A DNA stretch of 64,000 nucleotides from Pirellulales bacterium (GTDB lineage Bacteria > Planctomycetota > Planctomycetia > Pirellulales > UBA1268), in the NCBI GenBank assembly GCA_044236455.1, contig JBIIGJ010000008.1, forward strand, positions 405 to 64,404. Reading direction: 5' to 3'. Shown piece after piece: positions 1 to 64,000 of the stretch; the first letter of the stretch is position 1, and the number at the start of each line of letters is the position of its first letter. The position numbers and the translations under genes were made by a program. The notes under the pieces are model-generated. The model saw nothing but the letters and a program-made list of their open reading frames with translations. It did not search any database and was not told the origin of the DNA.

Positions 1-50
1 CGATGTGGACAATCCGTTGGACGCGAGCCATTGATCGCAGTCGTTCGAGC
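1..50 (+). mobile_element. attC-like integron recombination site (3' half, cut by window edge)
   Basis: 1-47 aligns without gaps to 451-497 (cgatgtggacaatcc...gagccattgatcgcagtcgttcg vs cggtgtggataatcc...gagccgctgatcgcggccgttcg); ends in a GTT core at 43-45. Confidence 0.7.
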
Positions 51-71
51 ACCGAGCGTTTTGTTTCAAAA

Positions 72-416
72 ATGATGCTGTTGCCAAACTGCGGAGCCCT
101 CATAACCGCATTGCTCGGGTGCCTCGGCCTGTTGTTCCCGAGTGCCGTGGGCCGTGTTCTTGGTCTCGAGCCGGATAGACCGCTTGGTATCTCCGAGTTT
201 CGTGCGACCTACGGCGGATTTTTTCTGTGCCTGGGCCTTGGATGCTTGGTCGCGCAGTCCGTACCGGCCTTCACGGTTGTTGGAGCGGCTTGGTGCGCGG
301 CTGCTTTGGCTCGGATCGTGTCTTTTGTCGTTGATGGCAGCCGGACGAGGCATAATCTTGCCGGAGTTGGATTCGAGGCGGGCATTGGCTTGGCAATGCT
401 CGCAGCGCAGCTCTAG
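72..416 (+). CDS. small membrane protein, DUF4345-like (gene cassette ORF)
   Basis: Hydrophobic helices with an SEFRATYGG motif; lies between two attC-like sites; its stop codon is inside the inverse core site. Confidence 0.7.
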   Translation: MMLLPNCGALITALLGCLGLLFPSAVGRVLGLEPDRPLGISEFRATYGGFFLCLGLGCLVAQSVPAFTVVGAAWCAAALARIVSFVVDGSRTRHNLAGVGFEAGIGLAMLAAQL

Positions 417-499
417 CAAGGCGATCCAGTGGACTGGCGATACAATCCGGCGGTGTGGATAATCCCCTGGTCACGAGCCGCTGATCGCGGCCGTTCGGT
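411..499 (+). mobile_element. attC-like integron recombination site
   Basis: Imperfect palindrome gcgatc[c]agtgg[a]ct ... agccgctgatcgc with two unpaired bases; GTT core at 493-495; degenerate inverse core ctctagc at 411-417. Confidence 0.75.
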
Positions 500-520
500 G
501 AAAGAGTTCTTGGAGTGCGC

Positions 521-901
521 ATGATGCGGCTGATGGTGGTTCTATCGCTCCTGATCAACGTGGCCGTTCTCGTGCCAGTGTGCGCGAGCCTGTTGACGGA
601 TGCTTCGTGGACCACATCGGCGTATGGCGAGGCGACACCAGCCCGCGCCATCCTGCTTTCGATCTACCTGGCGATCGGGCTGGTCTCGGTTCTGCTGCTG
701 GTTCGTCGTGAGCCGAAAGCGGTCGCAGCGCTCTTGCTCGTGCAGGTTCTGTACAAGGTCACCACGCCGCTGACGGTCGGAACACTCGCGAACCCGGTGG
801 TGGTCAGTAACCTCGCGGTCGCGGGGTTCCACGCGGCCACCCTGATTTGCCTCTGGCGGGGCCGGGCACTGGGTGGAGTGCTGACACGATCTACTCATTG
901 A
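521..901 (+). CDS. hypothetical membrane protein (second cassette ORF)
   Basis: About 4 hydrophobic segments; ATG about 25 nt after the attC core, with a GGAG RBS. Confidence 0.7.
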   Translation: MMRLMVVLSLLINVAVLVPVCASLLTDASWTTSAYGEATPARAILLSIYLAIGLVSVLLLVRREPKAVAALLLVQVLYKVTTPLTVGTLANPVVVSNLAVAGFHAATLICLWRGRALGGVLTRSTH

Positions 902-1204
902 AGAGTTGAGTTGTGTCCTAGCTGATCGTCACACGCTGCCGGCAGTCGTGGAAGGGCTGCCATGCGGCGACGACGAGGCCCGGCGGATCGCGGGAAATGC
1001 CCGTGAAATGGCGGCATTTCAGCGTTTCAGGGCGGCCATGCGGGGGCCGCTGCGAAACACCCTGTGCCAGGCAATCGGAGAGGGGGTGGGGCAGCTTCCT
1101 TGCCCCGGTTGAATCAGCCCGCATAGGAATACGTGCCGGTTGTTGCCCACCCAAAAGTGCCCATAGTGAAATCCACCCACTGACCACCCACAGAGAGGCC
1201 CGCC

Positions 1205-2278
1205 GTGAAATCGCTCGTTGGCGTTTTCTCACGGAAGTTTTTCTCACGGAAGAATATCAAGAAGCAGATGCGGTCCCACGGGGGCCGGCTCGGAGCGGAA
1301 TCGCTTGAAACCCGGGCCATGTTGTCGGCCACGGCCCTGACGCCCGATCTGGTTACTGCCAGCGACACGGGCTGGTCGGCCGTGGACAACCGCACAGGAG
1401 ACACGACACCCACGTTCGTGATTCAGGCGAGCGATGCCGACGCCGTGAAGCTCTTTCAGGTCGTTGGAAAGCGTGTGACGCAGGTCGGCACTGCAACGAA
1501 GGACGGTGCCGTCTGGACGGCCACCCTCGGCCCTCTCGGCCCCGGTAGGTATTCGATCGCTGCTCAAGGATTCGATGCCCAGGGCGTCGCCGGAAAGCGG
1601 TCGAAGCCGCTCGTGGTCGAGATCGGCACGGCTGCCCCGGCGGTGCCCACGATCGGGCTCGACCCCAAATCAGACTCGGGTTTCAAGGGGGATCGCATCA
1701 CCAACGTGACGAACCCGGTGCTTGTCGGCAGGGCAAAGGCTGGCACGGTGGTGCTGCTGACGAGCCCCAGCGTCGCAGGCGGCATCGAGCAGCGTGTCGC
1801 CGTGAGCAATCGCGGTGTCTGGGCATACCGGACGACGGCCCTCGCCGACGGCAATCATGATTTCACCGTGAAGTCCCAAAATGTATTTGGCCTCGAGAGC
1901 ACTACGGCCACGCTGAGCCTCAAGGTCGACACCGTCCGGCCTCGTGTCGTCGACATGAGGTACATCAGCGATGTCAATGAGATCGAACTCGAGTTCTCGG
2001 CCCCAGTGCGGGGCGTGGACGTCGGCGACTTCCGGCTCTCGGCCCCGGATTTTAGACTTCAGAATGTGCCGCTGACCGACAAGCGAATCCTGGGAGCGGT
2101 GGGCAGGATTACCGTCAAGGATATTGTGGACGGGCGTGTGTACCGGCTTCAGATGTCTAATCCGGATGTCATCGGCGGGACGTTTGCAATCCAGTTGATC
2201 GCCGTCAAATCGGGTATCGTCGCCGCGACGTCGGGTAACCCGCTTTTGTTGGATCGAACCGTCAGTGCCACGTTTTGA
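1205..2278 (+). CDS. secreted protein with bacterial Ig-like domains and a planctomycete LEPRxLL-type N-terminal motif
   Basis: ESLETRAMLS motif; two SDTG/SDSG-x-D-x-T-x-x-x-P Ig-like repeat starts; LADGNHDFTV and LKVDTVRP motifs. Confidence 0.8.
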   Translation: MKSLVGVFSRKFFSRKNIKKQMRSHGGRLGAESLETRAMLSATALTPDLVTASDTGWSAVDNRTGDTTPTFVIQASDADAVKLFQVVGKRVTQVGTATKDGAVWTATLGPLGPGRYSIAAQGFDAQGVAGKRSKPLVVEIGTAAPAVPTIGLDPKSDSGFKGDRITNVTNPVLVGRAKAGTVVLLTSPSVAGGIEQRVAVSNRGVWAYRTTALADGNHDFTVKSQNVFGLESTTATLSLKVDTVRPRVVDMRYISDVNEIELEFSAPVRGVDVGDFRLSAPDFRLQNVPLTDKRILGAVGRITVKDIVDGRVYRLQMSNPDVIGGTFAIQLIAVKSGIVAATSGNPLLLDRTVSATF

Positions 2279-2290
2279 TCCGGGGCACCG

Positions 2291-2318
2291 TCTTGAAGGG
2301 GGTGTGATGCCCTCAAGA
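2291..2318. terminator. possible hairpin between convergent genes
   Basis: tcttga(a)ggg ... ccctcaaga inverted repeat; no clear U-tract. Confidence 0.3.
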
Positions 2319-2351
2319 GATCGAAGCGAAGCGGCGTTGCCAGCGGCAACT

Positions 2352-3305
2352 TTACGCCATCGGTAGTTGCACGGCCGCAGCGGCGGCGCGGAGTTCCTTC
2401 GGGAGCGGGAAGTAGACGTCCTCCTCGCGGATCGTCCGCTCCTCGATCGTGGCGTCGAACCGATTCTTCAGCCACCCCACGCAGTCCTGCACCACGCTCT
2501 CCGGTGCACTCGCGCCAGCCGTGATCACCACCGTCTCTGTGCCGGAGAACCAGGCTGGGTCGATCTCGTTGGCGCCGTCGATCAGATGGGCCGTAATGCC
2601 CCGCTCGCGGGCCAGTTCGGCGAGCCGCTGGCTGTTGGAACTGTTCTGGCTGCCCAACACCAGCACGTGATCGGCCCCGTCTGAGAGCAGGCGAACCGCC
2701 TCCTGGCGATTTTGCGTCGCATAGCAGATGTCGTCTTTGGGCGGGCCGACGATCTGCGGAAACCGTTCTTTCAGTCGGTTGATGATGCGCGAGGCGTCGT
2801 CCACCGAGAGCGTCGTCTGTGTCAGGTAGGCGAGCCGGTCGTCTGGGCCAAACGGGAGGGCGTCGACCTCGTCGGTCGTTTCCACAAGGGTGAAGGCGTC
2901 GGGCGCCTGCCCCATGGTGCCGATCACCTCGTCGTGCCCCTCGTGGCCGATGAGCATGATGCGGTAGCCGGCCTTGGCATACTTGATCGCCTCGAGGTGC
3001 ACCTTCGTCACGAGTGGGCAGGTGGCATCGATGGCCCGCAGCCGCCGCTCAGCCGCCACCCGGCGCACTTCCGGGGCCACACCGTGGGCGGAGAACAGCA
3101 GCACGCCCCCTTCCGGCACCTCCTCCACCGCGTTCACGAACACCGCCCCCTCACGGACGAACCGGTCGACGACGTGCTTATTGTGGACAATTTCGTGGAA
3201 GACGTAGATGGGGGTGCCATGGAGTCGGATGGCCGTTTCGAGTGTCTCGATGGCCATGTTCACGCCGGCGCAGAAGCCGCGCGGGCTGGCGAGCAGAATC
3301 TTCAT
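2352..3305 (-). CDS. ispH: 4-hydroxy-3-methylbut-2-enyl diphosphate reductase
   Basis: PRGFCAGV, IDATCPLVTKVH, GHEGHDEV, DDICYATQNRQ and SSNS motifs. Confidence 0.97.
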   Translation of the reverse strand: MKILLASPRGFCAGVNMAIETLETAIRLHGTPIYVFHEIVHNKHVVDRFVREGAVFVNAVEEVPEGGVLLFSAHGVAPEVRRVAAERRLRAIDATCPLVTKVHLEAIKYAKAGYRIMLIGHEGHDEVIGTMGQAPDAFTLVETTDEVDALPFGPDDRLAYLTQTTLSVDDASRIINRLKERFPQIVGPPKDDICYATQNRQEAVRLLSDGADHVLVLGSQNSSNSQRLAELARERGITAHLIDGANEIDPAWFSGTETVVITAGASAPESVVQDCVGWLKNRFDATIEERTIREEDVYFPLPKELRAAAAAVQLPMA

Positions 3306-3446
3306 GCCGTTGGTTCCGGGGAGGGGCTGCGGGGAGCGCGGCTGGGGCCAAAACAGGTCGATAGGCTATGGTAGTGGGAGCGATTCAGCCCTGCCAGTGA
3401 AGAACAGGCTCTCCTCCGCAAACACCGCGTAAAGGCGGTGGTGCCG

Positions 3447-4415
3447 ATGTCCGTGCAACCAGCGCAGCCCGCCCGACGCGACCCGACGGCGTGGCATCTT
3501 GCGCCCGTCCCCACGGCCGACGACCTCGCCGCCGCGGAGGGCTTCTGCCGCGACGTGGCCAGCCGGCACTATGAAAACTTCACCGTGGCCACGCGGCTCG
3601 TGCCGCCAAGGCTGCGGCAGCACCTGGCCAATGTCTATGCCTTTGCGCGGTGGAGCGACGACCTCGCCGACGAGGCGGCGAGCCCCGCGGAGGCCGCCCG
3701 CGACTTGGCAGCCTGGCGGCAGGGGTTGGAGGCGTGTTTCGCGGGTCGGCCCGGGCATCCGGTCTACGTCGCGCTCGCCGAGACCGCACGTCAGACCGGC
3801 CTCACGATCGAGCCATTTGCCCATCTGCTCGATGCATTCGAGGAAGACCGGGCGTTCGACGCGGCCGGCACGGCCGTGCGGTATGCCGATCGCGACTCGC
3901 TCGTGGCCTACTGCCGCCACTCCGCCGATCCCGTGGGGCGGATCGTGCTGGCGCTGGAGGGCTGCCGTGATGCGGCGCTCGTCGCGATGTCGGATTCCAT
4001 CTGCACGGGCCTGCAATTGGTGAACTTCTGGCAGGATGTCCGCCGCGATCGCCTCGCTGGCCGCGTCTATCTTCCCCGCGACGACATGCAGCGGCACGGC
4101 GTCACCGAGGCGATGCTCGACGCCCCGCGGGCCGCGGCACCACTCAAGGAACTGTTGCGGGCGGAGGTGGCTTGGGCCCGGGAATGTTTCGATGCGGGGG
4201 CGCCGCTCGCGGACGTCGCGCCGCCGGTGCTCCGGCCCGCGATCGGCATGTTTCTCGCCGGCGGCCGGGCCGTGGCCGATGCGATCGAACGGGCCGGCTT
4301 CGATACGCTCACGCGCCGGCCGACGGTGGGGAAATGGACCAAGCTCCGCCTCGCCGTGCAGGCCTGGTGGAGGCTGCAGACCACGCCGCGTCGCCTCGCT
4401 GGTGGCCCGCCATGA
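3447..4415 (+). CDS. hpnC: squalene synthase HpnC
   Basis: HYENFTVA, YAFARWSDDLADE, YCRHSADPVGR and LQLVNFWQDV motifs. Confidence 0.92.
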   Translation: MSVQPAQPARRDPTAWHLAPVPTADDLAAAEGFCRDVASRHYENFTVATRLVPPRLRQHLANVYAFARWSDDLADEAASPAEAARDLAAWRQGLEACFAGRPGHPVYVALAETARQTGLTIEPFAHLLDAFEEDRAFDAAGTAVRYADRDSLVAYCRHSADPVGRIVLALEGCRDAALVAMSDSICTGLQLVNFWQDVRRDRLAGRVYLPRDDMQRHGVTEAMLDAPRAAAPLKELLRAEVAWARECFDAGAPLADVAPPVLRPAIGMFLAGGRAVADAIERAGFDTLTRRPTVGKWTKLRLAVQAWWRLQTTPRRLAGGPP

Positions 4416-5317
4416 GCACACTCGCCGCCGACCATCGGGAATGTGGCCGCGTCATGGAGGCCTCGGGCTCGAGTTTTGCCCTGCCGATCCGCCTCCTGCC
4501 CGAGGCGAAACGCCGCGGCACCACGGCCCTCTACGCCTTCTGTCGCCGTGCCGACGACATCGTCGACGATTGCGCCGATCCCGTGGAAGCCCGCCAGTCG
4601 CTCGATGCCTTCGAGGCAGATCTCGCGGCGGCGCTCGCCGGCGGGGCGTCGGCAGATCCTGTCATCAGGGCGGTCTTCGATACCGTCCGGCGGTTTGCGG
4701 TGCCGGCAGACTATCTCCACCACATCATCGACGGCTGCAGGATGGACCTCGATCGGAGCCGCTACGACACGTTTCCTGAGCTGGAGGAATACTGCCGCCG
4801 CGTGGCCAGTGCCGTGGGGCTTGCGGCCATCCACATCTGGGGCTTTCGCTCGCCGCGGGAAGCGTTGCCCGCGGCCCATGCCTGCGGTCTCGCCTTTCAG
4901 TTGACGAACATCCTCCGAGACATTCCCGAAGACCTTTCCCGCGGGCGGATCTACCTGCCGCAGGAAGATTTTCATGCCTGCGGCTGCAGCCCCGGGGATC
5001 TCCGCGACGGCCGGATCGGCCCGGGCTTTGGCCGGTTGGCGAGCCTGAGCGTGGCGCGTGCTGCTGACTGCTACCGGCAGGCGGCGCGGCTCGACCGGCT
5101 GCTTTCCACCGACGGCCGCATCGTGTTTCGGGCGATGTTCGGTGTCTATCAGTCGTTGTTTGGTGCCGTGCGGCGGGCGGGCACCCGCATCTTTTCGGAG
5201 CGGGTGCGTCCTGGTCGTTTCCGCATTATGGGCTCCACCGTGGCGGCACTCGCACTCGGTCCACGGCCGCTGCTGGACGGCGGCTTGCGTAATGCGGGAA
5301 ACTGCCGGCATGAGTGA
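4412..5317 (+). CDS. hpnD: presqualene diphosphate synthase HpnD
   Basis: SGSSF, LYAFCRRADDIVD and FQLTNILRDI motifs; ATGA overlap with hpnC. Confidence 0.9.
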   Translation: MSTLAADHRECGRVMEASGSSFALPIRLLPEAKRRGTTALYAFCRRADDIVDDCADPVEARQSLDAFEADLAAALAGGASADPVIRAVFDTVRRFAVPADYLHHIIDGCRMDLDRSRYDTFPELEEYCRRVASAVGLAAIHIWGFRSPREALPAAHACGLAFQLTNILRDIPEDLSRGRIYLPQEDFHACGCSPGDLRDGRIGPGFGRLASLSVARAADCYRQAARLDRLLSTDGRIVFRAMFGVYQSLFGAVRRAGTRIFSERVRPGRFRIMGSTVAALALGPRPLLDGGLRNAGNCRHE

Positions 5318-6740
5318 TTCGCTCAGCTCCACTTCCGCACGCCCCACCCAACCGCACGTGGTCGTGGTTGGTGGCGGTCTGGCCGGCCTCGCTGCGGCGG
5401 CGGCGCTCTCCGCGGCCGACGTGCGCGTGACAGTGCTGGAGGCGCGTCGTCGTGCCGGCGGGCGAGCTGCGTCGTTCGAAGATCCCGTCGCGGGCGGACT
5501 CGTCGACGCCTGCCAGCATGTGGCGATGGGCTGCTGCACCAACTTTCTCGATCTCTGCCGGCAGGCCGGTCTGGCCGATGCCCTCCGTCGTGATCGCACG
5601 CTGTGGTTCATCGGTCCCGAAGGAGATCGCGCCGCCTGCACGCCCTCGCGTCTGCTTCCGGCACCGATGCACCTCGCCCCCCTGCTCCTGGGCATGCGTC
5701 ACTTTTCGCTTCGCGAGAAGCTGTCACTCGGGATGGGCATGCTGAAGCTGGCGCGGTATCGCGAGCCGGCTGGCGGCGAGGCGGGCCCGGTTGGCAGTAC
5801 GGCACTCGCATGGCTCCAGGCTGCGGGCCAGCCCGACCGGGTGATCCGCCTCTTCTGGCAGCCTGTGCTCGAGAGCGCGCTGGGCGAGTCGATCGATCTG
5901 GTGAGCACAGCCGCCGCGCGGAAAGTGGCGGTCGATGCCTTTCTCGCCCACCGCGACGCCGCCGATATGTTCGTTCCCATGGAGCCGCTCGGCACGCTGT
6001 TTGGTGATCGGCTCGTGGCGTGGCTCGAGGGCCGCGGTGTGACGGTGGAGGCCGGGCGGAGCGTGACGACGATCGAACGCGATGCGGACGGTCGGGCCAC
6101 TGCCGTGATTCATGGCGATGGCCGCACGCCCTGTGACGCCGCGATCGTCGCCCTGCCGTGGCGGCAGGCGGCGCGGGTCGTGCCCGATCTGGTGCCGGCG
6201 GCCGACGAAAGATTCGCCGGTTCACCGATCACCGCCGTGCATCTCTGGTTCGATCGCGACTGCATCGACCTGCCGCATGCGGTGCTCGTGGGCCGTGTCT
6301 CGCAGTGGGTGTTTCGCCCGGATGCAGCCGAAGGACGTCAGCCGGGCTACTGCCAGGTGGTCATCAGCGCCTCCCGCGGGCTGCTCGGCGGTGATCGTGA
6401 GAAACTCGTGGCCGCCGTGGTGGCGGAACTTCGAGACACGTTTCCCGCGGCTCGCGATGCCGTGCTCGTCGATGCGCGGGTGGTCACCGATCCCACGGCC
6501 GTGCTCTCGGTGCGGCCGGGCGTCGACGCCTTCCGACCGGCCGCGGTCACGTCCGTGCCGAATCTGTTCCTGGCGGGCGATTGGACCGCCACCGGCTGGC
6601 CTTCCACGATGGAGGGCGCCGTGCGGAGCGGTCGCCTGGCCGCCAGCGCAGCCGGACGCCGCCTGGAAAGGCCTGTCGGTCCGCTCACGGCCGATCTGGC
6701 GAAGAACCCGGTCGTGCGACTGCTGACGGGGAGTCGGTAA
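5310..6740 (+). CDS. hpnE: hydroxysqualene dehydroxylase HpnE
   Basis: VVVVGGGLAGLAAA FAD motif, GGRAASF, CQHV, LAGDWTATGWPSTMEGAVRSG; follows hpnCD. Confidence 0.92.
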   Translation: MSDSLSSTSARPTQPHVVVVGGGLAGLAAAAALSAADVRVTVLEARRRAGGRAASFEDPVAGGLVDACQHVAMGCCTNFLDLCRQAGLADALRRDRTLWFIGPEGDRAACTPSRLLPAPMHLAPLLLGMRHFSLREKLSLGMGMLKLARYREPAGGEAGPVGSTALAWLQAAGQPDRVIRLFWQPVLESALGESIDLVSTAAARKVAVDAFLAHRDAADMFVPMEPLGTLFGDRLVAWLEGRGVTVEAGRSVTTIERDADGRATAVIHGDGRTPCDAAIVALPWRQAARVVPDLVPAADERFAGSPITAVHLWFDRDCIDLPHAVLVGRVSQWVFRPDAAEGRQPGYCQVVISASRGLLGGDREKLVAAVVAELRDTFPAARDAVLVDARVVTDPTAVLSVRPGVDAFRPAAVTSVPNLFLAGDWTATGWPSTMEGAVRSGRLAASAAGRRLERPVGPLTADLAKNPVVRLLTGSR

Positions 6741-7470
6741 GTCCTTCTAGAAATCGTCCGATCGCTCCGGCGAGCGTGCGGCCATCGACGACGGCGTGTT
6801 CCCACAACTGCCACATGTCGAGGGCAGCCCGCGGCCGCCTGCCGATGGCGCCGATCGCCGCTCCCAGCCGCCGCATGCCCGACTGCGGCTGCACGAGTGA
6901 GGCTAATTCCTTGGGCAGATCCTGCGAGGCGACGTCGGATATCACGCGGATCGACACGCAGGGCAGGCCCGCATTCAACGCCGCTGTCGCCACCGCGTAG
7001 GTCTCCATGTCGACGAGGCTCGCACCGGTGGCTGCGGCGAGGTCTCGCTTCGCGGCGGCCGTCGTCACCACCGTGTCGACGCTCACGATCGCGAGGTCGC
7101 CGCTGTTGGTCGCACTGGCGGTGCCCGCTGTCGCGGTCCCCTGCCCTGTCGCCGCGATGTCGATCGGTAGGCCGCCCGCGCGGCTGATTGCCCGCCGCGG
7201 ATATGCAACCGCGCCACGGGCGAGTGCGGGATCGAGCCCGCCGGCGAAGCCGGGCGACACGATCAGCCGCGGCCGATGGCCATCGATCAGGAGCCTGGTT
7301 GCCCGCCCGGCCGCATCGCCGCCGGCGCCTGCCACGCACCACGCGACTCGCCGGCCAGCGACGACGCCCTCGTGAAACGTGAGCCCGGCCGCGTTGTAAC
7401 TCACGGTCTCAGCCGCCATCGCCGTGAAGGCATCGGCCTCGACGGGCATCGCAAAAAGAATCCCCGCCAT
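6685..7470 (-). CDS. nucleoside phosphorylase family protein (HpnG-like / MTA-SAH nucleosidase fold)
   Basis: GFAGGL, VDMET and IRVISD motifs; adjacent to hpnCDE. Confidence 0.8.
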   Translation of the reverse strand: MAGILFAMPVEADAFTAMAAETVSYNAAGLTFHEGVVAGRRVAWCVAGAGGDAAGRATRLLIDGHRPRLIVSPGFAGGLDPALARGAVAYPRRAISRAGGLPIDIAATGQGTATAGTASATNSGDLAIVSVDTVVTTAAAKRDLAAATGASLVDMETYAVATAALNAGLPCVSIRVISDVASQDLPKELASLVQPQSGMRRLGAAIGAIGRRPRAALDMWQLWEHAVVDGRTLAGAIGRFLEGLTDSPSAVARPGSSPDRP

Positions 7471-7600
7471 GCAGGCGGTTCGCGGCGACGGTGTTGGTGG
7501 ATGCTGCATCGTGAGAAAAGAAGACGGCCTGCCGCCCGGTGCCCCCCCAGGCCACGGCGGCAGGCCGTCAGATCATGTGGCTGACGGGCAGTCCGTGTTT

Positions 7601-8047
7601 TTAATGGCTGACGAGATAATGGAGGACGGAGAGCGGATTCCACCAGCATACGCCGCAGCAGCGGGCGCAGTCGCAGGGCTCGGCTGGCACCATCTTCACC
7701 TCGTACTTTGGCACCTTTTCGACCCTCTCCTCACCATCGGCCTTGTAGAGCTTTTTCTTGACGTAGACGTTCCCGCAGGGCGGGCTGCAGCGGCATTCGG
7801 ACGGCCCCGTACACCAGCATTCGCGGGCCCGCGCGCAGGCATAGTCGCACTTCATCGAATATTTCGGCTTCTTCGTCTTCGCCTCGTCCCACGACGACTT
7901 GCAGGCGGGCTCGCATGGCTGGCATTCGGCCTGATCGGTGCACGTGTTGCAGTGCTGCTGGCCGCAGGCACAGTCAGCCGCGTGGGAAACGGCAAGGCAT
8001 GCTGCAAGGCCGAGGGCCGTAAGGAGCGTGAAAGAGAGTTGTCGCAT
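7601..8047 (-). CDS. secreted cysteine-rich hypothetical protein
   Basis: Signal-peptide-like N-terminus; 20 Cys in 148 aa; GGAG RBS. Confidence 0.8.
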   Translation of the reverse strand: MRQLSFTLLTALGLAACLAVSHAADCACGQQHCNTCTDQAECQPCEPACKSSWDEAKTKKPKYSMKCDYACARARECWCTGPSECRCSPPCGNVYVKKKLYKADGEERVEKVPKYEVKMVPAEPCDCARCCGVCWWNPLSVLHYLVSH

Positions 8048-8087
8048 GGAAAGGCTCCGCTGTCGGATCTCGCAGTGGGGAGAACGG

Positions 8088-9950
8088 CTAGAAGTCGAAT
8101 GCCAGTCGCGTGCCGAAGCCGTTGATGAAGCCGCTGCCGTTGTAGCTGGTGCTCGGGACGACGTCGCTGCCTGACTTCTCCCACGGAGTGCTCACGAAGT
8201 CGCGGTAGGTCAAGTCGTAGTTGAAGTAGACGCGGGCGTTGGGGTTGAGCAGCCAGTTAAGGCCCAGTGTCATGCCATTGAGGACGCCGCCGTTGACCTG
8301 TCCATCGTTGAGGCATAGGTAGTTGTAGCGCACCCCCACCTGCCATGCACCCTCGCTGATGTTCCACTGGTTGCGGCGGGCGCTGCGGTCGCGGATCGCG
8401 TAGAAGTTGTTGTGTGGAATCGGTCGGTCGAACCGGTATTCGATCTTCGAGTAGGTGCGGCTTTCACCGGTGAGGAAGTAGAGCACCTCGGCGTAGCCTG
8501 CCTGGTAGTAGACGGTGCCGACGCTCGTGCCCGGCTTGGGCTGGTAGCCGTTGGTGACGAGCGGGCCCGCCTTGGTCGTCGTGGCGTTGTAGAGCCAGGA
8601 TCCGAAGTATTCCGACTGGAATGACCACGGGCCGTTGTTGGCGACGAACTCAAGTCCGATCATGTTCTGCCATGTGCCTTGCAGAAGACCTGAGTCGGCG
8701 TAGATCGAGTTGAGCGGGCCGGGCGGGCCGTTGCGGATATCGCCACGGCTGCGGAAGCGGACGGCGGTGATGGGATCGCCGCTTGGCAGGCCGGTCTTGC
8801 TGTCAAACGACGTGTACTGCCGCCGCGGCTCCATCGTGCGGCCTGAGAGGCCGAGATGGACAAGTTTGCGTCCCTCGTCCTCGAAGACGGGCAGATAGAC
8901 GAGGCGGCCGACGGTCATGCTGCCGCCGGATGAGTTGGAGAAGCCGAAGGGGTTGGCTGTGTTCTTGAATTCGCCCACCTGCCAGGCGATGTCCCCCTCT
9001 TCGTTGTTGTTGAGGATCTGGATGCCGGGGACGAAGCCGTTGTTGAACGGGCCCTCGAAGGCATCCTGGGCAAAAGATCGTTCCATGAAGTTGAGCCAGC
9101 GGCTGCTGGTGAGATGCTCGTAGCCGTAGGGATCTTTCTGATTGCCGACGCGGACGGTGCCCAGGATCGGAATCTCGCGGACCTGCATCCAGAGATCGGT
9201 GACGGCGGTCAGCGGACCGGCGTCGCGCTCCGTCGGGTAGACTTCGTTATTGACGTTGATCTGGTTGACGAAGTCGTATTCGCAGGCCCAGTCGTACATC
9301 TCGTACATCCGGCCCTCGATGCGGAACCGGGCGCGGCGGAAATTGACAGTGTCGGACAGCCGGGTGTCGAGGCCGCCCTGGTTGGGAGCTTGGTTGGGAC
9401 CAGGGGCTGCCGAGAAGGCGACGGCGTCGACCTGCGTGCGGCCGCCGACCTTGACGCGGAAGTCCTTGTTGGCCGATTCCGCATCGAATGCGTAGCCCCA
9501 CTTCGACTTGAGGGCCTTGTCCGTGCCAACCTCGTAGGGCTCCTTTTTCTCGTCTTTTGCCTTGCCGTCCTTCGACGCGGCGTCGTCAGGTTTGCTTTCG
9601 GCGGCCTTGTCATCCTTGGGTGGCGGAAGCGACTCGACTGTGTTGGCGGCCTTTTTTTCCAGATCCTTGAGCCTGGATTCGAGTTCGGCGATCCGCTGCC
9701 GCTCGGTTGATAGTGCCTGGGAGACATCGTCGAACGAACCGAGCCGTCCGGAGACGCTGGGCAGATCGATGGGCGACTGGTCCTGGGCTTCTGCGATCAC
9801 CAGGAATGGGTCGGCAGCCAGGGGGACAGCGGCCGGGGCCGCCGCCAGCATGAAGAGGGCGAGAATCGTCAGTGGATGGACATGGGACCGCCGTCTCCGA
9901 GGAACGGACTGCTCCAGGCGCTCTGGATCACTCTTCCAGGTGGCACGCAT
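8088..9950 (-). CDS. OprO/OprP-type (phosphate/anion-selective) porin
   Basis: GGRTQVD, FRRARF, GNQKDPYGYEHLTSSRWLNFMERS, TLGLNWLLNPN and terminal FDF; N-terminal coiled coil. Confidence 0.88.
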   Translation of the reverse strand: MRATWKSDPERLEQSVPRRRRSHVHPLTILALFMLAAAPAAVPLAADPFLVIAEAQDQSPIDLPSVSGRLGSFDDVSQALSTERQRIAELESRLKDLEKKAANTVESLPPPKDDKAAESKPDDAASKDGKAKDEKKEPYEVGTDKALKSKWGYAFDAESANKDFRVKVGGRTQVDAVAFSAAPGPNQAPNQGGLDTRLSDTVNFRRARFRIEGRMYEMYDWACEYDFVNQINVNNEVYPTERDAGPLTAVTDLWMQVREIPILGTVRVGNQKDPYGYEHLTSSRWLNFMERSFAQDAFEGPFNNGFVPGIQILNNNEEGDIAWQVGEFKNTANPFGFSNSSGGSMTVGRLVYLPVFEDEGRKLVHLGLSGRTMEPRRQYTSFDSKTGLPSGDPITAVRFRSRGDIRNGPPGPLNSIYADSGLLQGTWQNMIGLEFVANNGPWSFQSEYFGSWLYNATTTKAGPLVTNGYQPKPGTSVGTVYYQAGYAEVLYFLTGESRTYSKIEYRFDRPIPHNNFYAIRDRSARRNQWNISEGAWQVGVRYNYLCLNDGQVNGGVLNGMTLGLNWLLNPNARVYFNYDLTYRDFVSTPWEKSGSDVVPSTSYNGSGFINGFGTRLAFDF

Positions 9951-10119
9951 CGTTGCTGAATCCTCGGTGGCTCTCCGATCGTCATGATCGGAAAAGCCGC
10001 GTGGTGACCTTGACGATTGCGGGTTAGCTAGCGAATTTGATGGCCTGCTGCGGTGGACTGTCCGCCCACCAGGGCGGTGCTTGGTTTGGCTGGGGGCTCT
10101 GGGTGGCTTGTGGTGGTCG

Positions 10120-11529
10120 TCAGACGATGGGCAGACGGACCGTAAACGTCGTGCCCCGGCCGATGGTGCTTGTGACGGCAATGGTGCCGCCGTGGCGATC
10201 CACGATCGACCGGCAGATGGCCAGCCCCAACCCGCCGCCGCGGGCGGCTTCGGAGCGGGTTCGCGAGACGTCGGTCTTGTAGAAGCGATCGAACACCCGG
10301 TCGAGGTGGTCTGCCTCGATGCCACAGCCGGTGTCGGCAACGGTTACGACCGCTTCGTGGCGATCCTCGTCGAAGACCACCGACACAGCCACCCGGCCGC
10401 CCTCCGGCGTGAACCGGATGGCGTTGTCGAGCAGATTACCAAACACCTGCCGGAGTTGGGGAGCGTCGCCAGCCACCTGGATTGCTGCCTTTGTTGGCTC
10501 GAGCAGCAGGCCGACCGAACGCTCCTCGGCCACCCCGCCGAACATGGCCACCGTCTGGCGGGCAATCGCACCGAGATCGACCCGCTCGCGGGGCCGCACG
10601 CGGGTGTCGTCGCCCGCCTCGGCCAGCAGCAGCAGGTCGTTCGTCAACTTCGACAGGTGACGGGCCTCCTCCAGCACGTCGGCCAGCGTCTCGCGGTAGT
10701 CATCTGCGGTGCGGTCCTGCGAGATGGCCACCTCCAGTGAACTCCGCATCGCGGCGAGCGGGCCTCGCAGTTCGTGGGCCGCATCCGCCACGAACTGCTG
10801 CTGCCGTTCGACATGCCCTGCCACCTCGTCAAGCAGGTGGTTGATCGTCACCGACAGCCGGTCGAGTTCGTCCTGCGTGCCGAATACCTCCAGCCGGTCT
10901 CCGAGCCGCGTGGGCTTGAGCTGCTCGGCCGTCCGCAGGATCTCGGCCACCGGCTTGGTGGCTCGGAGCGCCAGCCAGTATCCCACCAACGGGGTCAGGA
11001 GGGAGAGCCCGAGAGCCACGGGAAGGAGCAGCCGGGTGAGCGTGTTGATGTCGTCGTCGAGAAAGGCCGTGGCCATACCGATGCGCACGTGAAACGGCTC
11101 GTCACTGGGGTCGGTGATCCGGCGGCGGGCGAACCGGTACCCTCCCACTTGGACGAGGGCTTCGATCTTCTCCCGCGCCACCGGCCAGCGGACCACCTCC
11201 GGCGGGCAGCTTGCGCTCTTCCAAAGCGTCGTGCCCTCGTCGTTGAGCAGCTGCGTGAACCAGCCACGTTCCTCATGGCCGGCCGCCTTGCGACGCAGTT
11301 CGTCCACGACGGCGTCGGTGTTTGGGTATAGGTCCCGCAGCGCGATCGTCACCTCGTTCACCTCGCCGCGGAGCACGGCATCGGCCTCGCGATAGAGGGC
11401 TGCCCGCGCGCCCACCTTCACGGCGAGCAGCGCCACCAGCGTGATCAGCAGCACGACGAGCGTGTTCCAGACCGTGAGTCTGACGCGGAGCGTCGCCCAC
11501 GGAATCCTGTTAAACAGTCGTGAGGGCAT
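10120..11529 (-). CDS. sensor histidine kinase (2 TM, HAMP, HisKA, HATPase; CusS-like)
   Basis: ADAAHELRGPL, NLLDNAIRFT, DTGCGI and GGGLGLAI motifs. Confidence 0.95.
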   Translation of the reverse strand: MPSRLFNRIPWATLRVRLTVWNTLVVLLITLVALLAVKVGARAALYREADAVLRGEVNEVTIALRDLYPNTDAVVDELRRKAAGHEERGWFTQLLNDEGTTLWKSASCPPEVVRWPVAREKIEALVQVGGYRFARRRITDPSDEPFHVRIGMATAFLDDDINTLTRLLLPVALGLSLLTPLVGYWLALRATKPVAEILRTAEQLKPTRLGDRLEVFGTQDELDRLSVTINHLLDEVAGHVERQQQFVADAAHELRGPLAAMRSSLEVAISQDRTADDYRETLADVLEEARHLSKLTNDLLLLAEAGDDTRVRPRERVDLGAIARQTVAMFGGVAEERSVGLLLEPTKAAIQVAGDAPQLRQVFGNLLDNAIRFTPEGGRVAVSVVFDEDRHEAVVTVADTGCGIEADHLDRVFDRFYKTDVSRTRSEAARGGGLGLAICRSIVDRHGGTIAVTSTIGRGTTFTVRLPIV

Positions 11530-12181
11530 AGCCACGGCCTCGGATCGTGCGGATGAGCGAGTTGTCGCGGCCCTTGTCGAGTTTGCCCCGTAGCCGGTTG
11601 ATATGCACCTCGATCACGTTCGTCGGGCCGTCCCAGTCGAACCCCCAGACATGTTCGCAGAGCATCTTTCGCGTCACCACCTGGCCTTTGTACCGCATCA
11701 GGAGTTCCAGGATGCTGAACTCGGTAGGCGTGAGTTCGATGGTCCGGCCCGCCATCGCGAGCCGCTTGGTGGCGAGGCTCAGGTGCAGGTCGCCGGCTTC
11801 CAGTTCCATGGCGGGCTTGTGGGCCGTGCGGCGGTGCACCGCCTCGATCCGGGCCAGCAGTTCGTCGATCGCGAACGGCTTGACGAGGTAGTCGTCGGCG
11901 CCGGCCTCGAAGCCCTCGAGTTTGTCGGGTACCGCGCCGCGGGCCGTGAGCACGATCACGGGAGTCCGCACGCCCGCCTGACGGGCCGCTCGCAGCACGT
12001 CGAGGCCGCTCGCCTTCGGCAGCATCAGGTCGAGCACCACGATGTCGCTCGAGAGAAGCGTCTTGTCGCGGATGGCCGACTCGCCGTCAGCCACCCACGT
12101 GCACTGATGCCCCGCCTCGCGGACGGCTTTGGTGACTGCCTTGGCGATGACCGGATCATCTTCGACGATCGAGACGTGCAT
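11510..12181 (-). CDS. OmpR-family response regulator
   Basis: VEDD, VLDLMLP, GADDYLVKPF, NVIEVHINRLR and TIRGRGY motifs. Confidence 0.95.
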   Translation of the reverse strand: MHVSIVEDDPVIAKAVTKAVREAGHQCTWVADGESAIRDKTLLSSDIVVLDLMLPKASGLDVLRAARQAGVRTPVIVLTARGAVPDKLEGFEAGADDYLVKPFAIDELLARIEAVHRRTAHKPAMELEAGDLHLSLATKRLAMAGRTIELTPTEFSILELLMRYKGQVVTRKMLCEHVWGFDWDGPTNVIEVHINRLRGKLDKGRDNSLIRTIRGRGYALTTV

Positions 12182-12399
12182 GACGGTATCCAACGCAGCC
12201 GAGAGCCTGCCGTCCCCACGCTTACGGTCACGAAAGGATGAACACACGCTCTTCACGCTACCGGTATATTAACGTTCGTGCGCCATGGCTGCGAGTCATG
12301 CTCTTAGCCATGCCGGCTGACGTCATGAGCGACGTTGTTAGGTGATCTGGCGGTTGTTCAGGCTTCACGGGCGTTCTTTTTGTGAGGGATCTGCAAGGC

Positions 12400-14103
12400 A
12401 TGGCTCATTCGCGGAGTGGAGAGCGCAGGAGTGGACCTCTGCTCGCGGTAGATACGGAGGTTCCTCGCGGTGATGCAGCGGGGTTCGTCAGGTATCTGTC
12501 TCAGGATGCCACAGCGGGACTCCTCGTATTCTTGATCGCCCTCCCGCTCTGTCTGGGCATCTCGGTGGCGTCCGGTTTTCCTCCGATTGCGGGTGTGTTC
12601 ACGACTGTCGTGGGTGCTCTCGTCACAACGTTCATCAGTAATTCCGAACTCACTATCAAGGGCCCGGCAGCGGGGCTCATTGTGATCGTGTTGGGAGCCA
12701 TGCAGGCGTTCGGATACACGGCAGGCCAAAACCCCACTGCGGACGTGAACGCGTATCGGATGACACTGGCGGTCGGCGTCATCGCCGGCATCGTGCAGGT
12801 GCTGTTCGGTCTCTTGCGGGCAGGTGTGCTCGGTGACTTCTTCCCAACGGCCGTGGTGCACGGGATGCTCGCAGCAATCGGCGTCATCATTGTGCTCAAA
12901 CAGTTGCCGGTTGCCGTCGGGCAGAAGGCGGCGGGCGAGCCGCTTGAAATCCTGCGAGAGTTGCCAGAAACCGTCTCGCGACTCAACCCCGCGATAGCCT
13001 GCATGGGGGCCTTGAGTTTGCTCATCCTGTTTGCGTGGCCGTATCTGAGAGGTCGGTTCGGACTGACTTGGCTGAAGGGCATCCCCGGGCAGTTGGTCGT
13101 GCTGATCGTAGCGGTGCCACTGGGGATGCTGTTTGGGTTGGGTCATGATCACGTCTACGACTTCGCAGGCCATTCTTATCCACTCGGGCCGTCGTTTCTG
13201 GTGAATGTTCCACGCAATCTGCTGGCGGCTGTCACGTTCCCCGATTTTTCCGTATTTACCTCGCCAACAACCCGCGGTGCCGGCGTCCTGTGGGTGGTCA
13301 TGTTTTCGCTGGTTGGAAACCTCGAGTCGTTGCTCAGCGCCAAGGCGATCGACATGGTCGATCCCTGGCACAGGAAAACGAGGCTCAATCGCGATTTGGT
13401 AGCCGTGGGCATTGCCAATGTGGCGGCGGCGTCGATTGGCGGCCTGCCGATGATCTCGGAGATCGTGCGTAGCAAGGCCAATATCGACAACGGCGCGCAT
13501 ACGCGATTTGCCGATTTCTGGCACGGCGTCTTCCTGCTTGCGTTCGTCGCCCTCCTGCCAGGACTGGTTTGCACTATCCCACTGGCAGCGTTGGCGGCGA
13601 TGCTCGTGTACACGGGCTGTAGGCTGGCGTCGCCCAGCGAGTTCATCAGCGTCTACAAGATTGGTCGCGAGCAGTTGGTCATTTTTGTATTCACGCTCGT
13701 GGGCGTATTGGCAACCGACCTGCTGATCGGTGTGCTTATCGGCATCGTCGTCAAGTTCTTCATACACTTGCTGAATGGGCTGCCGATCCAAACGATGTTC
13801 AAGCCGTTTCTCGAGGTGACCGTGCTCGACGACAGCACGGTGCAGATCGATGCCCGGGGCTCCGCTGTGTTTTCGAACTGGATCCCATTTCGTCGGCAGA
13901 TATGTCAGTTGGGCCTCGAGCAGCAACACAATATCCTCGTCAACCTGGAGGGCACGAGGCTGGTGGATCACAGCGTGATGGAGGGGCTGCACGAGTTGCA
14001 GGCCGACTTCGAGCGGGCGGGGCTTGCGCTCGAAGTCATCGGGCTGGGCGAACATCGGGCATTGTCAACCCATCCATTCGCAACACGCCGACGGCAGGCA
14101 TGA
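12400..14103 (+). CDS. SulP/SLC26 family inorganic anion (possibly bicarbonate) transporter
   Basis: GLLVFLIALPLCLGISVASGFPP, KGPAAGL and GGLPMISEIVRS motifs; STAS-like C-terminus. Confidence 0.92.
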   Translation: MAHSRSGERRSGPLLAVDTEVPRGDAAGFVRYLSQDATAGLLVFLIALPLCLGISVASGFPPIAGVFTTVVGALVTTFISNSELTIKGPAAGLIVIVLGAMQAFGYTAGQNPTADVNAYRMTLAVGVIAGIVQVLFGLLRAGVLGDFFPTAVVHGMLAAIGVIIVLKQLPVAVGQKAAGEPLEILRELPETVSRLNPAIACMGALSLLILFAWPYLRGRFGLTWLKGIPGQLVVLIVAVPLGMLFGLGHDHVYDFAGHSYPLGPSFLVNVPRNLLAAVTFPDFSVFTSPTTRGAGVLWVVMFSLVGNLESLLSAKAIDMVDPWHRKTRLNRDLVAVGIANVAAASIGGLPMISEIVRSKANIDNGAHTRFADFWHGVFLLAFVALLPGLVCTIPLAALAAMLVYTGCRLASPSEFISVYKIGREQLVIFVFTLVGVLATDLLIGVLIGIVVKFFIHLLNGLPIQTMFKPFLEVTVLDDSTVQIDARGSAVFSNWIPFRRQICQLGLEQQHNILVNLEGTRLVDHSVMEGLHELQADFERAGLALEVIGLGEHRALSTHPFATRRRQA

Positions 14104-14120
14104 TTCGGCCCGTCGCCCCG

Positions 14121-15719
<1,599 letters not shown>

Positions 15720-15881
15720 GGCTGGCTCGAAAATGCGGGGCGTAAAAGCCCGCCAGTATAGAGCCACGCTGCCAGTTGGAAACACTGCCCGCAGCCACGG
15801 CGTTTTTTCGGGTTGCCTGCTATAGTTTGGCCGGTATCAGGCCGGTGTTTTTCCTCACACTTCCCATTGCCACCCGCCACC

Positions 15882-16655
15882 ATGCTGACGCTGCTCACGA
15901 ACGACGACGGAATCTTTGCCCCCGGTCTGGCAGCCCTGGAGCGAGCCCTGCGGCGGCTGGGCGATGTGAGCGTGGTCGCTCCCTCGACCGAACAGAGCGG
16001 CGTGGGCCACGCGATCACGTTCCTCACGCCCCTTACCGCCAAGGAGGTCTTCGAGGGCACGCGGAGCCGCGGCTGGGCGGTCGACGGCAGTCCGGCCGAT
16101 GCCGTCAAACTCGGCATCTCCGAGTTTTGTCCGCGGCGGCCCGACCTCGTCGTCAGCGGGATCAACAGCGGACTCAATGCGGGCATCAACGTGCTCTATT
16201 CCGGCACGGTGGCGGCCGCCATCGAGGGCGCCTTCTTCGGCATCACGAGCATCGCCGTGTCGCTCGAGTGGGATGAGCAAGCCGACTACGACCGTGCCGC
16301 CGAGATCGCCGCGGAGGTGCTGGCCGAACTGCTGGCCCGCCGCCCGGCGGCAGGCAGCCTCTACAACATCAACATCCCGACGCGGGCCCTCCGCGGCACG
16401 CCGGAACTGCGGGTCGTGCCGATGAGCATCGCCCGCTACGGCGAGGCCTTCGAGCGGCGGGTCGATCCCCGAGGGCGTTCGTATTACTGGGCCACGAACG
16501 ATCCGCCGCCCCCGCCGTCGCCGCACGAGTCGGACGTGACGGCGCTGGCCGCCGGCAAGGTCACGCTCACGCCGCTCGACTACGACCTCACCCACCGGAG
16601 CAGTCTCGGATCACTCGCTGCGAGCCCATGGCGGATCACTCCAGCCGCTGGTTGA
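15882..16655 (+). CDS. surE: 5'/3'-nucleotidase SurE
   Basis: LLTNDDG, GSPADAV, VVSGINSG and YSGTVAAA motifs. Confidence 0.96.
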   Translation: MLTLLTNDDGIFAPGLAALERALRRLGDVSVVAPSTEQSGVGHAITFLTPLTAKEVFEGTRSRGWAVDGSPADAVKLGISEFCPRRPDLVVSGINSGLNAGINVLYSGTVAAAIEGAFFGITSIAVSLEWDEQADYDRAAEIAAEVLAELLARRPAAGSLYNINIPTRALRGTPELRVVPMSIARYGEAFERRVDPRGRSYYWATNDPPPPPSPHESDVTALAAGKVTLTPLDYDLTHRSSLGSLAASPWRITPAAG

Positions 16656-16704
16656 TGAGCTGGTGATGAGATTGCAGCGGGCGGAATTGGTTCGCCGGCT
16701 GCGT

Positions 16705-18573
16705 CTACTTGCCGTCGGAGGCCGGGGCTGCATCTGGGGCAGCCGTACCGAGAGTCTTGAGGCCATCGAGCGGGCTGGGGCCGGAGGGCTCACTGGCGGG
16801 CTGCTCCCGTTTTTTTCCCGGGGGCGGCCTGCGTGGGGGTTTTTTGGCCGGGAGCTTGGGCGTTGCCTGCGGAACGGGGGGCTCGGCAGCGGTCTCGCTG
16901 GTTTCATCGATCGTCGCCGTCGTGTCGGACGTCTCTTCGTCGGTGCTCTGCTCGCCGGAGCGGCCGAGGAACAGCCAGCCGGCCACGGCCAGTGCCACGG
17001 CCAGCAGGAGTGCGGCGGCCAGCCAGACAAGGAGCGGCAGGCCAGCATATCGCCGCCACAGCCACTCACGGCCACCGGCAGCCGGCGCGGTCTGCGGCGG
17101 AGCAGCCGCCACGGCCGTTGCTTTCCGGCTTTCGCCGGCTTTCCCCTTGCCTGAACCAGATGCGGTGTTGATGAAGATGCCACCGGCCGCAGCGGACGGG
17201 GCTGTGGTCTTGGCCGAGACCGCAGGGAGGCGGCCCGTGGAACGCGATCCGCTCGACGGCGGCGGCGTGAGCGCTAACGAATGCAGATCGACGCCCGACC
17301 GCGGCGCTGCACCGATCCCCGAACTGCTCCCCGAGCCACTCCCAGCCCCGCTGCCCGGCCCGCTGCCCGGCCCGCTGCGGGGCACGGGGAATGGCGGTGC
17401 CGTCGCGGGCCGAGTCGTGGCCGAGCCGCCCGTGCGCGGAAGCTGTTCGGCTGCGCCAGACGTGTCGGCGGCGGATCTTCGGAGCGAAGCCCGTCGCGGC
17501 GGCTCCGGACGCGTCCTGCCGGCTGCACCCGCCGTGGTCGCCAGCCATGAGGCGAGCGCGTCGGCCACCTCCTGCGCCGACTGATACCGGGCGTCGGGAT
17601 GTTTTTCCATCATACGGAAATAGAGCTCGACGATCGCGGCCGGTACGTCGGGCCGCGCGTCGAGCAGGTTGGGCGCGGGCTCGTTCATGTGGGCCCGGAT
17701 GCGTTCGGCCAGCGACCCCTTCGCAAACGGGGCCTTGCCAACGAGCAGGTAGTAGAGCGTGCATCCCAGCGAGTAGATGTCGGAACGTCCGTCGGCCTTG
17801 TGGCTGTCGCGGGCCTGCTCTGGTGCGAGGTAGTCGGCCGTGCCCAGCACCTTCTCGTCATGCTCCTTGGTGAGCGAGGCATCTTCGTCGTCGTTGGCCA
17901 ACGCCAGGCCGAGATCGAGGATCTTCACGTGGCCCCGCTTGTCGACCATCAGGTTGGCGGGCTTGATGTCGCGGTGCACGAGCCCCTCTTCGTGGGCATA
18001 GTGCAGGCCAAGCGCCGCCTGCCTGATGAATTCGGCGGCGTCGCGGACTGGTAGCGGCCCGATTTCCTTCACCCGCGCGTGCAGGTCGGTGCCGTCGATG
18101 TACTCCATCACGATGAAGTGGATCGCGCCCGACGTATCGAGATCGAAGGCCCGGGCGATGTGGGGATGGTTGAGCCGGGCAGATGCCTGCGCCTCGCGCT
18201 CGAAGCGGGCGAGGTAGGAGGACTGCTCGACCCGTTTCACGGGTAGCACCTTGATGGCCACCTTGTTGTGGAGAGTCATATGCTCCGCGAGGTAGACGCT
18301 GCTCATGCCGCCCGCCCCGAGCAGCCTCAGGAGCTTGTACTTGCCAAGCACGAACCCCTTGTGGCGTCCCTTGCGAAGCTGCTCCATCTGCCAGGGCGTC
18401 AGCAGCCCGCGATCGATGATCGCCTGGATACAGTCCTCGGGGACGGGGCCCGCCTTCCCCTTCCACGGCGCGATGGCCTTGTCGAGCAGGTCTGGTTCGA
18501 CCAGACCGCTGGACCGTGCGACGCGGAGAAAGTCTTCGAGCGTCTGGGCAGGCGTGGAGGCGGGATCAGACAT
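16705..18573 (-). CDS. Hanks-type Ser/Thr protein kinase with low-complexity linker and C-terminal TM helix
   Basis: LGAGGMSSVY, VAIK, HRDIKPAN, DLG and GTADYLAPEQ motifs. Confidence 0.96.
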   Translation of the reverse strand: MSDPASTPAQTLEDFLRVARSSGLVEPDLLDKAIAPWKGKAGPVPEDCIQAIIDRGLLTPWQMEQLRKGRHKGFVLGKYKLLRLLGAGGMSSVYLAEHMTLHNKVAIKVLPVKRVEQSSYLARFEREAQASARLNHPHIARAFDLDTSGAIHFIVMEYIDGTDLHARVKEIGPLPVRDAAEFIRQAALGLHYAHEEGLVHRDIKPANLMVDKRGHVKILDLGLALANDDEDASLTKEHDEKVLGTADYLAPEQARDSHKADGRSDIYSLGCTLYYLLVGKAPFAKGSLAERIRAHMNEPAPNLLDARPDVPAAIVELYFRMMEKHPDARYQSAQEVADALASWLATTAGAAGRTRPEPPRRASLRRSAADTSGAAEQLPRTGGSATTRPATAPPFPVPRSGPGSGPGSGAGSGSGSSSGIGAAPRSGVDLHSLALTPPPSSGSRSTGRLPAVSAKTTAPSAAAGGIFINTASGSGKGKAGESRKATAVAAAPPQTAPAAGGREWLWRRYAGLPLLVWLAAALLLAVALAVAGWLFLGRSGEQSTDEETSDTTATIDETSETAAEPPVPQATPKLPAKKPPRRPPPGKKREQPASEPSGPSPLDGLKTLGTAAPDAAPASDGK

Positions 18574-18698
18574 GCGGGTCGGGTCGAGGTGGGCTGGTTG
18601 GTCGCAATCAAGGCAGCCTGAGCCGCCCGGCCATCGGCCCAGGGCATGGGCACCAGGCGGCTGGCACTGCCGAATCCAGCCGTTATCCTACATGAAAC

Positions 18699-18944
18699 AT
18701 GGTGTTTCTGCTCTACACCCGCCGTGGCTGCCATCTCTGCGAGGCGGCGGAGGACATGCTGGCCGCTCATCTGCCGGCGGCGGGCGTGGAACTCGTCGAT
18801 GTCGACACGCATCCCGACCTCCAGCGACGGTATGGCACCCGGGTGCCTGTGCTCACTGCCGACGGTGCCGTCGTGCTGGAGGGGCGGTTTGACGAGGTGG
18901 AATTGGCGCGACTTTTGAATTCGGCGGGATCATCCCGGCGCTGA
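18699..18944 (+). CDS. glutaredoxin-like protein (DUF836 type)
   Basis: LYTRRGCHLCE and RVPVL motifs. Confidence 0.85.
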   Translation: MVFLLYTRRGCHLCEAAEDMLAAHLPAAGVELVDVDTHPDLQRRYGTRVPVLTADGAVVLEGRFDEVELARLLNSAGSSRR

Positions 18945-19012
18945 CGCTTCGGGATTTTATGGCCGCATACAAGCCCCCGGCGTGAGCCGGGGGATCTTCC
19001 GGATCCCGAAGC
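18932..19012. repeat. composite REP-like palindromes
   Basis: gcttcgggat (18946-55) / atcccgaagc (19003-12) inverted repeat enclosing the hairpin cccccggc-gtga-gccggggg (18974-93). Confidence 0.65.
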
Positions 19013-19645
19013 TCACAGCCCCAGCTTCAGGCCCCTGCGATCAAGGGCGTCGATGAGGCCTGCCGCCGTGGTGAAGACCTCGGCCTGCCAGCCTGCGGCG
19101 CGGGCGGCCTCGACATGGGAGGGAATGTCGTCACAGAAGAAGATCCGGTCGGGTGGCACGCCGACCCGCTTCGCCGCCAGCCGGTAGATGTCTGGCCCCG
19201 GCTTGGTCGCCCGCACCTCGTGGCTGAGGATGATCTTCTGAAAATTGCCGGGCAGTACGGAGTATCGCTGCGAGAGCAGGTGCTCCCAGTGCGGGCCGCA
19301 GGTGTTGGAGAGAATCCCCAGGCCGCAGCCGGTGCGTTCCAGGCCGGCGATCACCGGCAGCATGTCGATCTTCAGGGCGAACATGTCGCTGGCAGCGTGG
19401 GCCAGGGCTTCGGGATTGGGGGTCGTGCCCGTTCGCCGGGAAAACTCGGCGTGAAATTCGGGCCAGCCGATCTCGCCGCTTTCGATCCGGTCGTGCAGTC
19501 CCCCCTCGATGACCACGTCGCGGATGGTCGCCGGGTCGCCGCCGCTGACCGCGGCCATCTGCCGGAAGGCCCGGTCCCGGTCGAACGATACGATGACGTT
19601 TCCCATATCGAGGAAAACGAATTCGGGACGCACCGGCTCCAGCAC
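19013..19645 (-). CDS. HAD-family phosphatase
   Basis: FLDMGNV, LSNT, KP and FFCDD motifs. Confidence 0.9.
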
Positions 19646-19712
19646 CTTTCACCTGCACCTTTCAAACGGGGGACGCGGAAACTATTCTGCACGAAACCCC
19701 AAGGAAAACGCC

Positions 19713-21410
19713 ATGCCGACCACGACCGCCACCGCCGTCCTCAATCGATACAGCTCCCGGATCACCCAGCCCCGTTCGCAGGGGGCCTCGCAGGCCATGC
19801 TGCTGGGCACTGGCCTCCAACCGGCCGACCTCGACAAGGCCCAGGTTGGCATCGCCAGCATGTGGTACGAGGGCAATACCTGCAACATGCATCTCGACAA
19901 GCTGGCGGCGAGAGTTCGCGAGGGCGTGACGGCGGCCGGGATGGTGGGAATGCGGTTCAACACCATCGGCGTCAGCGATGGCATCTCGATGGGCACCGAT
20001 GGGATGAGCTTCTCTCTCCCCTCCCGCGACATCATCGCCGACTCGATCGAGACCGTCATGCAGGCGCAGTGGTATGACGGGCTCGTGGCGATTCCCGGCT
20101 GCGACAAGAACATGCCCGGCTGCCTGATCGCCATGGGCCGACTCAACCGCCCTGCCCTGATGGTCTACGGCGGCACGATCCGCCCCGGCCACCTGGCTGA
20201 CGGTACGCCGCTCGACATCGTGTCGGCATTCCAGTGCTACGGCGAATACGTCGCCGGTCGGATCGACGACGCCCGCCGCGGAGACATCGTGCGCCGCTCG
20301 TGCCCAGGCGCCGGCGCCTGCGGCGGCATGTATACGGCCAACACGATGGCCACGGCGATCGAGGCTCTGGGGATGGCGTTGCCCGACAGTGCCTCGATCC
20401 CGGCGGAAAACCCAGGCAAGCTCGACGAGTGCCAGCGGGCGGGCGCGGCGATTCGCCGCCTCTTGGAACTCGACCTCAAGCCCCGTGACATCATGACCCG
20501 GCGCAGCTTCGAGAACGCCATGGTGACGTTGATGACCCTCGGCGGCTCGACCAACGCCGTACTCCACCTGATCGCGATGGCACGGGCAGTGAACGTGTCC
20601 CTTGAGCCAGCCGACTTCCAGCGGGTGTCGCGGCGGGTGCCCTACATCGCCGACCTGAAGCCGAGCGGCAAATTCGTGCAGGAAGACCTCCACTCGGTCG
20701 GCGGCACCAGCGGCCTGATGAAGTATCTGCTCGACAAGGGCCTGCTCGACGGCGACTGCATGACGGTCACCGGCAAGACGCTGGCCGAGAACCTGGCCTC
20801 CAGCAAGGGGCTGGCTCCCGGCCAGAAGATCATTCAGCCGGTGGAGCATCCGATCAAGCCGACCGGCCACATCACGATCCTCCACGGCAACCTCGCCCCC
20901 GGCAGCGCCGTCGCCAAGATCACCGGCAAGGAGGGCTCGCGGTTTCGTGGGCCGGCCCGCGTGTTCGACAGTGAGGAGGCGATGCTGGCGGCGCTCGAGC
21001 ACGGGGCGATTCAGCGGGGCGACGTGGTGATCATCCGCTATGAGGGGCCGAAGGGCGGGCCGGGCATGCCCGAGATGCTCACGCCGACCTCGGCGCTCGT
21101 CGGCGCCGGCCTTGGCAACGACGTCGCCCTGATCACCGACGGTCGGTTTTCAGGCGGGTCGCACGGCTTCATCGTAGGGCACGTCGTTCCCGAGGCTCAG
21201 GACGGCGGCCCGATCGCGCTGGTCCGCGACGGCGACATGGTGGTGATCGACGCCGACACGGCCGCGATCGACATGGAGGTGTCGGACGATGAGATTCGCC
21301 GCCGCCGCAGCGAGTGGCAAGCGCCTGCCCTCAAGGCCACTCGTGGCATCCTCGCGAAATACATCCGTTGCGTGCAGCCGGCCTCTTTGGGCTGCGTAAC
21401 GGACGAATAA
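19713..21410 (+). CDS. ilvD: dihydroxy-acid dehydratase
   Basis: [32 protein letters not shown] and TDGRFSGG motifs. Confidence 0.97.
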
Positions 21411-21422
21411 GCGGAAGTCGGT

Positions 21423-22319
21423 TCACTTCGGCAGCGGCAACGACTCGACCGGCACCGGTGGGCCGGGGGCGATCACGGCGCCGGGTGGGAGCTGCTCAGG
21501 CGCAATCGGCGCACCGAAGACGGGCCCGGCTGTCGGGGCGGGCATACCGCTGGCTCCGGCAGCGGCGGCCTCCGGCGGCTGGTAGTAGGGCTCCGCCTGC
21601 GGCATGGCCGCCACGCCGAGCTTCGCGAGCAGTTTCGACAGCATTCGCTGTTCGAGGAGCGGATCACGGCCGAGCGGAATCCAGCCGAGGTTGCGGGTGG
21701 GAGCGGCCACCGGCCGCGGCTGGTCGCCCACCTGCTGGCCGAGCGTGGGGAGTGGCGTGCCGTAGCGGTAGAGCGAATCGTCGTTGCGGAACGACGCACC
21801 GCCCGTGGTGGCCATCATCGGCCGGGGCATGTTTTCCAGTTCCTTCTGCACCACAGCCTCGATCCGCCAGCCGCCCGCGTCGGGAATGAGCCGCATGGTG
21901 CCGATCCGCCGAATCGACTGCAACGTGGCTTCGAGACGTTCGCGGAAGCCGACGGAGTCGCCCCGCCACGGTTCCAGGAGCGTCGAGCCGGTCTGCGGGA
22001 AGGTATCGATCCGGCCCTCGGCGGGCACGCCATTGGAAAACACCACGCGTTGCTCCGACGCGATCTTGAAGTAGTCGTCGACCACGTCGACCATCTGCGT
22101 CCACACGGTCTCGGCATCCAGCGGCGGGATGACCACGGAATTTTTTGGCGCCGGGGGCGGGCCGGGAACGACTGGGCCGGAGGGGCCGATCACCGTCCCC
22201 TCGGGGAGCGATGTAAAGGGATTGGGTGTCGCGGCGGACGGCAGGAATTCCTGTGCGCGACCGCCCGTCGCGGCGAAGGCAACGGCCGACAGCAAAACGA
22301 CGAGATGCAGGCGAGCCAT
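21423..22319 (-). CDS. exported hypothetical protein (planctomycete-type)
   Basis: Signal peptide; globular core (VDVVDDYF...LLEPW...LQSIRR) with Pro-rich flanks. Confidence 0.8.
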   Translation of the reverse strand: MARLHLVVLLSAVAFAATGGRAQEFLPSAATPNPFTSLPEGTVIGPSGPVVPGPPPAPKNSVVIPPLDAETVWTQMVDVVDDYFKIASEQRVVFSNGVPAEGRIDTFPQTGSTLLEPWRGDSVGFRERLEATLQSIRRIGTMRLIPDAGGWRIEAVVQKELENMPRPMMATTGGASFRNDDSLYRYGTPLPTLGQQVGDQPRPVAAPTRNLGWIPLGRDPLLEQRMLSKLLAKLGVAAMPQAEPYYQPPEAAAAGASGMPAPTAGPVFGAPIAPEQLPPGAVIAPGPPVPVESLPLPK

Positions 22320-22480
22320 GGCTGTTTCCGCGGGGCCGGACCGGAATCCCGGAGGCTGAACGACCGCAGACTGTCGTGAATCCCGCGTTTCGCCTCAAGG
22401 CCAGTATGGGGGGCTGAAAACGAGGCTTTCTCGCCCGTAGCCCGGACAGCCCAGAACCGTCGCGTCCTGCGACAAAACCC

Positions 22481-22591
22481 GGTCTCCCCGAACACGCTTC
22501 ACTCGCTCGGCGGCTCCTCGAACACGTCCGATCGCATAGACAATCCCTGGCTCGGAGGCGCCTGATGCTCGTTCCGGTGTCCGGGGAGACC
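22481..22591. repeat. MITE/REP-like element with 15-bp terminal inverted repeats
   Basis: ggtctccccgaacac ... gtgtccggggagacc (14/15 complementary). Confidence 0.55.
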
Positions 22592-22636
22592 TCGCTTCCG
22601 ATGATGGGGGCATCGAATGCTCTGAAGTATCCGTGA

Positions 22637-22794
22637 GGGGCTGCCCATGCCTCGAGAGCCGGCGTTGGCGGCAAGCGAAGGCAGGATGCCGAGAGCGCCG
22701 CCGCCATCGAGTGAGCGAAGGGCAGCGGGCACCGATCCGCCTCGGCGGATTGGTCGACGAAGCGAACGTCCGGCGACGGGGCATGGGCAGCCCC
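22637..22794. repeat. MITE/REP-like element with perfect 15-bp terminal inverted repeats
   Basis: ggggctgcccatgcc ... ggcatgggcagcccc; internal hairpin atccgcc-tc-ggcggat and recurrent agcgaa motifs. Confidence 0.6.
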
Positions 22795-22860
22795 GAACCG
22801 TCGCCAGTATCGAACGGCAAGTTGAAAACGTGCCCCTACAGTGGGTCGCCCGGCAGCGAC

Positions 22861-23565
22861 CTACATCCCCGCGCCGAGGCGGTTCACCATCTCGTCGAAA
22901 CGGCGGGCGAACCGGGTGTGGGACGTATGGAGGTGTTCGGCCTGCGAAATGAATCGGATGCGGTCGTTCCGCTCGATCCCCTGCTCCGCCAGGATGCGTT
23001 CGAAGGGCGCGCGTTGTTGGGCGTAGACGACCAGCAGCTTGTGCTCGTCGAGTTGCACTTCCATCTGCAGTTCGGGGTGCATCACGGCGATGCTGGTACA
23101 GCCGTCGTCGAGCAGCAGGTCCTCGAAGTCCCAGAGCACGCTTTCGAGCACCAGCCGCTCGATGCCTTCGCGGGCGAATTCCTCGTGGTTCGTCTTGTGT
23201 TCGTGCGTCGTTTCGAGCACGACGTCGAGCGTGTCGCCGAGCGGCTCGAGCAGCTGCAGAAACGTCTCGAACAGCCGCTCGCTGGAGATCGCGGCGACAA
23301 GGGCAGGCAGGCGGGTGCCGCTGCGGGGGTCGACGTAGGCGTCGTGCCGATAGCCGGCGCGGGGAACCACATCGAGCTGCCAGCCGGGTCGGATCGCATC
23401 GGTGAGCGTGAAGGGGCCGTAGTGGCGGCGGGCGAGGTGGGCCTCGAGCGTGGCCCGGTCAGGGCGGGCGATCGCGCCTTCCGGTGTGGCTGCCCGGAGG
23501 GTGGTCGGAGTCGCCGACGGGCTGGAGGACTGGAGAGTATCGAGGTAGTCGTCGAGGAAACGCAT
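22861..23565 (-). CDS. conserved hypothetical protein
   Basis: Well-formed globular ORF with DLLLDDG...QLDEHKLL and EHLH segments; typical codon usage. Confidence 0.8.
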   Translation of the reverse strand: MRFLDDYLDTLQSSSPSATPTTLRAATPEGAIARPDRATLEAHLARRHYGPFTLTDAIRPGWQLDVVPRAGYRHDAYVDPRSGTRLPALVAAISSERLFETFLQLLEPLGDTLDVVLETTHEHKTNHEEFAREGIERLVLESVLWDFEDLLLDDGCTSIAVMHPELQMEVQLDEHKLLVVYAQQRAPFERILAEQGIERNDRIRFISQAEHLHTSHTRFARRFDEMVNRLGAGM

Positions 23566-23826
23566 GGTGACGGCAAAACCCTGGGGGGCGGAAGGGGCCT
23601 GGGTAAGGCGGCTGGCGGGTCGGATTCCCGCCAGGCCCTCAAACCTAGGACACGCTTCCGTGCCGTGCGCCGCACCGGCCTGCATGGCAGCCCGTGAAAA
23701 ATTGGCAGTCGTTGCCGGCTGGGGGGCCTGAACCCCATAATCTCGGGCTTTCCCGCGGATTCAGCTCCCCCTCACTACCGCCCCCTCAGCTCTACCGCCC
23801 CCCCAAATCCAGACAGAGGACGCGTC

Positions 23827-25314
23827 ATGGCAGGCAACATGGATGGAAAAATCGTCGCCACCGGGATCACTTTCGACGACGTTTTGCTGGTGCCGCGGCA
23901 TTCCGCCGTCGTGCCGGCCGAGGTAGACGTGGCCACTCAACTCACCCGCGGGATCCGCCTCACCATCCCGATCATCAGTTCCCCGATGGACACCGTCACG
24001 GAGAGCGAGATGGCGATCGCCCTGGCGCAGGAGGGTGGCCTGGGCGTGATTCATAAGAATCTCTCGATCGAGCGGCAGGCGGAGGAGGTGGACAAGGTCA
24101 AGCGAAGCGCCAACGGGATCATCATGGATCCCGTCACGCTCCCCCCCACCGCCACCGTGGCGAGAGCCCGTGAGGTGATGGATCAGCACAACATCTCGGG
24201 TGTGCCGATCACCGAGGACGGCCGCCGACTGGTCGGCATCATCACCCGCCGCGACCTGCGATTCGAGGAGAGCGGCGAGACCCCGATCGCCGAGATCATG
24301 ACGGGCTCCGGGCTCGTCACCGCCACCGGCACCGTCACGCTCGACGAAGCCGAGAAGGTCCTGATGGCCAACAAGGTCGAGAAGCTGCTGCTGGTCGACG
24401 CCGCAGGGATGCTCACCGGGCTGATCACGATCAAGGACATCGACATGATGAAGCGGTTTCCCAGTGCCTGCAAAGACAGGCAGGGGCGGCTGCGGGTCGG
24501 TGCTGCCATCGGCGTGTTCGATTACGACCGGGCCGCGAGCCTGATCTCCAAGGGCGTCGACGTCTTGATCGTGGACTCGGCGCACGGCCATTCGACGAAC
24601 GTCATCGAGACCGTGGCGGCGATCAAGGCCCGCTGGGGGATCGAGGTGGTGGCCGGCAACGTCGCCACCCGGGAGGGCTGTCGCGATCTGATCAAGGCCG
24701 GTGCGGATGGGATCAAGGTGGGGATCGGTCCGGGGTCGATCTGCACCACGCGGATCATCTCCGGCGTGGGCGTTCCGCAGATTACCGCGGTCTGGGAGGC
24801 GGCGACGGAGGCTGCCGCAGCCGGCGTGCCGGTGATCGCGGACGGCGGCATTCGCTACTCGGGAGACATCACCAAGGCGATCGCGGCCGGGGCCAGTTGT
24901 GTGATGATCGGCGGGCTGTTGGCGGGCGTCGCGGAGAGTCCCGGTCAGACGGTGCTCTACCAGGGCCGCACGTTCAAGAGCTACCGCGGCATGGGGTCGC
25001 TGGGGGCGATGGTGCAGGGGTCGAGCGAACGCTACCGGCAGCGGGCAACGGGTCGCGGTGCCGACAAGCTGGTGCCGGAGGGAGTCGAGGGACGTGTGCC
25101 CTTCAAGGGGCCGCTGAGCATGTTCGTCTATCAGTTGGTGGGCGGCCTTCGGGCCGGCATGGGCTACTGCGGCACGCGAACGATCGATGAGCTCCGTCGC
25201 GATGCGAAATTCATCCAGGTGTCTGCGGCCACCGTGCGGGAAAGCCATGCCCACGACATCGTCATCACGCAGGAAGCACCGAACTACAGCGTGGAACGCG
25301 GCAGCGGGGATTGA
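23827..25314 (+). CDS. guaB: IMP dehydrogenase
   Basis: [19 protein letters not shown] pair, [21 protein letters not shown] and VPEGVEG motifs. Confidence 0.98.
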
Positions 25315-25417
25315 CCGGGGGTGGGTGGATTCTCTTCGAGGAGAGCCTCTTTCTTGTGGGCCACTTCCCGCCGCGCACCGTCCGTCCACGGCGGCAGGCG
25401 AGGGGCGTTGGGCAGCC

Positions 25418-25667
25418 ATGGCGGCGGTGGCGGGCGTGGCAAGTCAGGCAGGCTGTCGTGGTCTGATCAAGGCTGGCGTGGGTGCGATGAAAGTTGCGGT
25501 CGGTTCCGGGTCGATCAGTATCGCATGCGTTGACTCTGCCTGTGGCGTTGACCGGTCCAACGCGGACTGGCGACGACGGCAGGGAAACCGTGCGGGGGGA
25601 AGCCATGCCCAGAGAATCGTCATTTCGCAGGACGCTCGGAACGACAGCCCGGAACGCGGAAGCGGGG
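25418..25667 (+). pseudogene. diverged, internally deleted partial duplicate of guaB (pseudogene or small ORF 25418-25759)
   Basis: 25436-25570 matches guaB 24661-24795 ungapped (89/135 nt, 21/45 aa, hand count); 25601-25667 matches guaB 25243-25309 (54/67 nt). Confidence 0.8.
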
Positions 25668-26444
25668 CCGAAGCGCGGGGTGCTGCCGGCCGTGATCGTC
25701 GGCTTCGCTGTTTTCGCGGGGGCGTTGCTGCAGGGGCCGGCAGGCGTGGCGCAGGGTGACGACCAGCCGGCAGTCGACGCGTCGGCATCGGTGCCGCCGC
25801 CGGGCTTGATCCTCGACGAGACGGCTGCCCAGGCACTCCTCGCCATGGACGCTGCCGAGGGAGTCGGCGACGAGATCGCGACGGGCAGGCAGCGTCATGA
25901 AGAACAGCGGCTACAGACCGGGCGGCTGGAACAGATCAGCTACGCGGAGAGCGAGGCCGCGCGCGGGGCCTGCGGTGAGCAGTCGAAGGAATGCCAGGAG
26001 GCGCTCAAAACATTGCGTGACGACGACATCGCTTCGATCGCGCTCGACATCCGCGTCGGCGGGCGGCCGGGCAGCGACTATCCCTGCGAGTGTCGGCTGG
26101 AGGGTGAGTCGTTCCAGCCGCGTCGGTTTGCCACCACGATGATGACCTGGAAGGCGGCAGGCAACTGCCACAAGCCGCTCTACTTCGAGGATTGGAATCT
26201 GGAGCGGTACGGCCACTCGCACGGACCGCTCGATCCCGTCTTTTCGGCGGCCCACTTCTTCGTGACGTTGCCGGTGCTGCCCTACAAGATGGGCGTGGAA
26301 CTGCCGTGGGAGTGCATCTATCCGCTGGGCTACTACCGGCCGGGCAGCTGTGCTCCGTGGACGGTGCCGGCGGTGCCGATCAGCTGCCGCGGCTTCGCGG
26401 CGGAGGCCGCCACGGTCACGGGGCTCGTGTTCCTGCTGCCGTGA
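25605..26444 (+). CDS. planctomycete-type hypothetical exported/membrane protein
   Basis: WKAAGNCHKPLYFEDWNLERYGH...LPYKMG...LGYYRPG core; start uncertain. Confidence 0.8.
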   Translation: MPRESSFRRTLGTTARNAEAGPKRGVLPAVIVGFAVFAGALLQGPAGVAQGDDQPAVDASASVPPPGLILDETAAQALLAMDAAEGVGDEIATGRQRHEEQRLQTGRLEQISYAESEAARGACGEQSKECQEALKTLRDDDIASIALDIRVGGRPGSDYPCECRLEGESFQPRRFATTMMTWKAAGNCHKPLYFEDWNLERYGHSHGPLDPVFSAAHFFVTLPVLPYKMGVELPWECIYPLGYYRPGSCAPWTVPAVPISCRGFAAEAATVTGLVFLLP

Positions 26445-26459
26445 GGCGGCCCGCGACCG

Positions 26460-27272
26460 TCAGTTCTTCTGGATGCTCGCGATGTAAGCGTAGCGGCGGG
26501 CGACCGATTCGAATTCCACTTCGCCACGGCCCGACTTCCCCAGGTCCACGATCGCGTCGTGCACTTCCGGCCGGTAGTGTACGTGAAACATCGCCAGCCA
26601 TCGCTTGAGGCCCGCTGCAAACACGCTCGGCAGGTCTTTCTGATCCCAGAAGTCGACGATCAGGAGATGGCCACCCGGGCGGAGATTCGCCATCGCCGCG
26701 TCGATCGCGCCGGGCCATGTGGGAATCATCGACAGGCAATACGAAAAGAAGATCGTGTCGAACGGCTCGTCCCGCCCGAACATCCGCTGGGCGTCGAGCT
26801 GCTCCGCCAGCCCCTGCCGCAGCACGATCGGCTCCTTGAATTCCTGCCCTGCCCCGCCCTCGCCCGACTGGGGAGCGGCCGGCGAAGCCGTTATTCCCAG
26901 CGACCTCTCGATGCTCGTCGCCGCGGTTTCGAGCATCTCGTGCGAGGCATCGAGCCCGTAGAGCCGTCCCGCTTCGGGCCGCTGCGCCAGCTTGATCAGG
27001 TTGCGGGCCGTGCCGCAGCCCACCTCCAAGGTGGCGGTGTTCCGTGCCGTGACCACCCGTTCGAGCATTCGATCACGGCCGAGCAGGTAATACCGCCGCG
27101 TCAGATCGTAGACATGCCGAGTGAGCCGATACATCCGGTCCATCGCCGCCGCATGGTCGGTGCCGCCCTGACGACGGTTGTTGGACGATGACACAGGGCC
27201 CAACGCAACGGGGCTGGGCGTGACGGGGCCGGGCGCAACCGTTCCAGGAGGCAGTGCGTCGGGGGTGCTCAT
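26460..27272 (-). CDS. btaB: SAM-dependent methyltransferase BtaB (betaine lipid synthesis)
   Basis: MDRMYR...YDLTRRYYLLGRD, EVGCGTARNL and FSYCLSMIP motifs; ATGA-coupled to btaA. Confidence 0.9.
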   Translation of the reverse strand: MSTPDALPPGTVAPGPVTPSPVALGPVSSSNNRRQGGTDHAAAMDRMYRLTRHVYDLTRRYYLLGRDRMLERVVTARNTATLEVGCGTARNLIKLAQRPEAGRLYGLDASHEMLETAATSIERSLGITASPAAPQSGEGGAGQEFKEPIVLRQGLAEQLDAQRMFGRDEPFDTIFFSYCLSMIPTWPGAIDAAMANLRPGGHLLIVDFWDQKDLPSVFAAGLKRWLAMFHVHYRPEVHDAIVDLGKSGRGEVEFESVARRYAYIASIQKN

Positions 27273-28543
27273 GATGCGGCCGAGCCTCCCACCATCTCGT
27301 ACAGGTGAAACATGCCGTAGATCGCCGAGCGATCCTGGAGGTGCAACTCACGGGCCCGCTCCTCGCGAGCGACGAACCGGGCCTTGTTCTCCGGCGAGAG
27401 TGCCGCATCCACCGGCGACTTTTCGCCCGCGGTACGGAAGATCACCCGCGTGCCGGGGCCGCCGACCCTCGCGATGTGGCCCCAGAGTTCGTCGATCACC
27501 GCCGGCGGCATCCAGTCCTGACTGTCGAGCAGGATGAAGCTGTTGAGGCTGCCCGGCTTTTCCTCCCGCAGTTGGTCGGAGAGCGAGGCGACGTGGGTTT
27601 CCACGCGGGGTGCCATCGCCTTGATCGTCTCGTAGTTTTCCGGCTTGAGGTAGTCGGGGAGCGCCCGGCGGCCCTCGTGGTCATAGCGGCGGCCGAACGC
27701 CTGCCATGCGAAATAGTTGTCGTCGAGCGGAAAGCCACAGGCGAGGCGGCGGACCCGCTGCTTGTACATGTCGAAAAGCTTGCCGCCGTCGTTGTCCTGC
27801 TCCTCGAGCATCGCCGCATGCTGGCTCGGGGGGATGCCGAGGCTGTAGACCGCCACCGGCTGCCGGCCCATCCACCGCACGAGCCTGTTCTCGAACAGCG
27901 GGCTGAACGTCTCGTCGAAGATCTTCTCCTGCTCGGCCACCGTCCGGGCCGCCAGCAGCCGGGCCGGATCGCGGCGCAGCCCCCGCGCCAGACCGTGCAC
28001 AACCCGGAAAAACTGCCCGAGCTTCGCCTGGTTGTAGAGGCCGCGTTTGAAGTAACCGATCCGCTTGGGGCCGATCGTGTTGCCGGGCCAGTCGCTCGAC
28101 TCCCAATAGGTCCGCGTCTGCGGATCGAGATGCTCGCGGATGTAGCGGCGGTAGTTGACGAGGTTGTCGTCGTGCTGGCCGTACCCGAAAAACTTGTAGA
28201 ACGAGTCGTAGTCGGGGAGGTGCTTGATGGCGGCCAGCTTCAGCCGCGTCAGGCACATGTGGTTGTGGTTCAAGTCGACCGCAACGATGCGCTTCGGCTT
28301 GTGGACCAGATAGTTGAGGACGTTGCAGCCACCGCTGGAGATCGTGAACAGGCTCGATTCCGGGCCGATCTGGAGGGCCTGAGCGTCGACCCGGGGATCC
28401 TCCCAGATCTGGTTGTAGACGAAGCCGCGGAACCACAGCGTGAACATGCGTTCGAGCATGCCACGCTTGCTGGTGATCTTGTGGTGGTGGACGGCCTTCT
28501 TGAGATGGGCCGTGGTGCTCGGGCGGGCGGCAAGTTGGGTCAT
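27269..28543 (-). CDS. btaA: SAM:diacylglycerol 3-amino-3-carboxypropyl transferase BtaA (DUF3419)
   Basis: VYNQIWEDPRVD, ISSGGCN, DNYFAWQAFGRRY, LLDSQDWM and DRSAIYG motifs. Confidence 0.92.
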   Translation of the reverse strand: MTQLAARPSTTAHLKKAVHHHKITSKRGMLERMFTLWFRGFVYNQIWEDPRVDAQALQIGPESSLFTISSGGCNVLNYLVHKPKRIVAVDLNHNHMCLTRLKLAAIKHLPDYDSFYKFFGYGQHDDNLVNYRRYIREHLDPQTRTYWESSDWPGNTIGPKRIGYFKRGLYNQAKLGQFFRVVHGLARGLRRDPARLLAARTVAEQEKIFDETFSPLFENRLVRWMGRQPVAVYSLGIPPSQHAAMLEEQDNDGGKLFDMYKQRVRRLACGFPLDDNYFAWQAFGRRYDHEGRRALPDYLKPENYETIKAMAPRVETHVASLSDQLREEKPGSLNSFILLDSQDWMPPAVIDELWGHIARVGGPGTRVIFRTAGEKSPVDAALSPENKARFVAREERARELHLQDRSAIYGMFHLYEMVGGSAAS

Positions 28544-28705
28544 CGCTGGGCTTCCGGGCCGTGGGGGGCGAAACGAGCATTTCAGTGTAGCCGAGCAGGC
28601 CCGGAACCGTCGATGGTGCCGGCCGGGCCCGTGAATCCAGCCGGGCGCAGGCCCGCCAGGTAAAAACGACAAGAAGTCGTGTTTTTCGTGAACGCAGCGA
28701 GCCAG

Positions 28706-30337
28706 CTAACGCGGCGTGGCGGCGCCGATGGCCTCGGTCAGCGTGGCCCAGTCGCCGCTGAGCGCCTTGCCGAGCCGGGCGATCGAATTCTCCATGGACG
28801 CCAGTTCGATCGTGGCGGCGCGGAGCCGATCGTCGAAAGCATCTGCCGTCTCCGTGGCCGCGGCCGCGTCCTTCACCCATGACGTCAGATCGCCCTTCAA
28901 TTGCTTCGTCTCGTCCGCCACGGCGGCAGACTGCTTCTCCACGTTGTCGCGTGAGTTTTTGATCCGGACGATGGCCTCATCGATCGACTTCATCTCCATC
29001 ACGAGCCCCTGCCGGATGGCGTCGAGCCCCTCGGCTCGCAGCGGCTGTCCATCGGCGGTTTTCGCACCGAACTCAGCGCCACGGATCGCGGTGAGCGGGT
29101 CGGCGAGCGTCCGCCGCTCGACCACGCTCGTGATGCGGACCCACTGCTTGTCGTTTTGCAGGTCGATCGCCGTCTGCAGATCGAACTCGGCGAGTTCTCC
29201 CTCCTTGAACCGTTTCTGCTTGAATCGCTTGGTGATCGCGCCGGCGGTCGGATCGGCGTCCGTCGGCCCCTTTCCCCCACCACCCGCATCGCCGGGTTCG
29301 CCGGGTTCGATCATGGCGCCCGCTTCGCCCAGTTCTGCGTCATCATCACTTTCCGGCTCCGCTTCTTCCGCGGAGTCATCGAGAGCAAAACCTTCTTTTT
29401 TCGTGAACTTGACGTTCTTCGTGAACTCGACGTTGGCCCAGTAGCGGCCGGGGAGGATCTCGCCGGCAGCCAGCTTCTCTCCGAGTTGCGGCCAATCCTC
29501 CTCGGGTACCTTTTCGTCATGCCCCTTGAGGGCCTCCATCTGCTCCTCGAGGCTCTTCAGCTGATCCTCACCCGACGTTTTTTCCGGCCTCGGCATCCAG
29601 CGGCTCGCGGAGCCTCCGTCTGGTTTTGTGGCATCATCCGCCCCGGCGGCATCGGCGGGAGTCCGGTGGAAGGCCAGCCAACGGTCGACCGGCAGTTTTT
29701 CGTAGACGGTCACGTCGTCGTAGTTCCGAGTCCACAGTTTCGTGTCCGACTCGCTGGGCGGGGCCGGCGTGGCGGCAGGCACGATGGTCAGCTGGGCGTT
29801 TTCCGCCCCCTTGGCGGCAGTGACCGCCTGCACACGAAACAGCCCCAGGAACCGTCCTTCGTCTTCGACGCTCGCGTTGTCGAACACGGCCACTTCGGCG
29901 CCGGCAGCCAGCGGAGCGACCTCGCTCTCCTCGCTGGCCATCTCGATCGAGATCGTGCCCGGCTTGCCGTCACGCGGGGGGGAGAGCGTGGCGTTTTTCC
30001 AAGCCCGCCCGTGCCAGGTGTCGACGAATGCCAGGGCCCGCATCCAGCGGTCGCGACGGTTCCGCAGTCCTGCGAGAGACTTCGGGGCCGCCGCCGCGCC
30101 TGGTCCGCCCGTGCCGACGATGCGATCGATCTCGGCCTGGTTCTTGGCGACCAGGACCCGCCACGACCGCTCCCGCTCCGCCAGCCGTGCCGCCAGATAG
30201 ATGTAGCCCGTGGCTGCCAGCAGGAGCAGGATGGCCGCGGCCACGGTGCCCCAACTCCAGCCCTTGTTGCCGACGGCGATGGCAACCAGGCCGAGCAGCG
30301 CGACTAGGCCGATGATTGCCAGCGGAACGACTTCCAT
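28706..30337 (-). CDS. membrane-anchored hypothetical protein with C-terminal coiled coil
   Basis: Two N-terminal TM helices, acidic linker, heptad-rich tail. Confidence 0.8.
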   Translation of the reverse strand: MEVVPLAIIGLVALLGLVAIAVGNKGWSWGTVAAAILLLLAATGYIYLAARLAERERSWRVLVAKNQAEIDRIVGTGGPGAAAAPKSLAGLRNRRDRWMRALAFVDTWHGRAWKNATLSPPRDGKPGTISIEMASEESEVAPLAAGAEVAVFDNASVEDEGRFLGLFRVQAVTAAKGAENAQLTIVPAATPAPPSESDTKLWTRNYDDVTVYEKLPVDRWLAFHRTPADAAGADDATKPDGGSASRWMPRPEKTSGEDQLKSLEEQMEALKGHDEKVPEEDWPQLGEKLAAGEILPGRYWANVEFTKNVKFTKKEGFALDDSAEEAEPESDDDAELGEAGAMIEPGEPGDAGGGGKGPTDADPTAGAITKRFKQKRFKEGELAEFDLQTAIDLQNDKQWVRITSVVERRTLADPLTAIRGAEFGAKTADGQPLRAEGLDAIRQGLVMEMKSIDEAIVRIKNSRDNVEKQSAAVADETKQLKGDLTSWVKDAAAATETADAFDDRLRAATIELASMENSIARLGKALSGDWATLTEAIGAATPR

Positions 30338-30758
30338 GCAGCACCCAAAAGCGGCGGACGGCCGTCCGCAGAAACGTGGATTTCCGACACCAAACCCAGA
30401 TGATGCCCAAACCGATTCAGCCGAAGGGAGCGTCCATCAAGGCCCGGTGTTCCGGTTGCGCAAAGTATACCGGCGTCGGGCAAAGCCCCCCGTGGTCAGT
30501 TTCGTGTCACTGGGCCGCCGATCTTGAGCCCGTCGCCCCGCAGCGTTGCCTTCGGACGGCGCGTCGCGGTCGGGTGTCGCCCGCAGGCGACACCGGCGTC
30601 GACCGGCAAACCGAGCCACCGGAGCAAGGAACCCCCTTTTTTCCAGGGCCGAATGCCCCCGGGAAGGCGTCCAGAGGGGTTTTTTCAAGGAGCGGCGCGG
30701 GATCTGCAACTGGGGGTGGGGCAGTCGTTGTTTCCATGGAATCGCACGAGGAACCCCC

Positions 30759-32348
30759 ATGCGTCGCGTCGGTCCCCACCCGTCGAACCCCCTGCCGAAG
30801 GTCTCTCTGCCCAAGCCGTCTGCCCCCAAAATGCCGGCGGCTGCCCTGAGGCCGCGGAAGTCGACGGCCCGGATCGACGACCCGGTGCGGCTCTATCTTT
30901 TGCAGATGGGCTGCAACCCGCTGCTCAGCCGGGAGACCGAGGTTTCCAGTGCCCGAGAAATCGAACTGTGGCGCCGGAAGTTTCGTCACACGATGCTGGC
31001 CAACGATTTCATTCTTGCCGGTGCAGTGAATCTGCTGGAGCGGGTGAAGGCGGGCACGGTCCGCCTCGACCGGACGATCGAGGTGGCGGTGACCAACACC
31101 AAGGAGAAGGCCCGCTTCCTGAAGCGGTTGGGCCCCAATCTTGCCACGCTCCGGCTCATCGAACAGGAGAAGTCGCGGCTCTACCGCATCGCCATGTCGC
31201 GGAGCGTGCCGCTGGAACGGCGGCGGGTCGCCTGGCGGCGGCTCGTGCGGCAGCGGAACAAGGCGGTGCGGCTGGTCGAGGAGATGCATCTGCGGATCCA
31301 GCGGCTCACGCCGCTCCTCAAGCAACTGCGGGGAATTGGCGGACGGATCGAGGAGGTGCGCGGACAGCTCGGCGAGCATGGCGGCGGCGCTGACCGGGAT
31401 GCCCTGCAGCGTGAGCACCGCCGGCTGCTCTTGTCCACGCGGGAAAGTCGCCGCACGCTGGCACGGCGGCTGCTCATGCTCGACGACCTGCAGCAGCGGT
31501 ATGACGCGGCCAAGCGTGAGCTCGCCGCCGGCAACCTGCGGCTGGTCGTTTCGATCGCCAAGCGCTACCGGCATCGCGGGCTCTCCTTCCTGGATCTCAT
31601 TCAGGAAGGCAACTCCGGGCTGATGCGGGCGGTCGACAAGTTCGAGCATGCCCGTGGTTTCAAGTTCTCGACCTATGCCACTTGGTGGATCCGGCAGGCG
31701 ATCACCCGCGCGATCGCCGACCAGAGCCGCACGATCCGTGTGCCGGTGCACATGGTCGACACGATCACGAAGCTGCGCAACGCCTCGCGGCTGTTCGTTC
31801 AGCGGCACGGCCGTGAGCCAAACATCGATGAGATGGCCGAAATCACGGGGCTTTCCGTCGAGGAGGCCCATTGCATCTGGCGGATGTCGCGGCAGCCGGT
31901 CTCGCTCGATCAGCCACTCGGTGAGAGCGAGGACGGAGCCGTGGGCGAGTTTGTCAGCGACCATCGGGACGAGGATCCGCTGCAGGCGGTCAACCAACAG
32001 TCGCTCAAGTCGCTCATTGGCCGGGCGCTTGAGGGGCTCTCCTACCGGGAGCGGGAGATTCTCCGTCTTCGCTTCGGCCTCGCCGACGGCTACAGCTACA
32101 CGCTGGAAGAGGTGGGCACGCTCTTCGATGTGACACGGGAGCGGGTTCGCCAGATCGAGGCCAAGGCCGTCGAAAAACTCCGCGAGCCGGGGCTCCACGC
32201 CCAGCTGACGGGCTTTGTCGACGAGCGGGCCTTCTCGCGGCTTGTTGCAGCTACTCCGAGACGCAGGCCCACCGTGGCCAGAGGGCTCCCTGACGACCTC
32301 GCCGCCGACACGGCCGACATGCCGGAGTTGGAGGCAGCCATCCCTTGA
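30759..32348 (+). CDS. RpoD/SigA-family sigma-70 factor (no region 1.1)
   Basis: [37 protein letters not shown] and TLEEVG...TRERVRQIE motifs; GAGGA RBS. Confidence 0.95.
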
Positions 32349-32388
32349 TGGCCGCTTGAAAAACGTCGACAAACTGTTGCCACGCACG

Positions 32389-32410
32389 CCCGAAGCGTGA
32401 GCGATGGGAT
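32389..32410. repeat. REP-like unit CCCGAAGCGTGAGCG
   Basis: cccgaagcgtgagcgatgggat resembles the reverse complement of 18932-18955 (atcccgaagcgtcagcgccgggat). Confidence 0.55.
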
Positions 32411-32433
32411 GTTTCGTCGTTTTCGCGCTGCCG

Positions 32434-32763
32434 TTAGGCCGACTTTGCCTCGTCGAGGGACTGCTGGAGCTTGGCCTTCGGCTGAACGCCCATGAACTGC
32501 TGCACGAGCCGGCCGCCGCTGAAGATCATGATCGTGGGGATGCTCGCCACGTTGTAGGTCATCGCCAGTTGGCTGTTCTCGTCGACGTTCACCTTGCCCA
32601 CGCGGAAGGAACCGGCGTTCTCCACGGAGAGTTCCTCGATCGTCGGTCCGATCATCCGGCATGGTCCGCACCACGGGGCCCAGAAGTCGACGAGCACCGG
32701 CACCGGGGAGTCGAGCACTTCCCGCTGAAAGTTGTCGTCGGTGAATTCAAGCGCGCTTCCCAT
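32434..32763 (-). CDS. trxA: thioredoxin
   Basis: [12 protein letters not shown] and SIPT motifs; AAGGAG RBS. Confidence 0.97.
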
Positions 32764-32851
32764 GGGTTTTAACTCCTTCGTTTCCGTCAGGGTTTTGAGT
32801 ATGACTCGTGGATGTGAGACGATATCGAGTCGCGGAGTATAGCAGGCCTTC

Positions 32852-33238
32852 ATGCACGACCACCACCATGCGATTCATTTGGGGGCTGCCTGGGAGCCGC
32901 CCGCACCGGCCGCGGCCGGTGGCGTTGTGCTCTGGACGCGGCGGTTTGGCCGCCCTGCGGGGCTCGAGCCCGGCGATCGGGTGCTGCTCGTCATCGTCCG
33001 GCCCGCGGTCGCGGCCGGGATGGCGGTCAACGCCGTTCCCCTGCCCTCGCTGGAGGCCGGCGCGACCCACTGGACGCACGACATCACCTCCCTGCTCCGT
33101 GAACGCAACGAACTGGTGATCTCGGTGGCCACCGCCTTGGGCCTCGATGCCGCTCTCGGTTCGCGTGGTCGCAGCCCGCTGCCGTCAGCCGTCGGTACGG
33201 TCAGACTCGAGATCGTGTCCGCGATCCGTCGTGCTTGA
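32852..33238 (+). CDS. hypothetical protein
   Basis: 128-aa ORF with RRFGRP...DITSLLRERNELVI...VRLEI, a beta-sandwich-like pattern. Confidence 0.7.
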   Translation: MHDHHHAIHLGAAWEPPAPAAAGGVVLWTRRFGRPAGLEPGDRVLLVIVRPAVAAGMAVNAVPLPSLEAGATHWTHDITSLLRERNELVISVATALGLDAALGSRGRSPLPSAVGTVRLEIVSAIRRA

Positions 33239-33335
33239 CACCATCGGGCAACTACCGCTACGAACACTTGCGGTGATGCGGTCCGCTGGTGACGGCATCG
33301 ATCCGGGAACCACAGAGCGTCAACGAGGTATTGGA

Positions 33336-33539
33336 ATGTCGGTCATTCGTGTCGGAAGCAGCGGCAGCTACGCCCAGGGCTGGGACGATGTATTTGGCAA
33401 GTCGAAGGTGGGCAAGTCGAAGACCGCCGCGAAGAAGACGGCGAAACCATCCGCCAAGCCTGCAGCCGCCAAGAAACCCGCAGCCGTGAAGAAGGCGGCC
33501 AAGCCGGCTGCCAAGACGAAGGCTGGCAAGAAGCGGTAG
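33336..33539 (+). CDS. small basic Lys/Ala/Pro-rich protein (histone H1-like tail)
   Basis: GAGGT RBS; MSVIRVGS...GWDDVFG head followed by AAKK/KPAA repeats. Confidence 0.8.
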   Translation: MSVIRVGSSGSYAQGWDDVFGKSKVGKSKTAAKKTAKPSAKPAAAKKPAAVKKAAKPAAKTKAGKKR

Positions 33540-33557
33540 CCTTGCAGGGGCTTCCGG

Positions 33558-34403
33558 TCACTTCCCCAGTTCGCGGGCGCGGGCGGCGGCCGTCACCACG
33601 GCGTCGATCAGCGCGCCGCGGACGCCCCGCTGCTCGAGCACGGCCAGGCCGGCGATCGTCGTGCCACCCGGGCTCGAGACGCGATCCTTGATCTGCGCGG
33701 GATGCTCACCGGTTTGGTCAAGCAGCGCCGCCGTGCCGGAGAGCGTCTCTGTCGCGAGCGCGAGCGCGAGGCTGCGCGGCAGGCCGGCCTTCACGCCTCC
33801 GTCGGCCAGCGCCTCGACGAGCAAAGCCACGAATCCCGGCCCCGAGCCCGAAAGCCCGGTGACGGCATCCATGAGCGACTCGTCCGCCTCGTGCACGCGG
33901 CCCACCGCGGCGAGCAGTTCCAGCACGTTCGCCATATCGGCAGCCGGCACCTCGGGCGTGCGGCAGACCACCGACACGCCCCGCCCGACCAGGCAGGGGG
34001 TGTTGGGCATCACGCGGACGATGCGGCGTGTGCCCGTGAGTGTGGCGAGGTTGTTGAGCGTGAGCCCGGCCACGATCGAGACGACGACTGCATCGGCCCC
34101 CAGGGCGGCGGAAAACTCCGTGCAGGCCGCGGCCGCCTGCTGCGGTTTGACGGCAAGAAACACGAGTCTCGCCGCGGCCGCCGCTTCGCTGCCGCTGGTC
34201 GCAAAACGGATGCCCGGCACCCGCGAAGCCAGCCGCTCCCGCGCGGCCGGAATGGGATCGTGCACCGTGATGTCGGAGGGCTGGAGCAGTCCCGCCCGGC
34301 AGAAACCCTCGGCCAGCGCGAGCGCCATCTGGCCGCCGCCGATCATGGCGATCGCTCTCGAACCCGCGACTCTCGAACCCTCGGCGCGCGCGGCTTGACT
34401 CAT
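33558..34403 (-). CDS. proC: pyrroline-5-carboxylate reductase
   Basis: IGGGQMA, LAVKPQ, RVMPNTP, GLSGSGP and VSSPGGTT motifs. Confidence 0.96.
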   Translation of the reverse strand: MSQAARAEGSRVAGSRAIAMIGGGQMALALAEGFCRAGLLQPSDITVHDPIPAARERLASRVPGIRFATSGSEAAAAARLVFLAVKPQQAAAACTEFSAALGADAVVVSIVAGLTLNNLATLTGTRRIVRVMPNTPCLVGRGVSVVCRTPEVPAADMANVLELLAAVGRVHEADESLMDAVTGLSGSGPGFVALLVEALADGGVKAGLPRSLALALATETLSGTAALLDQTGEHPAQIKDRVSSPGGTTIAGLAVLEQRGVRGALIDAVVTAAARARELGK

Positions 34404-35635
34404 GGGTGTGATGCTCCTTCTGCAACAGGTTCCAGGGCGGCGTCGATCGCAGTGGCATCGATCCGGCTCACCCACAGCTGGCTGGTCGCCGCCCGGCCAC
34501 CGCCTTCCCCGCCTCGGCTGGCCGTCCACATCAGCAGCGTGCCGTCGGGCGAAAACGCGGGCAGGACGTCGGCTCCCTCGTGGTCGGTGATCCGCAGCGG
34601 AAGGCCGGTGCGGAGGCCGGCGTGGCCCTCCGCGGCTCCGTCGCCATCTCCAGTGGTGGCATACCGCGCGATCCACAGATCATAATTGGGACGCTTCGCG
34701 GGGTCGGAATGATCCGCGCCGGTCCAGATCAGCCACGGCTTCGTGGGATGCCAGTAAGGGGCCCACCGCACCCCCTGCCCGCTCGTGATTGCCATATCGC
34801 CCGAGCCGTCGGCCTTCATGACATGGATCTGCAGCATGTCCTTCTCCAGACGGTCGGTGCGGTAGGCGATCCAGCGGCCGTCGGGCGAGAAGAACGGGCC
34901 GCCGTCATAGCCGGGCTGGTTCGTCAGCTGTCGGATGTTTCCGCCGTCGGCGTCCATCACGTAGATGTCGGGATCGCCGTCGCGATCGCTGACGAACAGG
35001 ATCTGTTTGCCGTCGGGCGAAAACGAACACTCGGCGTCGTAGCCCGGCTCGTGCGTGAGCTGCACGAGGCCGTTCCCCTCGCCGGCAGCTGGCTGGAGGT
35101 TCGCCACGAAGATGTCGGTCTGCGGATCGAAGTCCCACTGGTACCGTCGCCGCCGGCCGGTTTTCCGGTCCTCCTCGGCCTGGGCCCGGGCCGCAGACTC
35201 CGTGGCGTCGAGCTGCGGGTCGAGGTGGCTCGAGGCAAACAAGAGCCGCTTGCCGTCGGGCGCGAACCAACTGCAGGTCGTTCGGCCGCGGCCGGTGCTG
35301 ATCCGCACCGGCATGCCGGGCCGCGGCGCGGCGGCGTCGAAGGGCTGCACGAAGATCTGGTAGAACGGATAGTCGGCGGGCACCGCCTGATAGCAGATTC
35401 GCCGCATGTCGGGCGAGAAGTATCCTTCTCCCGCTTTCGGCATGCCGAGGGTGACCTGCGTTGGTGGAGTCAGGAACTGGCTCTCGAGGGGTGACAGGCC
35501 GTTGCTCGCGGCGGCGGCTGGCGCCGGCTCGGCAGCCAGGCACACCGTCGGCAGCAGGCATGCCTGCACGGAAACCACCGCCGTCAGGGCGGCGGCTGCA
35601 AAATGAAAAAAGAGTGGATTGAAGGTTTTGCTCAT
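34400..35635 (-). CDS. TolB-like PD40 beta-propeller periplasmic protein
   Basis: Repeated FSPDG motifs, GYDAECSFSPDG and GYDGGPFFSPDG; signal peptide. Confidence 0.88.
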   Translation of the reverse strand: MSKTFNPLFFHFAAAALTAVVSVQACLLPTVCLAAEPAPAAAASNGLSPLESQFLTPPTQVTLGMPKAGEGYFSPDMRRICYQAVPADYPFYQIFVQPFDAAAPRPGMPVRISTGRGRTTCSWFAPDGKRLLFASSHLDPQLDATESAARAQAEEDRKTGRRRRYQWDFDPQTDIFVANLQPAAGEGNGLVQLTHEPGYDAECSFSPDGKQILFVSDRDGDPDIYVMDADGGNIRQLTNQPGYDGGPFFSPDGRWIAYRTDRLEKDMLQIHVMKADGSGDMAITSGQGVRWAPYWHPTKPWLIWTGADHSDPAKRPNYDLWIARYATTGDGDGAAEGHAGLRTGLPLRITDHEGADVLPAFSPDGTLLMWTASRGGEGGGRAATSQLWVSRIDATAIDAALEPVAEGASHP

Positions 35636-35719
35636 GCGGCCCAGTATATGCGATGACAGGCAACAGGCTGTTTGGTCGGTGATCATCCGCAAGGAAACTG
35701 CAAGGAGAAGCATACGGGC

Positions 35720-36262
35720 ATGAAGATCTACACGAAGACCGGCGATGCGGGCGAGACGGGCCTCTTCGGGGGGCCGCGAGTAGCGAAGGACCACTCGCGG
35801 ATCGAGGCCTTCGGGACGGTGGACGAACTCAACAGCCATCTCGGGCTGGTACGCACGCTTCCTGCCGCCGGTGAATTCGACGCCCTCCTGAGGCGAATCC
35901 AGTGCGAACTGTTCGATCTCGGCGCCCAACTGGCGACGCCTGGGGCCGTCGAGGAGCGGATCAAGACGGGCCATGTCGAGTATCTGGAGGCGGAGATCGA
36001 TCGCCACGAAGCGATGATCGAGCCGCTCAAGTGCTTCATCCTGCCGACAGGAACCCCGCTGGCAGCCGCCCTGCACGTCGCCCGCACGGTCTGCAGGCGG
36101 GCCGAACGCCGCGTGGTCACCCTGGCCAGCCGGCTGGAGACGACGATTCCTGCCAATGCAATTGAATATTTGAATCGTCTGGGCGACCTGCTCTTCGTGC
36201 TGGCGCGGGAGGCCAACCGCCGGGACGACGTGGCCGATGATCCGTGGCATCCGGCGACATGA
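35720..36262 (+). CDS. cob(I)alamin adenosyltransferase, PduO type
   Basis: MKIYTKTGDAGET, GTVDELNS, RTVCRRAER and YLNRLGDLLF motifs. Confidence 0.95.
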   Translation: MKIYTKTGDAGETGLFGGPRVAKDHSRIEAFGTVDELNSHLGLVRTLPAAGEFDALLRRIQCELFDLGAQLATPGAVEERIKTGHVEYLEAEIDRHEAMIEPLKCFILPTGTPLAAALHVARTVCRRAERRVVTLASRLETTIPANAIEYLNRLGDLLFVLAREANRRDDVADDPWHPAT

Positions 36263-38907
36263 CCGACGCCCTCGCTCTGACCGCCGCGACCACCTTTCGG
36301 CCCGCCGTGACGCAGGCGGCAGCCGCTCTCGCGGAACTTCGGCGGCGCATTGCCGCGCAGCATGCCGCTGACGCGCCGGGCATTCAGACCTGCGGCCTCG
36401 CCTCAGACCTCTGCGATGCGGTCGTCATCGGGCTGTGGAACGCGCTCCTGGATGACCTGCCCGCAGCGGCGGCCGCCATGCTCCGCCGCCATGCGGCGCT
36501 CGTGGCCCATGGCGGCTACGGCCGGCGCGAGATGGCGCCGTTCTCCGACATCGATCTCATGCTGCTCTACGACCGCGGGGCCGCCGGACCGGTGGCCGAC
36601 GCCGCCAAGCGGCTGCTGCAGGATCTGTTCGATGCCGGCGCCGACGTGGGCCAGAGCGTGCGGACCGTGGACGAAGCCTGTCGCCTCGCCGCTGCCGACC
36701 CCACGATCCTCAGTTCGCTTCTCGAGTGCCGGCCGCTGGCCGGAAACCAAGATCTGCTTGCACGGCTCGAAACCCGGCTCCGGGGGCTCGTGCAGCGGGG
36801 GCAGTCGCGGCTGGCGAGGGCCCTCGTCGATGCCCGGCGCGAGGAGGCGATCAAATACGGCGAAACAGTCGCGCTCCTGGAGCCGAATGTGAAGCGATCG
36901 CCGGGCGGCCTGCGCGACATCCAACTGGTGCGGTGGCTGGGCCGGGTGCTCTATGGCGAATCGAAGTTCGACACGCTGGCGCTCGCTGGCGGCCTGTCGC
37001 GGGCCGACGCCGACACGCTCCGCGACGCGGCTGAATTTCTGACGCGGCTGCGAAACGAGATGCATCTCGCCGCTGGTAAGGCGGCGGACGATCTCACGCG
37101 CGATCAGCAACTCCGCATCGCCGAGGCGCGCGGCATCGAGTCGCGGGACGGGCTGCTCGGCGTTGAGCGGTTTATGCGAGACTACTTCCGGCACACGCGG
37201 GGCGTGGCGCAGGTGGCCGAGACGCTGATCGCCGGCCTCCGCCGGCCCCATCCGGCGCGGGTCTTCGTCGCCGGCGTCCTCGGCAACCGGGTCGACGGGC
37301 TGTTTCGCGTCGGGCCGCACGATATCGCGGCGGCCGCCGGCTGCCTGCCGCAGGTGGTGGGAAGCCTGGGCTCGATCGTGCGGCTGGTTGAACTGTCGAT
37401 GCTCTACGACCTGCCGATCGACCATGCCACGTGGCGGGCGGTGCGTGCCGCTATCCCGAGCCTGCCTGCGGCGGCCGACGTCGATTCCAGGCAGCGGTTC
37501 CTCGGGTTTTTCGCGCGGCCGCGGCGGCTGGGGTATGCCCTGCGGCGGCTGCACGAGGTGGGGGCGCTGGAGATTCTCATCCCGGAGTTCGCCCACGCCC
37601 GGAACCTGCTGCAATTCAACAACTATCACAAGTACACCGTTGACGAGCATTGCATCGTGGCCGTCGAACGGGCGGCCGAACTGGAGGATGACGCCGGCTG
37701 GCTGGGGGCTGTCTGGCGACAGCTCAACCGCAAGCGGCCTCTGCTCCTGGCGCTGTTGATCCACGACCTCGGCAAGGGCTTCGTTGAGGACCACAGCGAC
37801 ATCGGGGCGCGGATGGCCCGCGACGTGACGGCTCGCTTCGGCCTGCCTGCCGACGAAGCTGAGATCGTGGAGTTTCTCGTGCACAAGCATCTCACGATGG
37901 CGCACCAGGCGTTTCGGCGGGATACCGCCGACGACAGCCTCGTGGTGCGGTTTGCCCGCGAGGTGGGCTCGCCGGAGGTGCTGCGGATGCTGGCGGTGCT
38001 CACGGCGGCCGACGTCAGTGCCGTCGGGCCGAGCGTCTGGACACGGTGGAAGGCCGACCTGCTCGGTGAACTCTATTTCCGCACGCTCGGCACCCTCGAC
38101 GGTGAAACTCCTTCGGTGATGGCGGACCGCCACCGCCACTCGCTCGACGAACTGCTGGCGGGCCGCGACCCCGACGACGGCGTCGTGCGGCTCGCGCGCC
38201 AGTTGCCGCCCTCCTATCTCCACGACACGGAGCCCAGCCGCATGCTCGAGGAGTTGGGGAAGCTGTCGCGGCTCGCCGCCGACTCCATGTTCGTCGGCAC
38301 CCGCTGGCAGCCCGCGACCGGCACCGTGGCGGTCACCGTGGCCGCCAGGGAATCGGTCGCCAGCGGGGTGTTCCATCGGCTCACCGGTGCACTCACCAGC
38401 CAACGGCTCGAGATTCTCGCGGCCGACATCCACACGCTCGATCAAGGGCTCGTGCTCGACCACTTCGTCGTGCATGATCCGGATTACGCGGGCGAGCCGC
38501 CGGCAGAACGGCTGACGGAGATCGCGGCCGCCATTCGCGCGGCGGTCAAGGCGGATCAATCCCCGTCGTTCACGCGGCGTTGGAATCCATTCGCGCCGCT
38601 GCCGATACCGGCCGCGACCGCGCCGGCCCGCGTGCGATTCGACAATGAAAGTTCCGCGCACGCGACGATCCTGGAGGTGTTCGCCCACGACTCGGTCGGC
38701 CTGCTCTACGCGATCGCAAGGACGATCTACGACGAGGGGCTGTCGGTGCGGTCGGCGAAGATCGGCACCTATCTCGATCAGGTGGTGGACGCGTTCCACG
38801 TCACCGATGAGGCGGGCCGGAAAGTGGTCGACCCTGAGCGGCTCGCCAGGATCCGCCAGGCCATCGAACGCGTGGCCGCACCTGTCACGGGACCGGGCGG
38901 CGGATGA
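36259..38907 (+). CDS. glnD: [protein-PII] uridylyltransferase
   Basis: GGYGRRE...SDIDL, NVKRSPGGLRD, YHKYTVDEH, HDLGKG and C-terminal ACT domains. Confidence 0.95.
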   Translation: MTDALALTAATTFRPAVTQAAAALAELRRRIAAQHAADAPGIQTCGLASDLCDAVVIGLWNALLDDLPAAAAAMLRRHAALVAHGGYGRREMAPFSDIDLMLLYDRGAAGPVADAAKRLLQDLFDAGADVGQSVRTVDEACRLAAADPTILSSLLECRPLAGNQDLLARLETRLRGLVQRGQSRLARALVDARREEAIKYGETVALLEPNVKRSPGGLRDIQLVRWLGRVLYGESKFDTLALAGGLSRADADTLRDAAEFLTRLRNEMHLAAGKAADDLTRDQQLRIAEARGIESRDGLLGVERFMRDYFRHTRGVAQVAETLIAGLRRPHPARVFVAGVLGNRVDGLFRVGPHDIAAAAGCLPQVVGSLGSIVRLVELSMLYDLPIDHATWRAVRAAIPSLPAAADVDSRQRFLGFFARPRRLGYALRRLHEVGALEILIPEFAHARNLLQFNNYHKYTVDEHCIVAVERAAELEDDAGWLGAVWRQLNRKRPLLLALLIHDLGKGFVEDHSDIGARMARDVTARFGLPADEAEIVEFLVHKHLTMAHQAFRRDTADDSLVVRFAREVGSPEVLRMLAVLTAADVSAVGPSVWTRWKADLLGELYFRTLGTLDGETPSVMADRHRHSLDELLAGRDPDDGVVRLARQLPPSYLHDTEPSRMLEELGKLSRLAADSMFVGTRWQPATGTVAVTVAARESVASGVFHRLTGALTSQRLEILAADIHTLDQGLVLDHFVVHDPDYAGEPPAERLTEIAAAIRAAVKADQSPSFTRRWNPFAPLPIPAATAPARVRFDNESSAHATILEVFAHDSVGLLYAIARTIYDEGLSVRSAKIGTYLDQVVDAFHVTDEAGRKVVDPERLARIRQAIERVAAPVTGPGGG

Positions 38908-38934
38908 TCGAGCGACCATTCCCACAACAAAAAG

Positions 38935-39042
38935 CCCCGGGTGGAAACCCGGGGACACCGGGCCGTTGGGCGATCCCGAATGGGCATGGCCCGCGGGACG
39001 ATGTTCCCGCCCGGAGCCCCCCCCGGCTCCCGCCGGGGGGCT
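38935..39042. repeat. pair of GC-rich REP-like hairpins between convergent genes
   Basis: ccccgggt-ggaa-acccgggg (38935-54) and ccccccggc-tccc-gccgggggg (about 39019-40). Confidence 0.55.
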
Positions 39043-39069
39043 CTTGTCGTGGATGGCTTCCTCCGCCCG

Positions 39070-40512
39070 TTAGCGGGGCCGCAGCGCGAGCATCCGCTTC
39101 CGCCAGGCCGGCTCGAACTCCGCGATCGGCACGCCCACCAGCTTTTCGAACTCGGCCACCCGTCGCGCCGCATCACGGCCACCGCTGCTCGGCTGGCACA
39201 GCGCCGCCAGAGACGTGGGCGTGAGCACCGGCTCGAGGACAGCGAGGTGGAACGCCAGGCCCCACGCCATCAGGTAGCTCTGCCGGCTCGCCGTCTGTCC
39301 GCCGGTATGGCCCACGAGAAACTGCCCCTGTCCGGCCTGCAGCAGATCCACCACGGGGACCGCGGCGTTGCCGGTCAACAATTCCTGCAGCGCCTTGAGG
39401 CGGATTGGATCGGGGGCGTCGAGCCGCAGTTCGCCCGCCTCGAGCGGCGCGGTTTCGAAGACCTGCGCGAGCCCCTCGTCGAGCCAGAGCGGCAGCGAGG
39501 AACGCCCGCCTTCCGAGAGCCGCCGATCGGCATAGGCATGCCATGCCTCGTGTGTGAGCCGGGCGGAGAATTCGCGACGGGCGTCGGCGACCCGCGCCGC
39601 ATTGTCGCGGCGGGCTGCCGAGAGCTGTGCGAGCAGCGCCTCGCGTTCCCGTTGCCAGCGATTGCGGGCCAGTTGCACGATCTCGGCGCGTTTACCGGCG
39701 GGCATCCCCTGCTTCTCCAGGTCGCCGGCGAGCTGCCGCACGTCCACCTCGAACGACCGGTCGCGGTTGGTGACATCCCGTTCGCTGAGCGCGAGGCTGT
39801 CCGCCGCCGTTCGCTCTTGCTCGATCATCGCCGGCAGGTCGCTGCCGGCCACGAGCAGCCCGCGGGCCGGCACGTACAGTGCCGGATGCTCTGCCACGAT
39901 GCCGAGGGCCTCCTGAACGCCGCGGTATTCCGCGGCCGTGCCGCAGAGCGTGACGACCAGCGGCGGCGACGGGCCGCCCGGCGGCGGCACGAGTGCCTCG
40001 AGCGCCGCGAACACCTGTTCGAGGCGGACGACGGCCTGCCGGGTGAGGCTCGGATCGGCGGTGCTGTCGAGCCTGAACCAGCGGCCGGCGTACCGCCACG
40101 GCCCGTTTTCGTCATCGCGGAGGAGCGTCACCGCCGTCTCGGCGGCATGCTGGCTGCCGCGCCGGTTGCGAAACGCGTCGACCCGTTTTGCCAGCAGGGC
40201 ATGATCCGCTGCGGGCAGCCGCTCGATCGCCGCGATCCGCGCCGGGTTGAGCGGGGCCCACGTGATCAGTTCCATGGGCCTGCCCGGCGGTTGGACGATC
40301 TGCACGAATCCGATCGGCGCCGTCGGATCGCGGTGCCCGCCGGAGTCGAGAGGCTCGATGACGAGCCCATCCAGCCGCCGTCCGTCGTGGAGCCGGAGGC
40401 TCTCGAGCTTCCACGCCCCGGTGGCCAGGCCAGGCCGTGGTTCGGCCGCCGTCGCGGCTGCCGCCATCAAGGCGGCGCCCACGACGGCACGTCGCAACGA
40501 AAACCGGAACAT
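39070..40512 (-). CDS. DUF1570-like secreted protein (HExxH zincin-like)
   Basis: THEAWH...PLWLDEGLAQVFE motif; signal peptide. Confidence 0.82.
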   Translation of the reverse strand: MFRFSLRRAVVGAALMAAAATAAEPRPGLATGAWKLESLRLHDGRRLDGLVIEPLDSGGHRDPTAPIGFVQIVQPPGRPMELITWAPLNPARIAAIERLPAADHALLAKRVDAFRNRRGSQHAAETAVTLLRDDENGPWRYAGRWFRLDSTADPSLTRQAVVRLEQVFAALEALVPPPGGPSPPLVVTLCGTAAEYRGVQEALGIVAEHPALYVPARGLLVAGSDLPAMIEQERTAADSLALSERDVTNRDRSFEVDVRQLAGDLEKQGMPAGKRAEIVQLARNRWQREREALLAQLSAARRDNAARVADARREFSARLTHEAWHAYADRRLSEGGRSSLPLWLDEGLAQVFETAPLEAGELRLDAPDPIRLKALQELLTGNAAVPVVDLLQAGQGQFLVGHTGGQTASRQSYLMAWGLAFHLAVLEPVLTPTSLAALCQPSSGGRDAARRVAEFEKLVGVPIAEFEPAWRKRMLALRPR

Positions 40513-40533
40513 GGTCGGCCAGCCGACGCTGGA

Positions 40534-41868
<1,335 letters not shown>

Positions 41869-41992
41869 CGAACGGATACTCCTGAGAGGGAAACGGTCTT
41901 CGGGTATGAAAAAGGAAAAACGCGGGCTCCTGCCGGCCGCAAGTTATATCGGCAACCATGCAGGTTGTCGCCTGCGGTGGGGGGCGGCAGGA

Positions 41993-42484
41993 TCACCCGC
42001 CGTCTGGCGGCGGCAGCGGTGTCCAGTGGTTGAAGGTCGCGGCCTGGCCGCGGAGGTGTCCATCGGCAGCGACAAGGTTCCAGATGATCGCCTGCTCGAT
42101 CCGGAACCGCCGCCCCGATTGCGAGATGCGGATGCCTGCATAGTCGTCGACATAGCCGTCGCGGCGGGTTCGCTCCAAGAGCCGGGCCCGTTCGTCGCGA
42201 TGCACCGGCTCGGCCGTGAGTCGCGAGGGCGTTTGCACGAATGTGTCCCAGTCCATCTCCCAGAGACGGAGGGCCGTGGCGTTGGCATAGTTCAGCACGG
42301 GATCAGCCTCCGTGCCGTGGGAGACCACGACGAACGGCGATTCGAAGAGCCGCTGAGCCTGCTCGGCGGCGGAAGCGTCGCGGGGGATCATGTCGCGGCC
42401 GAGAAGGCGGACAAACGAGTCGAGCAGGAGTTGCACGTGCTCGATCTGCTTCTGGCAAGACCACGGCGCGTTGGCGTCTGTCAT
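41993..42484 (-). CDS. stand-alone MEKHLA domain protein
   Basis: PFVVVSHGTEADPVLNYAN...PSRLTAE...YAGIRIS...GQAATF. Confidence 0.9.
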   Translation of the reverse strand: MTDANAPWSCQKQIEHVQLLLDSFVRLLGRDMIPRDASAAEQAQRLFESPFVVVSHGTEADPVLNYANATALRLWEMDWDTFVQTPSRLTAEPVHRDERARLLERTRRDGYVDDYAGIRISQSGRRFRIEQAIIWNLVAADGHLRGQAATFNHWTPLPPPDGG

Positions 42485-43377
42485 CGGTGGGCCGCCCGGG
42501 CCAGGATCCGACGGCCCCATTCTGGAAACCATTCGATGAGGCCCGCCAGCAGAGCAGCCTTTCGGGGCACGACGAGTTCGCTCCGCCGGTGAACGCAGGC
42601 GGCGAGCACCTGCTCGGCCAGTTGGTCCGGGTCGAGGTGCTTGAGGGCCCGGGTGCCGCCGGGCCGCAGCGCCTCTTCAGGCAGGCCGGCCCGTGCGACG
42701 TCTGCGGCGTAGCGGTCGGTCGCATCGGCCGCGCGCGGGTCGTCGTCGTCGCGGCGGATCGGCCCGGGAGAGACCAAGAGCACGTGGGCCCCGCGCGGGG
42801 CCATCTCCAGTCGCACCGCATCGACGTAGGCCGCGAGTGCCGACTTCGCCACGCAGTAGGGGCCCATGAACGGCGTGACGAGTTTGCCCGCGAGGCTGCC
42901 AAGATAGACCAGCTGGCCGCGGGCGGCTGCCACGTCGTCGGCGACGGCCTGCGTGATCTCGACGGCCGACGAGACGTTGGCATCGAAATACTCGCGGAGC
43001 TCATCGGCGGTCGTATTCAGGATCTCTCCCCTGCCCGACCGGCCAACGCAAAAGAAGAGATCGTCGACGCCGCCGAGGATGCGGAGCGCCTCGCCGACCA
43101 CGCGGCCCCCTTCGCCGGGCCGCGACAGATCCGCCGTGATGCCCCGCATCCGGGAGAAAAGGGGACGCAGCTCTTTTCGGGAGGGACAGGGGGAGAAAAG
43201 AGCTGCGTCCCCTTTTCTGTCGCAGGCGGCGAGAGCCTGCCGCACGCCCTCGCTCGAGCGGCCCACGATCAGCACGCGGGCTCCCGCGGCATCGAGATGC
43301 CGGGCCAATGCCAGGCCGAAGCCGGCCGTGCCGCCCGCCACGATCACCCTTCGGTCATGCCACATGCCTGTCGTCAT
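42481..43377 (-). CDS. short-chain dehydrogenase/reductase with in-frame palindromic insert
   Basis: AGGTAGFG, GSLAG, YCVAK and VSPGPI motifs. Confidence 0.9.
   Translation of the reverse strand: MTTGMWHDRRVIVAGGTAGFGLALARHLDAAGARVLIVGRSSEGVRQALAACDRKGDAALFSPCPSRKELRPLFSRMRGITADLSRPGEGGRVVGEALRILGGVDDLFFCVGRSGRGEILNTTADELREYFDANVSSAVEITQAVADDVAAARGQLVYLGSLAGKLVTPFMGPYCVAKSALAAYVDAVRLEMAPRGAHVLLVSPGPIRRDDDDPRAADATDRYAADVARAGLPEEALRPGGTRALKHLDPDQLAEQVLAACVHRRSELVVPRKAALLAGLIEWFPEWGRRILARAAHR
43155..43218. repeat. 64-bp palindromic element inside the SDR CDS
   Basis: Perfect 24-bp arms agaaaaggggacgcagctcttttc / gaaaagagctgcgtccccttttct with a 16-nt spacer. Confidence 0.9.
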
Positions 43378-43464
43378 TGGACGGAGTCTAACGTAAATCA
43401 GGCTGGTTGCAGTATTCTGCGGGCCCCGCCCCGTCCGCTCCTACCCCGCCTGAGGACGCCAGCC

Positions 43465-44967
43465 ATGCCAATGACCACGCCGGCCCCTGCTCCGATTGTT
43501 CGCACCAAGATCGTCGCCACCATCGGTCCCGCCTGCCGCGAGGAGACCGGCCTCCGCAGCCTGGTCGACGCTGGAGTCGACGTGTTCCGGCTCAACATGG
43601 CCCATGGCTCCATGGAGGAGCATCAGGAGACTCTCGACCGGGTGCGGCGGGTTGCCGAGGCCGCCGGACGGCCGATCGGCGTACTCGTCGACCTGGCCGG
43701 TCCCAAGATCCGGCTCGGCGAGATCCCCGGCGGGGCTCTCGAATGCGTCGAGGGAGCGCTGTTCAAGTTCATCCGCGGCACCGAGAGCCATCATCCCGAT
43801 GAGTTCACGACCACCTACGAACGGCTCATCGACGAACTGTCCGTGGGCGATGCGGTGATGCTCGCCGACGGCACGATCAGCCTCGTGGTCGAGGAACGTT
43901 CCCCGAACGAGGCCCGTTGCCGCGTCGTGCAGGGAGGGCTGATCCGTAGCCGTCAGGGGGTGAACCTGCCGGGCGTGAAGCTCTCCGTGGCCGCGATGAG
44001 CGCCGCTGACTGGCAGCACGCCGAGTGGGCTGCGGCCGCCGGTGCCGACTTCGTGAGCTTGTCGTTCGTGCGGAGCGCCGTGGAGGTGAAGCTGCTCAAG
44101 GAACTTCTCCGGACCCGCGGCTCGAAGGCCCGCGTCGTCGCCAAGATCGAGAAGCGGGAGGCGATCGACAACCTCGATTCGATCGTCGATGCTGCCGACG
44201 CTGTGATGGTGGCCCGCGGCGACCTCGGCGTGGAGATCGACGTGGCCAGCATGCCGATGGTGCAGAAGCAGATCATCCGCGCCTGCCAGCGGTATCAAAA
44301 GCCGGTGATCGTGGCGACGCAGATGCTCGACAGCATGCAGCACTCCCGGCGGCCCACGCGGGCGGAGACGACCGACGTGGCCAACGCGATCCTCGACGGC
44401 GCCGACGCCTGCATGCTCTCCGGCGAGACGGCGATCGGCGATCATCCGCGGCTCGTCGTGGAGATGATGCGGCGGATCGCCAGCGCTACCGAGAAGCAGT
44501 ATCTGCAGGATCGCCGGCAGTTTCTGGAAGACTCGCTCGGTCGGGGCCGGGCGGCGGTGCCGGCGGGAGAGTTCCTGCCGCCGCCGGAGTTTCTCGTCGA
44601 TGGCCTGCACCCGATCACGCAGGCCGTGGTCGATGGCGCCAGCCGCATCGCCGCTGAGCTCGATGCGAAGCTCGTGGTGGTGGCCAGCAAGAGCGGCGTG
44701 ACGGCGATCGCCCGGTCGAAGCGTCGCGGGGCCGTGCCCACGGTCGGCGTCAGCGACGACCCCGCCACACTGCGGCAGATGTCGCTCTACTGGGGCGTCA
44801 CGCCGCTGGCCGCGGTCGAGGGGAGCGACATCAACCGGCTCCTCGAGCACGTCACCGCCTGGGGGCTCCGCGAGGGGCGGCTCCAGCGTGGCGACCGGAT
44901 TTTGCTGGTGGCGGGTATCGGATTTGGCACGGGCGGGCACAATATGGCCCTCGTCCACGAGGTGTGA
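43465..44967 (+). CDS. pyk: pyruvate kinase
   Basis: RTKIVATIGPA, RLNMAHG, DLAGPKIR, AKIE, MVARGDLG, ATQMLDSM and MLSGET motifs. Confidence 0.97.
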   Translation: MPMTTPAPAPIVRTKIVATIGPACREETGLRSLVDAGVDVFRLNMAHGSMEEHQETLDRVRRVAEAAGRPIGVLVDLAGPKIRLGEIPGGALECVEGALFKFIRGTESHHPDEFTTTYERLIDELSVGDAVMLADGTISLVVEERSPNEARCRVVQGGLIRSRQGVNLPGVKLSVAAMSAADWQHAEWAAAAGADFVSLSFVRSAVEVKLLKELLRTRGSKARVVAKIEKREAIDNLDSIVDAADAVMVARGDLGVEIDVASMPMVQKQIIRACQRYQKPVIVATQMLDSMQHSRRPTRAETTDVANAILDGADACMLSGETAIGDHPRLVVEMMRRIASATEKQYLQDRRQFLEDSLGRGRAAVPAGEFLPPPEFLVDGLHPITQAVVDGASRIAAELDAKLVVVASKSGVTAIARSKRRGAVPTVGVSDDPATLRQMSLYWGVTPLAAVEGSDINRLLEHVTAWGLREGRLQRGDRILLVAGIGFGTGGHNMALVHEV

Positions 44968-44993
44968 CACAAGACAGTTATCAGGAGAAGGCG

Positions 44994-46211
<1,218 letters not shown>

Positions 46212-46212
46212 C

Positions 46213-47550
46213 ATGCGGCACGCGAATCATCGTCATCTGCCGGGCCTGCTGCGGCTCTTCGCCGGCGTCGACACGCGGCGGCCGGCCTCGTGGATCGCGT
46301 TGGTCATCGGGGCTTGGGCGGGCTGGTGGTGTGCCGCGTCGGCCGCGGATGGCCTGACGGGCGCGGGCATCATTGCGATGCTGTCGGCCGCCGTGGCGGC
46401 GGTGGCCGCGGTGGGTGACCTGCCGCTGGAACTCTGTCCTCCGGCCGCACATGGTTCGCGCCGCGGACTGGTCTTCCTCTGGGTCGGCGAACGGGTGGCC
46501 TGGCCGCTGAGCGGCGTCATGCTGGGCATGCTCGCTGCCGGCATGGCGGCGGCATCTCTCCCGACCTTGGCCATCGCCGCGATCGGGCCGCTGCTGGCGG
46601 CTGTCACCGTCGCGGTCAGCCGGCTGGCGGGAGCCAAGGCGGCGGATGCCGCGAGCCTCACGCTGCTGGTGGCGGCGGCCAGTGCGGCCGCGGGCTTCGC
46701 CATTGGCACGAACGCGGTGCTCGTGGCCGCTGGGGCCACCACCGCGTGGCTGCTGCTCGGTGGCCTGGCCTGGGCATGCTCGCGGCCGTTGCCGGGCACG
46801 GCTGACCCGGTATCGACCGAAGCCAATCGGGCGCTGCCTTCAGGCGGCGCCGACGTGCTGCACCTCGAGGCCCTGCCCGCCAACGGTCCGCTGCGGCAGA
46901 CGCTGACCGGGATGGCGATGGTCGCAGCGCTTGTGGCCATGGCCGGTTGGCTCGTGGTCGAGACCGCTCCCGGGCAAGGCGATGGCCAGGCTCGTCAGGG
47001 CTCGAATGCCGCCCACGTGGACCATGCGACGGTGGCATGGGCACTCTTCTCCGCGGCGTGGTTCATCGGGCTGGCCGTGCCGCAGTCGCTGCTGTTGGAT
47101 GGGGTCGCGGGGGCCGTCGGCTGGGAGCGTCTGTTTCGTACCACGGCACGGGCGAACCGTCTCAGCACCAAGTATTCGCGGCTATTCTCCAGTCCACCGC
47201 TCGGCGGAGTGCGGTTTGCAGGCGGTGTCGCGGTGGTGCAGGCGGCGATCCTCGGCTGGCCGGCGCTGGTGTGCGCGGTGTTATCGCTGCCCACGCCGGC
47301 CAGGGCCGGACCTCCGCTGGGCATCGTGGTTGGGCTGGCCGTGGCGGCGGCCGCAGTCGCTGCCTGCGCCGCGATGGGCGCCGCGCTGCGATGTTCAAGG
47401 GAGACCACGTTCGCCGCCGTGCTGGCCGTCGCGGTCGGCGTCTTCACCATCGCCGTTGTGTCCACCGGTTTTCGTCAGGACACAGCCACTGTCTCGCCCA
47501 GTCTCTCCAGTCTCGCGCCGTGGCTCGTGCCGCGGCTTCGCGGTGGTTGA
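46213..47550 (+). CDS. hypothetical multi-pass membrane protein
   Basis: Many Ala-rich hydrophobic segments; starts 1 nt after the argG stop. Confidence 0.65.
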   Translation: MRHANHRHLPGLLRLFAGVDTRRPASWIALVIGAWAGWWCAASAADGLTGAGIIAMLSAAVAAVAAVGDLPLELCPPAAHGSRRGLVFLWVGERVAWPLSGVMLGMLAAGMAAASLPTLAIAAIGPLLAAVTVAVSRLAGAKAADAASLTLLVAAASAAAGFAIGTNAVLVAAGATTAWLLLGGLAWACSRPLPGTADPVSTEANRALPSGGADVLHLEALPANGPLRQTLTGMAMVAALVAMAGWLVVETAPGQGDGQARQGSNAAHVDHATVAWALFSAAWFIGLAVPQSLLLDGVAGAVGWERLFRTTARANRLSTKYSRLFSSPPLGGVRFAGGVAVVQAAILGWPALVCAVLSLPTPARAGPPLGIVVGLAVAAAAVAACAAMGAALRCSRETTFAAVLAVAVGVFTIAVVSTGFRQDTATVSPSLSSLAPWLVPRLRGG

Positions 47551-47775
47551 CTGGGCAGTTTCATGACGCTGGAAACCGGCTCTCCTGCGAAACTTCGCGG
47601 TCCGGGTCGAGAAATCGTCTTCGGAAGAACGATAGAAGATGAGTCGTGCCGGTCGTGCGAATTGTGACACTTCGCCGGGACACTTTGCCGGGCCAAATTG
47701 CTGGGTCACATCGTAAGGAGTGTTTTCGTGGACGGAACCCGCTGCCACCAACCGATCTGTTCCTTCCGCCGCGCC

Positions 47776-49767
47776 ATGCACGTCACGGCGGCCGTGGCGG
47801 TCACGCTCGGCTCGGCCATGGCGGGGCTGTTCATGGCCACTGGCGTGGCCACCGCCGCCGGCGCCTTTCCGGCGAGCGAAAGGGTCTTTCCCGCCACGAC
47901 CAGGGGCTGGGTGAGCATCTCCCACGGGCCGGAATTCCGGCAGCGGTTCAACCGCACGCAATACGGAATGCTGCTCAAGGATCCGAGCATGAAGCCGTTC
48001 ATCGAGAGCGTCCGCAAGCAGTTCGAAAACTCGAACAGCAGCCGCCTCGGCCGGCTGGGACTCACGCTCGACGACCTGCTGGAGGTCGCCGGCGGCGAGT
48101 ATGCGCTCGGCGCCGTCGAGTCGCCCGCCGGCAAGCTGGCTACCATCGTCCTGGTCGACACCACCGGCCACGATGCCGAGGCCCGTGGCCTCATCGAAAA
48201 AATGAACCAGCGGATGGTCGAGCAAAAGGGAACGAAGGTCGCCGCGAACGGCGGCGGTCCGCTCACCGTCTATCAGCTTCCGGCGGCGGAAAACGCCGAC
48301 AGGTCGGCCGAGCCGCGGGTGGCCTTTGCGCTCTCCGGCAGCGCGCTCGTTGTCGGCGACGATCCCGCGCTCGTCACGCAGGTGATGGGCACGCTCAGTC
48401 AGGGTCGCGGCGACTGCGTGGAATCGCTGCCGGCTTTCAGTGCCGTCATGGGCCGTTGCCAGGGGCAGGTTCCCGCGGATGCGGCCGCAGTTCGTTGGTA
48501 TGTCGATCCTCTGCCGTTTGCCAAGGCCTATCAGGCCACCAACCCTCCGCGTGAGAAGCGGAAAGGACCCGATTACGTGGCGATCCTCGGCCGGCAGGGC
48601 TTCGATGTCGTGAAGGGGGCCGGCGGCGTGGTCGTGTTCGACGACGGCGGGCATGCGCTGCGGCATCACACGATGGTCTACGCGCCCCCGCTCGCCGGCC
48701 GGCAGCCGTTCGCGGCCGATCGGTTCGAGGGTGCCGCCCGCATGCTGCAGTTTCCCGACGTCGAGGCCATCAGCCCCCAGGCGTGGGTGCCGCGCGACAT
48801 CTCGGGCTGGACATCGCTGCAATTCGATCTCCGGAACGCCTTCGTCACCGTCGAGTCGCTCGTCGACGACATTGTGGGCGAAAAGGGTGTCTACGACGAC
48901 GTGATCGCCTCCGTGAAGGAGGATCCGGACGGCCCGCAGATCGACCTGGAGAAAGATCTCGTCGCCTGCCTCGGCAGTCGCGCGACCCTCATCACCGATC
49001 ACGCCACGCCCATCAGCACCGACAGCGAGCGGCTGGTGATCGCCGTGGAGGCGGTCGATCCCGAGCGGGTCGCGGCCACGGTGGCCAAGAGCATGTCGAT
49101 CGATCCCGACATGGCCAAGATCGAGCTGCAGGGGCATGTCGCCTGGGAACTCATCGACCGCTCGATGGCGATCCCGCAGCTCGAGGTGGAATTGCCGGGT
49201 GTCGCCGTGCCGCATGCCGATCACGACGACGACGCCCATCGCCGCCGCACGAAGCTCCGCGAGCGTGAGGAGAAGCTCCTGCCCCACTCGGTCGTGACCG
49301 TGGCCCAGGGACACCTGTTCGTGGCATCGCACCGCGACATTCTCGAACGCGTGCTGGCCACGAAGGGCGGCGTTGAATCGCTCGGTTCGGCCGCGGACTA
49401 CGGGCAGGTGGCCACCGAATTGAACAGGCTGTTGCCAGGCAAGGCGGCCACGCGGTCGTTTACCCGCGAGGATGAGGCGATCCGTCCTGCCTATGAAATG
49501 CTGCGGCAGGGCTCGATGCCCAAGTCGAAAAGCCTCACGGGGCAGCTCCTCAACGGCATTCTGGGTGACGGCAAGCCCGGCACGGTGCGGACGCAGCGGC
49601 TGGACGGCAGCACGCTTCCCGAATTCGAGATGGTCCGCCGGTACTTCGGAACGGTGGGCGTGGGGATGCAGTCTCTTCCCGACGGATGGTACGTTACCGG
49701 CATCTCGCTGCCGCGGAGCCAGCAGGAACCCGAAGTGGCTCGCCGCCCGGTCACTCCGCCGCAGTAG
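47776..49767 (+). CDS. large exported hypothetical protein (planctomycete-type)
   Basis: Signal peptide and long ORF with typical codon usage; start uncertain (47728 is an alternative). Confidence 0.8.
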   Translation: MHVTAAVAVTLGSAMAGLFMATGVATAAGAFPASERVFPATTRGWVSISHGPEFRQRFNRTQYGMLLKDPSMKPFIESVRKQFENSNSSRLGRLGLTLDDLLEVAGGEYALGAVESPAGKLATIVLVDTTGHDAEARGLIEKMNQRMVEQKGTKVAANGGGPLTVYQLPAAENADRSAEPRVAFALSGSALVVGDDPALVTQVMGTLSQGRGDCVESLPAFSAVMGRCQGQVPADAAAVRWYVDPLPFAKAYQATNPPREKRKGPDYVAILGRQGFDVVKGAGGVVVFDDGGHALRHHTMVYAPPLAGRQPFAADRFEGAARMLQFPDVEAISPQAWVPRDISGWTSLQFDLRNAFVTVESLVDDIVGEKGVYDDVIASVKEDPDGPQIDLEKDLVACLGSRATLITDHATPISTDSERLVIAVEAVDPERVAATVAKSMSIDPDMAKIELQGHVAWELIDRSMAIPQLEVELPGVAVPHADHDDDAHRRRTKLREREEKLLPHSVVTVAQGHLFVASHRDILERVLATKGGVESLGSAADYGQVATELNRLLPGKAATRSFTREDEAIRPAYEMLRQGSMPKSKSLTGQLLNGILGDGKPGTVRTQRLDGSTLPEFEMVRRYFGTVGVGMQSLPDGWYVTGISLPRSQQEPEVARRPVTPPQ

Positions 49768-52120
49768 GCCGCTTCTCCCAGTCCACCACGGCCCAGAAGG
49801 GATGCTGGCGGTCCGCTCGTAGCCGCAGGTCCTCGAGCAGCAGACGCTTGTCTGGCACGACCGTGTCCTTCCAGAGTTTGCGGCCGTCGAGCGTGACGGT
49901 TACCGGTCGCGAGAAGTCGACCAGTTCCGGCGAAAGCCAGATCCGCACGCGGTCGGCGCCGCAGTGCACCGAGAGCATGCTCGCCGGCACGGTGTTGGCC
50001 GGCATCGTCTTGGCCTCGATCGCAAACGGACGGATGCCCGGTGGAGGCGGCCACTGCGAGGGCAGCACCATCGTGCGGGCTGGCGGTCGCTCCATCTCCA
50101 CCCACCAGAAGAAGCGGTCCCACGGTCGCATCGACACCACGTCGATCGTGGGCGGAAAAAACATCCGCTGCCGCCGGCTCATCCAGTCGAAGATCCTCAG
50201 GATCTCATCGGAGAAATGCTCGTGGCCGCGGCCGCGGTATTCCACGTAGGTCGTGTCGAACCCCTTGGCGAAGTAGCGGTCGAGATCCATGGTGTTGCGG
50301 CCGAAACAGGCGGCGTCGAGTTCGCCGGCCACGAGGTAAATCGGCAGCGTGCGGGCGTTGTGCCAGTAGTGGTTGACGTATTTGCCGGCGGCGGGAGAGA
50401 TCGCCACCAGCCCGGCCCAGAGGTCGGGATGGGAGATCGCGATGTCCCAGGCTGCATCGCCTCCGGTCGAGTGGCCGGAGAGAAACACCCGGTCGGTGTC
50501 GATCGAAAACCGGCGCAGCGACTCCCGCAGGGAGCCAAGCACCGCGGCATGTTCCCGCGCCGAGTATTCGTAGCCGGTCTGCTGCTCGCGGGCCCACGCC
50601 GGGGCGATCACGATCGTGCCGTTGCGTGCCGCCTGCCCGCGCCGCTGGCCGTCGGGGCCGGGCATGCCGGCCCACCACTCGATCTGGTTCATCGGCGTGG
50701 ACCAGGCCGTATGCAGTGAGACGACTGCGGGATACCTGCGGAGCGGGTCGTATTCGGGCGGCAGTTGTACCAGGCAGCGGAAGCTCCCCTCCCCTTCCAA
50801 TCCCGGCACCTCCAGTTCGTGGAGTCCGGGAGCGATCTCCGCCGGCGGGGCGAATGGCGGTTGCATCTGCCGCACGATTGCGGTGACGGTGGGGGCGTCG
50901 AAGGCCTCTTCCTGCTCGAGACCCGCGTGGATGCGGTCCCGTTCCGCTCGGTCTGCCGCGCGGAGGTAGTCGCCGACGAGTGATCGCACCCGCATGGACG
51001 ACAGGGCGAGCTTGAGGTTGCGGTCGGCGCTGGCCGCCCCTTGCAGCCAGCCGTTGATCGCCATCGCCAGAGCGGCGTCGGCCGGCATGTCGGAGTCGGT
51101 GCCCAGCCGTGCGAACGTCGCCAGCCGGTCGAGGGAGGCAAACGAGAGTCCCTGCTCGATCTCGTCGATGATCGTCCCGGCCTCGCGGCGATCATCCTCG
51201 TTCACCAGTTGCTTCTCCCGTTGCCGCAAGGCGTCGAGGAGCAGTCGGGCCGAATCCTGACGCTGGCGGTAGCGGTTGCGGGCCTCACGAACCGCCTCCA
51301 CTGTTTCGCCCCCGGCGTCGTCGGCCGGAAACCGCTCCAGAAGGTCGAGCGCCAGGCGATCCTGACCGACGCGACCACGCACGAGCACTTCGTCGAGCAG
51401 CCTGGCAGCTGCCAGAGCGGCCAGGTCTTTCCGCTGCTGGGCCAGGTCGGCCAGGTCGGGAAAGTCCCGCAGCACCTCGTCGAGTTCCGCCCGGGCGTCG
51501 TCGTAACGTTCCGCCTGCAGGAACAGCCGCACCACCCTCAGCCGGTCGTCGGGGTTGGTGCGGTCGAGATGCTGGTCGATCACCCGTTTGAGCACGTCCC
51601 GCGGGATCGACGAGGTAGCGATCCGCATGTCGAGCAGATACGGCCGTTCCGTGATGATCCCCTCGACGCTCGTCCACCGCGCGGCAATCTGCGTGATCCC
51701 CTGCACGATGTCGATGCGGCCGCCGGCGGTGCCGACGGAGAGGACGCGGCGGCCGTATTCGTCGAAGGGAGTCGTGCCGAGAATCTGTCCGACGCCGACC
51801 ACGCGGCGGCCGTTATCGGGGATCCGCTGCGGAATCCGAATCCGCTCGGCACCGGGATCGCCCTGTCCGGGCTCGGCCTTCACCACCCGTCGCTTGGAGA
51901 CCATCGTGCGGGTCAGCTCGTCATCGCACATCAAGATCGACGTGCCGCCGGAGGGCTTTGCCCCGCCCTCGGCCTCGGGGTCGATCGCGACGCCGGGCAG
52001 GAGCACGAACCGCCCGTGCAACACGCGGCCGTCGAACAGTTCGACCTGGTCGGCCCTCGCCTGCAGCGCAGGGAGCAGGCTCACGAGAACGATCAAAACC
52101 GCCGCTTGCATCCAATCCAT
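49751..52120 (-). CDS. secreted alpha/beta-hydrolase (esterase/peptidase) with helical N-terminal region
   Basis: LPPEYDP, IDTDRVFLSGHSTGG nucleophile motif, GELD and GRGHE. Confidence 0.85.
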   Translation of the reverse strand: MDWMQAAVLIVLVSLLPALQARADQVELFDGRVLHGRFVLLPGVAIDPEAEGGAKPSGGTSILMCDDELTRTMVSKRRVVKAEPGQGDPGAERIRIPQRIPDNGRRVVGVGQILGTTPFDEYGRRVLSVGTAGGRIDIVQGITQIAARWTSVEGIITERPYLLDMRIATSSIPRDVLKRVIDQHLDRTNPDDRLRVVRLFLQAERYDDARAELDEVLRDFPDLADLAQQRKDLAALAAARLLDEVLVRGRVGQDRLALDLLERFPADDAGGETVEAVREARNRYRQRQDSARLLLDALRQREKQLVNEDDRREAGTIIDEIEQGLSFASLDRLATFARLGTDSDMPADAALAMAINGWLQGAASADRNLKLALSSMRVRSLVGDYLRAADRAERDRIHAGLEQEEAFDAPTVTAIVRQMQPPFAPPAEIAPGLHELEVPGLEGEGSFRCLVQLPPEYDPLRRYPAVVSLHTAWSTPMNQIEWWAGMPGPDGQRRGQAARNGTIVIAPAWAREQQTGYEYSAREHAAVLGSLRESLRRFSIDTDRVFLSGHSTGGDAAWDIAISHPDLWAGLVAISPAAGKYVNHYWHNARTLPIYLVAGELDAACFGRNTMDLDRYFAKGFDTTYVEYRGRGHEHFSDEILRIFDWMSRRQRMFFPPTIDVVSMRPWDRFFWWVEMERPPARTMVLPSQWPPPPGIRPFAIEAKTMPANTVPASMLSVHCGADRVRIWLSPELVDFSRPVTVTLDGRKLWKDTVVPDKRLLLEDLRLRADRQHPFWAVVDWEKRPTAAE

Positions 52121-52413
52121 GGCGCGCCTTGAGAGCGGGGTGACATCCTGTCAACGCCGGCAGTCTACCGCGTGTGGGCTGCGGGGCCCAGCCGGCGGCC
52201 TTGCTTGACTGCGGCAACACGGCTGGCCGACAATGCTGCCTGAGGCCGGTTTCGGCGTTGAGATCTGCCCCGGCATCCCGGTTCAGGGCCTTGGTAGGCT
52301 GTGCTGGGACGTCGATTCTGCTCGGACGTCGCGATCTGACGAGGCGATGACGACGGCAGGAACGATCGCGTCTGTCAGACGCACCCTTTATTCACGCGAG
52401 AACGAGATCTGTC

Positions 52414-52677
52414 ATGCGGGACATAGTGCGGCGGTTTCTCGCGTGCGGAGTGTTGTTGGCGGTCCTGCTGCCGATGGTGATAGCGATCGTGTTGGGGCTG
52501 GGCGGCCTGCTCTCGTCCCTGGGCGACGAGGCCGGGGCTGCCGCCTGCGGCCGGGCCGGCCTCATCGTCGGCGCGGTCTGGTTCATGGCGTTGGCCGGCA
52601 CCGCGACCGCGAGCGGGATCGTGGCGCTGGAGAGGGGTGCCTCCCGGCCGGACCGGTCCGACGCTCCCCCCGACTGA
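52414..52677 (+). CDS. small membrane protein
   Basis: Two hydrophobic helices flanking LGDEAGA. Confidence 0.65.
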   Translation: MRDIVRRFLACGVLLAVLLPMVIAIVLGLGGLLSSLGDEAGAAACGRAGLIVGAVWFMALAGTATASGIVALERGASRPDRSDAPPD

Positions 52678-52723
52678 CTATTCTCGCCGCTACCCTGCGG
52701 CCACTCCCTGCGGGCGAGCGTTC

Positions 52724-53149
52724 ATGCCGATCGGTTTTCGTTGCACAGGCTGTCGCTCCCGGTTGCACGTCCCCAAACGCTGGGCCGGAAACAGCCTGCC
52801 CTGCCCGAAGTGTGGCACGCGCGTGGTCGTGCCTGCGGCGGCGCGGGAGGCCGGGGAGGATGCCGAGCACGAGGCTGAGCCCACTGCATTTGCAGACGCT
52901 TCTGTCGAGCGGTCGCTGGCGACGTTGCAGGTTCCGCGGGCGGCAAGGGCCGGGGGAGTGTTTGCGGACGATGCGTTCGAACTCCCCTCCGCGGGCGAGG
53001 TTGACGCAGCTGCGGCGACATTGGACCGCAGCAGAGGTGGCATCACGCTTTCCCGTTGGGCGCTCTATGCTTATGCGATGATAGTCCCGGTCATCGCGGT
53101 CGGGGCGTTTCTGCTGGGATGTTGGTGGACCGCGGCCGCGAGCCGCTGA
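52724..53149 (+). CDS. zinc-ribbon protein with C-terminal TM helix
   Basis: FRCTGC-x16-CPKC and a hydrophobic C-terminus. Confidence 0.75.
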   Translation: MPIGFRCTGCRSRLHVPKRWAGNSLPCPKCGTRVVVPAAAREAGEDAEHEAEPTAFADASVERSLATLQVPRAARAGGVFADDAFELPSAGEVDAAAATLDRSRGGITLSRWALYAYAMIVPVIAVGAFLLGCWWTAAASR

Positions 53150-53200
53150 CGGACCGAACGACGTTCGCATCGAAACCGTTTGATCTCGCAAGAGGACGAC

Positions 53201-55258
53201 ATGCACTCCCCTTCCCTGTGTGGCCACCACCGATCGAATCTGGTCGCGGCCCTCATGGCCTGCGTGGTGGCCCTGCTCTTGTCTATGCAGCCGGTCGTGT
53301 TTGTCCGGTCGGCTGTCGCGGAGCCGGCGGCCCGCGAGATGTCGGTGAAGGAGATTCGCGAACTCGTCGATGAGGCTGAAAAGCTGCTCGAGGACGGCAA
53401 GCCCGGGAAGGCGGCGGCCCGCCTGGCGGAGGCGACGAAGGGGATCGAACAACTTTCGACTCGAGGGGGCATGCCTTCCGGGCTGCGGACTCTCTGGGAC
53501 AAGTGCCGGTCGCTGCGCGATGATTTGGAACTCGAGGGAGTTGACGTCAGCGGGATCGTTGTCGCTCCTCCCAAACCTTCTGCCGGGAAGCCGGCCGGCA
53601 AGAATGCCGCCGCCTCCACTCCCGCCGCCGGATCCGATAAGCCTGCCGCCGCGAAGCCCGGCGTCGCTCCCAAGCCTGCCGCGAAGCCCGCGGCTGCGAA
53701 GCCAGCCGCCAAACCGGCCCTGACATTCTCGGCGCAGGTGGCACCGATCCTCTCCCGCCACTGCGGCGGCTGTCACATCGCGGGCCGCAAGGGAGGCTTC
53801 CAGATGGTGTCGTACGCGGGGTTGATGAAGTCGGGCGCGGTGCAGCCGGGCATGGGCGAGTCGAGCAGGCTGGTGGAGGTGATTCTCAGCGGCGACATGC
53901 CGCGGGGGGGCGGCAAGGTGTCGCCCGAGGATTTGGGGGTGCTGATGAAGTGGATCGATGCTGGCGCTCCCTACGATGGTCCCGATCCCAACGCGCCGAT
54001 CGATGGCCTCGCGCGGCAGGCCACGGCCCCGCCTCCCGCCGCTCCCCCGACCAAGCCGGTCGTGGCCGTGAAGCTCAAGCCGGGGGAGGTTTCGTTTGCG
54101 GCGGAAGTCGCTCCCGTGCTGATCGAGAACTGCGTGGGCTGCCATGACGTCGACCAGCCCGATGCCAACTTGAGCATGATCACGTTCGAGCGGCTGCTCC
54201 GCGGTGGCCGGGGCGGCAGCCCCGTCGCTGCTGGCAAGGGTGCCGACAGCCTGCTGGTGAAAAAAATCAAGGGGGCCGGTATCGAGGGGCAACGGATGCC
54301 GCTGGGCAAGCCGCCGCTGGCCGCCGAGGTGATCGCCAGAATCGAGAAGTGGATCGACCAGGGGGCCAAGCTCGACCTGCTCACGCCGCAGGCCGAACTG
54401 GAAACGCTCGCGGCGGTCGGCCGTTCTCAGAAGCTTTCCCATGACGAATTGAAGGAGGTCCGCTTTCGGGCCGGCCGCAGCCTCTGGGCCCGGGCGATTC
54501 CCGACGACAAGCCAGTGGTGATCGAACGCGGCGACGTGCTCGTGGTCGGCAATCTGTCGGCCGGACGGATGGAGGAGCTGGCTTCTGCCGCCGAAGCGGT
54601 CAATCGCCGGCTGCGGGAGGAAGTCACCGGGGGCAAGTCGCCGCTGATCAAAGGAGGCATCGTTGCCTACGGCTTCGCCAAGGGGTACGACCTTTCCAGC
54701 CTCTGGCAGACGGTCTTTTCCGATGAGCGGCCGAAGGGGATGACGGCGGTGGCCGGCGTGTCGGGCGACGTGGCCTATGCGGCGTTCGTTGCCCCATCGG
54801 GAGACAGGGCTGCGGGCGAAAAGGCCTCGGCCGGCAAGAACGAGGGTGCGGCCGATACCCGTGCCCTCCTGGCCGAGCAGATGACGGTGGCCGCGTTGCT
54901 TGGCCGGGGCGCCCCGGCCTGGTTCGCGAAGGGGGCCGGTCGGTCAGTGGCGATGAAATTCGAACCGAAGGCCGACCTGGTGGAGACCTGGCGCCGCGAT
55001 CTGCCGACAGCGGTGCAGCGGGGCGGTTCCCCGGCCGATTTCTTCGCCGGTCATGGCGATCCGGTGGCGGCGGCCGTGGTGGGGGGCGGCTTTGTGTCGG
55101 CGATCATGCCGAGCGTCAGCCGGCTGGAACAACTCGTCGGGCAGCTCGACGCCGGCATGCCCTTCGACCAGGCGTTTGTCACCGTGTTTCGCAGCCCGCC
55201 CCAGCCGCTTTTCGAGGCCTGGGCTGCCCAGGCCTCGAAGAACGGCCCGCGACGGTAG
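53201..55258 (+). CDS. dihaem planctomycete-type cytochrome c domain protein
   Basis: VAPILSRHCGGCH...MP...WIDAGA and VAPVLIENCVGCH...RMP...WIDQGA. Confidence 0.9.
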   Translation: MHSPSLCGHHRSNLVAALMACVVALLLSMQPVVFVRSAVAEPAAREMSVKEIRELVDEAEKLLEDGKPGKAAARLAEATKGIEQLSTRGGMPSGLRTLWDKCRSLRDDLELEGVDVSGIVVAPPKPSAGKPAGKNAAASTPAAGSDKPAAAKPGVAPKPAAKPAAAKPAAKPALTFSAQVAPILSRHCGGCHIAGRKGGFQMVSYAGLMKSGAVQPGMGESSRLVEVILSGDMPRGGGKVSPEDLGVLMKWIDAGAPYDGPDPNAPIDGLARQATAPPPAAPPTKPVVAVKLKPGEVSFAAEVAPVLIENCVGCHDVDQPDANLSMITFERLLRGGRGGSPVAAGKGADSLLVKKIKGAGIEGQRMPLGKPPLAAEVIARIEKWIDQGAKLDLLTPQAELETLAAVGRSQKLSHDELKEVRFRAGRSLWARAIPDDKPVVIERGDVLVVGNLSAGRMEELASAAEAVNRRLREEVTGGKSPLIKGGIVAYGFAKGYDLSSLWQTVFSDERPKGMTAVAGVSGDVAYAAFVAPSGDRAAGEKASAGKNEGAADTRALLAEQMTVAALLGRGAPAWFAKGAGRSVAMKFEPKADLVETWRRDLPTAVQRGGSPADFFAGHGDPVAAAVVGGGFVSAIMPSVSRLEQLVGQLDAGMPFDQAFVTVFRSPPQPLFEAWAAQASKNGPRR

Positions 55259-55608
55259 GTCACGCGGGATTCATACGTCCTCCGGCCCACGCCGCCGATC
55301 CCCGGCTTCTCTACGACTGCTTCGCAGGATGCGAAGCGCATCACCAGCAAACTGCGTTTGCCAAGCGAAAACGGCAGGATGCCGTGTTTCGCGTGTAGCC
55401 TGATGCTGAGGAGCCGGTCGGAGGCACGCGCAGGAGCTGGTGAACTTTGCGACTCACGAGCGATCCACCATCGTCCCAGAGCCTCCTGTAGCACACCGCA
55501 GGTGGGTCGGAGACCTCAAGTCCGCCAGCGACGAGCATGCCGCAGCCGGCGAACCAATGCGGTCGGCCTCGGACCTCTCCGGACCTCTCCGGGCCGCGTG
55601 CGGGGAAA

Positions 55609-55856
55609 GCACGCGGCGATACGTTTTCCACCGTAATGCCGTGGCGCCGTGTGATGCGGAGAGCTCGTTTTAAAAACAGACGGGGGTGCCTGGGTCCCGG
55701 GGCATGTGATCCGAGCGGTATTCCCGGCACGGGGCCGGAAGCCTTCGGCTGTACACGCGACCGGAGCCGTCAATCGGCCCCCAACGAGCCTCGTTAAGAG
55801 CTCACCGACATGGATCGACGCATCACGAACATGACAGAAAACGTATCGCCGCACGC
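55609..55856 (-). ncRNA. ssrS: probable 6S RNA
   Basis: Nested inverted repeats forming a rod; minus strand has AUGUUCG near the 5' end and CGGCAU near the 3' end, as in E. coli 6S; G-U pairs favour the minus strand. Confidence 0.7.
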
Positions 55857-55871
55857 TCCTTCTGCTGGCTG

Positions 55872-57035
55872 TTACTCCTGCTGGTCGCGGCCGGCTGGGC
55901 CCATCGACTTGGTGTTCCGTTCCACCGCCATCACCACCGTCTGCCGCGAGGCGCCGTCGGCCGTGCTGGCGACGATCGGCAGCACCTGCCTGCGGTTGGG
56001 CATGTCCACACGCACGCGGAACGTGCCATCAGCATGCACCTTGACCGGCTCTCCCTGCAAGGTGAGGTAGGCTCCGGGCTGCGTTACGCCGTAGATGACC
56101 ATCTCGGCATCAACTTCGAGTTCGAAGGCCGGGACACCCTCTTCGCCGTCTTCATCCTCCGCCCCGCTGCTGCGGGCCGCCGGTGGCCCCATCGGCCGGC
56201 GGAGGCGTTCCTCGAAGAGTTCCTGCAGTTCCGTGCTCGAGTGCTCGGCTGAGAAGCCGCCACTCATCGCGTAGATCCGCTCGCAATCATCGACCATTTC
56301 GCCCCAGTGAGCATCCAGCGTGTCGCCCTGGGGAGTGTTGGGCATCGTGACGGCGTTGCTTCGCACCAGGGCGTGAAACCGGCCGGAGACCGCCAGATAG
56401 CCGATCTCGCAGCGGTAGCGGTGCGGTTCGCGAATATCGATGAACCAATTCTTCACCCCGCCATGCACCGCGATCTCACGGACCACTCGCTCCGACGGCG
56501 AGGCGTTGAGCCCGCTTTCCAGTTCGATCAGCCTCAGCGATGGCCGTGCACCGTGCCACTCCTGGCCGAGCGCCGCCTGGGCGCGGGCGATGCTGCGGGC
56601 CGTGAGTTCCCAGAAGACGTGGAGCCAGTGGGGCCCACGGGCCATCAGCACCATGCGATCCCGCACGGGACGCGCCGAACGGCCCCCCTCGGGAGGCGTT
56701 GTGAGGTTTTTGGCCTTGAGCAGCCGTTCGCGGGCCTGCTGGAGCCGGAGGGCCACGGCGGCATCCTGCGGTTGGGCCACGGCACGGGGTGCTCCACCGG
56801 CGACTGTCCGGGCGGAAAAGCCGCCGTCGACGATCCGGCGGGCAGTGCGTCCCTCGCCTGACGGCACGGCGACACTTCGGGTCGCAGCCGGAACCGGAGG
56901 CTGGGCTCGGGCCTTGCGAACCAAGGCTCTGATGAGCTGATCCTTCCGCATGGCATGCCAGCCCGCAACTCCGTGCTGCTTGGCGAGGCGGGCAAGATCT
57001 CGGACCGGCTTTTCCTTGAGGCTGGCTGACGTCAT
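55872..57035 (-). CDS. DUF4912 domain protein with Rho-N-like N-terminal helix pair
   Basis: LARLAKQHGVAGWHAMRKDQLIRAL; VLMARGPHWLHVFWE...NWFI...EIGY...RSNAV; DAEMVIYGVTQPGA. Confidence 0.88.
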   Translation of the reverse strand: MTSASLKEKPVRDLARLAKQHGVAGWHAMRKDQLIRALVRKARAQPPVPAATRSVAVPSGEGRTARRIVDGGFSARTVAGGAPRAVAQPQDAAVALRLQQARERLLKAKNLTTPPEGGRSARPVRDRMVLMARGPHWLHVFWELTARSIARAQAALGQEWHGARPSLRLIELESGLNASPSERVVREIAVHGGVKNWFIDIREPHRYRCEIGYLAVSGRFHALVRSNAVTMPNTPQGDTLDAHWGEMVDDCERIYAMSGGFSAEHSSTELQELFEERLRRPMGPPAARSSGAEDEDGEEGVPAFELEVDAEMVIYGVTQPGAYLTLQGEPVKVHADGTFRVRVDMPNRRQVLPIVASTADGASRQTVVMAVERNTKSMGPAGRDQQE

Positions 57036-57140
57036 CCGATTGTTCTTCCCGGTGTGATCGCAGTGGGAAGCGGCTTCCGCTCGAGCCGCGCATCCCGACT
57101 GCGTCAATCAACCGTACCGGGAACCATCGGCAAACGCAAA

Positions 57141-57169
57141 CAAAAACCCCCTCACAGGGGTGGTTTTTG
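57141..57169 (-). terminator. probable intrinsic terminator
   Basis: Minus strand caaaaaccacccct-gtg-agggggtttttgttt: stem followed by a U-tract, just downstream of the TPR/alpha-CTD gene. Confidence 0.55.
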
Positions 57170-57191
57170 CCGGAAAAGCCTTGAAATTCGC

Positions 57192-58529
57192 TCAATCACC
57201 GCGGAGCTTGAGGCCCCGTTCGGACAGCTTTTCGCGGACCTCGTTGAGGCTGGTGACGCCGAAGTTCTTGCATTCCATGAGATCTTCGGCCGTTCTGCGA
57301 ACGAGTTCGGAGATGACATTGATGCCGAGTTTCGTGGTGCACTTCCTGGCCCGGACGGAGAGGTTGAGCTCCGTGATCGGCTGCGACAGCAGTTCCTGCT
57401 CGTCGGCGGACGGCTCGGCCAGTTCCGGTTCGGGCTCTTCCGCGGGGACCGGCGCTGCAAACTGCCCCAGGGAGAGGCCCTTGGAGGCCAGCATGTCCTT
57501 GATCTCGACCAGGCTGGTCTCCCCAAAATTCTTGCTGGCGAGGATCTCCGCTTCGCTGGTCCGGGCCAGATCGCCAAGCGTGTTGATCCCCATCTTCTGC
57601 AGGCAGTTCCGGCTTCGCACGGAGAGTTCGAAATCGCTGACCGGGAGGCTCATCACGTGCTCGATCCGGTCTCGCTGCTTCTGCTCCTGCTCCTCGGTGC
57701 GGAGATCGCCAGAAGCCGAGGAATCCTTGAGGAACAGCCGGGCCCGCGGATGGTCGGGAATCGCCTCAAGGATCCTGCGGTAACACTGCTGCGCCTTGGC
57801 GAAGTCGTTGCGGTCCTCGTGCATGATGCCGAGATTGAGCAGTGCCCCCAGCGAAGCCGGATACCGCTCGAGCGACCGCTCGTAGCAGGCCTTCGCCTCG
57901 TCGTCGTTCCCGGCGCGGTCGTTGAGCACGCCCAACGCAAACAGGGCGTGCGAATGGCCGGGGTCGATGGCGACGGCCTTCTCGAACGTCTCGGCGACCT
58001 CGTTCGCGGGACTGCCGCGGTCTGCCAGGATGGCCCCCTTCACGGCCCAGTAGTCGGCCGACTGTTCCTTGCCGGTCGCCATCGCTTCGAGCGTCTGTGA
58101 AGCTTCATCGAGATGGCCGCTGGCACGCAGGGCGTCGGCGGCTGCCGCGCCGCACGCGAAGGCGTCGTAGCCCGACTTCTTCGCGGCGTCGAAAGCCTCT
58201 TTCGCCTTGTCGAATGCTTCCAACGCGACATGGGCAAGACCCTGGTGATAGAGCGCCAAGGCGCCACCATCGGCGGAGCGGAGTGTATCGATCGCCTCGC
58301 GGTAGCGGCCCAGGAGATACTGGCAGACACCGAGCCTGACGGAGGCTGCCGGGCTGCGGTCGGTCGACTGCTCCAGTTCGCGGACCGCACCGCGGACGTC
58401 GCGATGGGCGGAGGCGTCGGCGGCCAATAGCTGCGTGAGCCCATGGATTTCAGCAGGGCCAAAGGACCCGGTGCCGGTGACGAGTTCCCGGATGTCGAGT
58501 TTGGGGGCGATTTTTGCGGAGGCGACCAT
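57192..58529 (-). CDS. TPR protein with two RNA polymerase alpha-subunit C-terminal domains
   Basis: TPR helices, then twice ELSVR(S/A)RxC...GI...(S/C)KNFG(E/V)TSLxE; no alpha N-terminal domain. Confidence 0.92.
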   Translation of the reverse strand: MVASAKIAPKLDIRELVTGTGSFGPAEIHGLTQLLAADASAHRDVRGAVRELEQSTDRSPAASVRLGVCQYLLGRYREAIDTLRSADGGALALYHQGLAHVALEAFDKAKEAFDAAKKSGYDAFACGAAAADALRASGHLDEASQTLEAMATGKEQSADYWAVKGAILADRGSPANEVAETFEKAVAIDPGHSHALFALGVLNDRAGNDDEAKACYERSLERYPASLGALLNLGIMHEDRNDFAKAQQCYRRILEAIPDHPRARLFLKDSSASGDLRTEEQEQKQRDRIEHVMSLPVSDFELSVRSRNCLQKMGINTLGDLARTSEAEILASKNFGETSLVEIKDMLASKGLSLGQFAAPVPAEEPEPELAEPSADEQELLSQPITELNLSVRARKCTTKLGINVISELVRRTAEDLMECKNFGVTSLNEVREKLSERGLKLRGD

Positions 58530-58583
58530 GAGGCCCTTTCTGGAGACGACGGACGGAGGCGTGCAGCGGTGAAAGCGAGTGAG

Positions 58584-58657
58584 AGCCAGCGGTGGGAATC
58601 GAACCCACAACCCCCGCATTACGAATGCGGTGCTCTGCCAATTGAAGCTACGCTGGC
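58584..58657 (-). tRNA. tRNA-Thr (CGT)
   Basis: GCCAGCG/CGCTGGC acceptor stem, anticodon arm CCGCA-TTCGTAA-TGCGG, T arm GTGGG-TTCGATT-CCCAC; CCA not encoded. Confidence 0.96.
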
Positions 58658-58784
58658 CCGATGGGGCGGGAAACACGCCTGCGGAGCGTGAAATTCCGGA
58701 CTCCTGGAATCCCGCACAGTAGCGCACCGGGCCCCGGATCGTCAAGAGTCAACGGGCAAAAACCCGGGAGAATCGAAAAGAAAA

Positions 58785-58884
58785 CGAAAAAAGTGGGGCC
58801 TCTGACCCGACAGGAGCACCCTGTCTTGGCCGTACGGGTCAGGGGCAGACGACCGTACGACCGGAGTGATCGGAGGCCCCACTT
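58785..58884 (-). ncRNA. candidate structured RNA or attenuator (unassigned)
   Basis: 12-bp closing stem, two internal hairpins and a U-tract on the minus strand. Confidence 0.4.
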
Positions 58885-59344
58885 CAAAATTGCGTTCAAA
58901 ATTGCGGTGGGGCGGGGACCGGAGTCCCCGACAAACGTTCCTGAGATGCATCCGGCGTGCCAAAGCCGATTCGGCCCAAAAATTTTCTCGGCCGGCAAGG
59001 CGAGGCGGCAGTGGATCACATGCTCAGCCGTATCAATGGTGGTTGTTGCCCGGTTTTTCGGGGGGGCGACCATGCAGTCTTGGCCGTGATGGGGCGTGGC
59101 CGGTGATTGTCGCAACCTGCGACAGTCGCCGGCGCACGGCCGGGCAGATTGCGGCGCGCGCCGCCAATTGCAGCGCGCTGCGGGCAGATTGCAACGGACT
59201 GCCGGTCTACTGGACTAGGGCTGTATGATTCGGTGGAGTCTGGGGCAAGATGCCGTCACCGACGCAACGCCCCGTTCGTCGAAACAGATCCACAGACGCA
59301 CAGCACCTCGCAGCAACACGAACTCAAGAAAAGGGAATGGCCCC

Positions 59345-60196
59345 GTGAACCCCAGACTCCCCGCGATGATCGGCCCCCATCCGTGCGGGCCGGTTTGTCC
59401 ATTGCTGCTGATCGCCGGTCCATGCGTCATCGACGACGAGGGCCTCTGCCTCCGCATCGCCGATGCGCTGGCCTCGCTTGCAGACGTGCTGCCAATCAAC
59501 GTGGTGTTCAAGGCTTCTTTCGACAAGGCAAACCGGACGAGCGTATCGTCCTATCGGGGGCTCGGGCTGGACGAGGGGCTGGCCATCTTGGAGCGGGTGC
59601 GGGCTGCGACCGGTCTGCCGATCACGACCGACGTCCATCTGCCCGAGCAGGCCACCGCCGCGGGCCAGGTCTGCGACCTGCTGCAGATACCGGCCTTTCT
59701 CTGCCGGCAGACCGACCTCTTGCTGGCGGCCGCCGCCACGGGCCGTGCCGTCAACGTCAAAAAGGGGCAGTTCGTCGCACCGGCGGACATGAAGCATGTG
59801 GTCGCGAAACTCCTCGCGGGCGGCTGCCGAGACGTGTTGCTCTGCGAACGGGGCACGTTTTTTGGCTACGGCAGGCTGGTCAACGACTTTGCCGGCCTGG
59901 TCACGATGCGATCCATGGGTGTGCCTGTGATCTTCGACGCCACCCATTCCGTACAACAGCCGGCCAGCCGCGGTGACTCGACCGGAGGTGATCGGGCGCT
60001 GGTCGAACCTCTGGCGCGGGCCGCGGCCGCGGTGGGCATTGACGGGTTGTTTCTGGAGACGCACCCTGATCCCGACCAGAGTCCCAGCGACGGCCCCAAC
60101 ATGGTGCCGCTGGAACATCTGCGTGGCGTGGTGGAACGGGTGCTGCTCATCCACGAGGCCCGCCTCGAAGGTCTGGCAGGCACGGAGACAAGCTGA
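59345..60196 (+). CDS. kdsA: KDO-8-phosphate synthase
   Basis: [46 protein letters not shown] and SDGPN motifs. Confidence 0.96.
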
Positions 60197-61908
60197 TGAA
60201 TCTGCTGGGAATGGGGGGCACGGAGGCGAACCGGCCGGGGGGGCCGGGCCCTGGACGACGACCGCCGCTGGTCGGATGCTTCATGATGGCGACCGGTTTG
60301 GTGCTGCTTCCAGGTTGTGGCTCGTCGCTGCCACCGCCACCGCAGCAGCAAGCCCAGCAGGAAGTGCGGTTGATGCCGGCGGTGTCGGAGGATGTCAGGG
60401 AAAAGCTTCTCGATGGCGCCGTGGCCGTGCTCGCCGGGCTGGATGACTATGAGGAGGAGTCGGCCTTCGCGCAGGTCTTCGACCGGCTCAACCAGTGGAG
60501 CCATGCCACCGTGATCGCCGGGGCGACCTTGGCGGCCGAGTGGCGGGTCGATCCGCTGTTCGCCACCCTGCCAGTCCGCCTTCAGGCCGGCATCACGCCC
60601 GAGTCTCTGGGCAGTTCCGTCTTTGACGCCAATACCGACGTCAAGGCGCTGCGGGACCAGCGCTGGCTGGCTGATATCGCCGCCAATGCCAGGGGCGATG
60701 CGGTCGAGGATCTCGACATCGCCGTCAACCTGTTTCGTTGGACCGTGCGGTCGCTGGCCATCGTGAGCGATCCACCGATGACGGCCACGGAGGCCACTCC
60801 GGGGAGCCGCTGGTTTCAGCCTGGCGAGATCCTGCTGTCGGGCCGGGCCAGCCCGGCGCAGCGGGCATGGATCTTTCTGGAACTGCTGCGGCATGCCGGG
60901 CTCGATGGCGTGATGCTGGCCACTGGTGATCGCGATCGAGGCGGACTCCGCGCCTGGATTCCCGCGGTTATTGCGGGAGGCGAGGCTTGGCTGTTCGAAC
61001 CGACGTATGGCATGCCGATCCCGGGGCCTGATGGAACCGGCGTGGCCACCGCCAGGCAGGCGGCCGCCGACCCCGCGATCCTGAAGCGGCTGTCGTTCGC
61101 CGACAGGAACTATCCGGTGCAGGCCGCCGACATCGCCGGCCTGTCGGTGCTGGTGGCCGCGGATCCCTGGAACCTGTCGCGGCGGATGCGGGCCGTGGAG
61201 GAGCAGCTCGCGGGCTCACGCAGCATGGAACTCTCTCTCGATGCTTCGGCCTTGGGAAATCGAGCCCTGCAGACGCTGCCGTCCGGCGGCGACCAGGCTG
61301 GTGCGGGACGTGTTGGTCTGTGGGAGTTTCCCTGGGAGGTGTTGGCCCAGCGGCAGGCCGCCGCGAATCGTGTGCAGATGGCGGTCGGCCGGGAGTTGAC
61401 AGTGATGTCGGTGGAAGTGGCGCAGGCCACGGGCGGCGACGGTCTGGGAGGGCGGCGTGCCACGCGGGTCGTGCGGCCGCTCTATGCTGCCCGTCTCCGC
61501 GAATTCCGCGGCGACCTCGACGGGCCCGAGGGAGCGAAGGTGAGCTACCTCGCAGCACGGCCGGGGCGTCAGGCGATTGCCGAGACCCTCCAGGCCTTTC
61601 CTCCGGAGCAAGCCGAAGGCGTGAAGCGGCTCTTCGAGCAGATGAAGGAAGACGCCACATACTGGCTCGGTGTGCTCACGTTGACCGAGGGGCAGAATGC
61701 CACGGCCGTCGATTATCTGGGCCGCATGACGCTGGAAGCAGCCCCCGACAGCCGTTGGACCGACGCGGCCCGCGTCAATCTGGCCCGGGCGCTGGCCGGG
61801 CTCGGCCGTACGGAAGAGGCCGTCAAACTGCTTCGCGAGGATGCGTCGCCGCAACGGTTCGGCAGCCGGTTGCTGGCGGATGAGCTGGAAAAAACGGCGA
61901 AGCCGTAG
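60196..61908 (+). CDS. hypothetical lipoprotein with C-terminal TPR
   Basis: LLPGC lipobox-like motif; ATYWLG...[12 protein letters not shown]-like helices. Confidence 0.75.
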
Positions 61909-62036
61909 GCGAAATGGCGGGCGGCGGGGCGGTTTCCCGCGGTCCCTGCATCCCGCGTTGCCCGCCGCAACTGAGGCTGGTATTGTTGTCGGTTTCCCCG
62001 CCAGAAGATTCAAGAAGAACAAAAGAAGAGAAGATC

Positions 62037-62288
62037 ATGAAAGAAGGCATTCATCCCAAGTATCTCGACACGGTCGTCCGCTGTGGCTGCGGCAACACGT
62101 TCAACACGCACAGCACCGTTCCCGAGATCAAGGTGGACATCTGCAACGTCTGCCACCCCTTCTTTACGGGCAAGCTGAAGTTCGTCGACACCGCTGGCCG
62201 GATCGAGAAGTTCAAGTCGAAGTTCGCGACCGCGGGCTACGCCAGCCTGAAGAAGCCGAAGAAGCCGGCCGACGCTCCGGCCTCCTGA
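62037..62288 (+). CDS. rpmE: 50S ribosomal protein L31 (Zn-binding type)
   Basis: MKEGIHPKY...CGCG...[10 protein letters not shown]...GRIEKF. Confidence 0.97.
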
Positions 62289-62340
62289 GAGGGGCCCGTG
62301 AGAAAGGGCTTTGGGCACAGGAGGGCGGTTCTCCGGATCC

Positions 62341-63426
62341 ATGCGCGACCAACTCGAAGCCAAGCTTTCCCGGTTTGAGGAACTCGAACGCGCGCTTGTC
62401 GATCCGGTGGTGCTGGCTGACCAATCTCGGCTCTCGGCCGTCGCCCGCGAGCATGGCACGCTCGCCCGCCTGGCGCTGAAGTATCGCCAGTTCGTGGCGC
62501 TCGAGCGGGAGATCGCCGAGCACGTCGAGATGGCCGCCGGTGCCGATCGCGACCTGAAGGAACTGGCCGAGTCGGAGCTGCCGAGCCTGCGTCAGCGACG
62601 CGAACAGGAGTGGGACGAGCTCCTCGAACTCTGCTCCGACGACGAGGACGCCGACCGGGCACGCTGCATCATGGAATTGCGGGCCGGCACGGGGGGCGAC
62701 GAGGCGGCGCTCTTCGTCCGCGACCTCTACGAGATGTATCGCCGCTACTGCACCGAGCAAGGCTGGGATGTCGAGGTGCTCGATGCCAGCCCGACGGAGC
62801 TGGGTGGCTTCAAGGAGCTGGTGTTGGGGCTGTCGGGAGCCGCGATCTATCGAAAGCTGCAGCACGAGAGCGGCGGGCATCGCGTGCAGCGGGTGCCCGA
62901 CACCGAGACGAAGGGGCGGATCCACACGTCGGCCGCCACCGTGGCGGTGCTGCCGGAGCCGGAGGACGTGGAGGTCTCGCTCTCGCCCGACGAATACCGT
63001 AAGGACCTGTTCTGCGCGAGCGGCCCGGGCGGGCAGCACGTCAACAAGACAGCGTCGGCTGTCCGGCTCACGCACATGGAAACCGGCATCGTCGTGCAGT
63101 GCCAGGATGAAAAGAGCCAGCACAAGAATCTGGCCAAGGCGCTCCGTGTGCTGAAGACGAGGATCTACGAACACCGACGGGCCATCGAACATGAGAAGCG
63201 GTCCGCCGAGCGGAAGACGCTCGTGGGGTCGGGCGACCGCAGCCAGCGGATTCGCACCTACAATTTCCCTCAGAACCGGCTCACCGACCACCGCATCAAC
63301 GAGAGCTTCACGCTCGACCAGGTGATGGCTGGGCGGCTGAGTCTCGTCATCGAGGCGATCGAGCAGCATGCGAGGGAACTCCGCAAGAGCGAGATGGAGC
63401 GGTCGGCCAAGGCCGCCCCGGCCTGA
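62341..63426 (+). CDS. prfA: peptide chain release factor 1
   Basis: [17 protein letters not shown] (PxT), GPGGQHVN and [10 protein letters not shown] motifs. Confidence 0.97.
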
Positions 63427-63506
63427 CGGTCTGCGGCGGGCTCGCCGATCAGCACCGGTGATGATCCTTCCAGACCACCTTTCATGGACGACGTGGAGAT
63501 TCCAGA

Positions 63507-64000
63507 ATGGCAGGCGAACAACCAAGCGGCGATGTCTGGACCGTGGGGCGATTGCTCACCTGGACGACCGACTGGCTCACGGGCCGGGGCAGCGAGTCGC
63601 CCCGGCTCGACGCCGAGGTGCTCCTGGCCTTCGTTCGAGGCTGCCCGCGGATCGCGCTTTACACGGCGTTTGATGTGCCCGTGAACGAGGAGGAGCGGGC
63701 CCGCTTCCGGGGGCTCGTGAAGCGGCGAGGCGATGGGGAGCCGGTGGCCTATCTCGTCGGCAACCGTGAGTTCTTCTCGTTGTCGTTTGGTGTGAGTCCG
63801 GCAGTGCTGGTGCCGAGGCCGGAAACGGAACAGCTGGTCGTTCGCGTGCTCGATCTCTGCCAGACGGCCGGGCCAGCCGGCCAGCGGCCGCGGATCATCG
63901 ACGTGGGCACCGGGTCGGGGGCCATCGTCGTGACCCTGGCCAAGCGTCTGCCCCAGGCGGAGTTTGTCGCCACGGATATTTCGTCGGAGGCGCTCGCTGT
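63507..64000 (+). CDS. prmC: release factor glutamine methyltransferase (partial, runs off window)
   Basis: MAGEQPSGDVWTVGRLL...PRLDAEVLL...GEPVAYLVG.REF...LVPRPETE...DVGTGSG; follows prfA. Confidence 0.93.
   Translation, partial: MAGEQPSGDVWTVGRLLTWTTDWLTGRGSESPRLDAEVLLAFVRGCPRIALYTAFDVPVNEEERARFRGLVKRRGDGEPVAYLVGNREFFSLSFGVSPAVLVPRPETEQLVVRVLDLCQTAGPAGQRPRIIDVGTGSGAIVVTLAKRLPQAEFVATDISSEALA

Follow-up and report, generated by a model that had tools for sequence, protein, structure and literature searches.

A partial guaB duplicate that probably carries a cis-regulatory cassette for the downstream gene in a Pirellulales genome

Immediately downstream of guaB, we found a remnant of a second, partial guaB copy which probably serves today as the carrier of a cis-regulatory cassette for the next gene (here called ds), a signal that would once have been embedded in guaB itself. 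The remnant is located in the window, i.e., the whole 64,000-nt stretch of contig JBIIGJ010000008.1 (Pirellulales bacterium, GCA_044236455.1) that was analysed, and had been described in the original prediction as a cryptic "mini-guaB". There is hardly any doubt that this mini-guaB is an old leftover of a partial guaB duplication.

The parent gene, guaB, is an ORF on the forward strand (23827 to 25314) encoding a 495-aa IMP dehydrogenase, with the Pfam IMPDH domain (E 5e-160) and two CBS domains. The whole relic (25376 to 25667, same strand) joins a segment homologous to approximately codons 259-331 of guaB with another homologous to approximately codons 467-495, as delimited by blastn and by tblastn of the relics of relatives. 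Its 5' limit is approximate, being read from the translation in the window, and tblastn in relatives reaches codons 260-270. Block 1 (25436 to 25570, +) corresponds to guaB codons 279-323, with 21 of 45 aa and 89 of 135 nt identical. These counts are those originally given, and we also recovered the 8 of 21 conserved residues that use a different synonymous codon and the replacement of the catalytic Cys by Ser (TGC to AGT). The protein-level homology of block 1 in relatives extends back to about codon 260 (tblastn). Block 2 (25587 to 25667, +) corresponds to nt 1405-1483 in the tail of guaB, apart from a 2-nt indel close to the 5' end of the block. In frame from 25601 (25601 to 25666), it matches guaB codons 473-494 at 15 of 22 aa and 53 of 66 nt, so the predicted match stands with a nucleotide count slightly different from the 54/67 first given. 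At the nucleotide level, the blastn homology extends about 14 nt farther 5', across the indel, and because of this indel the single frame running through the blocks is not a clean continuation of guaB. The two blocks are separated by 10 codons, against 149 in guaB, which leaves 139 codons missing, in line with the predicted figure of about 140. Long relics in related species lack the same internal segment.

When positions 25315-25900 were compared with guaB by blastn, 52 of 66 identities (E 5e-12) were obtained for block 1 and 65 of 81 (E 2e-16) for block 2, a similarity well above chance, and guaB itself is the sole other match to the relic in the rest of the genome. The relic is also present in 12 related species, giving 13 relic-bearing genomes in all. 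Single contigs from three lake-water runs cover positions 24960-26153, 24855-26300 and 24855-26400 with no differences; these runs are possibly the source samples, but they were separately assembled. Sequence spanning the region, proposed at the outset as a check, thus exists, and the relic is not an assembly artefact. Of the origins initially considered, a decayed tandem duplicate fits the locus: the copy has the same orientation as guaB, lies about 60-120 nt past its stop codon, and is homologous to it from near codon 260 to some 15 nt beyond the stop. As expected for such a relic, significant homology to an adjacent parent on the same strand was found; neutral evolution over the whole copy was not, the stretch from the motif described below to the ds ATG being slow.

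Block 2 is also the called 5' coding end of ds (25605 to 26444, +), in another frame, a point overlooked in the original prediction. This ORF encodes a 279-aa hypothetical protein specific to Planctomycetota with a signal- or TM-like N-terminus, and an identical protein (P0001) is present in the protein collection. No Pfam family was assigned to it, and the protein search and the Atlas gave only Planctomycetota hypotheticals. The in-frame ATG of ds inside block 2 is kept in all 13 relics, and gene callers assign the N-terminus MTSSSRRK to ds homologues. We consider it very likely that ds starts within block 2.

The relatives that have no relic show a different arrangement. In all 47 relic-less family loci with a visible guaB block and in the 4 order-level genomes, an ATG located in the guaB tail begins an open ds frame. 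In every relic-less family locus, 56-128 nt separate this ATG from the end of the guaB stop codon (the sample comprised 5 genus members, 5 family outgroups, 4 order-level outgroups, and 36 metagenome loci with a frozen guaB block). Therefore, guaB and ds form a predicted out-of-frame overlapping pair in all relic-less loci examined. In the window, the first copy of the ds start persists as an orphan: a +1-frame ATG inside the guaB tail (25247 to 25330, +), whose frame now runs into the relic as a 190-aa ORF. This orphan has homology both to the N-terminus of ds, MPRESSFRRTLGTTARNAEAGPKRG, and to the sequences with which ds begins in relatives lacking the relic. Since ds is open from an ATG in the guaB tail of relic-less loci, the two genes were most likely freed of their overlap by a tandem duplication of about 730 nt.

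Within block 1, alignment of the relics revealed a bipartite motif of fixed spacing, AAAGTT-N14-GTCGATC (25490 to 25516, +). AAAGT and GTCGAT are invariant and constantly spaced in the 13 aligned relics, and the nucleotides GGG TCG ATC are near-invariant (G016 reads GTG). The motif was found in 23 of 24 further metagenome loci with separated genes, the remaining one (L071) reading CAAGTC, but these counts are ascertained because the search pattern that retrieved the relic cores from metagenomes required the motif. In 10 of 11 pairs, divergence over the approximately 85 nt that run from GTCGATC to the ATG is lower than at the fourfold sites of guaB (e.g., 0.04 vs 0.21 and 0.06 vs 0.31), and divergence in the 58 nt upstream of the motif is similar to that at fourfold sites. 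In the short relics of other lineages, most of blocks 1 and 2 is gone, as is the hairpin described below, but the motif persists 8 to about 60 nt upstream of the ATG. We regard selection on the motif as likely. As a regulon signal it is not conspicuous: strict matching in this 3.8-Mb G+C-rich genome gives 3 sites, the motif itself among them, and loose matching gives 30, which is chance-like. Pairing of the two boxes with each other (RNAalifold columns 8-30) was considered and rejected, since the variants AAAGCC, AAAGGC and AAAGTTA disrupt such a helix and are uncompensated.

In the long relics, the motif is followed by a hairpin derived from guaB codons 317-324 (25547 to 25574, +), with the core CCGGTCC (25552-25558), the loop AACGC, and GGACTGG (25564-25570). 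Pairing was found in 87.6% of the cells, against 72.5 +/- 2.5% in shuffles, with 0 of 500 shuffles reaching the observed value, although the structure was derived from the same alignment later used for these counts. Both sides have changed in 7 of the 10 hairpin pairs, and when the 3' partner was shifted by 1-3 columns as a control, the paired fraction was 28-55%. It does not look like an intrinsic terminator, as it is followed by GACGGCAGGG with no U run; a single terminator-like site was found at 25688-25704, inside ds, where shuffles average 0.5 such sites. The slow evolution relative to fourfold sites and the RNA covariation agree with the earlier suggestion that the element is retained, but not with its proposed role in modulating IMPDH: the evidence points to a cis element for ds.

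The parent copy of the motif and hairpin, guaB codons 294-324 (24706 to 24798, +), behaves differently in relic-bearing and relic-less genomes. Across 30 distinct guaB sequences from relic-less loci, the third position never varies in 26 of 238 codons, and the 13 codons 294-306 contribute 9 of these, i.e., 9 of 13 against 7.6% elsewhere (binomial 4e-8, uncorrected). In relic-bearing genomes, only 4 of these 13 third positions are invariant in guaB, and in the window the synonymous sites of the block have drifted (AAGGTG ... TGCACC). The hairpin follows the same tendency, the six inner pairs being intact in guaB in 31 of 31 relic-less sequences, in 11 of 25 relic-bearing ones, and in 1 of 6 order-level sequences. 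The order-level outgroups do not have the frozen block. This frozen-versus-relaxed contrast involves few independent events, and kin share states. In addition, the relic-bearing lineages are the most G+C-rich at third positions (A+T of 0.10 vs 0.35), so the drift of their guaB could be partly compositional. In the G+C-rich rows among the relic-less sequences, third-position A+T is 0.14-0.19 outside the block and 0.29-0.50 inside it.

We suggest the following history. In an ancestor, guaB and ds would have overlapped out of frame, with the ds start about 60 nt inside the guaB tail, and guaB codons 294-324 would have held a nucleotide-level signal made of AAAGTT-N14-GTCGATC and the hairpin. The tandem duplication, with one end near codon 260 and the other some 15 nt beyond the stop, would have left a first copy that completes guaB and a second that provides the ds start. 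The remainder of the second copy would then have decayed, with a deletion removing the 139 codons that separated the signal from the start of ds, while selection would have kept the start (ATG 25605) and the signal, now 95 nt upstream of this ATG. With the signal on the relic, the guaB copy would have been free to drift. The signal would act as a cis-regulatory cassette for ds, with a promoter for a non-sigma-70 holoenzyme as the likeliest form, followed by a structured leader. The homology, the ancestral form of the overlap, the disrupted peptide frame, the contrast between frozen and relaxed guaB, and the hairpin covariation are established by the data; the direction and the number of these events, as well as the role of the signal as a promoter or leader of ds, are what we infer from the comparison.

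The number of events was approached with trees. In a first tree, all 13 relic-bearing genomes formed one clade with a bootstrap of 44, and no such clade was present in a larger one. A locus tree required 5 changes and is weakly resolved; a single clade uniting the long and the short relics is rejected by the AU test (p 0.009). The locus tree nests relic-less genus members among the relic-bearing ones (support 97/97), an arrangement not predicted by a single origin of the relic.

Whether the motif is specifically a promoter is nearly an even call, falling slightly on the doubtful side. No sigma-70 site (TTGACA-N16-18-TATAAT, at least 9 of 12 matches, with A2 and T6) was found in 25200-25800. 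The AAC/CGT hallmark of ECF promoters is absent from the boxes, AAAG(TT) and GTCGAT(C), and the sole likeness to these promoters is the bipartite layout with a fixed spacer. Our literature search found no promoter map for Planctomycetota. In the metatranscriptome run X20, one exact contig of 151 nt (25546-25696, depth 2.7) was recovered, possibly by DNA carry-over, and the contigs of this run, which cannot reveal transcript starts or levels, include nothing on 25016-25500.

The most serious alternative is that the motif and hairpin are kept because they act as RNA, be it a site for binding a protein or sRNA, an element for processing or stability of the guaB-ds transcript, or a small RNA. The covariation of the hairpin indicates selection at the RNA level, the 85 nt past the motif are conserved in a leader-like manner, no known promoter consensus fits, and in relic-less genomes the element sits inside the guaB mRNA. 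However, the boxes are conserved in sequence, with a spacer that is variable but of fixed length and no compensatory changes between them, and the short relics dispense with the hairpin, yet in six of them (L069, L071, L072, L073, L076 and L081) the boxes still stand 8-9 nt upstream of an in-frame ATG. A scan of 23700-26600 on either strand with Rfam 15 gave no match at E <= 1, and the folding of the 140-nt leader as a whole is ordinary (z -1.49; 17 of 200 shuffles as good). We thus consider a purely RNA-level role unlikely, though a serious contender. The box-to-ATG distance seen in those six short relics is where a leaderless start would lie.

It is rather improbable that the relic is an ordinary neutral pseudogene fragment whose conserved patches result from short divergence, alignment anchoring or chance, as would follow if the motif were functionless. 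The copy is a broken duplicate with decaying frames and an approximately neutral stretch upstream of the motif, the genomes are related, so that invariance is partly inherited, and the motif itself was used to find the metagenome cores. Nevertheless, the third position of the Gly codon 303 is G in 12 of 13 relics, whereas all four letters are seen at this position in the guaB of the same genomes. Differently trimmed relics of separate lineages hold the same boxes at the same spacing, and the AU result speaks against grouping these lineages in one clade. The covariation above all 500 shuffles and all slid controls, and the parent block that is frozen across the family, are also difficult to reconcile with neutrality.

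The original prediction also proposed that a catalytically dead mini-IMPDH (113 aa, or 190 aa for the longer frame) is translated and, as a mimic of the Cys loop and C-terminal tail, modulates IMPDH assembly. The stop-free frame with an ATG at 25418 does exist (25418 to 25759, +) and includes both blocks, being in fact open from 25187 as the 190-aa ORF. The match of the 113-aa ORF to PF00478 (IMPDH/GMP reductase), at E 6.8e-5, is restricted to profile positions 149-195 of 345 and scores 22.5 bits, under the gathering threshold of 25.6. The catalytic Cys of the GSICTT loop is absent, being a Ser here and a TGA stop in G012. Among the 13 relic-bearing genomes, 4 (this one, G001, G010 and G016) have an uninterrupted guaB-like frame across the two blocks, and in the other 9 it is stopped or shifted. 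Stops are found at or just past the GSI motif in G012, G014, G017 and G018; that of G012 is the TGA at the Cys position, and G017 and G018 have a TAG four codons farther on. An automated count found 6 intact frames in 18 distinct metagenome relics, but it takes the first in-frame ATG and is unreliable. Moreover, the relic is conserved at the nucleotide level, without synonymous variation, the ds start occupies block 2 in another frame, and short relics have no codable blocks left. A long open frame means little in a genome of 66.7% G+C, where such frames are cheap. Frame conservation, proposed as a check, therefore speaks against the mimic peptide, which is extremely improbable; the mini-guaB is probably not a protein, and we judge the 113-aa frame to be an incidental by-product. 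Equally remote is a displaced allele, in which a foreign 3' part of guaB, brought by a mobile element or recombination, replaced the native end and pushed the old one downstream: the relic does retain synonymous states of the ancestral type (AAAGTT and, in some relics, TGTAC) that differ from those of the resident guaB, but drift toward G/C endings explains this, the gap of about 60-120 nt between the copies is free of any element, the guaB of relic-bearing genomes falls within its genus clade (support 100/99), and the orphaned ds start in the first copy is what a tandem duplication predicts.

The relic shares with bacterial pseudogene fragments derived from tandem duplication its adjacent position on the same strand, its partial extent, the internal deletion, and the decay of frames in relatives. 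It differs from them in that parts of it are selected across the genus and beyond, and in that one of its ends is the predicted working start of ds. In duplication-degeneration-complementation, or escape from adaptive conflict, copies split the functions of a gene and the constraint on the first copy relaxes. The case is similar here, as guaB keeps the protein function, the relic would keep the embedded non-protein functions, and the constraint on guaB relaxes. In contrast to the general scheme, the split would be between coding and two overlapping functions foreign to guaB (a cis signal and the start of another gene), within a single bacterial operon-like pair, with the second copy reduced to about 180 nt. 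The relic-less guaB/ds arrangement resembles other prokaryotic same-strand, out-of-frame overlapping pairs, with an overlap of about 56-128 nt in different frames. Studies of such overlaps (e.g., PMC3887535 and PMC2268670) reportedly deal with how they arise; here the overlap has apparently been undone by duplication, and an open-access literature search returned nothing directly relevant on duplication undoing gene overlaps in bacteria.

Conserved intragenic transcription start sites on the sense strand that drive downstream genes have been described (Shao et al. 2014, PMC4161247). Relic-less guaB likewise has a promoter-like motif in coding sequence upstream of the next gene, and such a motif would explain its frozen synonymous sites. 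In contrast to those starts, the motif here is a candidate predicted from the sequence, has neither a sigma-70 nor an ECF hallmark, and lies about 570 nt upstream of ds. In relic-less genomes, this distance to the ds start would be long for a leader.

A broader scenario can be put forward tentatively, with somewhat less confidence than a promoter role. In a freshwater Planctomycetota family, the codons of the IMPDH catalytic loop would double as the promoter and leader of ds, a neighbouring, lineage-specific gene for a secreted protein; the start of ds would be overprinted on the IMPDH tail, and this triple use would have frozen the synonymous sites of guaB family-wide; partial tandem duplication would have undone this at least twice, freeing guaB, with the duplicate trimmed to exactly the two non-guaB functions. 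If true, it would be a natural, replicated bacterial case in which duplication resolved a conflict between coding and embedded regulation, lifting synonymous constraint and undoing a gene overlap. The constraint imposed by an embedded signal on the synonymous sites of an essential enzyme could then be compared before and after over dozens of lineages. A stretch left blank by annotation, or mistaken for a micro-protein, would turn out to be a regulatory cassette of traceable origin, and AAAGTT-N14-GTCGATC would be a testable candidate promoter class in Planctomycetota, as well as a handle on the ds-type protein family. Members of this family almost always follow guaB in Planctomycetota.

The guaB gene of the source genome (G000; metagenome-assembled, 3.84 Mb, 66.7% G+C, 93% complete) occupies 23827-25314 on the forward strand, with a 495-aa ORF matching Pfam IMPDH at E 5e-160. 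The partial copy originally predicted downstream of it was reproduced on the same strand: block 1 (25436-25570) matches guaB codons 279-323 with 21/45 aa and 89/135 nt identical, 8 synonymous codon differences and Cys changed to Ser (TGC to AGT), and block 2 (25601-25666) matches codons 473-494 at 53/66 nt, with 139 codons missing between the two. The two blastn matches of this relic to guaB have E 5e-12 and 2e-16, block 2 matches further 5' at the nucleotide level, beyond a 2-nt indel, and guaB alone matches the relic in the rest of the genome. An assembly artefact is contradicted by single contigs from three lake-water DNA runs, possibly source samples of the genome, which cover 24960-26153, 24855-26300 and 24855-26400 with 0 differences. 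Sampled words of 24800-26400 are 99-100% present in nineteen such runs, and independent support comes from the genus, in which another 12 species-level genomes have the same arrangement with the relic. Protein records label the relatives Planctomycetia or Planctomycetaceae. A contig of sequencing run X5 shows 15 differences over 25152-25290 and resumes at 26070, skipping 779 nt; it probably belongs to a co-occurring relative in the same lake with the relic-less arrangement, where guaB and the downstream gene overlap.

A translated, dead mini-IMPDH peptide, the mimic proposed for the 113-aa ORF at 25418-25759, was rejected because the frame is broken in relatives and the ORF scores under the curated cut-off of Pfam IMPDH. 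When the guaB-like frame is followed from the AAA GTT codons, only 4 of the 13 relic-bearing genomes (G000, G001, G010, G016) keep a single stop-free frame across both blocks, and the others present a TGA at the Cys position (G012), a stop after GSIP (G014), a TAG four codons past GSI (G017, G018), a stop before block 2 (G003, G008) or a frameshift between blocks (G002, G013, G019). An automated count left 6 of 18 distinct metagenome relics intact, although it takes the first in-frame ATG and is unreliable at several loci. The open frame through the relic begins at 25187 and reaches 190 aa, which carries little meaning given the high G+C content. A 552-aa open frame antisense to guaB (minus strand, 23761-25419) spans the whole gene and further long shadow ORFs surround it; these are typical of 67% G+C DNA, so open frames weigh little here.

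A second ORF (25494-26444), overlapping the relic in another frame, contains the downstream gene. Its start codon at 25605 falls within block 2, where the second base of a relic His codon serves as the A of the ATG. The product from this ATG begins with MPRESSFRRTLGTTARNAEAGPKRGVLPAVIVGFAVFAGALL..., an N-terminus resembling a signal or TM segment. The protein collection holds an identical 279-aa protein and 3149 homologues at E <= 0.001, those with names all being called 'hypothetical', and no Pfam family was found for it. The protein family is restricted to Planctomycetota, with a Cys-rich conserved C-terminal domain of ~165 aa preceded by a variable linker. Among metagenome loci fetched by this protein (L036-L111), guaB is directly upstream in 67 of 76, the remainder being cut by contig ends. 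Immediately 5' of the ATG (25590-25604; alignment columns 117-130), most long relics share the purine-rich GGGGGA(A)AGCC, a possible ribosome-binding site derived from guaB CGGGAAAGCC.

In relic-less genomes, the downstream frame is open from an ATG in the guaB tail itself. This is the state of five genus members (G004, G005, G006, G007, G009), five other genera of the family (G020-G024) and four order-level outgroups (G025, G026, G029, G035), and gene callers start many homologues with MTSSSRRK..., the product of the guaB tail when its frame is moved on by one base. The frame is also open into guaB in 36/36 metagenome loci with frozen synonymous sites at guaB codons 294-306 (the frozen block), the distance from the ATG to the end of the stop being 56-128 nt. 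We take the overlap as ancestral because it is the outgroup state and because it is hard to see a mechanism by which a deleted relic would revert to an intact overlap. The guaB tail in the window holds an orphaned copy of the downstream start from 25247, which parallels the working start (MPRESSFRRTLGTTARNAEAGPKRG) until ~15 nt beyond the guaB stop, and in the relics of relatives guaB homology reaches back to about codon 260. Together they form the footprint that a tandem duplication of ~730 nt would leave, copy 1 completing guaB and copy 2 providing the start of the downstream gene. An internal deletion junction is common to the long relics, which argues for their single origin. The suggestion of a decayed tandem duplicate was right but incomplete; the kept parts of the relic are the downstream gene's start and a short, conserved signal.

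Something is NEVERTHELESS kept in the relics: in the 13-relic alignment AAAGT and GTCGAT are invariant at a constant distance, forming the bipartite motif AAAGTT-N14-GTCGATC (25490-25516). The distance from GTCGAT to the downstream ATG is 90-99 nt in 11 genomes; in the other two it is 106-107 nt. In 10 of 11 genome pairs, divergence over the ~85 nt between motif and ATG is below that of fourfold-degenerate sites in guaB (0.04 vs 0.21 in G017/G018, 0.06 vs 0.31 in G008/G016, 0.19 vs 0.42 in G000/G010); the exception is G000/G016 (0.46 vs 0.33), whose versions of this stretch differ. For the 58 nt 5' of the motif, divergence is about that of fourfold sites. Within the conserved stretch, a hairpin (25547-25574; core CCGGTCC-AACGC-GGACTGG) comes from guaB codons 317-324 (CCCAGATC-ACGGC-GGTCTGGG). 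It is paired in 87.6% of cells vs 72.5 +/- 2.5 in shuffles (0/500 as high), a figure flattered by the structure having been drawn from the same alignment, although slid controls (28-55% paired) argue against this as the full explanation; double changes occur in 7 of 10 pairs.

Short relics were found in 11 metagenome loci outside the genus (L056, L058, L069, L071, L072, L073, L076, L080, L081, L082, L085), with guaB 84-91% identical to that of the source genome and its tail ending around EHKQGE. They have lost the hairpin and most of blocks 1 and 2 and retain both boxes at unchanged spacing, 8 to ~60 nt 5' of an in-frame ATG (8-9 nt in L069, L071, L072, L073, L076 and L081). AA(A/G)G-N16-GTCGA(T/A) is present in 23 of 24 separated-gene metagenome loci, an ascertained count since the cores were located by a pattern requiring the motif; in the remaining one (L071) CAAGTC replaces the first box. 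These cores are relics too, as L051, L056 and L058 carry guaB-derived flanks. On a locus tree of 76 rows with the element masked, relic state needs a minimum of 5 changes. Within the genus clade (support 100/99), relic-less members fall among long-relic rows, one such grouping having 97/97, and a smaller first tree placed 13/13 relic-bearing genomes together with a bootstrap of 44. In the AU test a single clade was not rejected for the long relics (p 0.095) and was rejected for long plus short relics (p 0.009). There was at least one duplication, and probably two.

The same nucleotides are frozen at synonymous sites of guaB in relic-less family members (...GATGGGATCAAAGTTGGGATCGGTCCCGGGTCGATCTGTACTAC..., A/T-ending codons included). 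Across codons 251-488, the 30 distinct relic-less sequences from metagenomes agree at 26 of 238 third positions, 9 of which fall within codons 294-306, the top-ranking window of 13 codons (background outside it 7.6%; binomial tail 4e-8 before correction for ~226 windows). In relic-bearing guaB, 4/13 are invariant there (p 0.054), and codon 303 ends in G in 8, T in 6, C in 6 and A in 5 of 25 distinct sequences. In guaB, all six inner hairpin pairs are preserved in 31/31 distinct relic-less sequences, 11/25 relic-bearing and 1/6 order-level outgroup sequences. Part of the drift to G/C endings is compositional, since mean third-position A+T outside the block is lowest in relic-bearing lineages (0.10 vs 0.35 in relic-less ones, range 0.14-0.56). 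Even the G+C-rich relic-less rows (0.14-0.19 outside the block) keep 0.29-0.50 inside, against 0.07 inside in relic-bearing rows. A further limit on this contrast is that kin are not independent. Speculatively, growing G+C pressure on an embedded signal that contains A/T may have favoured the duplication. Order-level outgroups have the overlap without the frozen block (loci examined: G025, G026, G029, G035, L059, L066), which makes the block a family-level addition not required by the overlap, and the embedded signal would have arisen at about the base of the family, later than the overlap.

Each ingredient is known: relics of tandem duplication, gene overlaps and promoters within genes. What is apparently new to report is a duplication undoing a bacterial overlap, with an embedded signal passing to the decaying copy and the essential gene relaxing; no such case was found in searches of open-access papers and preprints, and the passages on duplication in a review of viral overlaps name it just as one general origin of new genes (PMC8227390).

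We infer, with good support, that the kept signal is a candidate promoter or leader for the downstream gene. The layout has, judged from sequence, promoter geometry: the two boxes are asymmetric and a fixed distance apart, the spacer between them is free, their distance to the start codon varies and their orientation 5' of the gene is constant. In some short relics an ATG occupies the position expected of a leaderless start. The signal fits no known class: a sigma-70 site was not found at the relic region, the motif was not found as a repeated regulon signal in the source genome, and it has neither the AAC at -35 nor the CGT at -10 given for ECF promoters in a review (PMC8103513). The main rival is that the boxes act at the RNA level. 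A promoter 570 nt inside guaB, as relic-less genomes would require, is unusual, but conserved and functional sense-strand start sites within genes are documented (Shao et al. 2014, PMC4161247). A structured leader would fit both the hairpin and the 85 conserved nt; the search of Rfam gave no match. The sole RNA datum, an exact 151-nt metatranscriptome contig (25546-25696), starts 3' of the motif, which is compatible and proves nothing. One relic version (G001, G002, G003, G017, G018, G019) has a second GGGTCGAC ~20 nt past GGGTCGATC, with the form GCGTTGAC in the window. This copy, absent from the version of G008, G012 and G016, evolved from guaB CGGATCATC and makes a direct repeat two helical turns apart (25508-25516 and 25524-25533).
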